From: Eledone cirrhosa
Taxonomy: Eukaryota
DNA length: 64,000 nt
Assembly (NCBI GenBank): GCA_964016885.1
Contig: OZ024754.1
Coordinates: 30,256,001-30,320,000, forward strand
Reading direction: 5' to 3'
Every line of letters starts with the position of its first letter. Position 1 is the stretch's first letter. This document shows positions 1 to 64,000 of this stretch, in pieces. The position numbers and the translations under genes were made by a program. The notes under the pieces were generated by a model. The model saw only the letters and a list, made by a program, of their open reading frames with translations. It was not told the DNA's origin and did no database searches.

Positions 1-470
1 ATGTCTATCAGATATAGTCAACAGGTCAGCTATAGTATATGTCTATCAGATATATTCAACAGGACAGCTATAGTATATGCCTATCAGATATAGTCAACAG
101 GTCAGCTATAGTATATGTCTATCAGATATAGTAAACAAGTCATCTATAGTATATGTCTATCAGATATAGTCAACAGGTCAGCTATAGGTTATGGCTATGA
201 GATATATTCAAAAGCAGCGGTCGCCAACCTTTCGGACCTCACAAACCACTAAATTTATAATTTTAAATCCCGTAGACCACTAATATGAATTTTTTTAAAT
301 ACATTTAAATTTTTCTGCAGACCACCAAAATTTTCTCTCGGACCACCGGTTGGCGACTGCTGATCAAAAGGACAGCTATAGAATACGCCTATCAAATATA
401 GTCATCAGAACAGCTATAGATTATGACTATCAGATATAGTGAACAGGACATCCATGGATTATGTCCAGCA
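1..470. repeat. 38-bp minisatellite (ATGTCTATCAGATATAGTCAACAGGTCAGCTATAGTAT), decaying to the right and interrupted by a MITE
   Basis: Unit restarts at 1, 39, 77, 115, 153 and resumes in degenerate form after 371. Confidence 0.9.
215..362. mobile_element. hAT-type MITE, 148 bp
   Basis: TIRs CAGCGGTCGCCAACC (215-229) and GGTTGGCGACTGCTG (348-362), one mismatch; 8-bp TSD TTCAAAAG/ATCAAAAG. Confidence 0.85.
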
Positions 471-703
471 AGAGAATGTGGCCACTCAAGGTCAGATTTG
501 AGTGAGAAACTATATTTTGGCAGAAATGACCAAGTGTGAAAGTATCATCAATAGAAATAACAAGGATATGACTCAATGTTAAACATAAAAGAAAGTAATA
601 CGCTCTTCAAGATAGAAGTTATGTTATGTTTTAACTCAACTGAAGTAGCTAGAGAAAACACTTGATAAAACCTAGTCATGCAAACACAGAGTACTTAACC
701 TGA

Positions 704-900
704 TGTAGTAGTAGTGGTGTGGGGGGGGGGGGGGGGGGGTTGTGGTGGTGGTGGTAGTAGTAGTAGTAATAGTGGTGAAGGTGGCTGTAGTAGTAGTAGC
801 AGTGGTTGTGGTAGTAGTAGTAGTAGTGGTGGTGTTGGTAGTAGTAGTTGTAGCAGCAACAGTGGTGATGGTAGCTGTGGTAGTAATAGTAGTAGCAACA
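704..900. repeat. Compound (GTA)n/(GGT)n trinucleotide and poly-G low-complexity tract
   Basis: Directly visible; source of the poly-T/S/G/V ORFs. Confidence 0.95.
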
Positions 901-1089
901 GCTATGACACCCAATCAAGCCATATAGACAGAGTAAGTAAAGTACACTGCTGCTGCTCTGAGAGTAGAATGTGATTGCTGTAACATCTCTTTGAAATCCT
1001 CTTCTTTAGGTCAACTGAAATGTTTTTGATCTTTCAAACCCTTTTATTGTCGCATTTCTAATGTAATACACAATATTTCAATTGTTTAA

Positions 1090-1308
1090 CCCTTTAGCAT
1101 TTACATTATTCTATAATTCCTATTGTATTTTCACAGTAAAGGCTTTACCTTACATAATTATCTCACATAATATCGAATATATGAGATTTCGATGTTATTT
1201 ATTTTGAGAACAATACCTTAGTGTAGGTATGAACGATCAGTTACAGCTGGTTTGAACAGAAATAGGTGAGAGTTTTGGCCGGATACGGCCAGTTTAAATA
1301 CTAAGGGG
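1090..1308. mobile_element. piggyBac-like MITE, copy 1
   Basis: TTAA|CCCTTTAGCATTTA...TAAATACTAAGGGG|TTAA; homologous copies at 6003-6197 and 44068-44263. Confidence 0.8.
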
Positions 1309-2435
1309 TTAACTCTTTCATTTCCACCTTTCGAATGTAATATACTGTATTTGTGGTGAGTGGAGATGCTGTGCTGAAGAGGATCCCCACCCCAACTCAT
1401 GCAAGTATGGAAAAACAATGATGATGTTGTTGACCATATTTCAATGAAATACACTGTATATGAAGAAACTAACCCATGCATGCCAAGGGAAAAGTATAAA
1501 CCATACAGCTTGGAACCAGTGTTATCACAATTCATATATACATTACTAGCAGAGTAGCCCATCATCTGTATCAGTGGGCTGCTCAACATTACCAGGCTGA
1601 GACCAATCACATCGGTTGTCAGGTCAAGAGTGCTTAAACTGTACAGCCAAAAGATCAACTTGTGGTGTGAGAAGGTTATGCCTAGAAGGAAATTTGGCTA
1701 GTAAGAGAAGCAGAGGTTGGCAACCAAATTTTATGGACTGGACTCGACTTTTGCTCTTTAAACTCTGCTATTGGTGATTGAACTTTGTGGGGAAAAATAT
1801 TCTATGTTGATGTGCAGTCTGCAACTGGCAGAGTTAGCGTCAAGAAAGAGAGCCCATCATTGTCGGACAATTTCCACCACAGAATACCTTTCTTTCATTT
1901 TTCTTTTTATTTCATGTCAGACCATGTCTCCCACGCCACAAGATGATTTCTATGGAAAGTGGACTGGAGCAACATGAAATAAAGTGTTTTGTTGAAGGAC
2001 TCAACATGCTGCTGGGAATCAAACTCATAACCTTACAATTGTGAGCTGAATACCCTAACCACTAGGCCACACTGCACCGAAAAGTCATACACACATTGAC
2101 AATATGATATTGAAAGAGAGACAGAAAAAAAGAGCATTTCAATGGACAATGTAAAAACCATGTGTCAGTGAGGTCCATTCACTAGTCTGATTGGTTATCT
2201 GTCATCTTTCTACTCCTCCCAGTAATGGATATTTTCGTTGATAGAAATGACATATGTTCATATTTATGTGTTTGTTTTTCTTTCATTCTTTTCAAAGGTA
2301 AGAAAATCCATGTGCCCAAAAACCTTCACCTTGGGATGCAGATTTCAAAAATCAAATCTGTTTTTCTCTAGGACGCACCATTTCAAAGCCTCTCGGTGAC
2401 ATATATGTGGTCACAGACACACATACATGTATGTA

Positions 2436-3005
2436 TATCATCATCATCACTGTTTTACGTCCGTTCTTCCACGCTAGCATGGGTTAGATGGATTGTCCTG
2501 TTGTGGGCAGTGTCTACTCGGCTGACCTTGTCTTGCTCATACGAAAACTGATTCTGGCTTGATTTCTACAGCTGGATGCCCTTCCTAACACCAACCTCAT
2601 TTACAGTGAGTGCTGGGTGCTTTTTTCCCCATAGCGCCTACACGTCCACTTTACAGTGTGTGGGCTGGGTGCTTTTTTGCCGTGGTACCTCCACGACCAC
2701 TTTGCAGTGGGAGCATATTGTCTATATGCTTCAGCTTCGGTTTGTACCCATGGAAGGTCGGGTACTCTGTATTACTGCGTGACGCCAGAGGTCACAGTCG
2801 TGTGTCATCGCCTTTGAGAGGTGCAATTGGTAAGGTCGGCTTTTATCACCTCATCCCAGGTCTTCTTGGGTCCCCCCACCCCGCTGCTTCCATCGACTTC
2901 TAGTGCTGTCATCCTTCATACGCATCACATGTCCATACCAACACAACCTCCTCTCCTGCACACAGCTTTTGATTCGTCTTATGCTCAGTCTCTCTTCCAA
3001 TTCGT
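2436..3005 (-). mobile_element. RTE family 1 related 3' UTR/(GAT)n tail plus decayed ORF C-terminus
   Basis: (CAT)n tail and GGATGCCCTTCCTAACACCAACC motif shared with the RTE copies at 31-42 kb; 2830-2960 resembles the RTE C-terminal WYGHV..GRPKKTW region. Confidence 0.7.
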
Positions 3006-3326
3006 TTAATATGTATATATTTATATACATATTAAAACAAATAACGAAACGAAATTAAATTTCGTTTCGTTTGTAACTCACTTTTGTATGACTGACGCTT
3101 AAACAATTAAGTTAAAGATGTACATCCATATATGTATACTGAAATACTAGTATGTATATGAATACACACACGTATACATATGTAGATGTACCAAGTTTTT
3201 TCACTGGTCACTTTACTGTGAGTGGCCAGCTATTCTGTATGTAAACACACAGACAAACCGGTTTTTAGAGTCATACTGGTTTTTGAGGAAACACCTTTCC
3301 TCTATTCTCCAGAAAGCCAGACAAGG

Positions 3327-3371
3327 AATATTGAACTAGTTTCGTTGTTGTTACAACTCATCAGCAATATT
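3327..3371 (-). ncRNA. Minimal type-I hammerhead ribozyme (mirror copy in the left arm)
   Basis: Reverse complement of 3492-3536. Confidence 0.88.
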
Positions 3372-3491
3372 TACCTATCTTCCGGCCTCTCTAGAGAATC
3401 GTAAAAGCACATATCGTTATATAATTTTCATAGAAAAAGCATATAACGATATGTGCTTTTACGATTCTCTAGAGAGGCCGGAAGATAGGTA

Positions 3492-3536
3492 AATATTGCT
3501 GATGAGTTGTAACAACAACGAAACTAGTTCAATATT
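3492..3536 (+). ncRNA. Minimal type-I hammerhead ribozyme
   Basis: AATATTG-CTGATGA-GTTGT(AACA)ACAAC-GAAA-CTAG-TT-CAATATT: 7-bp stem I, 5-bp stem II, palindromic stem III ACTAGT, GUU cleavage triplet. Confidence 0.88.
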
Positions 3537-4014
3537 CCTTGTCTGGCTTTCTGGAGAATAGAGGAAAGGTGTTTCCTCAAAAACCAGTATGACTCTAAAA
3601 ACCGGTTTGTCTGTGTGTTTACATACAGAATAGCTGGCCACTCACAGTAAAGTGACCAGTGAAAAAACTTGGTACATCTACATATGTATACGTGTGTGTA
3701 TTCATATACATACTAGTATTTCAGTATACATATATGGATGTACATCTTTAACTTAATTGTATATACATATTGATAATGCATAAAAATGCTGAAACCGGTA
3801 ATAGACAATTATTAAATATATAAATAGATAAATAAATGCCATTTTTAATTAATAAATAAATCAACTAATACCTTAACATTTCACACAAAGTAAAATATTT
3901 CGTTTTAATCATTTTCTAACCCAGAAAAAAAGAGAGAAAGAAATAAAAAAGGAAAAAAATATATTTTTCTTCCTAATAATCGTCTCTTTCTCCCTCTTTT
4001 CATATATATATATA

Positions 4015-4358
4015 GGCACATGGCTTAGTGGTTAGAGCATTGGCCTTGCAATCGAAAGGTTGTGAGTTCAATTCTCAGACCGGATGATGTGTTGTTTCCT
4101 TGAGCAAGACACTTTATTTCACATTGCTCCAGTTTACTCAGGCTGTAGAAATGAGATGATAGGGACTGGGGTCCCTATCATTCCACTGCAAAGTGGTCGT
4201 GGAGGGGCCGCAGCAAAAAAAGCACCCAGCACTCAATGTAAATGAGGTTGGTGTTAGGAAGGGCTTCCAGCTGTAGAAATCAAGCCAGAATCAGTTCCCG
4301 TCCCACCCTTGCAAGCAGGGAAAAGCGGACGTAAAATGAAATGATGATGATGATGATG
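4015..4358 (+). mobile_element. tRNA-derived SINE family A, full length
   Basis: A box TGGCTTAGTGG, B box GAGTTCAATTC, CORE-like CCTTGAGCAAGACACTT segment, RTE-like 3' tail ending in (GAT)n; six near-identical copies in the window. Confidence 0.9.
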
Positions 4359-4464
4359 AAATATATATATATATAGAGAAAGAGATACATATACTCATAG
4401 ACTCTCAAATATACACCATATATCATGTTATCCAAGGTGTCTGGGACATAACTTTAACAAAAGT

Positions 4465-5272
4465 TATGTATGAATAAAGTGTGTATTTGCATGTGGTGTG
4501 TGTAATATGTATGTATGTAATGATTGTGTGTGTGTATGCATGTGATGTGTTTGGTGTGTGTATACATATGTGTGTGGTATGGTGTGTGTATGTATATATG
4601 TATTTGGTGTGTTGTGATGTGGTGTGTGTATGTATATATGTATGTGGTGTGTGTATATATGTGTACATAGTGTGGTATGGTGTGTGTATGTATATATGTA
4701 TGTGGTGTGTGTGTGTATGTATATGGTGTGGTGTGTGTATGTATATGTATGTGGTGTGGTATGTGTATGTATATGTATGTGGTGTGGTATGTGTATGTAA
4801 TGTATGTGGTGTGTATGTATATACGTATGTGGTGTGGTGTGTATGTATATGTATGTGGTGTGTGTATGTAATGTATGTGGTGTGGGGTGTATATATATAT
4901 ATGTATGTGGTATGGTATGTGTATGTATATATGTATGTGGTGTGTATATGTATATGGTGTGTGTATGTAATGTACGTGGTGTGGTGTGTATATGTATGTG
5001 GCGTGGTGTGGGGTGTATATATATATATGTATGTGGTACGGTGTGTGTATGTATATATGTATGTGATGTGGTATGGTGTATGTATATATATATATATGTG
5101 GTGTGTGTATGTATGTATATATATATATGTGGTGCGTGTATGTATATATATATATATGTAGTGTGGTGTAATGTGTGTATGTATGCTGTGTGATGTGTGT
5201 ATATGTATAATATGGGTGTATAGTGGATGTGATTTACATGTATGTGCACACTATATATATATGTGTGTGTGT
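4465..5272. repeat. Compound (TG)n/(TATG)n/(TGTGG)n microsatellite
   Basis: Directly visible. Confidence 0.95.
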
Positions 5273-6002
5273 TGAGGAGGAGGAAGAGGATAAAGTGTAG
5301 TTAAGTCATAATGTCAGATAGCCAACCTTTTTGTGTCCTAACATGAGTCTTAAATTTCACACCAACTCCCCTTTCTAGTTTGAGACATGATGAAGGTCAT
5401 AGAAACATTCACTGAATTAATGAATATTAACTCCTAGCAGCAGCAGCAGCAGCAACAGCAGCAGAACAATCATTAATTCTGGCCCTTAATGCAGGTCTCC
5501 TTGATTAGCTCTGGAATATATAACACCTTTCAGGTAATAACCCTTAATTGGGTTCATTAAGTCCACACCTCAACCTCCCATCAAATTCTTAGGATATATA
5601 TATATGATGATTTCCTTCAAATGAAACAGGTCTAGTCTTGTAGAAGCCATTTCTATATTAAATTTTTATTTATACATATATATATGCATATCATGATCAT
5701 CACTGTTTAACGTCCATTTTTCCACACTATCATGGGTTAGACAAGTTGTCCAGATGTGAGCAAAGCCAGCTCACACTGGTCTGATTTTGGCTTAGTTTCT
5801 ACAGCTGGATGCCTTTCTTAACACCAACCACACTTACAGTGTGTACCGGTGCCTTTCATCGTGGAACCAAAATGACCATTTTACTGTGTGGACTGGGTGC
5901 TTTTTGTCATGACACCTACACAACCGCTTTACAGTATGGGTTGAGTGCTTTATATATATATATATATATATACTGTATATATATATTTCTTGGATGTTTT
6001 AA

Positions 6003-6197
6003 CCCTTTAGCATACACATTACTCTACTATTTACAATCATATTTTCACAGTAAATCGAATTTACCTCACATAATATCGAATCTATGAGATTTTGATATTA
6101 TTTATTTTGAGAACAATACATTAACATCAGTATGAGCAGCCAGAAGAAAAGAGTGAGAGAGTTCTGGTCAGATACAACCAGTTTAAATGTTAAAAGG
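6003..6197. mobile_element. piggyBac-like MITE, copy 2
   Basis: TTAA|CCCTTTAGCATA...TAAATGTTAAAAGG|TTAA; internal homology to 1090-1308. Confidence 0.75.
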
Positions 6198-8045
6198 TTA
6201 ATGATAGGTACCCCAGCCCTATAATGAAAATCAATGTAAAATGAAGTGTCTTGCTCAAGATCACACAATACATTGCCTATTCCTGAATTAAAACCACAAC
6301 CATAACCACTAGTTCCTGTACCTCCATTATTCATATGTTATAGAGGTTAAATTGTTTCTTGACATTTTTCTAACCATCCGCAAGAAAGAAACATTTTAGT
6401 GATTTGCTTAACTTCTTTCAACTGATTAAATAAATTCAACGGCCATTTGCTGGACAATAGCCTAGGAGAATGACAAAAGGAAAAGTAAAATATCAATATT
6501 ATTAACATAGCAAATATCAAAACACTTAACATTTTCTCTATATTTAACACAACTTTACACTGTCGTAGTTGAAAAGTATTCAATTGGCTTGAATTTTGCA
6601 TGGCAGCCTTTTTTTTTTTGCTGCCAAGTGTGTATGTGTGTATGTACGCATATATGTATGTGCATATGCATGATGTATGTATGTACGTGTGTGTGCATGT
6701 ATGTGTGTGTGTATGTATGTGTGTATGTATGTATGCATATATGTATGTATGTGTGTGTGTGTGTCTGTATGTATGTATGCATGCGTGTATGTATGATGTA
6801 TGTGTGTATGTATATATGCATGTATGTTTATATGTATGTATGACACGAAAAAAAGCACCTTGTCCTCCACCCTGTTAGATGGTCATTTTGATGTCATGAT
6901 AAAAAGCACAGTCCACACTGTAAGGTGGTTGACATTAGGAAGGGCAGTTGTAGAAACCAAGCCAAAATACAGATCAGCATGAGCAAGACCTGGGTCAGCT
7001 GGCCTGACATGTCTCATAACGTGACAACCTGTCTAACCATTGCAAGCATGGAAAAATGGATATTAAGTGATGATGATGATACAGATATATAATTACTAAG
7101 GCCAGTTTCTACCAGCCAGGTACATACGTTTCGTTGATCCAGGGGACCGACTTGTTCATCCTGTACCAATAAAAATTCAATCGGAAAAAGATATAATTGG
7201 GGGGGGGGGGGGGGGGCAAATAAAAGTCAATATTAAATACAAAGAGGCCAGTTCTTTAAAAAGTGTTTAGAAACATGAGGACATTGCGAGAAAAATTTTG
7301 TCCATGTGTTAAGCAGTTTGTTGTGGTGATTATTCAATATCCACCATTTCTCATCATTGCATAATCTGCAGGCTTTGAGCCCATATATATATGGTTGAGA
7401 TTTTTCCAGTATCTTCTATTTGATGGAGAAGTCTACACTCTTGTCTTTGAGTTGCCATATTTTATTTGCCATTTTTTATTTGGGTATCTGAAGGTCATTT
7501 CATGATTAGGAAGCAGTTTTTAAACTGGCTCTCTGACATACCGACGTATTTCCAGGATTAGTTTTGGTGTTATTAAATCAATGAAAAGACCTCAGCTTTA
7601 TATATTAATGAAGTGTTGGCCCTAAAGAGGGCCTTGTAACATTCACTGTTGCAAAGTGTCAATAATGGGGGAGAAGTTACATCATCTTAATTCGTGTTAA
7701 TCTTCCCATGATCCAACACCTTGAAATATCAACAAAATAAACTCTACTCTCAAAGACGGCATGTTACAATTAACATGCAAAGCGTATGAATATTCATCAA
7801 CATACAATTTGGGTTTTATTTTTCGGACTAATCTCATCGTAAGCCAACTTCCAGGTCTGATCATCACAGTTTTTTGTAACTGATCACCGATTCTTGCAGT
7901 TGACCTTAATGTGACCTAAGCGTGTACACATGTTCAGAATCCATGTGGTCAAAATTGGCTATCTGTGCCAGGAACATGAAGCCATGCCTCCTGCATAAAT
8001 AGCAGAGCCTCCAAGTGTATGGGTGTTCTTATAAAAAGAGCAGAT

Positions 8046-8107
<62 letters not shown>

Positions 8108-8369
8108 GAGACATCTGTTCAGTCGTCAACCAAAATTAGATTGTCGTCTGCTTTGTTTGAAATTTCTTTATGTATATTTCTAAGTTGCTGCCTCGTTTTG
8201 GAGGACTGATTTGAGGGAGGAGGAAGTAGAGTAATGGGAGGGAGGGTTTAACATAGAGTAGTAGCATCTCCTCTCCCACCCCTCTCACTGAACCGTCTTC
8301 TCTTTCCTCCTCCATTGTAAAGATGTCCCCAGGGGTTCCATTATTGATTTTTCTTGAAATCCAATTACC

Positions 8370-8502
8370 CAGTCCTGTTTCTGAATATTAGCTTAACATG
8401 TGTGTAAAGTTTCATCAGGATCGGATCACTGGTGTAGGTGCCAACTGGTTATACACAGATTACACAGATACACAGACAGAAATTGCCATTTATATAGTAG
8501 AT
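8370..8502 (-). mobile_element. Probable 5' end of a non-autonomous Helitron
   Basis: Minus strand begins A|TCTACTATATAAATGGCAATTTCTGTCTGTGT, the same layout as the Helitron 5' end at 32116; 3' end not identified. Confidence 0.5.
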
Positions 8503-8507
8503 ATGTA

Positions 8508-8960
8508 CCATCATCATCATCATCATCGTTTAACATCCATTCACCACGCTAGTATGGGTTAGACGTGCTGTCCTGTTGTGAAATCGTCAGGTCGGAGGAC
8601 CATGATTTGCTCACACATAACTGGGTTTCTACGTCTGAATGCCATTCCTAACACCAACCACTTTACAGTGTGGGCTGGGCCCTTTTTGTTGTGACACCTA
8701 CATGACCACTTTACAGTGTGGGCTGGGCCCTTTTTGTTGAGAACACCTACATGACCACTTTACAGTGTGGGCTGGGCCCTTTTTGTTGTGACACCTACAC
8801 AACATGGATTGAGTGCTTATTATTGTGGCTCCAGGATTACCACTTTATAGTGTAGATTGGGGACTTGGGTGCGGGAGATGCTTGGAGAAGTAGATATAGG
8901 AATGGAGTGATTTCAACATGGGAGAGGTATGGGAGGGGTGATGGGAAGGTAGGTGGTGTA
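8508..8960 (-). mobile_element. RTE family 1 related 3' UTR fragment with about 47-bp internal tandem repeats
   Basis: (CAT)n tail, CCACGCTAGTATGGGTTAGAC motif, three copies of ACCACTTTACAGTGTGGGCTGGGCCC. Confidence 0.75.
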
Positions 8961-8989
8961 TACTATATATATATATATACATATATGAA

Positions 8990-9330
8990 GGCACATGGCT
9001 TAGTGGTTAGAGCATTGGCCTTGCAATCGAAAGGTTGTGAGTTCAATTCTCAGACTGGGTGATGTGTTGTTTCCTTGAGCAATACACTTTATTTCACATT
9101 GCTACAGTTTACTCAGCTGTAGAAATGAGATGATAGGAACTGGGGTCCCTATCATTCCACTGCAAAGTGGTCGTGGAGGTGCCACGGCAAAAAAGCACCC
9201 AGCACTCACTGTAAATGAGGTTGGTGTTAGGAAGGGCATCCAGCTGTAGAAATCAAGCCAGAATCAGTTCCCGTCCCACCTTTGCAAGCAGGGAAAAAGC
9301 GGACGTAAAATGAAATGATGATGATGATGA
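8990..9330 (+). mobile_element. SINE family A, full length
   Basis: Near-identical to 4015-4358. Confidence 0.9.
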
Positions 9331-10070
9331 ATGATACATGTATGCGTGTGTGTGTGTGTATGATGGCTGCAACTTGAATTCAAGTAATGCCATTGCTTGA
9401 TACTTAAGCATGAGTATCACAGACGTGGCTTTTTAGTCCTGCTAGGGACTTGCAGGAATACCATGCAAAGAATGTCACATATCAAGCGATGCCTGTGCTT
9501 GAAGCTTTTTTAAGTGAGGAAAGGCCTTGCATGGGGCAATACCACTCTCTGAACATCAAACGCATTTGCCCAAAAGGAAGAACTGGTCTACATCATTGGA
9601 TACAAATGAAGTCGCAGGTTTTTTTTTATCAGAGTGACCTTCTCATAGAGAGATGTCTTAATGATAACTAGGAGTCTCTCGAGCCACAAAAAAAAAAAAA
9701 ATATATATATATATATATATAGCAGAAAGTATTTTAGAATATTTCCTATTTGCTTTTTTATTTTTTTTACTTCTTACATTTGTATTCCATGAATTCTAAA
9801 TAAAAGATTTAGAACGTGTACTGTTCCTGTAACAGATGGATAAAACATTCTGTTCAGATATTCCTACAATATAAACTAGCAGTGTAGTAGGAGGAAAAAA
9901 AATTGCTGAAAGGGAAGTAACTACTACCAACTAAGAATTTGAAAAGTCATTAAACATTCTCAAGTTTACTACGATGAATGCCAAATATTTCTTCGCTTCA
10001 TGACAAACTAACACCATTTTCAAAATCGCTTCATGACAAACTAACACCATTTTCAAAAAACAAGTTTACT

Positions 10071-10270
10071 NNNNNNNNNNNNNNNNNNNNNNNNNNNNNN
10101 NNNNNNNNNNNNNNNNNNNNNNNNNNNNNNNNNNNNNNNNNNNNNNNNNNNNNNNNNNNNNNNNNNNNNNNNNNNNNNNNNNNNNNNNNNNNNNNNNNNN
10201 NNNNNNNNNNNNNNNNNNNNNNNNNNNNNNNNNNNNNNNNNNNNNNNNNNNNNNNNNNNNNNNNNNNNNN
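10071..10270. other. 200-N scaffold gap with duplicated flanks
   Basis: 9802-10070 is repeated at 10271-10507. Confidence 0.95.
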
Positions 10271-10622
10271 AAAAGATTTAGAACGTGTACTGTTCCTGTA
10301 ACAGATGGATAAAACATTCTGTTCAGATATTCCTACAATATAAACTAGCAGTGTAGTAGGAGGAAAAAAAATTGCTGAAAGGGAAGTAACTACTACCAAA
10401 CTAAGAATTTGAAAAGTCATTAAACATTCTCAAGTTTACTACGATGAATGCCAAATATTTCTTCGCTTCATGACAAACTAACACCATTTTCAAAAAACAA
10501 GTTTACTACCAACCTACTTCATTCCCTATCACAGAATTAGATAAAACATAACAAAATTAGCTAAGAGTATGTGTGTGTCATAGTAATGCCTATATATGTA
10601 TGGTGGGGAACACAAACACGTG

Positions 10623-10694
<72 letters not shown>

Positions 10695-10752
10695 AAAAAA
10701 GTTTGGTAGAAATGTCCAAAGGTAGGAGCATTCAGTCCATAGGACGAGTTTA

Positions 10753-10970
10753 GTATATATAATTACAACAGTGACATTAACTTTCATTGGGTTCTGGACC
10801 TGAATTCATTCAGCTAGGATCTGTTCTCTGGTTGTACAAATGAAGTAGATAAGGGATGAAGTAAATTGTATTTCCACAACCAGAGAAGAGCTCCCAGCTG
10901 AATGAGTTAGGGTCCAGAGCCCAACGAAACTTATGTACCTGTTTATGTCACTGTTGTAATTATATATATA
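10753..10970. mobile_element. Imperfect fold-back element with a degenerate hammerhead-like motif in the right arm
   Basis: Arms TATAATTACAACAGTGACAT/ATGTCACTGTTGTAATTATA and TTGGGTTCTGGACC/GGTCCAGAGCCCAA; CTGAATGA-GTTAGGG..CCCAAC-GAAAC-TTAT-GTA at 10898-10937. Confidence 0.7.
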
Positions 10971-11152
10971 TATATATACACACATGAAGGAACACAGTGA
11001 GTGGAGAGATGCTGTGCTGAAAAGGACCCATCCAACCCATGTGAGTGTAAAAACGATGGTGATGATTTATATACATATATACATATATCACCGTTATGCG
11101 TATAATATTTTTTTTTTGGGGGGGGGGGCTATATATATATATATATATATAT

Positions 11153-11326
11153 ATACAAGTTAATATAAATTAATATATTTGTTAAACACAGATACCAACA
11201 TATCCATGTTTGTATTGTAAACGACTAAGCTATGTTTGTATTGTAAACGACTAAGCTATCTTAGTCGTTTACAATACAAACATGGATATGTTGGTATCTG
11301 TGTTTATCAAATATATTAACTTGTAT
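11153..11326. repeat. Fold-back element with an internal 26-bp tandem duplication
   Basis: AACACAGATACCAACATATCCATGTTTGTATTGTAAACGACTAAG mirrored as CTTAGTCGTTTACAATACAAACATGGATATGTTGGTATCTGTGTT; starts at a (TA)n tract. Confidence 0.85.
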
Positions 11327-11732
11327 TACACAGCTCAGAAATACTTCTTTCTTTGAGCTATTTCATTGTAAAGGACTACCTGAGTTTTGAACTCATTATT
11401 AATAGTATATATATATGTGTGTGTAAGTAACTATAGTGGATGAATCCATTATTATTACTCCTGACGTCTGATGACATGCATTTTAGTCTTAATACCATGG
11501 GAATTATTAATTGCATCAGCTAGGTTCATTATTTATATATATTAATGTAACTCTTTATCTGTATAGAAACAATTGTTGAAATTAAAGATGGATTTAATTT
11601 AACAACTTAGATTTCATCCTGTATTAAATATATGTATTAAATATATATTATTAGCCTGCTGTACTGGGACTAGGAAGGCCACAAATCAAAGAAGTATTTG
11701 ATACATGGTAGTAATATGCAGAGTGGGTATAT

Positions 11733-11840
11733 TAGTGGGAGTAGAAGATCTACTGTGAGGTCAACAGTTTCGGCTTGTTACCTCTTCAGAAGTAACTAAC
11801 TGAAACCACTGAGCTCACAGTAGATCCTCTACTCCCACTA
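11733..11840. repeat. 108-bp fold-back with a hammerhead core at its centre (minus strand)
   Basis: TAGTGGGAGTAGAAGATCTACTGTGAG/CTCACAGTAGATCCTCTACTCCCACTA; minus strand CTGAAGA-GGTAACAAGCC-GAAAC-TGTT at 11789-11763; stem I not formed. Confidence 0.75.
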
Positions 11841-11875
<35 letters not shown>

Positions 11876-13477
11876 ATGTTTTTATATATATATACATATA
11901 ATATGTTTATATATATATCATCATCATCGTTTAACGTCTATCTTCCACGCTAGCATGGGTTAGACGGGAATAGTCCCACTTGAGGCAAGATTGATCGGGT
12001 GATCGTGTCTCGCTCGTATACCACTGTATCTGACAGGTTTTCTATGGCTGGATGCCCTTCCTAACTCCAACCACATTTACAGTATGGATATATATATATA
12101 TATATAATATGTTTATATATATATATATATATAATATGTTTATATATATATATATAATATGTTTATATATATATAAAATATGCTTATATATATATATGCT
12201 TCCGTGCAAGCGAGGCACAGTCTCCCGACCATTCCCACATCAAATGGAACAAAACCGTCTAACTCATGCTAGCATGGAGGATGGACGTTAAATGATGATG
12301 ATGATGATGATGATGATGTATGTGTGTGTGTGTGTGTGTTAAATGTATATGTTAAATTAAGTGTAGATATAACTATAATCTTTTGTTTCTTTTTAAGGTT
12401 CTTATATCAAATTATGTTGAAAGGATTTAATTTAATCAGGAACCCTTTAAAATGAGTGGCTTTGTTTCATTGATCCAGTGGCAGTTTTAAGGTGGGTTGG
12501 TATCAATAGAGTTAAGGTGGGGTGCCAAATGTGCATTTACCCCCAGGGCCATGAGTATCTATCTTTTCTTTGTCAGTGATACCCAGTCAAGACTGACCTG
12601 GGGCTAAATAACGAAAAACTGTGTTCATTTCCCAGCTGTAACCAATGACAATACCTTTTTACCTGTCATCAATTGATCTGAGGCCACGTATCAATATAAA
12701 GAAATCAATATTAAAGTGACCTGCATCATAAATCTATTTCTGTTGCCACATTTGATGTATGCGTGTCAGTTAAATTCATTGATTCCTTAACGTCCTGTAC
12801 CACATGATATCACATTAGTAAAATATTTTTTCAAAAGTATAAAACAGAACTATGACTGTATCACATTAAACATCTTTTTAAAAACACTTACTCTAATATT
12901 GCAGCAGCTTTGGCCTATTAGTAAACATGAAAATAGAATTTATGGAACCTTATAAATACAATACACAAAAATATACAATCAAAGCGAAAAAAAAAAACCA
13001 TCCTTTCAACACTAAGTGCATCAATCAGTCACACATCACAAAGGGGCCTTGGAACCTCGCTCTAATACTTTTTGAGGCAAGCCAACATGCTCACAGCATT
13101 ATCTAGGTGATGGCGAGGCTAAGGTACTGAAACAACCAAGCACCTGCAAGCTGCAAATGATAACAAGAACTTCCCTGTCAGCGACCCAGCACTCCCAAAC
13201 GTTTCAAATGCCACAGGCTGGAAGAAATAGTTTACCAATAAGTCCCAGTACTTTAGACCTTTTAATTTAGAAACCTGTTTCTTTTAGACATTTTTTCTTC
13301 TAAGCCTTTTTAGACCATTTGTCCCCTCCACTCCCTAGTCATACATTCATGTTATGTGACAGACGGACAAAAAGGCTGTACAGTTATTATAATATAAATT
13401 CACTCATTTTCATCTTATATAAAATATTGACACAGATCCAAAGACTTGCTTTTTAGATCCACTTGCACTACATTCCA

Positions 13478-13570
13478 CCCCAATCTAATCTGTCGATCAT
13501 CTCCAGCCCCCAATCTAATCTGTCAATCATCTCCAGGTCCCTTGAATCTAATCTGTTGATCATCCACAGG
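13478..13570. repeat. About 30-bp tandem repeat, three copies
   Basis: AATCTAATCTGT(C/T)(G/A)ATCATC recurs three times. Confidence 0.8.
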
Positions 13571-13736
13571 GCTTCCTTTAAATGTAATAAGAAGCAAGAG
13601 GAATATTTTCTATTTCTATTTTATGAAGGAATGTCGAAGATATGTATGTATGTAAAAGGTAAACAAATAACAACACAATCGGTACAGTATATGGAAGGAA
13701 TATATTAGGTTAACATTTGAAATAGCAGGAAGAGGG

Positions 13737-13772
13737 TCTTAACGTTTCAGACGCTAGTCCTTCATCAGAAGA
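13737..13772 (-). ncRNA. Minimal type-I hammerhead ribozyme (Penelope-like)
   Basis: Minus strand TCTT-CTGATGA-A-GGAC(TAGC)GTCT-GAAA-CG-TT-AAGA: 4-bp stem I, 4-bp stem II, palindromic AACGTT stem III region. Confidence 0.75.
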
Positions 13773-14078
13773 AAGAATTAGAAAGATTGAAGGGACGTAT
13801 GGGATGTGTATATATATATATGTATATACATATATATATACCAAACCCATGCAAGCGTGGAATATGAACGTTAAACGATGATGATGATGATATACATATG
13901 TATATAGATACATATATATATATACATGGTGGCTGCCAACTCGTTTTCGAGTACGGCCACTACTTTATATATATACATACATACATATATACATACATAT
14001 ATATATACATATATATATATACATATATATACATACATACATATATATATACATACATATATAAACATACGTACATAT

Positions 14079-14111
<33 letters not shown>

Positions 14112-14178
14112 TATATATACATATGTACATATATACATACATACATATATATATACATACATATATATATATATATAT

Positions 14179-14790
14179 ATGGTGGCTGCCAACTCGTTTT
14201 CGAGTACGGCCACTACTTTATATCCATGTAGGAGAACCCCTACCGATGCGCTGAACGAGTGTGACGTTTTAGTCCAGCCAGCGACTTGAAAACTCTGGTA
14301 CAAACACTACACTTGTGACAATTCTTGACACACAGTGCTGGGCCCATGGTACCATGTGACGACAAGTGCAGAGAGATCTCCAGATATAAAGAAATGCCTG
14401 TGTCGTGAAGCTATTATAGTGAGCAAAGGCACTGCACAAAGCCAGTCCCACTCTCTTAACCAAGATGATATTTACCAAAAAGAAGAACAAGTCAACATCA
14501 TTGGATACCATCAGGGTTGCAGGTGTTATATCAGAGTTTTCCTTCTCCTAGAATTCTGCCTTGACAAAGGCTAAGGGGTCATCTCTCCCGGTGATTTTGG
14601 ATGGCCATTGACTCTTAAGAGCTCCTTTGCCCTTTGACAGGTTTTGTTTTTAGTCCTGCAGGATGTCCAAAGTCACCCTCCTCACCAAGAAAGCTTGGTG
14701 GGGTTGCCAGTTTAGTTGCCAACAACCCGACCATGGGACCGGTTGTACTGGGATACATGTTACCAGTAGCACCAAGTGGTGACCTGACAT
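14179..14790 (-). mobile_element. Non-coding short element related to 20092-20450; its terminal 40 bp are duplicated at 13926-13967
   Basis: Both copies start ATGTCAGGTC, share ACTGGTAACATGTA.CCCAGTA and GGCAACCCCACCAAGCTT, and end GCAGCCA(C/T)CAT inside TA/TACA tracts. Confidence 0.7.
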
Positions 14791-15490
14791 ATATACATAC
14801 ATATATACATACATAAATACATACATACATATATACATATATATATATATGTACATACATATATATATCATCATCGTTTAACGTCCATCTTCCACGCTAA
14901 TGAGTTAGACAGTTTTGTTCCATTTGATGCGGGAATGGTCGGGAGAGCGTGTCTCTAGCAGGTTTTTTACAAATATATATATATCATAAATGTGGAAATG
15001 GTATATGTATGTGTATGAATGTATATGTATATGTGTCACATATATATATATTTATACATATATCGGGAACATACATATACATACATACATCATCATCGTC
15101 ATACGTCCACTTTTTCCTGCTTGCAAGGTTGGGACATATATATACACACATATCATCATCATCATCATCATCATCATCATCGTTTAACGTCCATCTTCCA
15201 CGCTTGCATGGGTTTGGACGGGAGTTTTCCCACTTGAGGCAAGAGTGGTTGTCTTGCTCGCATAGGACTGTCTGGCGGGTTTTCTACGGCTGCATGCCCT
15301 TCCTAACACCAACCACATTTACAGTGTGGAACTGAATATATATATATATCTGATTTTTAATGCGATGAAATACCAATGATGGTTGGAAAATCACTGACGA
15401 AGGACTATTTTTATCATATGTAACCCATGTGCAAACCACGCAGTATTCTTATTTCTTCTCATGTGTATATATATATATATATATATACAT

Positions 15491-15547
<57 letters not shown>

Positions 15548-15645
15548 TAATTATATAAAGTACAATCATACATAGACATACACACACATACATATAAACA
15601 CACACACACACACACATAAACACACACACACACATATATATATAT

Positions 15646-16049
<404 letters not shown>

Positions 16050-16051
16050 TT

Positions 16052-16362
16052 GGAGGCACATGGCTTAGTGGTTAGAGCATTGGCCTTGCAATCGAAAGGT
16101 TGTGAGTTCAATTCTCAGACCGGGTGATGTGTTGTTTCCTTGAGCAAGACATTTTATTTCACATTGCTCCAGTTTACTCAGCTGTACTCATTCCACTGCA
16201 AAGTGGGCGTGGAGGTGCCATGGCAAAAAAGCACCCAGTACTCACTGTAAATGAGGTTCGTGTTAGGAAGGGCATCCAGCTGTAGAAATCAAGCCAGTAT
16301 CAGTTCCCGTCCCACCCTTGCAAGCAGGGAAAAAGCGGACGTAAAATTAAATTAAATGATGA
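16052..16362 (+). mobile_element. SINE family A with an internal deletion
   Basis: Near-identical to 4015-4358 but lacks the AGAAATGAGATGATAGGGACTGGGGTCC segment. Confidence 0.9.
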
Positions 16363-16384
16363 CACATACATATAAGAATTACAT

Positions 16385-16500
16385 ATTTGTTTCTACGTTA
16401 GGCACAAGGCCAGCAATTACCCAGTGCATTACTGGTACTTTATTTTATCGACCCCGTAAGGATGAAAGGCAAAGTTAACCTCGGCGGAATTTGAATTACA
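16385..16500 (-). mobile_element. SINE family B fragment
   Basis: Reverse complement of TTCAAATTCCGCCGAGGTTAACTTTGCCTTTCATCCTTACGGGGTCGATAAAATAAAGTACCAG; copies near 21105-21255, 26080-26195, 34710-34865 and 35905-36062; resemblance to the Meta-SINE domain is from memory. Confidence 0.8.
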
Positions 16501-17499
16501 TAATGCCACATTATCAAGCCACTTTTGATATGCTTTAGATTGATCCGACCAAGTCATGATTCATTCATTCTTTTCTTTTATTCTATTATATTTATTGTTA
16601 AAATTCTATAGAATAGTTAATCCTATATTTTATTTATTGTTAAAAGACTATATATTATGTGGTTTCAAATTAAAATGACACAGCTCACACCTCTGCAGGT
16701 CTAGGTGACCCCCCCCCCCTACCCCCACCTGTTGCATGGTTACATTCAATAGATTTCTCAAATTTTTAATGATAGGGGCCACACCTATGTTGGTTACATC
16801 TCATAGAAGGTTTCTCAGATGCCTTAACATGTTGTCGTGTGTGGGTGGGTGGGTGTGCATGTGTACGACAGGGTTATAGCCAAGTCTAAGGTGTTGGAAT
16901 AGCCAAGCGCACCTCCACCAACATCAACTGATACTTCAGTAAGGTAAGCGGCCAATAACAGAAACCTGCTTGTGTGTGTGAACAAACCTTGAATCACATG
17001 CACTAACACACACATTAGTGTTTGCTGTTGTAGTCCAACAAATACTTCCGTCATCTTGTAGTTATGCGATACATTTGTCAAAGCACTGAGATGGAAGACA
17101 TCAGTAATTTTTAAGGCATTATATAAACATAAAAGCTATTAGATTCTTCAAAAAAAGCGAATGAATAATGTGAAGGAGAAAGAAAAGAGTGTGTAGAGAT
17201 GGAGGAAGTGAAACTGTTTCAAGGCCATGTCTTAGAAAAACTGTCACCTCCAACACAGACATTGTCTCCTTGACTGCGATGAGGTCCACTTAAACATACA
17301 CACACACAGACAGACACAGAAATAGCCACCAACATACTTAGCCGTCACCATGACAAAGATAAGTCACTTTGGTTGACAAATGTGAGAAAGTAGCTCTGCA
17401 TGTTTTCTAAAGGAATAATACTAAGGACATTAATGAAGAATTTTGAGGGATTTACCAAAATTATTAATTATTTTGTTACTAAGATAGTAAATTAACATA

Positions 17500-17760
17500 T
17501 GGTTCTTATATAAAAATGTATTGAGAGATTTTAATTCAAATAGGAACCTTTTAAAATGAGTGATTTTCTTTCATAGAACCAGAGCTCGTTTTGGCTGGGT
17601 TGTTATCAAAAGGGTTAAATAGGAACCCCATAAAATGGGTAGTTTTCTTTCATAGAACCAGAGCTGTTTTTGACTGGATTGATATGAAACAGGAATCTTT
17701 TAAAATGGGTAGTCTTATCTCATAGAACCAGAGCTGGTTTGGGGTGGGTATCATATCAAA
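17500..17760. repeat. About 70-80 bp degenerate tandem repeat, three copies; related to 12395-12520
   Basis: AAAATG(A/G)GT...TCATAGAACCAGAGCT recurs three times. Confidence 0.7.
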
Positions 17761-18914
17761 ATGGATAATCATTATAGTTATGGTTGTTAATCCACATGTC
17801 AGCTCTGGATGAGCAGGTACATCATTGATCAAAAGCCTTCCAGCCAGGGTCATCCCGTCTTTATAGAGTATCTATGAATACATTCAATATGTCCTCGAGA
17901 CAGTAGGGTGTGCTTTGAGGTAAGTCTGGCTACCATTTCTAGCAGATCAAGTGACCATGTAGACCAAACATGTGGGAACTCTTCACCAAATCTACATGTA
18001 AATATGTGGCTGCCATTTCTAGCAGTTTAAGTGATCACATGGAGGAACTCTTCACCTACTAAGAATCTCTCCAAAACAAAACAAAAGTAATGTTCAAGTC
18101 TTAATACTAAAACAGTAATTTAACATAAATTACATACGTATGTATGAATTCCTAAATTGAAAGATATGTCATTTTTCTCAGTACAGGTGTGTAAATCATA
18201 TTTACAATTCACCTCTGCTGCTAAATAGTTTCCTAATCACACACAACACTCCCTTCTTCATGTAGGTAACAAGATGTCTGCAAGAGTGTTTGATTATTCT
18301 AGTGTCTTAGCCTCGGTATCACCTGCAGCAATGCTGCAAATGTGTTGGCTTACCTCAGAAATGATTAGAACACTCCTGTGCTCCTTGTGGTATGTGATTA
18401 ATTGCATGGGTATTCTCTTTATATATATATATAGTTCAGGGATTGTAAACTTAATGAAAAGCTGACACGTTGTCCACACTTATTAATTATATGTATATCA
18501 TCATCATCATCATCATTTAACGTCTATCTTCCACGCTAGCATGGGTTTATATGGTAATATGGCATGAAAGATTGGAAAACATTATTTTTTGTAATATATC
18601 AAATCAAAATTACATTATTAAATCTTATTCTTATTTTGTTTCTTGTAAATAATTTTTTTCAAAATATCAATTCAAAACTGTTGTGAATAGGCATCAAATC
18701 TTGTCATTTACTATGGTTTAAATTTCATATACACCGAAGGGAAACATTTTTCAGCGGGAGTTTGTGCCCCCCGGGGAACCCTTTGATTAAAATGAAATAT
18801 ACTTATCCAAGTACCCTGGGCAATGTAGTTTCAGAATATATATGGTTATGGGGGTCTATCTCCAAAATCATAGGAGGAGTTCGCGAACAAACAAACAGAC
18901 AGGAACTACAAGTT

Positions 18915-18943
18915 TATATATATAGATATATATACATACACAA

Positions 18944-19006
<63 letters not shown>

Positions 19007-19530
19007 CATATATATACATATATACACATACATACATATATATATACATACATACATACATATATATACATACATATACATACATACATATATATACATA
19101 TATACACATACATATACATACATACATATATATACATATACATCCATATATATATGCATACATATATATATATATATATACATCGATATATATACATATA
19201 TATACATACGATATATATACATATATATACATACATATATATATATATACATATATATACATGCATACATATATATACAGATATATATATACATGCATAC
19301 ATATATACATATATATGCATACATATATATACACACATGCATACATATACATATATTCATACATATATATATATACATGCATACATATACATATATATTC
19401 TTTTACCTGTTCCAGCCATCCGGCCGAGGTCATGCTGGGGTATATATATATATATATACATACACACATATATATACATACGTACATACACACACATACT
19501 CACATATATATACACATATATATACATATA
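18915..19530. repeat. (TA)n/(TACA)n compound microsatellite
   Basis: Directly visible; similar tracts at 13890-14180, 15900-16050, 22835-23280 and 25555-25920. Confidence 0.95.
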
Positions 19531-19532
19531 TT

Positions 19533-19680
19533 CTAAGGCGGGTAAAATTCCCGAGATCCATGGACGAGTTCTCCAGCGGTCTCTGTCCCTCATTATCGCT
19601 GCCATGTCCTGCGTCTCCAACAGACCAGTGTCTGTCCTTAGGGCATCAACATACGTTAACCTTGGTCTTCCTCTTCTAGT
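19533..19680 (-). mobile_element. 3' end fragment of RTE-like LINE family 2
   Basis: Nearly identical to 26205-26342. Confidence 0.85.
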
Positions 19681-19689
19681 GTATATATA

Positions 19690-20032
19690 TCATCATCATC
19701 ATCATTTCATTTTACGTCCGCTTTTCCCTGCTTGCAAAGGTCGGACGGGAACTAATTCTGGCTTGATTTCTACAGCTGGATGCCCTTCCTAACACCAACC
19801 TCATTTACAGTGAGTGCTGGGTGCTTTTTTGCCGTGGCACCTCCACGACCACTTTGCAGTGGAATGATAGGGACTGGGGTCCCTATCATCTCATTTCTAC
19901 AGCTGAGTAAACTGGAGCAATGTGAAATAAAGTGTCTTGCTCAAGGAAACAACACATCACCCGGTCTGAGAATTGAACTCACAACCTTTCGATTGCAAGG
20001 CCAATGCTCTAACCACTAAGCCATGTGCCTCC
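19690..20032 (-). mobile_element. SINE family A, full length
   Basis: Reverse complement of the 4015-4358 sequence. Confidence 0.9.
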
Positions 20033-20091
20033 ATCATATATGTATATCTATGTGTATATATATTTGTATATATATCTGTATATATATATTT

Positions 20092-20450
20092 ATGTCAGGT
20101 CGCTCTCGAGTTTTACTGGTAACATGTAACCCAGTATAACCTGAATTTACTGGTAACATGTAACCCAGTATAACCTGAATCATGGTCGGGTCGTCGACTA
20201 AACCGGCAACCCCACCAAGCTTGCTTAGGAGGGTGATATTTGGATACCCTGCGAGATGAAATACAAGACCCGGCAAGGGCGAGGAACTCAGCAGAGTCAA
20301 CCGCCACCCAAATAGTACTTTGGGAGACGGGGGGGGGGGGTCACCTGGGAGTGAAAAGTCACCAGTTGTTGTCACAACACCTAAGAGAGGGAAACTTTGA
20401 AAAATAAACCTTGTGATTGCAATACTCTTAGCAGAGTTTGCAGCCATCAT
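20092..20450 (+). mobile_element. Non-coding short element related to 14179-14790
   Basis: Shared termini and internal blocks; internal tandem duplication of TTTACTGGTAACATGTAACCCAGTATAACCTGAA. Confidence 0.7.
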
Positions 20451-21991
20451 GATATATACATACATATATATATATATACATAAATATATATACATATATA
20501 CATACGTACATGCACACACATATATATATATAAACATCTTATACAAAATCACCAACGAGTAGATCGTAGTAAAGTAATCTAAAACAAGAAAACTTCACAA
20601 GCATCTTACCCCTAAGAGTAGAGACTCTTAATTAAGCAAACTAAAGCTATTATATAGATTGTGGTTACTTTTTTGTAAATAAAACTAACCACCGACAACA
20701 CAAAACCATTTTGATTTTTGAACTTCTTTTTACAAATCAACAGTATCAATGGTTACGTTCTTTATAAGATCAATTTTCTAACAGAAGGAACCACAAATGA
20801 TTCATTTTATTTCACTATTGATACGTTTCCATATTTAATCACCAATAAAAAAGAGATGAGACAAATAACTTGATATGGACAGCCGACATTAAGCAAAAGT
20901 ATAAACACCTGCCCGACATTAACCAAAAACAAATGCATGGTTATGATTTTAAAATGGCATAGTTAGTAGTAGACATGGTGGGAATGTATGTATGTATGTA
21001 TGTATTCTTCAGAGCAATTGTAACAAAAACAACGCTGATGGAGGAAGCTACTATATTTAGATTCAACGGGAAATTGATATATTAGCAAATCGGTAGAGGG
21101 TCGGACGCCATGCTTTGCAGCAGAGAGTTACGGTCCTTTACGGCCAAAACCCGCCGAGGTTAACTTTGCCTTTCATCCTTACAGGGTCGATAAAATAAAG
21201 TACTAGTAATGCACTAGGATAATTGCTGGCCTTGTGCCAAAAGAAGAAACAATTATATTAATAATCAACAGTGGTGAAATAGAATAATAATAATAATTAT
21301 TATAGTGGAGGGTGGTAGTGAGAGAGACAGCCACACTAGCAATTGTCATATTAATAAATCAACATTGCTATGTAATAACGATAAGGGCTTCTAATTTAGA
21401 CACAAGGTCAGAAAGCTAAAGGGAAGAGGAAAGGCGACTGAAGCAATCCGAATATATAACTGGTATTTTATTTTATAGATCCCCTCGGAAAGATGAATTC
21501 GACGTTGGCAGGGTTTGATCTTAGAAAAGTCAAGTATTTTAGCCAAGCTCTAACCATTCTGCCAATCGACTTCTCTATGGAAGGTAGTAAGAGTGAGAGA
21601 GAAAAAAAAATAGTTACAGTGACACACAAGTTTTTAGCTAGTGACATTTAGGAAGTTTGGCAGGCATAATTATTATTTCATTTCAACACCGGATACATGT
21701 GAAGGATGTCACGGGGGTAGACGTAACCGAACTGAGAATGGTGGAATTGGGGAGGTTATGTTTAACTCAGGTCAGCTCTGACAGAGAACAAACAATAGAG
21801 AAGGACCTAGTCGTGTCGAGCCCTTCCAAACACTGCCACCCTTAAATTCGGCAAATAAAACTGTATTCTCTGCTCACATGTATTGAGTGCTCATTCAGCC
21901 TAATGTATGAACGTTTTAAGTAAACTTAAACATAAAGCATATGTATATATATATATACATATATATATATGTGTGTGTGTCTGTGTAGGCT

Positions 21992-22298
21992 TTCCTGATG
22001 ATTTCCCCCAAATGAAACAGTTCTAGTCCTGTATTATCCATTTCTATATTAAAAATTTACACTCTGCTATGTATTGAATACCTTACATACTGTGGTTACC
22101 CCCGATCGATTGAACTCGGCATACACACACACATATATACATTATATATATATATATATATGGTTCCCCGAGTTGTGAAGGGGTAACCACAGTCTTAAAT
22201 AAGGTACTCAATACGTTGGTAGATTATAGGCATCTTTATCATATATAGGAATGACATTTACAGGACAACTGTTTCATTCGTATGAAATCATCAGGAAT
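21992..22298. mobile_element. Diverged fold-back element with hammerhead-like cores at both outer ends
   Basis: TTCCTGATGATTTC/GAAATCATCAGGAA, ATGAAACAGTT/AACTGTTTCAT, GTATTGAATACCTTA/TAAGGTACTCAATAC, CTGTGGTTACCCC/GGGGTAACCACAG; homologous fragment at 5604-5670. Confidence 0.75.
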
Positions 22299-22314
22299 GT
22301 ATGTATGTATATGA

Positions 22315-22368
<54 letters not shown>

Positions 22369-22832
22369 TATATAGGTGTATGAATGGGCGTGTGTACGTT
22401 TGATACAGAGTGAGAGGCGGTGTTTCAGCATTACTATGACTAAAACAAACACATACATACATACATGCACACACACTCATACATACATAAACATACACGC
22501 ACGTAAACAACTGTGTGTTGACATATAAAATAATAAAATACACATATACGTCCACGTCTATATAAACTAGCAACTACCAACTATGTACGTATATATGTAA
22601 TACAATCAGCAATTTGAATGAAAGTGGAGACAGAAAGAAGGAAAGAAAAGTGTTTTCTGACTATTTCTCTTTTGTTCGTGTGCAGACACGGCGATATTAA
22701 AGGCATGTGAATTATTCATCACCATATAATATTATTTATTGTGTTGGGTTTAGAATATAGAAATATGACGTTAACAGAATGACGGAAAATAATGCAATGT
22801 TTTACATATCTAACAAGTGTTTTAAAAATCAC

Positions 22833-22890
<58 letters not shown>

Positions 22891-22941
22891 TATATATATA
22901 AATATATATATATATAAATATAAATATATATATATATAAAT

Positions 22942-22974
<33 letters not shown>

Positions 22975-23067
22975 AATATATATATAAATATATATATATA
23001 TATAAATATAATATTAATTCAAATATTAACAAAATATTTATTCTTGTGATCAATTCAATCTACTGTA

Positions 23068-23125
<58 letters not shown>

Positions 23126-23213
23126 AATATATATATTTATATATATATAAATATATATATTTATATATATATAAATATATATATTTATATATATATAAAT
23201 ATATATATTTATT

Positions 23214-23245
<32 letters not shown>

Positions 23246-23440
23246 AATATATATATAAATATATATAAATATATTTATATAATTGTAGTACAATAAAGCA
23301 ATGCAGATATCGGATAAGAAGCACTCTACAGTTTGTAGGACTGGAGTATACATAATATATAAGATGTTGATTTAATATATATATATGTTGATTTAAAACT
23401 GCACTATCCACAAGTGTTTTTTAGCCTTCATATCATGTCC

Positions 23441-23520
23441 TCCTGTTTTATCTGATGAAAACACAAATATTATTGCATGATGATGTTTGTTTTTGAAATG
23501 TGCATAATAAAATACATGGA
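23441..23520 (+). ncRNA. Type-I hammerhead ribozyme with a long stem II
   Basis: TTTTAT-CTGATGA-AAACACAAATAT...ATGTTTGTTTTT-GAAA-TGTGCA-TA-ATAAAA: 6-bp stem I, about 12-bp stem II, near-palindromic stem III. Confidence 0.7.
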
Positions 23521-24838
23521 ACTCCTTTAACCATCTTTTGATCTTATATATTATATATATATATATATATATAAGGGAGAGAGCATTAGGTTTTTATATT
23601 GAAAGTATTTTTATGCATGGACACATACATACATACATAACTAGACATACATATATAGACAGATACACATACATACTTAGACAGACATACAAATACACAA
23701 ATATATAACTAGACTGACTAACTCACACACTCGCGCATACAAACACACACATGTACACATACAAACACATAACTACACATAGATATACACACACATGTAC
23801 ACAGACACACGCACACGTGCATACCAGACAGAGAAACATAAATATAGACACACAGTTTAAGAATGTGTGTGTACATTAAGATTTTCGACTGATAATATTT
23901 TTCATGAGGAATGTTATATATAAGATATAAAACTCATTACGTTTATGTGCAAATACAATCATTTGTTCATCTCATACTACAGACAGGTGTGTATACATAA
24001 GTACCGCTCTCTCCCAAATATATATATTTAGAGAGAGAACGAGACAGACAGGTAGAAGGAATAATCAATACATTGTTAATAAAATCAATCATATAATCAC
24101 CGTATATTCGATTACATAAGATATGAAATTTAATCAAAATTTATACATGAAACAAATTTACAATCAAAGTCCGTCATCAAATATTCATAACACATATATA
24201 TATATACATACACAAACATATATATATATATACACAGACACATATATACAAAAACGCACACTATATATATATATATGTGTGTGTACATACATATATACAT
24301 ACATATATACATGCATACATATATACATGCATACATACATACATACATACATATATTCGTATGTGTGTATGTTATGAATGTTTTACACAAAGATATATAA
24401 TCAAAAACCGACTTCAGACATTCATAATACACAAACACACTCGTACATACACACATACATACATACATATTCTTCACTTCAAATATTATCACCATACATT
24501 ATTACATTATTACACCTGAAAAAAAAAAACCTGAGGTATGTATATTAAAAAAAAAAAGATAAACGAAACAGAAAGCGTTGAATAAATTAAAATAAAATAA
24601 AATAAATGCATAAATAATGGATTCATTTCTAACAAAAAAAAACAAAAACATTGTACGTTGCTAGCCATATTTTTACAGGTAAAGGTAAAAAATTAATTGA
24701 TTAATTATTTAAATGAAATCTAAAATTAAGGAAGAAAAAAAATGGTGAGAAAAGGGTAGGAAATGGTTTAGTGGGAGAAATTGTTTTAGGATTTTTTATA
24801 TATATAGCACGGTGCCAGACAATTTTCTACAGACTTAC

Positions 24839-24875
24839 CGTCTGTCGGTCGTAAACAAGTTAGCAATCGTGACAT
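24839..24875 (-). other. Candidate short first coding exon segment MSRLLTCLRPTD ending at a consensus splice donor
   Basis: ATG at 24875 open to G|GTAAGT at 24838, within one of the few non-repeat islands; no homology recognised. Confidence 0.25.
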
Positions 24876-25384
24876 TAGAGAGAGGAGGTCCAATTAATAA
24901 TATAAACAATCAATTATTATTATTATTATTTGTTGTTGATGTTGATGTTGTTGCTGTTGTTTTGATCTCACTCTCTCTCTCTCTCTTTTTCTCTCTGCTA
25001 TTGACCTTTTTTCTTTCTTTTTTTTTATACTTCAGTCTTCTTGTTTCGATCCGATAAAATAAATAGATATATATATAATATATATTTATATTATATATAT
25101 AAACAGATACAGATATATATATATATATATTTAAAAAATAAATTCTTTAGATAAAGAATTGTTAAAATGAATTGTTAAAAGAAAGCAAAGGATGAGGTGC
25201 CAGTGAGAATCGGCTGAGAGAAATGTAATTTTGGATAACTCACTCTCTGAAATATAACAACTACTGTAGCTGAGATAGAGAGACTAAAAGGTGTGTTGTA
25301 GCAGTCGTATACAGTAGTGGTAGTAGTAGTAGTTGTAGTGTTGTCGGGGTACTTGCCCTGCTACTAATTAATGTATGTAGTGCA

Positions 25385-25480
25385 ATAGATGATGGGGGAC
25401 CAGTCAGGCTACAGGTTTTATATAGCACAGCAACATATTACTATAAATAGACAGTAGAAGTTCAACGTTGCCCATTGGTT
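25385..25480 (-). promoter_or_regulatory. Candidate Pol II promoter with CCAAT box, MEF2-like site and TATA box
   Basis: Minus strand CCAAT at 25478-25474, CTATAAATAG at 25441-25450, TATAAAA at 25422-25416, TCATCT near 25390; donor GTGAGT at 25243. Confidence 0.4.
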
Positions 25481-25780
25481 AACAACAAACTACCCCCATC
25501 CTCCTATACGCATGCATATACAGACATGCATACTCACATTTACATGTACACACACAATATATATACATATAATATTATGTATATATATATATATTTTCAT
25601 TTTATTATGTATATATATTATGTATATATATATATATATATTTTCATTTATATATATATATATATATGTATGTAAATATATATATATATATGTATGTATA
25701 TATATGTATATATATATATATGTATATATATATATAATATATACATACATATATACATACACGCACATATATATGTGTGT

Positions 25781-25825
<45 letters not shown>

Positions 25826-25885
25826 TATATATATGTCTATATATATATACATACATATATACATACACACACATATATATATATA

Positions 25886-25919
<34 letters not shown>

Positions 25920-26204
25920 CGCATACTTGCAAACAGAATTATACAAAAAGGTGTATTTATAATCGGTTTAAAATAAAAGGTAAGAATAATAAAACAAATC
26001 GATTATGGTGACTAGAATATTTACTTTGTTCTCCTCCTCCCCCCCCCCCATAGTGTAAACTATGTTTCATTATCTATCCCGCCGAGTTCAAATCCCGCCG
26101 AGGTTGACTTTGCCTTTCATCCTTACGGGGTCGATAAAATAAAATACCAGTAATGCACTGGGTAATTGCTGGTCTTGTACCTAAAGTAGAAACAATTATC
26201 TATC

Positions 26205-27042
26205 TAAGGCGGGTAAAATTCCCGAGATCCATGGACGAGTTCTCTCCAGCGGTCTCTGTCCCTCATTATCGCTGCCATGTCCTGCGTCTCCAACAGACCA
26301 GTGTCTGTCCTTAGGGCATCAACATACGTTAACCTTGGTCTCCCCTTTTAGTGTGTCCATGTAGGGGCTCCCACAGCAGCACTGAGTGCAGTGTCAACTC
26401 TGGATGTCGGTGAGCATGTCCAGCTAACCTCAGTCTCCTCTGTGTCATTTTTGAGCTGACTTTTGGGATGCTCCCATACAGCTCTGAGTTTTTCATCCTC
26501 AGTGTATACTGATTAATGTTCAGAGCCATCCTCAGCATTCTCGTGTAGCACCCATCCACCATCTGAGTGAGTTTCTTGGTCAGTGTCCAAGTCTCAGACC
26601 CGCACAGCAGCACAGACTCCACTACAGCAATGAAGAGGCGGATTTTCAGGTCTTTACGAAGGTCCGACTTCCACACTGATCTCAAGCTGTGGCACGCCGC
26701 CCAGGCTTTGCTCTTCCTCTCAACCACATCATCTTCCGTATTCTCAATCTTTGCTCCCAAATACAGGAAGCCCTCAACCAATTCTAGCGGCTTCCCGCCT
26801 ACATTAGTGATCCCCTCTAGCTTCTCAACATTCTCTACCAGATATTTTCTTTTAGTCTCATTCATTCTCAGCCCCACACTCATCGACACAGTCTCAACCT
26901 CCCGCATCAAATCCTCTGCTTCCTTCACTGTATTTGTCACCAAAACTATGTCGTCGGCAAATTCAGCATCCGATACCTTTTTCGCCTTAACTCTCCTGCT
27001 CTGAGACGGTGCTACAGTAAAGCCAGAGTCCTGGTGTTTCAT
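26205..27042 (-). mobile_element. 5'-truncated RTE-like LINE family 2 (RT C-terminus and 3' end)
   Basis: ORF 26329-27042 with FADD, GLRMNETK, FLYLG, ESVLLCGSETWTL, RLRLAGH motifs; short (TAGA)n tail. Confidence 0.9.
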
Positions 27043-27189
27043 TATACATTCCTCTACTAATATAAACCCCCTGCCTTCTCTATGTCCTAAACACCTTTAA
27101 TCTGCCAGCTATATTGTATTGCTGAGCCTCCATCAGCTTCAACGATGACTCTTCCAGTATCTCCATGAACAGAACAACCTGCTCGTGAA

Positions 27190-27480
27190 ACTAACGTGCT
27201 GGCGAGAGTGCTTGGCTATTCCAGCAACTTAGCGTTGCTATCATCAGGCCTTACTGACTTATCTATCCGGCGATGCTCCTGAAGAGGGGGCTTAGCTGTT
27301 CCAGCGCCTCATCTTCACTATCATTAGGCCTTACTGACATATTAGGTGATGTTCCTGGTGAGGGTGTTTTGCTGTCCTAGCAGCTTGGACTCACTGTCAT
27401 CCAGATGTACTGAAGGATCAGGTGATGCTCTTCATAAGGGTGCTTGACTGTTTCAGTGCTTCAGCCTTACTATCACCCAC
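27190..27480. repeat. Degenerate tandem repeat of about 75 bp, roughly four copies; related unit on the minus strand at 16875-16950
   Basis: CCTTACTGAC...GATGCTC...GAGGG..CTT.GCT.TTCCAGC recurs. Confidence 0.6.
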
Positions 27481-27654
27481 AGTAATGTTGTGTGCATCTT
27501 TTAGGTGCAAATCTCAGGGTCATTCATGGCTGAAGGGAGTCTTTACCCTATAATAAATTATTTCTTACAAATGTTGTTTTTTTTCTCTAATATATAACTC
27601 ATAAATATATACACATACAATTACATACACATACAAATATATACCCATGCGATC

Positions 27655-27775
27655 ACATACAAATACAATCATACAAATACAATCATACAAATACAAATAC
27701 AATCATACAAATACAATCATACAAATACAATCATACAAATACAATCATACAAATACAATCATACAAATACAATCC
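27655..27775. repeat. (CATACAAATACAAT)n 14-bp minisatellite
   Basis: Directly visible. Confidence 0.9.
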
Positions 27776-28239
27776 CAGACATACACATACAAATACATAC
27801 ACATACAAATAAATACACATATCATCATATACACATATATTCATAGACATACACATGCAAATATATTTGCATATGATCACACACACATACACATATCCAT
27901 AAAGTTAACAAAGCAAATGGACAATAACAATAAAAAATGAGTCAGAAAAAGAAAAAAAATGTACCAGTTTCATACTGGGATTTATTCTTCCTCTATAACT
28001 CTTTCTCATTTCCTCTCTCTCACTTTCTACCTTTCTCTGGAAGAAATCTGCTCTATTCAGATCAGGAGAAGAGATGGGCTCTGCCGGGTTTAAAGATGCC
28101 CTAAAAATGTTGTGAGTCAATACACTGCCCTTACAACTCCTTTGGGAGTTACATGCAAAGTTCTTTGCTTTGTTCAAAATGTTCAGCCTTATGATGAGCC
28201 ACATCCTATATGGCCCACTGCTTGAAAAAGGTTGCCCAT

Positions 28240-28745
28240 ACCAAACCTAAAAACTTCCCAAAGCTAAAGTAGCAACAAAAGAAAACTATGGTGACGGTTT
28301 AGTGTCCACAGCTGGATTGATCCACTACGGCTTTGTAAATCCTGGTGAAACATCACAGCAGAAAAGCATTATCATGAAATCGATGAAATGCATAAAAAAG
28401 GTCCAGCATAAAAAATGTCCATCATTGTTCAATAGAAAAGGTTTACGACCAATGTTCTAGAGGTTATTTGAGGTGTGCTGAACTACACCTCATACAACTA
28501 ATGATCCAGAGGTTGACCAAACTGGACTATGAAACTCTGCTTCACCCAACGTACTCACCAACTGACTACCATATTTTCAAAGCATTTCAACGAGTTCTTG
28601 CAAAGAACAGTCTTCACCAAACCAACAACCACAAAAATACCCTCAAAGAATTCATTATCTCCAGAACTGTAGAATTATATATTATTAGAATAAATAAACT
28701 TGTATCTTATTGGCAAAAACATGTAGATTCTCATGGTTTTATTTC
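28240..28745 (+). pseudogene. Decayed mariner (Tc1/mariner) transposase C-terminal half
   Basis: LLHPTYSPTDYHIF (degenerate HPPYSPDLAPSDYHLF), INKLVSYWQKHVDSHGF; upstream AGLIHYGFVNPGET..HEIDEMHKK with frameshifts. Confidence 0.85.
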
Positions 28746-30492
28746 AATCAACCTCCCCTTATACATTCCTAGCTGCTGCCCCCTTGTGAAGTGGCTGGTG
28801 GTGGGAAGAGCATCCAGCCGTGGAGGGCTTGTTAAACAAAGGGTTGGGAAGACCCTTTAGTTGCGTCAAAGACACAGCAACCTCCCTAGTGTTGGTGATC
28901 TACATGATAAATGTACCCAGTACATGTTGTAAAGTGGTTGATGATAGGAAGGGCATCCAGCCATAGAAAGCTTGCTGAAGAATCCTGCAGTTGTGTCAAA
29001 GACAAGACAACCCTTCTTATGCACTTGGTAGAGTTTGAGACTACATAAGTAAGATAACAGATCCCTGGCTTATCTAGAAGATCAGTAGCCCCATTTCAGT
29101 ACAGACTTGGTCTATGTAGACCCATCCAATCCTTGCTAATGGGGAAAGGGGACATTAAAACAATGATGATGATGAACATTTATGCTGGACTGAGATATTT
29201 AATTTTAAAATTAGCTTTAAAAACAACTTGATAATTTCTGAACAACTTAATAATTTGATGAGTCTAGGATTGGTATGCAACATATACCAGGATTACTGAA
29301 TATATTAGTAATCATATAAATTAGAAAATTTGCACAAGAGAAACCTTATAGTTTATGTTAATTACTAACACATGGAATTGATTAAAAATAAAAATATTTT
29401 GATAATATATTTATAGGGTATAATTAGATAAATGTTCAGTATATATGTACAAATAACATACATGATTAAATGAATAAGTAATTTCGGAGAAATAACTATT
29501 TACAGGGACATGTGCAGGGTTGAAACCCAGGACCTTGTGATTGGAAAGTGAACATCTTATTGTAACAACATGACTGAGATAGGAAATCAATTCAGATTAT
29601 GTTTGTGTGTGTAAATTTTAAAGAGTTACAGATGGATATGTACATAAATATACAAACACTTGTGGTATATTGTAATGGCTGATTATAGAATTGGTGTAGT
29701 ACAAATTGAAATATTGGAGAAGCCAACCTAACCTACTTATGATGCCGGCATATTCAAGTTTCAAATTACGGAATTTATTACAAAAGTCAAGAAAACTAAC
29801 TGCTCCCCCAAATTCTACGACATAAGCAAAATTAAAACAAATTAACAAGCCGTATCAAATTCGTTTGTAACAGATTCTTTGGGATAAAATAATTCCCTGG
29901 TATACAATGAAGGAAAACAGTAGAGAGACAGAGAGAGAGAGTGGTGTAATCCCAACAGAGGACCCTCCATTGAGATTATATGATATATCTATGCTTCCAA
30001 TGTGGGCACAAACATGCATTTGGAACTAAACAGATCTATGGTCTTCTCAGTCCCCAAACATTTGCGAACACTTCATATATATATAAGTGGAAGATCAAGG
30101 AAAACAACGGTCAATCTGTTGCAAGAGAGCTTATTTAGTACAAACAGTGTGTGTCTGTGTGCTCCAATGAAGGGCCAGTTCGGAAGTGCCTTTTCCAATA
30201 TATAGTGGTGGCCATAACTGGACCCCAAAACCATGTAATAATGTATGAAACATTGTTTATACTATATATATATATATGCCAACAGTTGCAAGCATGGAGA
30301 AATGGACATGAAAATGAAAGGCTATAATAAGTGGTACTAACAGGAAAACATGTTAAATTGTGAGGAAGAGAATGAATGAGAGAGAACAATAGATAGGATT
30401 ACATCATTTATTAATTTATTATATTGCACAGTGAGTGTGAGAGTTCTCTTTGGTGAAACCAATCATTTACATAAGATAATTTGTTCTCTCTT

Positions 30493-30527
<35 letters not shown>

Positions 30528-30770
30528 GATGATGATGATGATGATGATATCATCATCATCATCATCATCATCGATTAACGTCTATCTTCCACGCTAGCAT
30601 GGGTTAAACAGGTTTGTCCCATTTACAGGCAAGTTAGGTCGGGTGACCATGTCTCGTTCATACAGAAGTGTTTCTGGCTGGATGCCCTTCCTAATGCCAA
30701 CCACATTGGCAGTGTGTGCTGGGTGCTTTTTGCTGTCTTTTACACGTCCACTTTACAGTGTGAGCTGAGT

Positions 30771-31111
30771 CATCATCATCATCATCATCATTTTACGTCC
30801 GCTTTTCCCTGCTTGCAAGGGTGGGGCAGGAACTGATTCTGGCTTGATTTCTACAACTGGATGCCCTTCCTAACACCAACCTCATTTACAGTGAGTGATG
30901 GGTGCTTTTTTTCCGTGGCACCTCCACGACCACATTGCAGTGGAATGATAGGGACCCCAGTCATATCATCTCATTTCTACAGCTGAGTGAACTGGAGCAA
31001 TGTGAAATAAAGTGTCTTGCTCAAGGAAACAACACATCACCCAGTCTGAGAATTGAACTTACAACCTTTCGATTGCAAGGCCAATGCTCTAACCACTAAG
31101 CCATGTGCCTC
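30771..31111 (-). mobile_element. SINE family A, full length
   Basis: Reverse complement of the family consensus; abuts the 5' truncation point of the RTE. Confidence 0.9.
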
Positions 31112-31112
31112 T

Positions 31113-33998
31113 ATATAACTATAGAGGCATTAAGTTAGTTGACCAGGTCATGAATATCACAGAAAGAGTTATAGCACAACTAATCATAGATCGAATTAAT
31201 CTAGATGAAATGCAGTTTGGGTTTGTGTCAGGTAAAAGTACCACAGATGCTCTTTTCCTTGTACGACAACTACAGGAGAAGTACCTAGCTAAAAAGCAAA
31301 CCCCTCTACTTAGCTTTTGTTGACTTGGAGAAAGCCTTTGACAGAGTCCCATGCTTCATCATCCGGTGGGCCCTTAGAAAGCTAGGAGTAGATGAATGGC
31401 TTGTGAGAGCTATACAAGCCATGTATAAAGATACAGTCAGTAAGGTTAGAATTAACAATGAATATAGTGAAGAATTTAGCGTAAAAGTCGGTGTTCATCA
31501 AGGCTCTGTCCTTAGCCCCCTCCTGTTTATTATCGCCCTTCAGGCTATAACAGAGGAGTTTAAGACTGCCCATGGGAACTTCTATATACATATGATTTAA
31601 TGCTCATAGCTGATTCGATGGCTGAACTAGAGAAGAAATTCCAAACATGGAAGCATGGCCTAGAATCAAAAGGCCTTAAAGTTAACTTGTCTAAGTCAAA
31701 TGCAAACTATGGGTACATAAAAGATGTAGTGAGATTACAGGCAAGCTATCTAAGAACGTAGATTTTATATGTGGCCGATGCTCAGGTGCAATAAGTAGCA
31801 AGTGCTCACAAGATACTAGCTCCTTCTACTGCCCAGATGGTTCCATAGAAATAGTGGACACTTTCTGTTACCTGGGTGACAAAATCAGCATTGGTGGTGG
31901 GTGTTCTGAAAGTACAGTAGCCAGAGTTAGAACGGGATGGAAAAAGTTCAGAGAGCTTATACCGCTGTTGGCCACAAAAGGTTTCTCTCTGAAAATGAAA
32001 GGCAGATTGTATGATGCTTGTATACAAACAGCTATGTTACATGGGACTGAGACAAAGGCATTATGTGCAGAGGATTGGAAAGGAACGAAGCATGCATACT
32101 CCGTTGGATGTGTAATCTATACATATATATAAAGTAGTTGTCTGTAGTTGTCTGTGTGTCCTCATTTTTGCAAAGTCTATACAAATCCACATTTCTACTC
32201 CGATTAACTTCAAACTTGCATTTATATATTCCTTGCAGTCTAAAGATATTAACTGCAGCTTTTATTTTTCAATTTTCTGTTGTTCAAGGGGTGTTAGGCG
32301 CTGGTTATCGATCTCCGTCGCGCCTTATAATATCTGTCTGTATGCCTGGCTGTCTGCATTTCGACATTCTGACAAACATTGATGACGTATTATGTTCGCT
32401 ATTTTTCATTCATTGCCAGGGAATGTCTTCACAAATCAAAGTATCGTCTTCCTCTTTTCCTTCGGTTGCAACGTTTTTCGAAATATTTACTTCTGCGTTC
32501 ACAGATTGATTTTTTTTTAGTTTCAGAAGATTCCGTTAAGGGTGAAAGCAGCGATTCTTTGCTTAAACTTTAATCTGTTATTTTAATATATAATATAAGC
32601 GAGGCAAGCCAGCCCAGTTTCCACTTCTTGCCAATAAACATTAACCTTTTGTGCGCCATTCATCTAACTGTAGACCAACAAATACCAACTAAACGGAGCA
32701 TTGACAAGAACAATGGCAAATGAATCTTCGAGGTAAGCAGTTTCCTCCCGAGCTGTTAGTTCACGCGGGATTCTCTGTTACACCTTTTCGTAATAATACC
32801 GAACAACGTACTGCTGGTCACTCCTTCCTCCAAAAGCTGTACAAAGCGGATATGTGCATCGGGGAGATGGATCGGGTGCAAATCTACACCAAGCCTACGC
32901 GAGAAATTCACAAGGGACTGCACCGAGAGGGATAGAGAGAAAGAGTAACTTAGTGGAAAGAGTGCAAATGAACTTTTGAGGTAAGTGGCCTACACCTTAC
33001 TGCTATTGCACTGGAACCTTCTGCCAACTTAACCTGTGACTTTCTCTTTCACATTTACTCCAATAGGCCAAAACAGAGGAGTATGAAAAGAAGGGGCTCA
33101 ACAATATTTCTATGAACAATGCACGTAGACAGCTAAACTGTACTTTCAACTTTTCTCCAAATAAAACAAGTTTCCTGTCGGTATATTTTCGTGAGTTTTT
33201 AACAGGCACTCACAAATAAATGTTTCTTATTGGAGGTGCTATTACCAATGTTTTTACCCGTGCAACGCCGGGATACACTGCTAGTAGTAATATACACGAA
33301 CAGCAAAAGATAAATGAACTAAGTGAGAAATTAGGAATAAGAGGGAGCAGATGCTGTTTACTCGAGAGAAGATTACATTGGTACTGTCATGTGATGTGCA
33401 TGAAAGACGACAGCTGTATAAAAAAAATGCAGGGCGATCAAAATTGAGGGAAGTTACTGAGTAGGTAGACCCAGAAAAACCTGAGACGACTTGATAAAGT
33501 CCGACCTTGCACACTTGCACCTCTCTAAGACAATGTCACTGGATCGAGATCTTTGGCGACACGCAGTATTACAGAAGACCCGCCTTCCCTACGTGCAAAG
33601 TTAACCTACAGTCAGTAGGCCCCTCCAAACCAAACACACCCCAACCATTACCCCACTCTATCCCCCCACTCCCACTAACACCACCCTTTCTCTATAAAGT
33701 TATGTTGGTACCACAACATCCAGTCCACACTAATGGGATCGTGTAGGTGTCACAACAAAAACACACAGTCCACGCTGTAATGTGGTTGTGTGGGTAACAC
33801 GGTAAAAAGTTCCCAGTCCACACTGTAAATGTGGTTGGTGTTAGGAAGGGCATCCAGTCGTAGAAAACCTGCCAGATAGTCCTATACGAGTGAGACACAG
33901 TCACCCGACCAATCTTGCCTCAAGTGGGACAACTCCCGTCTAACCCATGCTAGCGTGGAAGATAGACGTTAAACGATGATGATGATGATGATGATGAT
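31113..33998 (+). mobile_element. 5'-truncated RTE LINE family 1 (frameshifted RT, 3' UTR, (GAT)n tail), interrupted by a Helitron
   Basis: NYRGIKL, QFGFVSGKSTTDALF, DLEKAFDRV, GVHQGSVLSPLLF, FCYLG motifs; UTR 33600-33998. Confidence 0.92.
32116..33284 (+). mobile_element. Non-autonomous Helitron, 1169 bp
   Basis: A|TC 5' end, subterminal hairpin CCCGTGCAACGCCGGG, CTAG|T 3' end, no TSD; removing it restores the RTE sequence TGTAA|TAGTAATATAC seen in the 36-kb copy. Confidence 0.92.
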
Positions 33999-34004
33999 AT
34001 ATAT

Positions 34005-35607
34005 ATATCATCATTGTCACCATTTAATGTTCATTTTTCTGTGCTAGCATGGGTTAGACGGGTTGTCCTGTTGTGTGTGTTTTATCATGACACCAAAATT
34101 ACAGTCTAACAGAATGGACTGGGTGATTTTTTGTCATGTCACCAGCACGACCACTTTACAGTGTGGACTGGGTGCTTTTTGTCGTGTCACCAGCATGACC
34201 AGTTTACAGTGTGGACTGGGGAGGTGCATGGTGCTTGGAGAGGTAGATCTGGGGTAAGGCACTTATCTGGTGAGTGGTGGTTGCTATAGATGTAGGGTGG
34301 GGTATTAGGACACGGGTGGAGTGTTAGGATGTGGGAGGTGTATGGAAGGATGAGGGAGAGTAAGGGGAAGTAGTGTGTACTAGATATATGCTTCAACCTA
34401 TGCACATGGGAAGGCAGGTCTTACTCCATGTTGCCAGATATCTCAATCCTGTGTCATCACCTTTGGGACGTGTAATGGGGCAAGGTCCACTTTTATCACC
34501 TCATCTCAAGTCTTCTTAGGTGTTGCTGCTCCATAGTTTCCATCAACTTTGAGTGCCCTGCACCTTTTTATACAGCTATCATCCTTCATACCCATCATAT
34601 GTCCATACCAACGCAATCTCCTCTCTAGTATACTACATGTGATCCCTCTTATGCCCAGTTTCTCTCTCAATTCATTTATGCTTTACCATTCATGTATATT
34701 ATTCAGAGACCTTGCTTTGCAGCATAGAGTTATGGCCCTTTACGTTCTGAGTTCAAATCCCGCCAAGGTTAACTTTGCCTTTCATCCTTACGGGGTCAAT
34801 AAAATAAAGCACCAGTAATGCACTGAGGCAATTGCTGGCCTTGTGCCAAAAGTAGAAACAATTATTATTACACATCCATCGAAGCATGCCAGATTCATTT
34901 CTTTCCAATTCTTGCAAGTCCTCTGCACACAGTGCCCGGGTCTCACTACCATGTAACATTGCTGTTTATATATAGTGGAGGCACATGGCTTAGTGGTTAG
35001 AGCATTGGCCTTGCAATCGAAAGGTTGTGAGTTCAATTCTCAGACCGGGTGATGTGTTGTTTCCTTGAGCAAGACACTTTATTTCACTTTGCTCCAGTTT
35101 ACTCAGCTGTAGAAATAAGATGATAGGGACTGGGGTCCCTATCATTCCACTGCAAAGTGGTCGTGGAGGTGCCACGGCAAAAAAGCACCCAGCACTCACT
35201 GTAAATGAGGTTGGTGTTAGGAAGGGCATCCAGCTGTAGAAATCAAGCCAGCATCAATTCCCGTCCCACCCTTGCAAGCAGGGAAAAGTGGACGTAAAAT
35301 GAAATGATGATATATGCATCATACAATTTGCTTTCATTTTGAGGGAAAAACTTTTTGTAGCTAACAACGGTAGTAGCTCCCTGAACTTTTCCATTCTGTC
35401 CTCACTCTGGCTACTGTAATTTCAGAACACTCACCTCCATTGCTAATTTGGTTACCCAGGTAACAGAACCTGTCAACTGCTTCTATGGACCTTTCCAAGA
35501 ATTTGATAGCGGTTGTTTCCTGTGAGTGTTTGATACTGCTCTTGTGCAACAGCCACAAGTAAACCCTATATTCTTAGCTAACCTACCTGAGATCCCACTA
35601 CATCACT
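34005..35607 (-). mobile_element. Older diverged RTE family 1 relative, carrying a SINE B insertion (about 34710-34865) and a SINE A insertion
   Basis: DRFCYLGNQISNGGECSEITVARVRTEWK and MLHGSETRALCAEDLQELERNE remnants; 3' UTR with (CAT)n. Confidence 0.8.
34977..35311 (+). mobile_element. SINE family A nested in an RTE
   Basis: Near-identical to the other copies; RTE sequence continues on both sides. Confidence 0.9.
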
Positions 35608-35614
35608 TATATAT

Positions 35615-38006
35615 ATCATCATCATCATCATCATCATCATCTTCGTTTAACGTTCATCTTCCACGCTAGCATGGGTTAGATGGGAGTTGTCCCACATGAG
35701 GCAAGGTTCGTTGGTTTACTGTGTCTCGCTCATAGAAGACTATCTGGCAGGTTTTCTATGGCTGGATGCCCTTCCTAACACCAACCACATTTACAGTGTG
35801 GACTGGGTACTTTTTACCGTGTTACCTACACGCCCACATTACAACGTGGACTGTGTGTTTTTTTGTTGTGACACCTACACGATCTTGATCTCGATCTCAT
35901 TATCTGCTATGCTTTGACGCATAGAGTTACGGCCCTTGCCATTCTGAGTTCAAATCCCACCGAGGTTAACTTTGCCTTTCATCCTTACGAGGTTGATAAA
36001 ATAAAGTACCAGTAATGTACTGGGTACTTGCTGGCCTTGTGTCAATAGTAGAAACAATTATCTCATTTATTTGGACTTAATGTTGTGGTACCAACTTTAC
36101 AGAGAGAGGGTGGTGTTGGTGGGAGTGGGAGGATAGAGTAGGGGTAGTGGATTGGGGTATATATTTGGTTAAGAGGTGCCTTCTGACTAGGTTTCGCTTT
36201 GTACATAGGCAAGGCGGGTCTTCTGTATTACTGTGTAGCACCAAAGATCTCGATCCAGTGACATTGTCTTAGAGAGGTGAAAGTGTGTAAGGTCGGAATT
36301 TATCAAATCGTCCCAGGTTTTACTGGGCCTACCTACTCCATAACTTCCATCAATTTTGATCGCTCTGCACTTTTTATACAGCTGTCGTCTTTCATGTGCA
36401 TCACATGGCCATACCAATGTAGTCTTCTCTCAAGTAAACAGCATCTGATCCCTCTTATTCCTAATTTCTCACTTAGTTCATTTATGCTTTGCTGTTCACG
36501 TATATTACTATTACACATCCAACGGAGCATGCATGCTTCGTTCCTTTCCAGTCTGCGCAGGTCTTCTGCACGTAATGCCCATCTCTCACTGCCATGTAAC
36601 ATTGTTGTTCGTATACAGGCATCATACAGTCTGCCTTTCATTTTTAGTGAGAAACCTTTTGTGGCCAACAGCGGTATAAGCTCTCTAAACTTTTTCCATC
36701 CCGTTCTGACTCTGGCTACTGTACTTTCAGAACACCCTCCACCACTGCTGACTTTGTCACCCAGGTAACGGAAAGTGTCCACTATTTCTATAGAACCATC
36801 TGGGCAATAGAAGGAGCTAGTATCCTGTGGGCACTTACTACTTATTGCACCTGAGCATCGGCCACATATAAAATCTACATTCTTAGATAGTGATCCCACT
36901 TCATCTTTTATGTACCCATAGTTTGCATTTGGGACATAAAATGGAATTTCTGCCTACTCCTTTCCTACACACTGAGCATGGCCATTTCCTTGAGGGCACC
37001 TGTGCCCTATTTTCCTTTCTACAAACTAGAACTTTAGTCTTAGGCAAGTTAACTTTAAGGCCTTTTGATTCTAGGCCATTCTTCCATGTTTGGGATTTCT
37101 TCTCTAGTTCAGCCATAGATTCAGCTATGAGAGTTAGATCATCTGCGTATAGGAGTTCCCATGCACAGCCAGTCTTAAACTCCTCTGTTATAGCCTGAAG
37201 GGCAATGATAATTAGTAGGGGTCTAAGGACAGAGCCTTGATGAACACCAACTTTTACACTAAATTCTTCACAATATTCATTGTTAATTCTAACCTTACTG
37301 ACTGTTTCTTTATACATAGCTTGTATAGCTCTCACAAGCCATTCATCTACACCTAGTTTTCTAAAAGTCCACCAGATAATGGAGCGGGGACTCCGTCAAA
37401 GGCTTTCTCCAGGTATACAAAAGCTAAGTAGAGGGGTTTACTTTTAGCTAGGTACTTCTCCTGTAGTTGTCGTACAAGGAAAAGAGCGTCTGTGGTACTT
37501 TTACCTGACACAAACCCATCTAGATCAATTCGCTCTCTGATTAGTTGCGCTATAACTCTTTCTGCGACCTTCATGGTCTGGTCAACTAACTTAATGCCTC
37601 TATAGTTTCCCCTATCTAGAGCATCCCCTTTACCCTTGTAGCAGTTAATGATGATGTTGCTACGCCAGTTTTTTGGTATGACCCCATTCTGTATTACTTG
37701 GTTTACTATACGGACGACCATAGTATCTCCCACCATTCCAGATGCCTTCAACATCTCAGCAACTATCTCCGAAGGCCCAGCTGCCTTGCCTGTCTTCATA
37801 TCTTTGATTGCCTTACTTATTATACTACCTTTAACTTGCACCGCTGGTCCTTCTATTGGATCGATTTAAGGCATTCTATCTTTTTCCCATTTATTCTCCT
37901 CATTTTATAGTCTCTCGTAGTGACACTTCCAGGCTATCTTCTTATCAGTATCAGTGAGGGCAAGTACACCATTATCATTACGGACACACTTCTCCTCGAC
38001 AATATC

Positions 38007-38010
<4 letters not shown>
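35615..38010 (-). mobile_element. 5'-truncated RTE LINE family 1, best-preserved copy, with a PHD-like finger
   Basis: ORFs 37353-37841, 36901-37335 (YADD), 36333-36899 and 36187-36417 tile one RT ORF; 3' UTR and tail 35615-36190. Confidence 0.93.
35905..36062 (+). mobile_element. SINE family B inserted in the RTE 3' UTR
   Basis: Absent from the homologous UTR at about 41140-41160; flanked by duplicated ATTATCT. Confidence 0.82.
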
Positions 38011-38084
<74 letters not shown>

Positions 38085-38889
38085 TATATACATATATATA
38101 TACATACATATATATATATCTAGGCAAGGTATAGATATATATATGGTTAAAAAGTTCGCTTTGTAATCACATGGTTCTGGGTTTGTCAAATGCCTTCTTC
38201 TACAGCATCGAGTTGATCAAAGATTTGTAAGGGAAATTTGGGAAATGGTAACTGCCAAAGTCAGTACTTGCCCCCCCCCCCCCCCTCCCAATACCCACAT
38301 ATATTGTAATCATAATCATCACCGTTTTACATATGTTTTTCACGCTTGCCTGGTTTAGACAGGTTATCATGATCTGAGGATTGACATGTCAGTCAGATGA
38401 CTAAGTCTTACTCATACATTCCATTTCAATGTGATTTCTACATTTTGATGCTCCTTCAGAGGTGTACCGCGTTTATTTTATCAGGGTACCACCACTACCA
38501 CTTGACAAGCTGAATCAGGTGCTTTTTATCATAGCACCAGCACTACCATTTTACAGTGTAGCCTAGGTGAGTGCTTTTATCATGGCACCAGCACTATCAC
38601 TTTACAGTGTGGCCCAGGTGGGTGCTTTTTATCATGACACCAGCACTACCCATTTCCAGTGAGGGCTGAGGGCTGAGCATATTTTATTGTGGTACCAGTA
38701 CTACCATACGTTTGTGTCCTTGGAGAAAAGTGATAGGGAGTAGTGGAGGAAATGGGGTGTGATGAGAGTGGGGATTTGGCTACCACTTACTAGAGGGAGG
38801 AGGGGGTTGGCCTTAGGGTGATTGATGTTGGGATATATTGGTATAGTGGTAGTATGAGGGTGGGTGAACATGGCTTTCTAAGGTCACAA

Positions 38890-40286
38890 ACACACTGCCT
38901 CGGGACTAATACTTTATCAACTGTTTAACACTGCCTCAGGACTAATAATTTATCTATCAACTGTTTAACACTGCCACCAATACACTGCCTCAGAATTAAT
39001 ACTTTATCTATCAACTGTTTAACACTGCCACCAATACACTGCCTCAAGACTAATACTTTATCTATCAACTGTTTAACACTGCCACCAATACTCTGCCTCA
39101 GAATTAATACTTTATCTATCAACTGTTTAACACTGCCACCAATACACTGCCTCAAGACTAATAATTTATCTATCAACTGTTTAACACTGCCACCAATACA
39201 CTGCCTCAGAATTAATACTTTATCTATCAACTGTTTAACACTGCCACCAATACACTGCCTCAAGACTAATAATTTATCTATCAACTGTTTAACACTGCCA
39301 CCAATACACTGCCTCAGAATTAATACTTTATCTATCAACTGTTTAACACTGCCACCAATACACTGCCTCAGGACTAATACTTTATCTATCAACTGTTTAA
39401 CACTGCCACCAATACACTGCCTCAGAATTAATAATTTATCTATCAACTGTTTAACACTGCCACCAATACACTGCCTCAGAATTAATAATTTATCTATCAA
39501 CTGTTTAACACTGCCACCAATACACTGCCTCAGAATTAATAATTTATCTATCAACTGTTTAACACTGCCACCAATACACTGCCTCAGAATTAATAATTTA
39601 TCTATCAACTGTTTAACACTGCCTCAGGACTAATAATTTATCTATCAACTGTTTAACACTGCCACCAATACACTGCCTCAGAATTAATACTTTATCTATC
39701 AACTGTTTAACACTGCCACCAATACACTGCCTCAAGACTAATACTTTATCTATCAACTATTTAACACTGCCACCAATACACTGCCTCAGAATTAATAATT
39801 TATCTATCAACTGTTTAACACTGCCACCAATACAATGCCTCAGGATTAATACTTTATCAACTGTTTAACACTGCCACCAATACACTACCTCAGAATTAAT
39901 ACTTTATCTATCAACTGTTTAACACTACCACCAATACAATGCCTCAGGATTAATACTTTATCTATCAACTGTTTAACACTGCCACCAATACACTGCCTCA
40001 GAATAAATAATTTATCTATCAACTGTTTAACACTGCCACCAATACACTGCCTCAGAATTAATAATTTATCTATCAACTGTTTAACACTGCCACCAATACA
40101 CTGCCTCAGAATTAATAATTTATCTATCAACTGTTTAACACTGCCACCAATACACTGCCTCAGGATTAATACTTTATCAACTGTTTAACACTGCCACCAA
40201 TACACTGCCTCAGGATTAATACTTTATCAACTGTTTAACACTGCCACCAATACACTACCTCAGGACTAATACTTTATCTATCAACT
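38890..40286. repeat. 54-bp minisatellite, about 26 units
   Basis: Unit TATCTATCAACTGTTTAACACTGCCACCAATACACTGCCTCAGAATTAATAATT; 18-aa periodicity in the ORF track; some shortened units. Confidence 0.95.
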
Positions 40287-40871
40287 CTGAAAAGAGGAAA
40301 AGCAAAATTGACCTCAGTAGTATTTGTACTCAGAACATAATGATCCAGAAGAAATAAACCAATATTGAGGGCCTTTATTCTGGCGCTTTAACAACTCTAC
40401 CAGCTCACTGCTAAAAGAAGATGGTTAAGATAAATATTGTGCTTCAGGATAGCGAGTTGTTAGAAAGAAGTGCAAGGATTTCTGGGAAAAAATTATCTGC
40501 AATAGACTGGCATTCAGTCAAGAGATTTTTGGAAGCTAGCAGTAACCTGGCAGATCGCTCAGATTTGTGGAAAGATTAACTGATTCTTCGTCCTTTTCAT
40601 TCCCACCATATTTTTCAGAATCCATATTGTTGCTGTTGTCGTTTAGCCCCAGGTCGGACCTGAGTGTTCCAGCCTGTTTCATTATATATCCACGACTACT
40701 AATTTATCCAATGTATCCCCGTACCCAACCCTTTATCTTTTAAAACAGCAGAGTGGTGTGATATAGCTGCTAATTACAAATTAGATATATATCATATATA
40801 TATATTGTTATACTTTATATATATATATATCAGTGTGTGTATATATAAAATATATAATTTATATATATATA

Positions 40872-41450
40872 TCATCATCATCATCATCATCATCTTCGTT
40901 TAACGTCCATTTTCCACGCTAGCATGGGTTAGACGGCAGTTGTTCCATTTGAGGCAAGGTTGGTTGGGTGACCATGTCTCACTCATATAGGACTATCTGG
41001 CAGGTTTTCTACGGCTGGATGCCCTTCCTAACACCAACCACATTTACAGTGTGGAACTGGGAACTTTTTACCGTGTTACCTACACGACCACATTACAGCG
41101 TCGACTGTGTGTTTTTTCTCGTGACACCTACACGATCTCGATCTCATTATCTCATTTATTTGGACTGGATGTTGTGGTACCAACTTTATAGAGAGAGGGT
41201 GGTGTTGGTGGGAGTGGGAGGATAGGGTAGGGGTAGTGGATTGGGGTGTATATTTGGTTAAGAGGTGCCTACTGACTGTAGGTTTCGCTTTGTACATAAG
41301 CAAGGCGGGTCTTCTGTATTACTGCATAGTGCCAAAGATCTCGGTCCAGTGACATTGTCTTAGAGAGGTGCAAGTGTGTAAGGTTCGAATTTATCAGATC
41401 GTCCCAGGTTTTTCTGGGCCTACATACTCCGTAACTACCATGAATTTTTC

Positions 41451-41455
<5 letters not shown>
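40872..41455 (-). mobile_element. RTE family 1 3' end (ORF tail, UTR, (GAT)n)
   Basis: Collinear with 35615-36357 minus the SINE B insert. Confidence 0.9.
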
Positions 41456-41499
<44 letters not shown>

Positions 41500-41509
41500 T
41501 ATATATATG

Positions 41510-42670
41510 TGGGAATTCTTGAAAGTGAGAATTCTTGAAAGTGAACGTGCCGAAAGTGACAGATGAAATCTGTGGCTGGAGCAGACCTATTGGCAGGAGG
41601 AGAATAACTTGGTGGTGGAACAGTAAGGTGGAGGAGACAATCAAGGCCAAAAAGCAGGCTTGGAAAGTATCGCAGGAAGGGGGAAGTAGAGAACACTATC
41701 AAGTGGCCAGGAGAGAAGCTAGGAGACAAGTGTACCTTGCAAAAATGGAAGCAGAGGATAGAATGTTCAAGCATGTTCTACAACGTAAGGACCAAAAACG
41801 TGAGGTGTTCAGGATTACTAGACAATGTGTCAAGGAAAATCGTGATATTGTCGGGGAGAAGTGTGTCCATAATGATAATGGTGTTCTTGCCCTCACTGAT
41901 ACTGATAAGAAGGTAGCTTGGAAGTGTCACTACGAGAGACCATTATATGAGGAGAATAAATGGGAAAAAGATAGTCTGCCCCAAATCGATCCAATAGAAG
42001 GACCAGCGGTGCAAGTTAAAGGTAATATAATAAGTAAGGCAATCAAAGATATGAAGACAGGCAAGGCAGCTGGGCCTTCAGAGATAGTTGCTGAGATGTT
42101 GAAGGCATCTGGAATGGTGGGACATACTATGGTCACCCGTATAGTAAACCAAGTAATACAGAACGGGGTCATACCAAAAGACTGGCATAGCAGCATCATC
42201 ATTAACTGCTACAAGGGTAAAGGGGATGCTCTAGATAGGGGAAACTATAGAGGCATTAGGTTAGTTGACCAGGTCATGAAGGTCACAGAAAGAGTTATAG
42301 CGCAACTAATCAGAGAGCAAATTGATCTAGATTTGGGTTTGTGTCAGGTAAAAGTACCACAGACGTTCTTTACCTTGTACGACAACTACAGGAGAAGTAC
42401 CTAGCTAAAAGTAAACCCCTCTACTTAGCTTTTGTATACCTGGAGAAATCCTTTGACAGAATCCCTCGCTCCATTATCTGGTGGGCTCTTAGAAAACTAG
42501 GCTTGTGATAGCTATACAAGCCATGTATAAAGAAACAGTCAGTAAGGTTAGAATTAACAATGAATATTGTGAAGAATTTAGTGTAAAAGTTGGTGTTCAT
42601 CAAGGTTCTGTCCTTAGCCCCCTCCTATTTATTATTGCCCTTCAGGCTATAGCAGAGGAGTTTAAGACCG
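41510..42670 (+). mobile_element. RTE family 1 internal ORF fragment (linker and RT N-terminal half)
   Basis: ORF 41535-42404 with TWWWN, KAAGPSEIVAEMLK, YKGKGDALDRGNYRGI; continues frameshifted to GVHQGSVLSPLLF..EEFKT. Confidence 0.92.
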
Positions 42671-42856
42671 GAGTTTAAAACAAGACATCGATCCATAGCG
42701 TGCCCGTGGCCTTCTTTTCATCAAAAGGCCATGAGGGAAAGAAGTGATAGAGAAGAGAGAGGAAGAAAGAAACAAAAGGGAAAGAGGAAAAAAACGAAGT
42801 AAACATACCGAATAGAAGGGGGAACACAGGACAATGGCACATGTGTAACCGAGGAG

Positions 42857-42898
<42 letters not shown>

Positions 42899-42986
42899 CT
42901 TGATCACCTTGACTGACCAGTATATCGTATGGTCAGAAATTACGATTAACAATTAGTGGAGGCTTATATATATGTGTGCATGTATG

Positions 42987-43026
<40 letters not shown>

Positions 43027-43714
43027 CATACACACATATATATATACAGCTATACCTTGTATATATATTTAAACTTTAATCTGTTATTTTAATAAATATT
43101 TGCTCTACAGTTCTTATATATTTGATATATATTTTCCTTATCGAGCCCTCTTTGGATTTTAGTCTTCAATTTTATTATTATTACTATATATACAGTATAT
43201 ATACACAGCTATACCTTGTGTATATATCTATATATATACAGCTATTTCTTGTGTAAATATATATATATGTATGTATAGTAAGAATATTTTCGAAACAGCG
43301 GGTGGGCTTGAAATTATTATAAATGTAAGCTATCGCCGTATTTTGACTAAAGAAATTAAAGAAATTATTTTAGCCTGCTAGTGGGGTTAAGAACCCTCGG
43401 AGAAGTGGAAAAAGATGAGTATTGACGTACATGTACGTGAATACTCCAACAACAACAACAGTGGGAACATTAACAATGGGAACAATAACACCAACAGCAA
43501 CAACAATGGCAACCGCCCAGGATTCAATCTAAAGTATAAGTTTACAACAGCCAGCACTTAAAACTGGGAGGGAAAGATTAAAACATACATATTATATATA
43601 GTCATATTGCTTGAGTTACATCATATATATATATATATATATATATGGGTGTGTGTGTGTAATGTAATATAAGTCGCATGACTATAACAATTTCACAGTT
43701 ATATATATATATAC

Positions 43715-43745
<31 letters not shown>

Positions 43746-43960
43746 TACACAAACACATATATATGTGTATATAAATATGCATATATATATATGTATATAA
43801 GTCAATTCTAGTTTAAATGCCATCTATAATTACTACTCATAATTTCAAAACCTCTTCTGTAATATTTCTAAATATCTGTTGAAGCCAGAACGCCCTAAAT
43901 ACTCAGTAATAAAAACACAAGTAGTTGTTGAGACTAGACAACTGCTATATCAGTCATAGG

Positions 43961-44426
43961 CAGAGACATAACTAGGAAAAATAGTGCCTATGGCAAGCAG
44001 TGAAATTGCACCCTAGCCCAGCATTGTATTTTCACTTATGGGCCTAATAATTTATATAATGGTTTTATCCTTTCACATTTACAATACTCTATATTTACTA
44101 TTCTATTTTCATGGTAAAGGCTTTACTTTACATAATTACCTCACATAATATCGAATCTACGAAATTTTTATATTATTTATATGAGTGGCTGATTACGGAT
44201 GGTTTGAACAGAAAAAGGATGAGAGAATTCTGGCTAGATATGGCTGGTTTAAATGTTAAAGGGTTAATGATCCAACCACCGTAGTGATCTCACCCATGAT
44301 AATCAGACAGATCATACATCTGAAGGAGTTTCTTCTTTCACTCTTTGACGAGGCTTATTTGACTTTAATAGAACATGCTCCCAGTCCAAGAGGTGCCATG
44401 CTTACCATACCCTAGTTATGCCTGTG
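43961..44426. mobile_element. hAT-type MITE containing a nested piggyBac-like MITE (44068-44263)
   Basis: TIRs CAGAGACATAACTAGG and CCTAGTTATGCCTGTG; 8-bp TSD GTCATAGG/GTCATAGC. Confidence 0.78.
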
Positions 44427-45786
44427 GTCATAGCCATAGTGTGGCCTGTTTTGTTTTCTGAACAGCATGTCTAAATTTCAAAATGTCTTGAATTTTATAG
44501 TAGAATCTCCTGACTTAGGATGAAACATATCCTATGTGGACCACTGCTCAAAAAAGGTTGTCCATGCTTGCTCTATATGTTAGCTTGATCTGCTACCAAT
44601 AGCAGCCAAATCTCTCTTAGCCTTTCCTCTCCATATTTCTAATGAAATACACTGTATATGAATTAATGACATTCAGGATCTTTTTTTTTTTACAGGTAAT
44701 TGTATTTATATATTCCACTTTGTACATATAAACACAATTCACATAATAAATATAATGAATATGAAATATTCAAAAGAAACAAATCAATAGAAATCGATCA
44801 AAGAAAAAGAGAGCAGCATCATAAACGACTATAAAAGAGAGGAAAAGGAGGGAAAGAGCAAGGGTTATTAAGCAACAAAAGAAAAGGGGAAGGCGAGAGT
44901 GACAATTCTACACCTGCGTCTAAGTGGTATTTTGGCTGCAGGTAAATACTCTAATGACTCTATCAATTCAGCACCTTAATAAATATGCATGCATGGCCCC
45001 ATAACTCCTAAAGGAGTTGTTGGAGTGCTGTAGTGTCATACAGCATTTCTAGGACATTTTAAAACCTGGCAGAGCCCATCCAGGTCTGAATATTTAGATT
45101 TTCTTTGAGAGAAGGATAGGAATTGAGAGAAAAGAAGTGAGATAGAAGAAGAATTGATCCCAGTACTAGACTGGTACTTTTTTTTAATGATCTTAAATGG
45201 ATGAAAGGTAAAGGTGGCCTCAGCTGGATTTGAATTCAATGAGTAAAAAGCTGAAATAAATACAGCAAATCATTCTATCTGACTTCCTAATGACTCTGCC
45301 AAATCACTGCCTTATAGCTTAATAAAAATAAGAAGCACCAAAACTGCAAGGACAGCAGCACTACAATAAGTGATGACAAGACCAGAGTAAAGTGATGACA
45401 AGACTAGAGAAAAGTGATGACAATGTGACAGTATTATTATGGTGAACAGAAGATTTGTAAAGACAGCATTACAATAAGTGATGACAAGACCAGAGTAAAG
45501 TAAAGTGAGGACAGAGTTACAGTTATTATGCTGAACAGAAGATCTATAAGAATCGGTTCAAGTACCTCTTCTCTCTCCAATTTCAAATTGAAGCAGAGAA
45601 GGCAGTAGCTAGTAATTTGTGTTACTACTCTTAAGAAAGAAATAAACAAAGAGAAATTAGTACTTGAAAAAGGGAAGTTGAACTAAGATTTTGAAAGGAG
45701 ATAGGAGAAAACAGACTTATGAATAGAGAGAGGTAGAGTGATAGAGTGATAGATAGATAGATGGGTGGATAGATTAGATAGATATC

Positions 45787-46745
45787 TTTCTTTATTTGCC
45801 ACAGGGGCGTACAAAAATGGGACATTACAAGACGTGACGGCGGGGGTTTTACATAAAAATCATATAACTTTAACATTAATAAATAACAATAAACTATATA
45901 TAATAAAATAACAATTGAAATCCCCAATAGGGGGGGAGGAACGTTACTGCAGGGTTGTTTTACACCCCGTGGATAGAACAACCCTCAACACCAGGAACAC
46001 GTTTTGTAGGTGCTCCCGTCTTCCCTCTGTTCATCTTCCTCAACCTACAGGTTTATATACAGAGAAGGCCTATTCATTCGGGCCATTTTCGCCACATTCA
46101 TCCACCTTTCAGCGAATTTACTGGGTGTGTAGCACCTCTCTCTCCACTCTCACCTTCCTTCGGAAGTGATACTTAAAAAAGGGGATGAGTTGTTGCCCTC
46201 AGTCCTTTTAACCTCGTCCACCATATTACCTCTTTCGCCATAGTTACCAGACAGAGGAAAACTGCCTCTCCTTCATTCTTAAATGAAGGTGGCAGGTTGA
46301 TCCTCACGATGGACTCGGCTGACAACTGGATGCGTCCCACATGTGACAGTAGCTGTTCGATATAATTCCACAGGTCGGTCACCCCTGGGCACTGAACAAT
46401 TGCGTGCAGAACGATTTTGATGTCCTGCTTGCATCTTGGACAGGTCCTTTTGTCAGGATCTCTGCTAGGGCGTCCGTGCCTGTAGATTTTGTCTCAAACT
46501 GGTAGAGCTCCTTGGTACCGCTGCCAGGCCAGAGACCTCTGGAAGTTATCCATAGGCCCTGGACGGAAAGTCTTTCCAAACAGACTGGTCAGTTCGTCCT
46601 CCTCGATGCCTAGAGTTTCCCCTAGAACGTCGTCGCACTTATGCTCCACTAATCCCCTATAGAATGTTAAAGTGGTGTCTCTGCTGATTGCTGTTTCCGC
46701 TTGGTAGAGGGCTGTGAGTGCCTGAAGGCACTAGAGGTGCCAGGC
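45787..46745 (-). mobile_element. Tx1/L1-clade LINE 3' fragment, copy 1
   Basis: Homologous to copy 2 (AVFLCLVTMAKEVIWWTRLKG); AATAAA near the 3' end; (GATA)n flanks. Confidence 0.85.
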
Positions 46746-46767
46746 AGATAGGTAGATAGATAGATAT

Positions 46768-48207
46768 GTTTCTTTATTAGCCACAGGGGCACAAAAGAAG
46801 GGGACAAATACAAAGGGGGAAGTTTACATACCATAAAAACGTGTAAAATGTTATCACAAATGCAATTTAAAAAATTAGTCAATTTTCCTCAATAGGGGGA
46901 GACAGTTCATATGGGTAACACATACCCCCGAAAAAATGTGCAACCCTCATCTCCAGGAGTACGAGAGTTTGTACTCTTTTCCTCTCCTCCTCCTTTTCCT
47001 CAACCTACAGGCTGATATAGAGAGAAGGCCCATTCACTCGGGCCATTCTCGCCACTTTCACCCACCTTTCATAAAACTTGCTGGGGTAGCACCTCTCTCT
47101 CCATCCTGATTCTTCTTCCAAAGTGGTATTTGAAAAAAAGAATCAGTTGTTGGCCGGAGAGAAAGGTGTCTGACCTCAGCCCTTTCAACCTTGTCCACCA
47201 TACAACCTCTTTCGCCATAGCTATCACACAAAAGAAAACCACCTCTCCTTCGTTTTTGAAGGAGGGTGGGGGTTTGATCATGACAATGGACTCGGTGGTC
47301 AACCGGATTGGTCCCACCCACGACAATAGTCATTCTACATAGCCCCACAGGTCAGTGATGCCTGGGCAGTGTATGAATGCGTGCGCGACGGTTTCTTCAT
47401 TACGCACGCACCTCGGACAGATCTTTTTTGCAGGGTCCCTGCCCGGACGCCCATGTCTGTAGAGCTTGTCTCGAACTGGTAGAGCTCCTCGGTAGCACTT
47501 CCAGGCCAGGGACTTTTGGAAGTTGTCCATTGGTCCTGGGCGGAAGGTCCTACTGAACAGACTGGCCAGTTCATCTTCCTCTATGCCTAGAGTTTCACCG
47601 AGCGCGTCGTCACACTTGCTGCAGATCAACCCTCTATAGAATGCCGAAGTGGAGTCTCCACTGATCGCCGGGTCCGCCTGCCAGAGGGCTGTGAGCACCT
47701 GAGCACATTCGATGTGCCAGTCGCCCATTTTCCTCAGCATTTGCTTGACCCAGGACTGCAGCTTGGTCAGCGAGACGAGTTGTGGGAAGGCTCGCCTCAT
47801 GAACGGGGCCCACACCGGTTGTCCGGTGAGGAATACGTAGAGATGCCACAGCCTGAGCGCGTGTTTGCGCATCATCAACCACGGCATCCCCAGCCCTCCG
47901 TTAGAAGGGTGTTGGCAGCAGATGGATCTTCTCACCAAAGGAGCCGGCCTCTTCCAAAGGAATTGGAAGAGCGCGCACTCCATTTTGGCGAGCGTTTTGG
48001 CTGGACAAGGCACGACGGTCAAGCGGTAGTAGATGGCGGACGCTATAAAAGTGTTCGCCACCTCCGCTTGACCTTTCAAGGATAGTTTGCACTCGGCCCA
48101 CTTCTGGGTGAGTGCAAACACCTTGGCCGTCACTTCGTTCCAGTTCTTCTCCACCTGGAGGTCTGGACCAAACCAGACCCCGAGCAGCTTTACCGGTCCT
48201 TCCGTCC
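46768..48207 (-). mobile_element. Tx1/L1-clade LINE 3' fragment, copy 2 (ORF2 C-terminus with zf-RVT-type knuckle)
   Basis: ORF 47330-48154: LSLKGQAEVAN, FQFLWK, NGGLGMP, CPRC..EETVAHAFIHC; (GATA)n flanks. Confidence 0.9.
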
Positions 48208-48242
48208 AGATAGATAAATAAATAGATAGATAGATAGATATA

Positions 48243-48288
48243 TTTCTTTATTTGCCACAAGGGCGCACAAGAAAAGGGGACAATACAT
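48243..48288 (-). mobile_element. Tx1/L1-clade LINE extreme 3' stub, copy 3
   Basis: TTCTTTATTTGCCACAAGGGCGCACAAGAAAAGGGGACA matches the 3' termini of copies 1 and 2. Confidence 0.75.
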
Positions 48289-48296
48289 AGATAGAC

Positions 48297-48330
<34 letters not shown>

Positions 48331-48490
48331 GTAGGTAGGTGAAGGGAGGAGAAAATGAATGCAATAGAAAGTAGAAAGAGAGAGAATGGAAAAGAGAGGG
48401 AGGAAGTACAAATTAAAAAATTTCTAGGGTTCCAATTATCTATGATCTTTTGGATCAGAGAGTTCCTGTCATATTGGGTCCTGGTTGGTA

Positions 48491-51400
48491 TCAGCTACCT
48501 AAGACCTCTCTCTCATTCCCACTGATGTCAGTTGATTAAGGTCTCTCTCTCATTCCCACTGATGTCAGCTGACTAAGGTCTCTCTCTCATTCCCACTGAT
48601 GTCAGCTGACTAAGGTCTCTCTCTCATTCCCACTGATGTCAGCTGACTAAGGTCTCTCTCTCATTCCCACTGATGTCAGCTGACTAAGGTCTCTCCCTCA
48701 TTCCCACTGATGTCAGCTGACTAAGGTCTCTCTCTCATTCCCACTGATGTCAGCTGACTAAGGTCTCTCTCTCATTCCCACTGATGTCAGCTGACTAAGG
48801 TCTCTCTCTCATTCCCACTGATGTCAGTTGATTAAGGTCTCTCTCTCATTCCCACTGATGTCAGTTGATTAAGGTCTCTCTCTCATTCCCACTGATGTCA
48901 GCTGACTAAGGTCTCTCTCTCATTCCCACTGATGTCAGTTGATTAAGGTCTCTCTCTCATTCTCACTGATGTCAGCTGACTAAGGTCTCTCTCTCATTCC
49001 CACTGATGTCAGCTGACTAAGGCCTCTCTCACATTCCCACTGATGTCAGCTGACTAAGGTCTCTCTCTCATTCCCACTGATGTCAGCTGACTAAGGTCTC
49101 TCTCTCATTCCCACTGATGTCAGCTGACTAAGGTCTCTCTCTCATTCCCACTGATGTCAGCTGACTAAGGCCTCTCTCTGATTCCCACTGATGTCAGCTG
49201 ACTAAGGCCTCTCTCTCATTCCCACTGATGTCAGCTGACTAAGGTCTCTCTCTCATTCCCACTGATGTCAGCTGACTAAGGCCTTTCTCTCATTCCAACT
49301 GATGTCAGCTGACTAAGGCCTCTCTCTCATTCCCACTGATGTCAGCTGACTAAGACCTCTCTCTCATTCCCACTGATGTCAGCTGACTAAGGCCTCTCTC
49401 TCATTCCCACTGATGTCAGCTGACTAAGGCCTTTCTCTCATTCCACTGATGTCAGCTGACTAAGGTCTCTCTCTCATTCCCACTGATGTCAGCTGACTAA
49501 GGTCTCTGTCTCATTCCCACTGATGTCAGCTGACTAACGCCTTTCTCTCATTCCCACTGATGTCAGCTGACTAAGGTCACCCTCTCATTCCCACTGATGT
49601 CAGCTGACTAAGGTCTCTCTCTCATTCCCACTGATGTCAGCTGACTAAGGTCTCTCTCTCATTCCCACTGATGTCAGCTGACTAAGGCCTTTCTCTCATT
49701 CCACTGATGTCAGCTGACTAAGGTCTCTCTCTCATTCCCACTGATGTCAGCTGACTAACGCCTTTCTCTCATTCCCACTGATGTCAGCTGACTAAGGTCA
49801 CCCTCTCATTCCCACTGATGTCAGCTGACTAAGGTCTCTCTCTCATTCCCACTGATGTCAGCTGACTAAGGTCTCTCTCTCATTCCCACTGATGTCAGCT
49901 GACTAAGGCCTTTCTCTCATTCCCACTGATGTTAGCTGACTAAGGCCTTTCTCTCATTCCCACTGATGTTAGCTGACTAAGACCTCTCTCTCATTCCCAC
50001 TGATGTCAGCTGACTAAGTCCTCTCTCTCATTCCCACTGATGTCAGCTGACTAAGGTCTCTCTCTCATTCCCACTGATGTCAGCTGACTAAGGTCTCTCT
50101 CTCATTCCCACTGATGTCAGCTGACTAAGGCCTTTCTCTCATTCCCACTGATGTTAGCTGACTAAGTCCTCTCTCTCATTCCCACTGATGTCAGCTGACT
50201 AAGGCCTTTCTCTCATTCCCACTGATGTCAGCTGACTAAGGCCTTTCTCTCATTCCCACTGATGTCAGCTGACTAAGGTCTCTCTCTCATTCCCACTGAT
50301 GTCAGCTGACTAAGGTCTCTCTCTCATTCCCACTGATGTCAGCTGACTAAGGCCTTTCTCTCATTCCCACTGATGTTAGCTGACTAAGTCCTCTCTCTCA
50401 TTCCCACTGATGTCAGCTGACTAAGGCCTTTCTCTCATTCCCACTGATGTCAGCTGACTAAGGCCTTTCTCTCATTCCCACTGATGTCAGCTGACTAAGG
50501 TCTCTCTCTCATTCCCACTGATGTCAGCTGACTAAGGCCTCTCTCTCATTCCCACTGATGTCAGCTGACTAAGGCCTTTCCCTCATTCCCACTGATGTCA
50601 GCTGACTAAGGTCTCTCTCTCATTCCCACTGATGTCAGCTGACTAAGGCCTTTCTCTCATTCCCACTGATGTCAGCTGACTAAGGTCTCTCTCTCATTCC
50701 CACTGATGTCAGCTGACTAAGGCCTTTCTCTCATTCCCACTGATGTCAGCTGACTAAGGTCTCTCTCTCATTCCCACTGATGTCAGCTGACTAAGGTCTC
50801 TCTCTCATTCCCACTGAAGTCAGCTGACTAAGGTCTCTCTCTCATTCCCACTGATGTCAGCTGACTAAGGTCTCTCTCTCATTCCCACTGATGTCAGCTG
50901 ACTAAGGCCTCTCTCTCATTCCCACTGATGTCAGCTGACTAAGGCCTTTCTCTCATTCCCACTGATGTCAGCTGACTAAGGTCTCTCTCTCATTCCCACT
51001 GATGTCAGCTGACTAAGGCCTTTCTCTCATTCCCACTGATGTCAGCTGACTAAGGTCTCTCTCTCATTCCCACTGATGTCAGCTGACTAAGGCCTTTCTC
51101 TCATTCCCACTGATGTCAGCTGACTAAGGTCTCTCTCTCATTCCCACTGATGTCAGCTGACTAAGGCCTCTCTCTCATTCCCACTGATGTCAGCTGACTA
51201 AGGCCTTTCTCTCATTCCCACTGATGTCGGCTGACTAAGTTCTCTCTCTCATTCCCACTGATGTCAGCTGACTAAGGTCTCTCTCTCATTCCCACTGATG
51301 TCAGCTGACTAATGTCTCTCTCTCATTCCCACTGATGTCAGCTGACTAAGGCCTTTCTTTCATTCCCACTGATATCAGCTGACTAAGGTCTCTCTCTCAT

Positions 51401-54400
51401 TCCCACTGATGTCAGCTGACTAAGGCCTTTCTCTCATCCCCACTGATGTCAGCTGACTAAGGTCTCTCTCTCATTCCCACTGATGTCAGCTGACTAAGGC
51501 CTCTCTCTCATTCCCACTGATGTCAGCTGACTAAGGCCTCTCTCTCATTCTCACTGATGTCAGCTGACTAAGACCTCTCTCTCATTCCCACTGAAGTCAG
51601 CTGACTAAGACCTCTCTCTCATTCCCACTGATGTCAGCTGACTAAGGCCTCTCTCTCATTCCCACTGATGTCAACTGACTAAGGCCTTTCTCTCATTCCC
51701 ACTGAAGTCAGCTGACTAAGACCTCTCTCTCATTCCCACTGATGTCAGCTGACTAAGGCCTCTCTCTCATTCCCACTGATGTGAGCTGACTAAGGCCTTT
51801 CTCTCATTCCCACTGATGTCAGCTGACTAAGGCCTTTCTCTCATTCCCACTGATGTCAGCTGACTAAGGTCTCTCTCTCATTCCCACTGATGTCAGCTGA
51901 CTAAGGCCTTTCTCTCATTCCCACTGATGTCAGCTGACTAAGGCCTCTCTCTCATTCCCACTGATGTCAGCTGACTAAGGTCTCTCTCTCATTCCCAACT
52001 GATGTCAGCTGACTAAGACCTCTCTCTCATTCCCACTGATGTCAGCTGACTAAGACCTTTCTCTCATTCCCACTGATGTCAGCTGACTAAGGCCTCTCTC
52101 TCATTCGCACTGATGTCAGCTGACTAAGGCCTCTCTCTCATTCCCACTGATGTCAGCTGACTAAGGTCTTTCTCTCATTCCCACTGATGCCAGCTGACTA
52201 AGATCTCTCTCTCATTCCCACTGATGTCAGCTGACTAAGGTCTCTCTCTCATTCCCACTGATGTCAGCTGACTAAGGCCTTTCTCTCATTCCCACTGATG
52301 TCAGCTGACTAAGGCCTCTCTCTCATTCCCAATGATGTCACCTGACTAAGGCCTCTCTCTCATTCCCACTGATTTCAGCTGACTAAGGCCTCTCTCTCAT
52401 TCCCACTGATGTCAGCTGACTAAGGCCTTTCTCTCATTCCACTGATGTCAGCTGACTAAGGTCTCTGTCTCATTCCCACTGATGTCAGCTGACTAACGCC
52501 TTTCTCTCATTCCCACTGATGTCAGCTGACTAAGGTCTCTCTCTCATTCCCACTGATGTCAGCTGACTAAGGTCTCTCTCTCATTCCCACTGATGTCAGC
52601 TGACTAAGGCCTTTCTCTCATTCCCACTGATGTCAGCTGACTAAGGCCTCTCTCTCATTCCCACTGATGTCAGCTGACTAAGGCCTCTCTCTCATTCCCA
52701 CTGATGTCAGCTGACTAAGGTCTCTCTCTCATTCCCACTGATGTCAGCTGACTAAGGCCTTTCTCTCATTCCCACTGATGTTAGCTGACTGAGTCCTCTC
52801 TCTCATTCCCACTGATGTCAGCTGACTAAGGTCTCTCTCTCATTCCCACTGATGTCAGCTGACTAATGTCTCTCTCTTATTCCTACTGATGTCAGCTGAC
52901 TAAGGCCTCTCTCTCATTCCCACTGATGTCAGCTGACTAAGGCCTCTCTCTCATTCCCACTGATGTCAGCTGACTAAGGTCTCTCTCTCATTCCCACTGA
53001 TGTCAGCTGACTAAGGCCTTTCTCTCATTCCCGCTGATGTTAGCTGACTAAGGCCTCTCTCTCATTCCCACTGATGTCAGCTGACTAAGGTCTCTCTCTC
53101 ATTCCCACTGATGTCAGCTGACTAAGGCCTTTCTCTCATTCCCACTGATGTTAGCTGACTAAGGTCTCTCTGTCATTCCCACTGATGTCAGCTGACTAAG
53201 ACCTCTCTCTCATTCCCACTGATGTCAGCTGACTAAGGTCTCTCTCTCATTCCCACTGATGTCAGCTGACTAAGGTCTCTCTCTCATTCCCACTGATGTC
53301 AGCTGACTAAGGTCTCTCTCTCATTCCCACTGATGTCAGCTGACTAAGGTCTCTCTCTCATTCTCACTGATGTTAGCTGACTAAGGCCTCTCTCTCATTC
53401 CCACTGATGTCAGCTGACTAAGGTCTCTCTCTCATTCCCACTGATGTCAGCTGACTAAGGTCTCTCTCTCATTCCCATGATGTCAGCTGACTAAGGTCTC
53501 TCTCTCATTCCCACTGATGTCAGCTGACTAAGGTCTCTCTCTCATTCCCACTGATGTCAGCTGACTAAGGCCTTTCTCTCATTCCCACTGATGTCAGCTG
53601 ACTAAGGTCTCTCTCTCATTCCCACTGATGTCAGCTGACTAAGGCCTCTCTCTCATTCCCACTGATGTCAGCTGACTAAGGCCTTTCTCTCATTCCCACT
53701 GATGTCAGCTGACTAAGGTCTCTCTCTCATTCCCACTGATGTCAGCTGACTAAGGCCTTTCTCTCATTCCCACTGATGTCAGCTGACTAAGGTCTCTCTC
53801 TCATTCCCACTGATGTCAGCTGACTAAGGCCTTTCTCTCATTCCCACTGATGTCAGCTGACTAAGGTCTCTCTCTCATTCCCACTGATGTCAGCTGACTA
53901 AGGCCTCTCTCTCATTCCCACTGATGTCAGCTGACTAAGGCCTTTCTCTCATTCCCACTGATGTCAGCTGACTAAGGTCTCTCTCTCATTCCCACTGATG
54001 TCAGCTGACTAAGGTCTCTCTCTCATTCTCACTGATGTTAGCTGACTAAGGCCTCTCTCTCATTCCCACTGATGTCAGCTGACTAAGGTCTCTCTCTCAT
54101 TCCCACTGATGTCAGCTGACTAAGGTCTCTCTCTCATTCCCACTGATGTCAGCTGACTAAGGTCTCTCTCTCATTCCCACTGAAGTCAGCTGACTAAGGT
54201 CTCTCTCTCATTCCCACTGATGTCAGCTGACTAAGGCCTCTCTCTCATTCCCACTGATGTCAGCTGACTAAGGCCTCTCTCTCATTCCCACTGATGTCAG
54301 CTGACTAAGGTCTCTCTCTCATTCCCACTGATGTCAGCTGACTAAGGCCTTTCTCTCATTCCCACTGATGTTAGCTGACTAAGGCCTCTCTCTCATTCCC

Positions 54401-57400
54401 ACTGATGTCAGCTGACTAAGGTCTCTCTCTCATTCCCACTGATGTCAGCTGACTAAGGCCTTTCTCTCATTCCCACTGATGTTAGCTGACTAAGGTCTCT
54501 CTGTCATTCCCACTGATGTCAGCTGACTAAGGTCTCTCTCTCATTCCCACTGATGTCAGCTGACTAAGGTCTCTCTCTCATTCCCACTGATGTCAGCTGA
54601 CTAAGGTCTCTCTCTCATTCCCACTGATGTCAGCTGACTAAGGTCTCTCTCTCATTCTCACTGATGTTAGCTGACTAAGGCCTCTCTCTCATTCCCACTG
54701 ATGTCAGCTGACTAAGGTCTCTCTCTCATTCCCACTGATGTCAGCTGACTAAGGTCTCTCTGTCATTCCCACTGATGTCAGCTGACTAAGGTCTCTCTCT
54801 CATTCCCACTGATGTCAGCTGACTAAGGTCTCTCTCTCATTCCCACTGATGTCAGCTGACTAAGGCCTTTCTCTCATTCCCACTGATGTCAGCTGACTAA
54901 GACCTCTCTCTCATTCCCACTGATGTCAGCTGACTAAGGTCTCTCTCTCATTCCCACTGATGTCAGCTGACTAAGGCCTTTCTCTCATTCCCACTGATGT
55001 CAGCTGACTAAGACCTCTCTGTCATTCCCACTGATGTCAGCTGACTAAGGTCTCTCTGTCATTCCCACTGATGTCAGCTGACTAAGGTCTCTCTCTCATT
55101 CCCACTGATGTCAGCTGACTAAGATCTCTCTCTCATTCCCACTGATGTCAGCTGACTAAGGTCTCTCTCTCATTCTCACTGATGTTAGCTGACTAAGGCC
55201 TCTCTCTCATTCCCACTGATGTCAGCTGACTAAGGTCTCTCTCTCATTCCCACTGATGTCAGCTGACTAAGGTCTCTCTCTCATTCCCACTGATGTCACC
55301 TGACTAAGGTCTCTCTCTCATTCCCACTGATGTCAGCTGACTAAGGTCTCTCTCTCATTCCCACTGATGTCAGCTGACTAAGGCCTTTCTCTCATTCCCA
55401 CTGATGTCAGCTGACTAAGGTCTCTCTCTCATTCCCACTGATGTCAGCTGACTAAGGCCTCTCTCTCATTCCCACTGATGTCAGCTGACTAAGGCCTTTC
55501 TCTCATTCCCACTGATGTCAGCTGACTAAGGTCTCTCTCTCATTCCCACTGATGTCAGCTGACTAAGGCCTTTCTCTCATTCCCACTGATGTCAGCTGAC
55601 TAAGGTCTCTCTCTCATTCCCACTGATGTCAGCTGACTAAGGCCTTTCTCTCATTCCCACTGATGTCAGCTGACTAAGGTCTCTCTCTCATTCCCACTGA
55701 TGTCAGCTGACTAAGGCCTCTCTCTCATTCCCACTGATGTCAGCTGATTAAGGCCTTTCTCTCATTCCCACTGATGTCAGCTGACTAAGGTCTCTCTCTC
55801 ATTCCCACTGATGTCAGCTGACTAAGGTCTCTCTCTCATTCCCACTGATGTCAGCTGACTAAGGCCTTTCTCTCATTCCCACTGAAGTCAGCTGACTAAG
55901 GTCTCTCTCTCATTCCCACTGATGTCAGCTGACTAAGGTCTCTCTCTCATTCCCACTGATGTCAGCTGACTAAGATCTCTCTCTCATTCCCACTGATGTC
56001 AGCTGACTAAGGTCTCTCTCTCATTCTCACTGATGTTAGCTGACTAAGGCCTCTCTCTCATTCCCACTGATGTCAGCTGACTAAGGTCTCTCTCTCATTC
56101 CCACTGATGTCAGCTGACTAAGGTCTCTCTCTCATTCCCACTGATGTCAGCTGACTAAGGTCTCTCTCTCATTCCCACTGATGTCAGCTGACTAAGGTCT
56201 CTCTCTCATTCCCACTGATGTCAGCTGACTAAGGTCTCTCTCTCATTCCCACTGAAGTCAGCTGACTAAGGTCTCTCTCTCATTCCCACTGATGTCAGCT
56301 GACTAAGGCCTCTCTCTCATTCCCACTGATGTCAGCTGACTAAGGCCTCTCTCTCATTCCCACTGATGTCAGCTGACTAAGGTCTCTCTCTCATTCCCAC
56401 TGATGTCAGCTGACTAAGGTCTCTCTCTCATTCCCACTGATGTCAGCTGACTAAGATCTCTCTCTCATTCCCACTGATGTCAGCTGACTAAGGTCTCTCT
56501 CTCATTCCCACTGATGTCAGCTGACTAAGGTCTCTCTCTCATTCCCACTGATGTCAGCTGACTAAGGTCTCTCTCTCATTCCCACTGAAGTCAGCTGACT
56601 AAGGTCTCTCTCTCATTCCCACTGATGTCAGCTGACTAAGGCCTCTCTCTCATTCCCACTGATGTCAGCTGACTAAGGCCTCTCTCTCATTCCCACTGAT
56701 GTCAGCTGACTAAGGTCTCTCTCTCATTCCCACTGATGTCAGCTGACTAAGGCCTTTCTCTCATTCCCACTGATGTTAGCTGACTAAGGCCTCTCTCTCA
56801 TTCCCACTGATGTCAGCTGACTAAGGTCTCTCTCTCATTCCCACTGATGTCAGCTGACTAAGGCCTTTCTCTCATTCCCACTGATGTTAGCTGACTAAGG
56901 TCTCTCTGTCATTCCCACTGATGTCAGCTGACTAAGGTCTCTCTCTCATTCCCACTGATGTCAGCTGACTAAGGTCTCTCTCTCATTCCCACTGATGTCA
57001 GCTGACTAAGGTCTCTCTCTCATTCCCACTGATGTCAGCTGACTAAGGTCTCTCTCTCATTCTCACTGATGTTAGCTGACTAAGGCCTCTCTCTCATTCC
57101 CACTGATGTGAGCTGACTAAGGTCTCTCTCTCATTCCCACTGATGTCAGCTGACTAAGGTCTCTCTCTCATTCCCACTGATGTCAGCTGACTAAGGTCTC
57201 TCTCTCATTCCCACTGATGTCAGCTGACTAAGGTCTCTCTCTCATTCCCACTGATGTCAGCTGACTAAGGCCTTTCTCTCATTCCCACTGATGTCAGCTG
57301 ACTAAGACCTCTCTCTCATTCCCACTGATGTCAGCTGACTAAGGTCTCTCTCTCATTCCCACTGATGTCAGCTGACTAAGGCCTTTCTCTCATTCCCACT

Positions 57401-60400
57401 GATGTCAGCTGACTAAGACCTCTCTGTCATTCCCACTGATGTCAGCTGACTAAGGTCTCTCTGTCATTCCCACTGATGTCAGCTGACTAAGGTCTCTCTC
57501 TCATTCCCACTGATGTCAGCTGACTAAGATCTCTCTCTCATTCCCACTGATGTCAGCTGACTAAGGTCTCTCTCTCATTCTCACTGATGTTAGCTGACTA
57601 AGGCCTCTCTCTCATTCCCACTGATGTCAGCTGACTAAGGTCTCTCTCTCATTCCCACTGATGTCAGCTGACTAAGGTCTCTCTCTCATTCCCACTGATG
57701 TCACCTGACTAAGGTCTCTCTCTCATTCCCACTGATGTCAGCTGACTAAGGTCTCTCTCTCATTCCCACTGATGTCAGCTGACTAAGGCCTTTCTCTCAT
57801 TCCCACTGATGTCAGCTGACTAAGGTCTCTCTCTCATTCCCACTGATGTCAGCTGACTAAGGCCTCTCTCTCATTCCCACTGATGTCAGCTGACTAAGGC
57901 CTTTCTCTCATTCCCACTGATGTCAGCTGACTAAGGTCTCTCTCTCATTCCCACTGATGTCAGCTGACTAAGGCCTTTCTCTCATTCCCACTGATGTCAG
58001 CTGACTAAGGTCTCTCTCTCATTCCCACTGATGTCAGCTGACTAAGGCCTTTCTCTCATTCCCACTGATGTCAGCTGACTAAGGTCTCTCTCTCATTCCC
58101 ACTGATGTCAGCTGACTAAGGCCTCTCTCTCATTCCCACTGATGTCAGCTGATTAAGGCCTTTCTCTCATTCCCACTGATGTCAGCTGACTAAGGTCTCT
58201 CTCTCATTCCCACTGATGTCAGCTGACTAAGGTCTCTCTCTCATTCCCACTGATGTCAGCTGACTAAGGCCTTTCTCTCATTCCCACTGAAGTCAGCTGA
58301 CTAAGGTCTCTCTCTCATTCCCACTGATGTCAGCTGACTAAGGTCTCTCTCTCATTCCCACTGATGTCAGCTGACTAAGATCTCTCTCTCATTCCCACTG
58401 ATGTCAGCTGACTAAGGTCTCTCTCTCATTCTCACTGATGTTAGCTGACTAAGGCCTCTCTCTCATTCCCACTGATGTTAGCTGACTAAGGTCTCTCTCT
58501 CATTCCCACTGATGTCAGCTGACTAAGGTCTCTCTCTCATTCCCACTGATGTCAGCTGACTAAGGCCTTTCTCTCATTCCCACTGATGTCAGCTGACTAA
58601 GGTCTCTCTCTCATTCCCACTGATGTCAGCTGACTAAGGCCTCTCTCTCATTCCCACTGATGTCAGCTGACTAAGGCCTTTCTCTCATTCCCACTGATGT
58701 CAGCTGACTAAGGTCTCTCTCTCATTCCCACTGATGTCAGCTGACTAAGGCCTTTCTCTCATTCCCACTGATGTCAGCTGACTAAGGTCTCTCTCTCATT
58801 CCCACTGATGTCAGCTGACTAAGGCCTTTCTCTCATTCCCACTGATGTCAGCTGACTAAGGTCTCTCTCTCATTCCCACTGATGTCAGCTGACTAAGGCC
58901 TCTCTCTCATTCCCACTGATGTCAGCTGATTAAGGCCTTTCTCTCATTCCCACTGATGTCAGCTGACTAAGGTCTCTCTCTCATTCCCACTGATGTCAGC
59001 TGACTAAGGTCTCTCTCTCATTCCCACTGATGTCAGCTGACTAAGGCCTTTCTCTCATTCCCACTGAAGTCAGCTGACTAAGGTCTCTCTCTCATTCCCA
59101 CTGATGTCAGCTGACTAAGGTCTCTCTCTCATTCCCACTGATGTCAGCTGACTAAGGCCTCTCTCTCATTCCCACTGATGTCAGCTGACTAAGGCCTCTC
59201 TCTCATTCCCACTGATGTCGGCTGACTAAGGCCTCTCTCTCATTCCCACAGATGTCAGCTGACTAAGACCTCTCTCTCATTCCCACTGATGTCAGCTGAC
59301 TAAGACCTCTCTCTCATTCCCACTGATGTCAGCTGACTAAGGCCTCTCTCTCATTCCCACTGATGTCAGCTGACTAAGGCCTCTCTCTCATTCCCACTGA
59401 TGTCAGCTGACTAAGACCTTTCTCTCATTCCCACTGATGTCAGCTGACTAAGGCCTCTCTCTCATTCCCACTGATGTCAGCTGACTGAGGCCTTTCTCTC
59501 ATTCCCACTGATGTCAGCTGACTAAGGCCCTTCTCTCATTCCCACTGATGTCAGCTGACTAAGGCCTCTCTCTCATTCCCACTGATGTCAGCTGACTAAG
59601 GTCTTTCTCTCATTCCCACTGATGTCATCTGACTAAGACCTCTCTCACATTCCCACTGATGTCAGCTGACTAAGACCTCTCTCTCATTCCCACTGATGTC
59701 AGCTGACTAAGGCCTCTCTCTCATTCCCACTGATGTCAGCTGACTAAGGCCTTTCTCTCATTCCCACTGATGTCAGCTGACTAAGGCCTCTCTCTCATTC
59801 CCACTGATGTCAGCTGACTAAGGCCTCTCTCTCATTCCCACTGATGTCAGCTGACTAAGGCCTTTCTCTCATTCCCACTGATGTCAGCTGACTAAGGCCT
59901 CTCTCTCATTCCCACTGATGTCGGCTGACTAAGGCCTCTCTCTCATTCCCACTGATGTCAGCTGACTAAGACCTCTCTCTCATTCCCACTGATGTCAGCT
60001 GACTAAGACCTCTCTCTCATTCCCACTGATGTCAGCTGACTAAGGCCTCTCTCTCATTCCCACTGATGTCAGCTGACTAAGGCCTCTCTCTCATTCCCAC
60101 TGATGTCAGCTGACTAAGGCCTTTCTCTCATTCCCACTGATGTCAGCTGACTAAGGTCTCTCTCTCATTCCCACTGATGTCAGCTGACTAAGGCCTTTCT
60201 CTCATTCCCACTGATGTTAGCTGACTAAGGCCTCTCTCTCATTCCCACTGATGTCAGCTGACTAAGGTCTCTCTCTCATTCCCACTGATGTCAGCTGACT
60301 AAGGCCTTTCTCTCATTCCCACTGATGTTAGCTGACTAAGGTCTCTCTGTCATTCCCACTGATGTCAGCTGACTAAGGTCTCTCTCTCATTCCCACTGAT

Positions 60401-63400
60401 GTCAGCTGACTAAGGTCTCTCTCTCATTCCCACTGATGTCAGCTGACTAAGGTCTCTCTCTCATTCCCACTGATGTCAGCTGACTAAGGTCTCTCTCTCA
60501 TTCTCACTGATGTTAGCTGACTAAGGCCTCTCTCTCATTCCCACTGATGTCAGCTGACTAAGGCCTTTCTCTCATTCCCACTGATGTCAGCTGACTAAGA
60601 CCTCTCTCTCATTCCCACTGATGTCAGCTGACTAAGGTCTCTCTCTCATTCCCACTGATGTCAGCTGACTAAGGTCTCTCTCTCATTCCCACTGATGTCA
60701 GCTGACTAAGGTCTCTCTCTCATTCCCACTGATGTCAGCTGACTAAGGTCTCTCTCTCATTCCCACTGATGTCAGCTGACTAAGGCCTTTCTCTCATTCC
60801 CACTGATGTCAGCTGACTAAGACCTCTCTCTCATTCCCACTGATGTCAGCTGACTAAGGTCTCTCTCTCATTCCCACTGATGTCAGCTGACTAAGGTCTC
60901 TCTCTCATTCCCACTGATGTCAGCTGACTAAGGTCTCTCTCTCATTCTCACTGATGTTAGCTGACTAAGGCCTCTCTCTCATTCCCACTGATGTCAGCTG
61001 ACTAAGGTCTCTCTCTCATTCCCACTGATGTCAGCTGACTAAGGTCTCTCTGTCATTCCCACTGATGTCAGCTGACTAAGGTCTCTCTCTCATTCCCACT
61101 GATGTCAGCTGACTAAGGTCTCTCTCTCATTCCCACTGATGTCAGCTGACTAAGGCCTTTCTCTCATTCCCACTGATGTCAGCTGACTAAGACCTCTCTC
61201 TCATTCCCACTGATGTCAGCTGACTAAGGTCTCTCTCTCATTCCCACTGATGTCAGCTGACTAAGGCCTTTCTCTCATTCCCACTGATGTCAGCTGACTA
61301 AGACCTCTCTGTCATTCCCACTGATGTCAGCTGACTAAGGTCTCTCTGTCATTCCCACTGATGTCAGCTGACTAAGGTCTCTCTCTCATTCCCACTGATG
61401 TCAGCTGACTAAGATCTCTCTCTCATTCCCACTGATGTCAGCTGACTAAGGTCTCTCTCTCATTCTCACTGATGTTAGCTGACTAAGGCCTCTCTCTCAT
61501 TCCCACTGATGTCAGCTGACTAAGGTCTCTCTCTCATTCCCACTGATGTCAGCTGACTAAGGTCTCTCTCTCATTCCCACTGATGTCACCTGACTAAGGT
61601 CTCTCTCTCATTCCCACTGATGTCAGCTGACTAAGGTCTCTCTCTCATTCCCACTGATGTCAGCTGACTAAGGCCTTTCTCTCATTCCCACTGATGTCAG
61701 CTGACTAAGGTCTCTCTCTCATTCCCACTGATGTCAGCTGACTAAGGCCTCTCTCTCATTCCCACTGATGTCAGCTGACTAAGGCCTTTCTCTCATTCCC
61801 ACTGATGTCAGCTGACTAAGGTCTCTCTCTCATTCCCACTGATGTCAGCTGACTAAGGCCTTTCTCTCATTCCCACTGATGTCAGCTGACTAAGGTCTCT
61901 CTCTCATTCCCACTGATGTCAGCTGACTAAGGCCTTTCTCTCATTCCCACTGATGTCAGCTGACTAAGGTCTCTCTCTCATTCCCACTGATGTCAGCTGA
62001 CTAAGGCCTCTCTCTCATTCCCACTGATGTCAGCTGATTAAGGCCTTTCTCTCATTCCCACTGATGTCAGCTGACTAAGGTCTCTCTCTCATTCCCACTG
62101 ATGTCAGCTGACTAAGGTCTCTCTCTCATTCCCACTGATGTCAGCTGACTAAGGCCTTTCTCTCATTCCCACTGAAGTCAGCTGACTAAGGTCTCTCTCT
62201 CATTCCCACTGATGTCAGCTGACTAAGGTCTCTCTCTCATTCCCACTGATGTCAGCTGACTAAGATCTCTCTCTCATTCCCACTGATGTCAGCTGACTAA
62301 GGTCTCTCTCTCATTCTCACTGATGTTAGCTGACTAAGGCCTCTCTCTCATTCCCACTGATGTCAGCTGACTAAGGTCTCTCTCTCATTCCCACTGATGT
62401 CAGCTGACTAAGGTCTCTCTCTCATTCCCACTGATGTCAGCTGACTAAGGTCTCTCTCTCATTCCCACTGATGTCAGCTGACTAAGGTCTCTCTCTCATT
62501 CCCACTGATGTCAGCTGACTAAGGTCTCTCTCTCATTCCCACTGAAGTCAGCTGACTAAGGTCTCTCTCTCATTCCCACTGATGTCAGCTGACTAAGGCC
62601 TCTCTCTCATTCCCACTGATGTCAGCTGACTAAGGCCTCTCTCTCATTCCCACTGATGTCAGCTGACTAAGGTCTCTCTCTCATTCCCACTGATGTCAGC
62701 TGACTAAGGTCTCTCTCTCATTCCCACTGATGTCAGCTGACTAAGATCTCTCTCTCATTCCCACTGATGTCAGCTGACTAAGGTCTCTCTCTCATTCCCA
62801 CTGATGTCAGCTGACTAAGGTCTCTCTCTCATTCCCACTGATGTCAGCTGACTAAGGTCTCTCTCTCATTCCCACTGAAGTCAGCTGACTAAGGTCTCTC
62901 TCTCATTCCCACTGATGTCAGCTGACTAAGGCCTCTCTCTCATTCCCACTGATGTCAGCTGACTAAGGCCTCTCTCTCATTCCCACTGATGTCAGCTGAC
63001 TAAGGTCTCTCTCTCATTCCCACTGATGTCAGCTGACTAAGGCCTTTCTCTCATTCCCACTGATGTTAGCTGACTAAGGCCTCTCTCTCATTCCCACTGA
63101 TGTCAGCTGACTAAGGTCTCTCTCTCATTCCCACTGATGTCAGCTGACTAAGGCCTTTCTCTCATTCCCACTGATGTTAGCTGACTAAGGTCTCTCTGTC
63201 ATTCCCACTGATGTCAGCTGACTAAGGTCTCTCTCTCATTCCCACTGATGTCAGCTGACTAAGGTCTCTCTCTCATTCCCACTGATGTCAGCTGACTAAG
63301 GTCTCTCTCTCATTCCCACTGATGTCAGCTGACTAAGGTCTCTCTCTCATTCTCACTGATGTTAGCTGACTAAGGCCTCTCTCTCATTCCCACTGATGTG

Positions 63401-64000
63401 AGCTGACTAAGGTCTCTCTCTCATTCCCACTGATGTCAGCTGACTAAGGTCTCTCTCTCATTCCCACTGATGTCAGCTGACTAAGGTCTCTCTCTCATTC
63501 CCACTGATGTCAGCTGACTAAGGTCTCTCTCTCATTCCCACTGATGTCAGCTGACTAAGGCCTTTCTCTCATTCCCACTGATGTCAGCTGACTAAGACCT
63601 CTCTCTCATTCCCACTGATGTCAGCTGACTAAGGTCTCTCTCTCATTCCCACTGATGTCAGCTGACTAAGGCCTTTCTCTCATTCCCACTGATGTCAGCT
63701 GACTAAGACCTCTCTGTCATTCCCACTGATGTCAGCTGACTAAGGTCTCTCTGTCATTCCCACTGATGTCAGCTGACTAAGGTCTCTCTCTCATTCCCAC
63801 TGATGTCAGCTGACTAAGATCTCTCTCTCATTCCCACTGATGTCAGCTGACTAAGGTCTCTCTCTCATTCCCACTGATGTCAGCTGACTAAGATCTCTCT
63901 CTCATTCCCACTGATGTCAGCTGACTAAGGTCTCTCTCTCATTCTCACTGATGTTAGCTGACTAAGGCCTCTCTCTCATTCCCACTGATGTCAGCTGACT
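48491..64000. repeat. 37-bp satellite array, about 420 units, running off the window
   Basis: Unit GGTCTCTCTCTCATTCCCACTGATGTCAGCTGACTAA with GGTCTC/GGCCTC/GGCCTT/GACCTC variants; internal palindrome GTCAGCTGAC. Confidence 0.98.

Follow-up and report, generated by a model that had tools for sequence, protein, structure and literature searches.

The locus considered here raises the question of why an almost perfect palindrome in the genome of Eledone cirrhosa should carry a hammerhead ribozyme on each of its strands. It lies in a window (the whole stretch of DNA analysed, 64,000 nucleotides on contig C14), and the assembly searched comprises 3.0 Gb. A sequence-only reading had described a palindrome of 658 bp as a young, non-coding mobile unit related to Penelope-like elements (PLEs). 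Its geometry was found to be exact, with 3103-3422 and 3441-3760 being reverse complements at 320 of 320 positions around an 18-nt centre, in which four A-T pairs are flanked by 4 mismatched positions. However, the palindrome is not the mobile unit. The element is a 726-bp head-to-head insertion (3034-3759) in which two pieces of a tandemly repeated, non-coding 468-bp monomer, both truncated at the 5' end, are joined (Table 1), and the 34-mer across its junction occurs once in the genome. The locus is real and explained, and it is ordinary for this genome: 38 of 69 two-arm insertions in the samples, a majority, bear a hammerhead on both strands.

The insertion reaches 69 bp farther to the left than the palindrome, and its target site duplication (TSD) flanks the whole of it, palindrome and tail included. 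Monomer positions are given on a natural unit from another chromosome (L025), position 1 of which corresponds to window position 3494. The arms are identical where they mirror each other and each differs from this unit by one A within a run, which agrees with the young age proposed earlier. Because the arms are truncated at different points (monomer 397 and 416), 19 nt apart, the apparent "loop" of the palindrome, and these 19 nt as a whole, are found in the right arm only. The left TSD forms half of a 26-bp palindrome (3008-3033, with 12-bp arms around TT), and a small hairpin may thus have served as the target.

Table 1. Features of the insertion and its immediate neighbour, in window coordinates.
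Feature	Position	Strand	Remarks
Target site duplication, left copy, 12 bp	3022..3033	+	TATATACATATT
Left (long-end) arm, 389 bp	3034..3422	-	monomer 416-468, then 1-338; 3' end = long site
Tail, 69 bp, without mirror partner	3034..3102	-	monomer 269-338
Hairpin inside the 69-bp tail	3043-3071		monomer 300-328
Perfect palindrome, left half	3103..3422	-	
Type-I hammerhead, minus	3327..3371	-	HH9 3311-3382; mirror of plus copy; predicted cut after 3334 (minus-strand reading)
Head-to-head junction	3422		unique in genome
Right (short-end) arm, 338 bp	3422..3759	+	monomer 397-468, then 1-267; 3' end = short site
Centre "loop", imperfectly self-complementary	3423..3440	+	monomer 398-415
Perfect palindrome, right half	3441..3760	+	
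Type-I hammerhead, plus	3492..3536	+	core CUGAUGA 3499-3505 and GAAA 3520-3523; distal helix I ~3483-3544; palindromic ACUAGU; predicted cut after 3529
Target site duplication, right copy, 12 bp	3760..3771	+	TATATACATATT
Adjacent sequence, outside the element: pLTR (3' end) of a Penelope-like family with RT+GIY-YIG	3770..4014	+	94-95% like L097 and L061 ends

Each arm contains all the elements of a hammerhead, namely stem I (AAUAUUG/CAAUAUU), CUGAUGA, stem II (GUUGU-AACA-ACAAC), GAAA, ACUAGU and a GUU triplet. The Rfam model HH9 was matched by Infernal on either strand with 37.7 bits, which is below its gathering score of 52 (E 6.1e-6 for 64 kb and 2.1e-8 for 220 nt). In this alignment a stem I of 6 bp is followed by an internal loop and then by a distal helix. 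The full hammerhead per arm claimed previously is therefore present, but its label as "minimal" is doubtful, and on the model alignment the ribozyme looks canonical, with a distal helix I as in HH9. Rfam miRNA matches in the window were dismissed as noise from TA repeats.

The stems were found to covary among genomic copies, as the hammerhead assignment implied. Across 37 variants (26 recurrent and 11 sister singles, from 70), 7 of the 15 hammerhead pairs are altered on both sides and 95.5% of cells are paired, compared with 35-49% in slid controls; the core letters were fixed by the search pattern, making core invariance uninformative. This support comes from few independent lineages, and pair-count shuffles reached the observed level in 50/500 and 58/500. 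Sister families have lost the first pair of stem II. Loop sequences are kept between families with different stems, which also casts doubt on a minimal hammerhead. The cleavage triplet is GUC, GUU or GUA across the variants, with GUU in the youngest subfamily and GUC in older ones. Hammerheads with a GUU triplet are slower.

Folding of the monomer gave a z of -9.0, and as a circle it is predicted to fold at -151 kcal/mol; in this fold a small hairpin has the short end in its loop, and the long end comes directly after the tail hairpin. Two copies are predicted to co-fold as a double hammerhead through ACUAGU (-32.4 vs -29.0 kcal/mol). The competition between self-cleavage and double-stranded RNA that had been envisaged for the palindrome holds on paper, with a predicted -113 kcal/mol for the hammerhead and its own antisense against -14.5 kcal/mol for the hammerhead alone. 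In a read-through transcript the antisense arm precedes the ribozyme, which would therefore be caught in the hairpin; a transcript starting at the palindrome centre would escape this. This arrangement is likely a by-product of insertion and not a design.

The 41-nt ribozyme core has 4,898 exact matches in the genome (0 for the control), mostly spaced at 465-468 bp. Of the 27 clusters formed by the first 100 core matches listed, 11 are divergent (minus-then-plus) pairs and 0 are convergent. The unit of the family is the 468-bp monomer, which forms direct tandem arrays of up to 20 or more units (individual units of 462-470 bp), while the locus in the window holds less than one unit per strand. 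The repeat is non-coding, as had been supposed, with a longest stop-free frame of 65 codons in the monomer dimer, and tblastn for PLE proteins gave no match in window 1-48000. A looser hammerhead pattern had 30,212 sister-family matches (2 for the control), and sister monomers of 424 and 502 bp align end to end with the 468-bp monomer and use the two equivalent end sites. Sister retrozyme families (L130-L159; C3:12.27-12.30 Mb) have units of 420-540 bp, one array exceeding 35 units.

In the youngest arrays the same unit variant occurs on both arms; at C1:30.83 Mb all units are identical, and the nearest other locus has 3 differences. Unit variants recur in some arrays (L161, L220 and one arm of C1:56.39 Mb), and such patterns point to multimeric templates or later expansion over a pure rolling circle. 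The array at C1:56.39 Mb (L046, 11+11 units) shows a period-3 variant pattern on one arm that is missing from the other, which suggests that a block was duplicated once the insertion was in place or that the pattern comes from the assembly.

Judged by its sequence features, the 468-bp repeat is a non-LTR retrozyme with a Penelope-like insertion signature, for which cleavage and a circular form are predicted; no RNA run was among the sequencing runs listed for the sequence. It has tandem monomers, a type-I hammerhead in each unit, no coding capacity, a TSD of more than 4 bp and no LTR-retrozyme layout (PBS/PPT being left out of this comparison). Its insertions are of the PLE type, consisting of inverted, 5'-truncated head-to-head copies with a tail at one end, placed in AT-rich or microsatellite targets with a TSD. 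It has no RT or GIY-YIG ORF between pLTRs and does not qualify as an autonomous PLE. A MITE or foldback DNA transposon was rejected on the unique junction, unequal ends and variable centres. The description of the locus as mobile, hammerhead-bearing and linked to Penelope is upheld.

Arms of the family were found to end at two fixed sites approximately 70 nt apart. The long end (~monomer 340, followed by A or T) has 2,677 genome matches, and the short end (266-271) has 821 forward-strand matches under a stricter pattern, whose reverse-strand count is too high owing to overlapping matches. In a first sample anchored on the long end (60 loci, of which 1 unaligned and 1 duplicate were dropped, leaving 58), the opposite end was short in 42 (37 arms, 5 stubs) and long in 0, with no arm in 10, an interrupted arm in 3 and 3 that ran off. 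Twenty short-anchored loci, selected partly to avoid already-paired ends, had a long opposite end in 10, a short one in 1 and none in 7, with 2 unresolved. A second sample gave 27 short, 1 long, 12 absent and 5 unresolved opposite ends for 45 long-anchored loci, and 2 long, 1 short, 4 absent and 2 unresolved for nine short-anchored loci. Mixed long and short ends are present in 81 of the 84 resolved two-arm insertions (96%; P 5e-21 against the 50% ceiling for independent choice). Like ends occur in 3/84, two of which look compound, and no inverted arm was present at 33 of the 132 aligned sampled loci.

Sixty nine simple two-arm insertions were compared further. Their arms have medians of 531 and 508 bp with uncorrelated lengths (rho 0.07), either arm can be much the longer one, and central junctions vary from locus to locus. 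A palindromic arm of at least 300 bp is present in 37/69, a (TA)5 or longer run adjoins 66/69, and the junction has an overlap of 1-9 nt in 37/69. Most other insertion sites are pure TA, with the TSD unreadable; among 47 resolved loci surveyed, 17 have a duplicated string of 12-38 nt that is not pure TA, most being too repetitive to trust. The cleavage site is crossed by 152 of 204 arms (88/125 and 64/79), from which it follows that the templates were circles or uncut multimers. An apparent pile-up of 5' ends at monomer 33-63, such as cleaved templates would leave at the ribozyme cut site (18/125, post hoc P 0.0007, scan-corrected 0.19) was discarded after a preset test on a fresh sample gave 5/79 against 5.1 expected. 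A scheme in which the long-site cDNA runs into the short site is not favoured, short arms being about equally common on either side.

The family is very probably a Penelope-mobilised hammerhead repeat, and with good confidence the 726-bp insertion can be ascribed to non-LTR retrozyme pieces placed by a trans-acting Penelope-like RT/GIY-YIG protein through twin target-primed reverse transcription. Such a protein would nick both strands of a TA-rich site ~12 bp apart, and both DNA 3' ends would prime cDNA on the repeat RNA, one from the long site (~340) and the other from the short site (266-271). The cDNAs would stop at unrelated lengths and their 3' ends would be joined head to head where a few bases are complementary. 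The duplication would derive from the 12-bp stagger, and the tail from the 70 nt that separate the start sites. Both arms of this locus are long enough to include the ribozyme, which accounts for a hammerhead on each strand. The window copy, with less than one unit per strand, is likely a dead end.

Separate priming of both arms on RNA is considered fairly probable. In its simplest form one protein dimer would hold a single tandem or circular RNA. A share of 96% mixed ends speaks for a single asymmetric complex, the simplest version being a dimer bound to one RNA, but the rule could also result if two RNAs were loaded one after the other. One RNA with one dimer is favoured by a small margin over an even chance. 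Transcripts of tandem arrays would be cut by the ribozyme to monomers, probably as double hammerheads, and the monomers would then circularise; a circular template is judged an evenly balanced proposition. The combined picture, extended to animal retrozymes, is put forward tentatively, at somewhat less than an even chance: a Penelope-like dimer would grip a single circular retrozyme RNA at two fixed sites, separated by 70 nt, and copy from both cut DNA ends simultaneously. If true, the rule of one long and one short end would be a genomic readout of an asymmetric Penelope-like complex, and the PLE tail and head-to-head inversion would be explained jointly, linking retrozymes to the PLE machinery mechanistically and beyond co-occurrence. 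Counting against the main reading are the absence of a pLTR-sharing helper among those searched, the 33/132 loci without an inverted arm, the 3/84 like ends, the recurrent array patterns, the failed 5'-pile-up test, the small number of lineages behind the covariation and the HH9 score under its gathering threshold, as well as the finding that the start site is the same for both strands in vitro (PMC11167929).

An improbable alternative to separate priming is that one target-primed cDNA folds back and self-primes the second arm, the tail arising as the endonuclease resolves the intermediate; self-priming was suggested in PMC3846280 and resolution in PMC8557442. Arm lengths are compatible with this in 48/69 insertions, and 8/69 junctions are near-symmetric (truncation points no more than 5 nt apart, 1.6 expected, a count inflated by BLAST extension into hairpins), mostly with self-complementary overlaps of 8-29 nt. 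However, same-sense cDNAs anneal only at self-complementary motifs, so symmetric junctions are explained without folding back too, and such copying is impossible in either direction for 21/69 insertions. The insertion in the window is incompatible by the same length rule (monomer 397-415 is in the right arm and missing in the left), and either arm can be far longer. It is rather unlikely that linear read-through transcripts of genomic arrays spread the repeat, which would then be what remains of a Penelope pLTR, with a weak or idle ribozyme, no circle and arrays growing as satellite DNA. Periodic variant patterns in arrays, the lack of a cleavage-site pile-up of 5' ends and the change from GUC in older subfamilies to GUU in the youngest are in keeping with it, as are the 8/9 Xenopus retrozyme dimers uncleaved in vitro (10.64898/2026.07.22.740005) and the dispensability of the PAc ribozyme for insertion (PMC11167929). 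Against these stand the compensatory stem changes within and between families, the highly structured monomer with paired ends, and young arrays with identical units on both arms. Twin priming, as in the main reading, could operate on this linear route too.

That the palindrome itself is functional, as a foldback element or a selected switch between cleavage and dsRNA, is very improbable. Its perfect 320-bp arms, the predicted fold of its read-through RNA (-584 kcal/mol) and the TSD around the whole would suit such a unit, but its junction is found nowhere else, the centres differ at every locus, the arms are unequal and, because of the tail, the outer ends are not inverted repeats. A chimeric read or assembly artefact is hardly credible. 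No public contig listed spanned the junction with 31 nt on each side, and none excluded it (short-read contigs from 6 runs, possibly of another individual), but a fold-back read would mirror the flanks, which here are distinct and unique, and the locus has a 12-bp TSD, a 69-bp tail and 19 nt in one arm only; 81 loci, with identities of 84-100%, are built in the same way.

With regard to a helper, the genome was found to contain at least 7 PLE families with RT and GIY-YIG, five of which have a CxxxxCxxC motif before the endonuclease, as known in Neptune and Nematis (PMC8557442). The linked Penelope RT/GIY-YIG ORF suggested earlier did not emerge from the partial helper search: no autonomous PLE with the pLTR of the 468-bp repeat was present among the 150 scored of 10,595 GIY-YIG candidates, and all that 50 GIY-YIG loci and the pLTRs of the 7 PLE families yielded was nested neighbours and matches to TA repeats. 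No autonomous partner was seen among 30 loci fetched from 55 off-pattern ones (mostly indel variants) given by an exclusion pattern, nor among 30 fetched from 299 matches to alternative-stem hammerheads. Two loci (L002, 1016-1839; L176, 300-2770) have the repeat head to head with 5'-truncated fragments, GIY-YIG or RT, from two different PLE families; a shared TSD was not seen at either, they were rejected as pointers to a partner, and their joints may reflect template switching or nested insertion. Open PLE frames of 1096 and 938 codons with RT and GIY-YIG are present at L080:1775-5062 and L081:4309-7122, respectively, the former having inverted ends and, by eye, a tail of ~38 nt.

Animal non-LTR retrozymes share with this family non-coding tandem monomers with a type-I hammerhead per unit, low GC, thousands of copies, a TSD of more than 4 bp, a strongly structured monomer and PLEs in the same genome. 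The monomer is 468 bp here, compared with 150-450 bp in Cervera and de la Pena 2020 (PMC7229834), who described retrozymes, their circles, PLEs as candidate helpers and an efficiently cleaved coral monomer, and 51-972 bp in Li et al. 2026 (10.64898/2026.07.22.740005), in which retrozymes are regarded as PLE derivatives and 1/9 was cleaved. Cleavage and circles are demonstrated for retrozymes of other species in these two studies and predicted for the E. cirrhosa repeat. PLE mobilisation of retrozymes has so far been argued there from shared ribozymes, co-occurrence and pLTR trees; the word "inverted" does not occur in the main text of PMC7229834, and the available text of neither study gives a tail or two fixed ends.

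With endonuclease-bearing PLEs the family shares head-to-head inversion, junction overlap, a one-end tail, a TSD of ~10 bp, microsatellite or AT-rich targets and two start sites (PMC3846280; PMC8557442; PMC11167929); a stem-loop is predicted at the short one. An inverted pLTR with a 15-bp overlap, a 31-bp tail and an 8-10-bp TSD has been reported, head-to-head being the commonest arrangement (PMC3846280), as have non-autonomous head-to-tail PLEs and a tail often at one end, with the mechanism of inversion left open (PMC8557442). For PAc both strands are cut and extended, two start sites bound the tail and a dimer is predicted (PMC11167929). The 468-bp repeat differs in having no ORF and a tail of ~70 nt in place of 30-40 nt, and the tail, given as optional in the available descriptions of PLEs, is here at exactly one end in 81/84. 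Cervera and de la Pena 2014 (PMC4209133) found, in PLE remnants of Schistosoma, opposite-strand hammerhead pairs 100-700 bp apart with a palindromic helix III, put forward a dimer model and proposed circles; the spacing, helix and dimer model are shared, but those are minimal hammerheads at the end of a 3-kb element, whereas the Eledone repeat is a tandem monomer with a longer, canonical-like helix I.

In L1 twin priming both target ends prime cDNA and the inversion junction shows microcomplementarity, the second priming site being variable and the pieces not mutually repeated. In the 468-bp repeat, by contrast, both sites are fixed and the arms mirror each other because the template repeats. 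No account of the family or of a quantified end-pairing rule was found in the open literature, though subscription papers, older PLE reviews among them, may state the rule.

The useful part of the finding is the family, which is very young and non-coding, has ~2,700 countable ends and shows every part of the PLE signature, together with strict pairing of its ends that sister families keep. It offers a handle on PLE integration and retrozyme mobilisation: the PLE system already established in vitro could be given the 468-nt RNA as substrate, with a clear-cut outcome predicted. In addition, dsRNA or fragile DNA could arise from the long perfect palindromes, of which there are hundreds.

Several other features were observed in the window. 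The Penelope-like family ending at 3770-4014 (L097, L061, L212) is also inserted as inverted pairs, and its pLTR contains a hammerhead-like motif with a palindromic ACCGGT and a U3-A8 core variant, the latter known from PMC4209133. An older second insertion of the 468-bp repeat (94-96%) lies at 15646-15907, with a minus arm of monomer 266-95 and a plus arm of 51-132, interrupted by TA runs. Motifs of the form CUGAUGA...GAAA occur in unrelated repeats at 21995 (+), 22294 (-) and 13768 (-), the first two in facing orientation at a distance of 300 bp, and are candidates only; a further match at 11789 lies inside a 90-nt hairpin and is probably no ribozyme. Several LINE-like RT fragments and a SINE head, presumably tRNA-like, are spread over 4015-4330, 26332-27096, 36336-37865, 41529-42401 and 47333-48247, and 48375-64000 is occupied by a satellite with a 37-bp unit in ~410 copies, mostly 95-98% alike.
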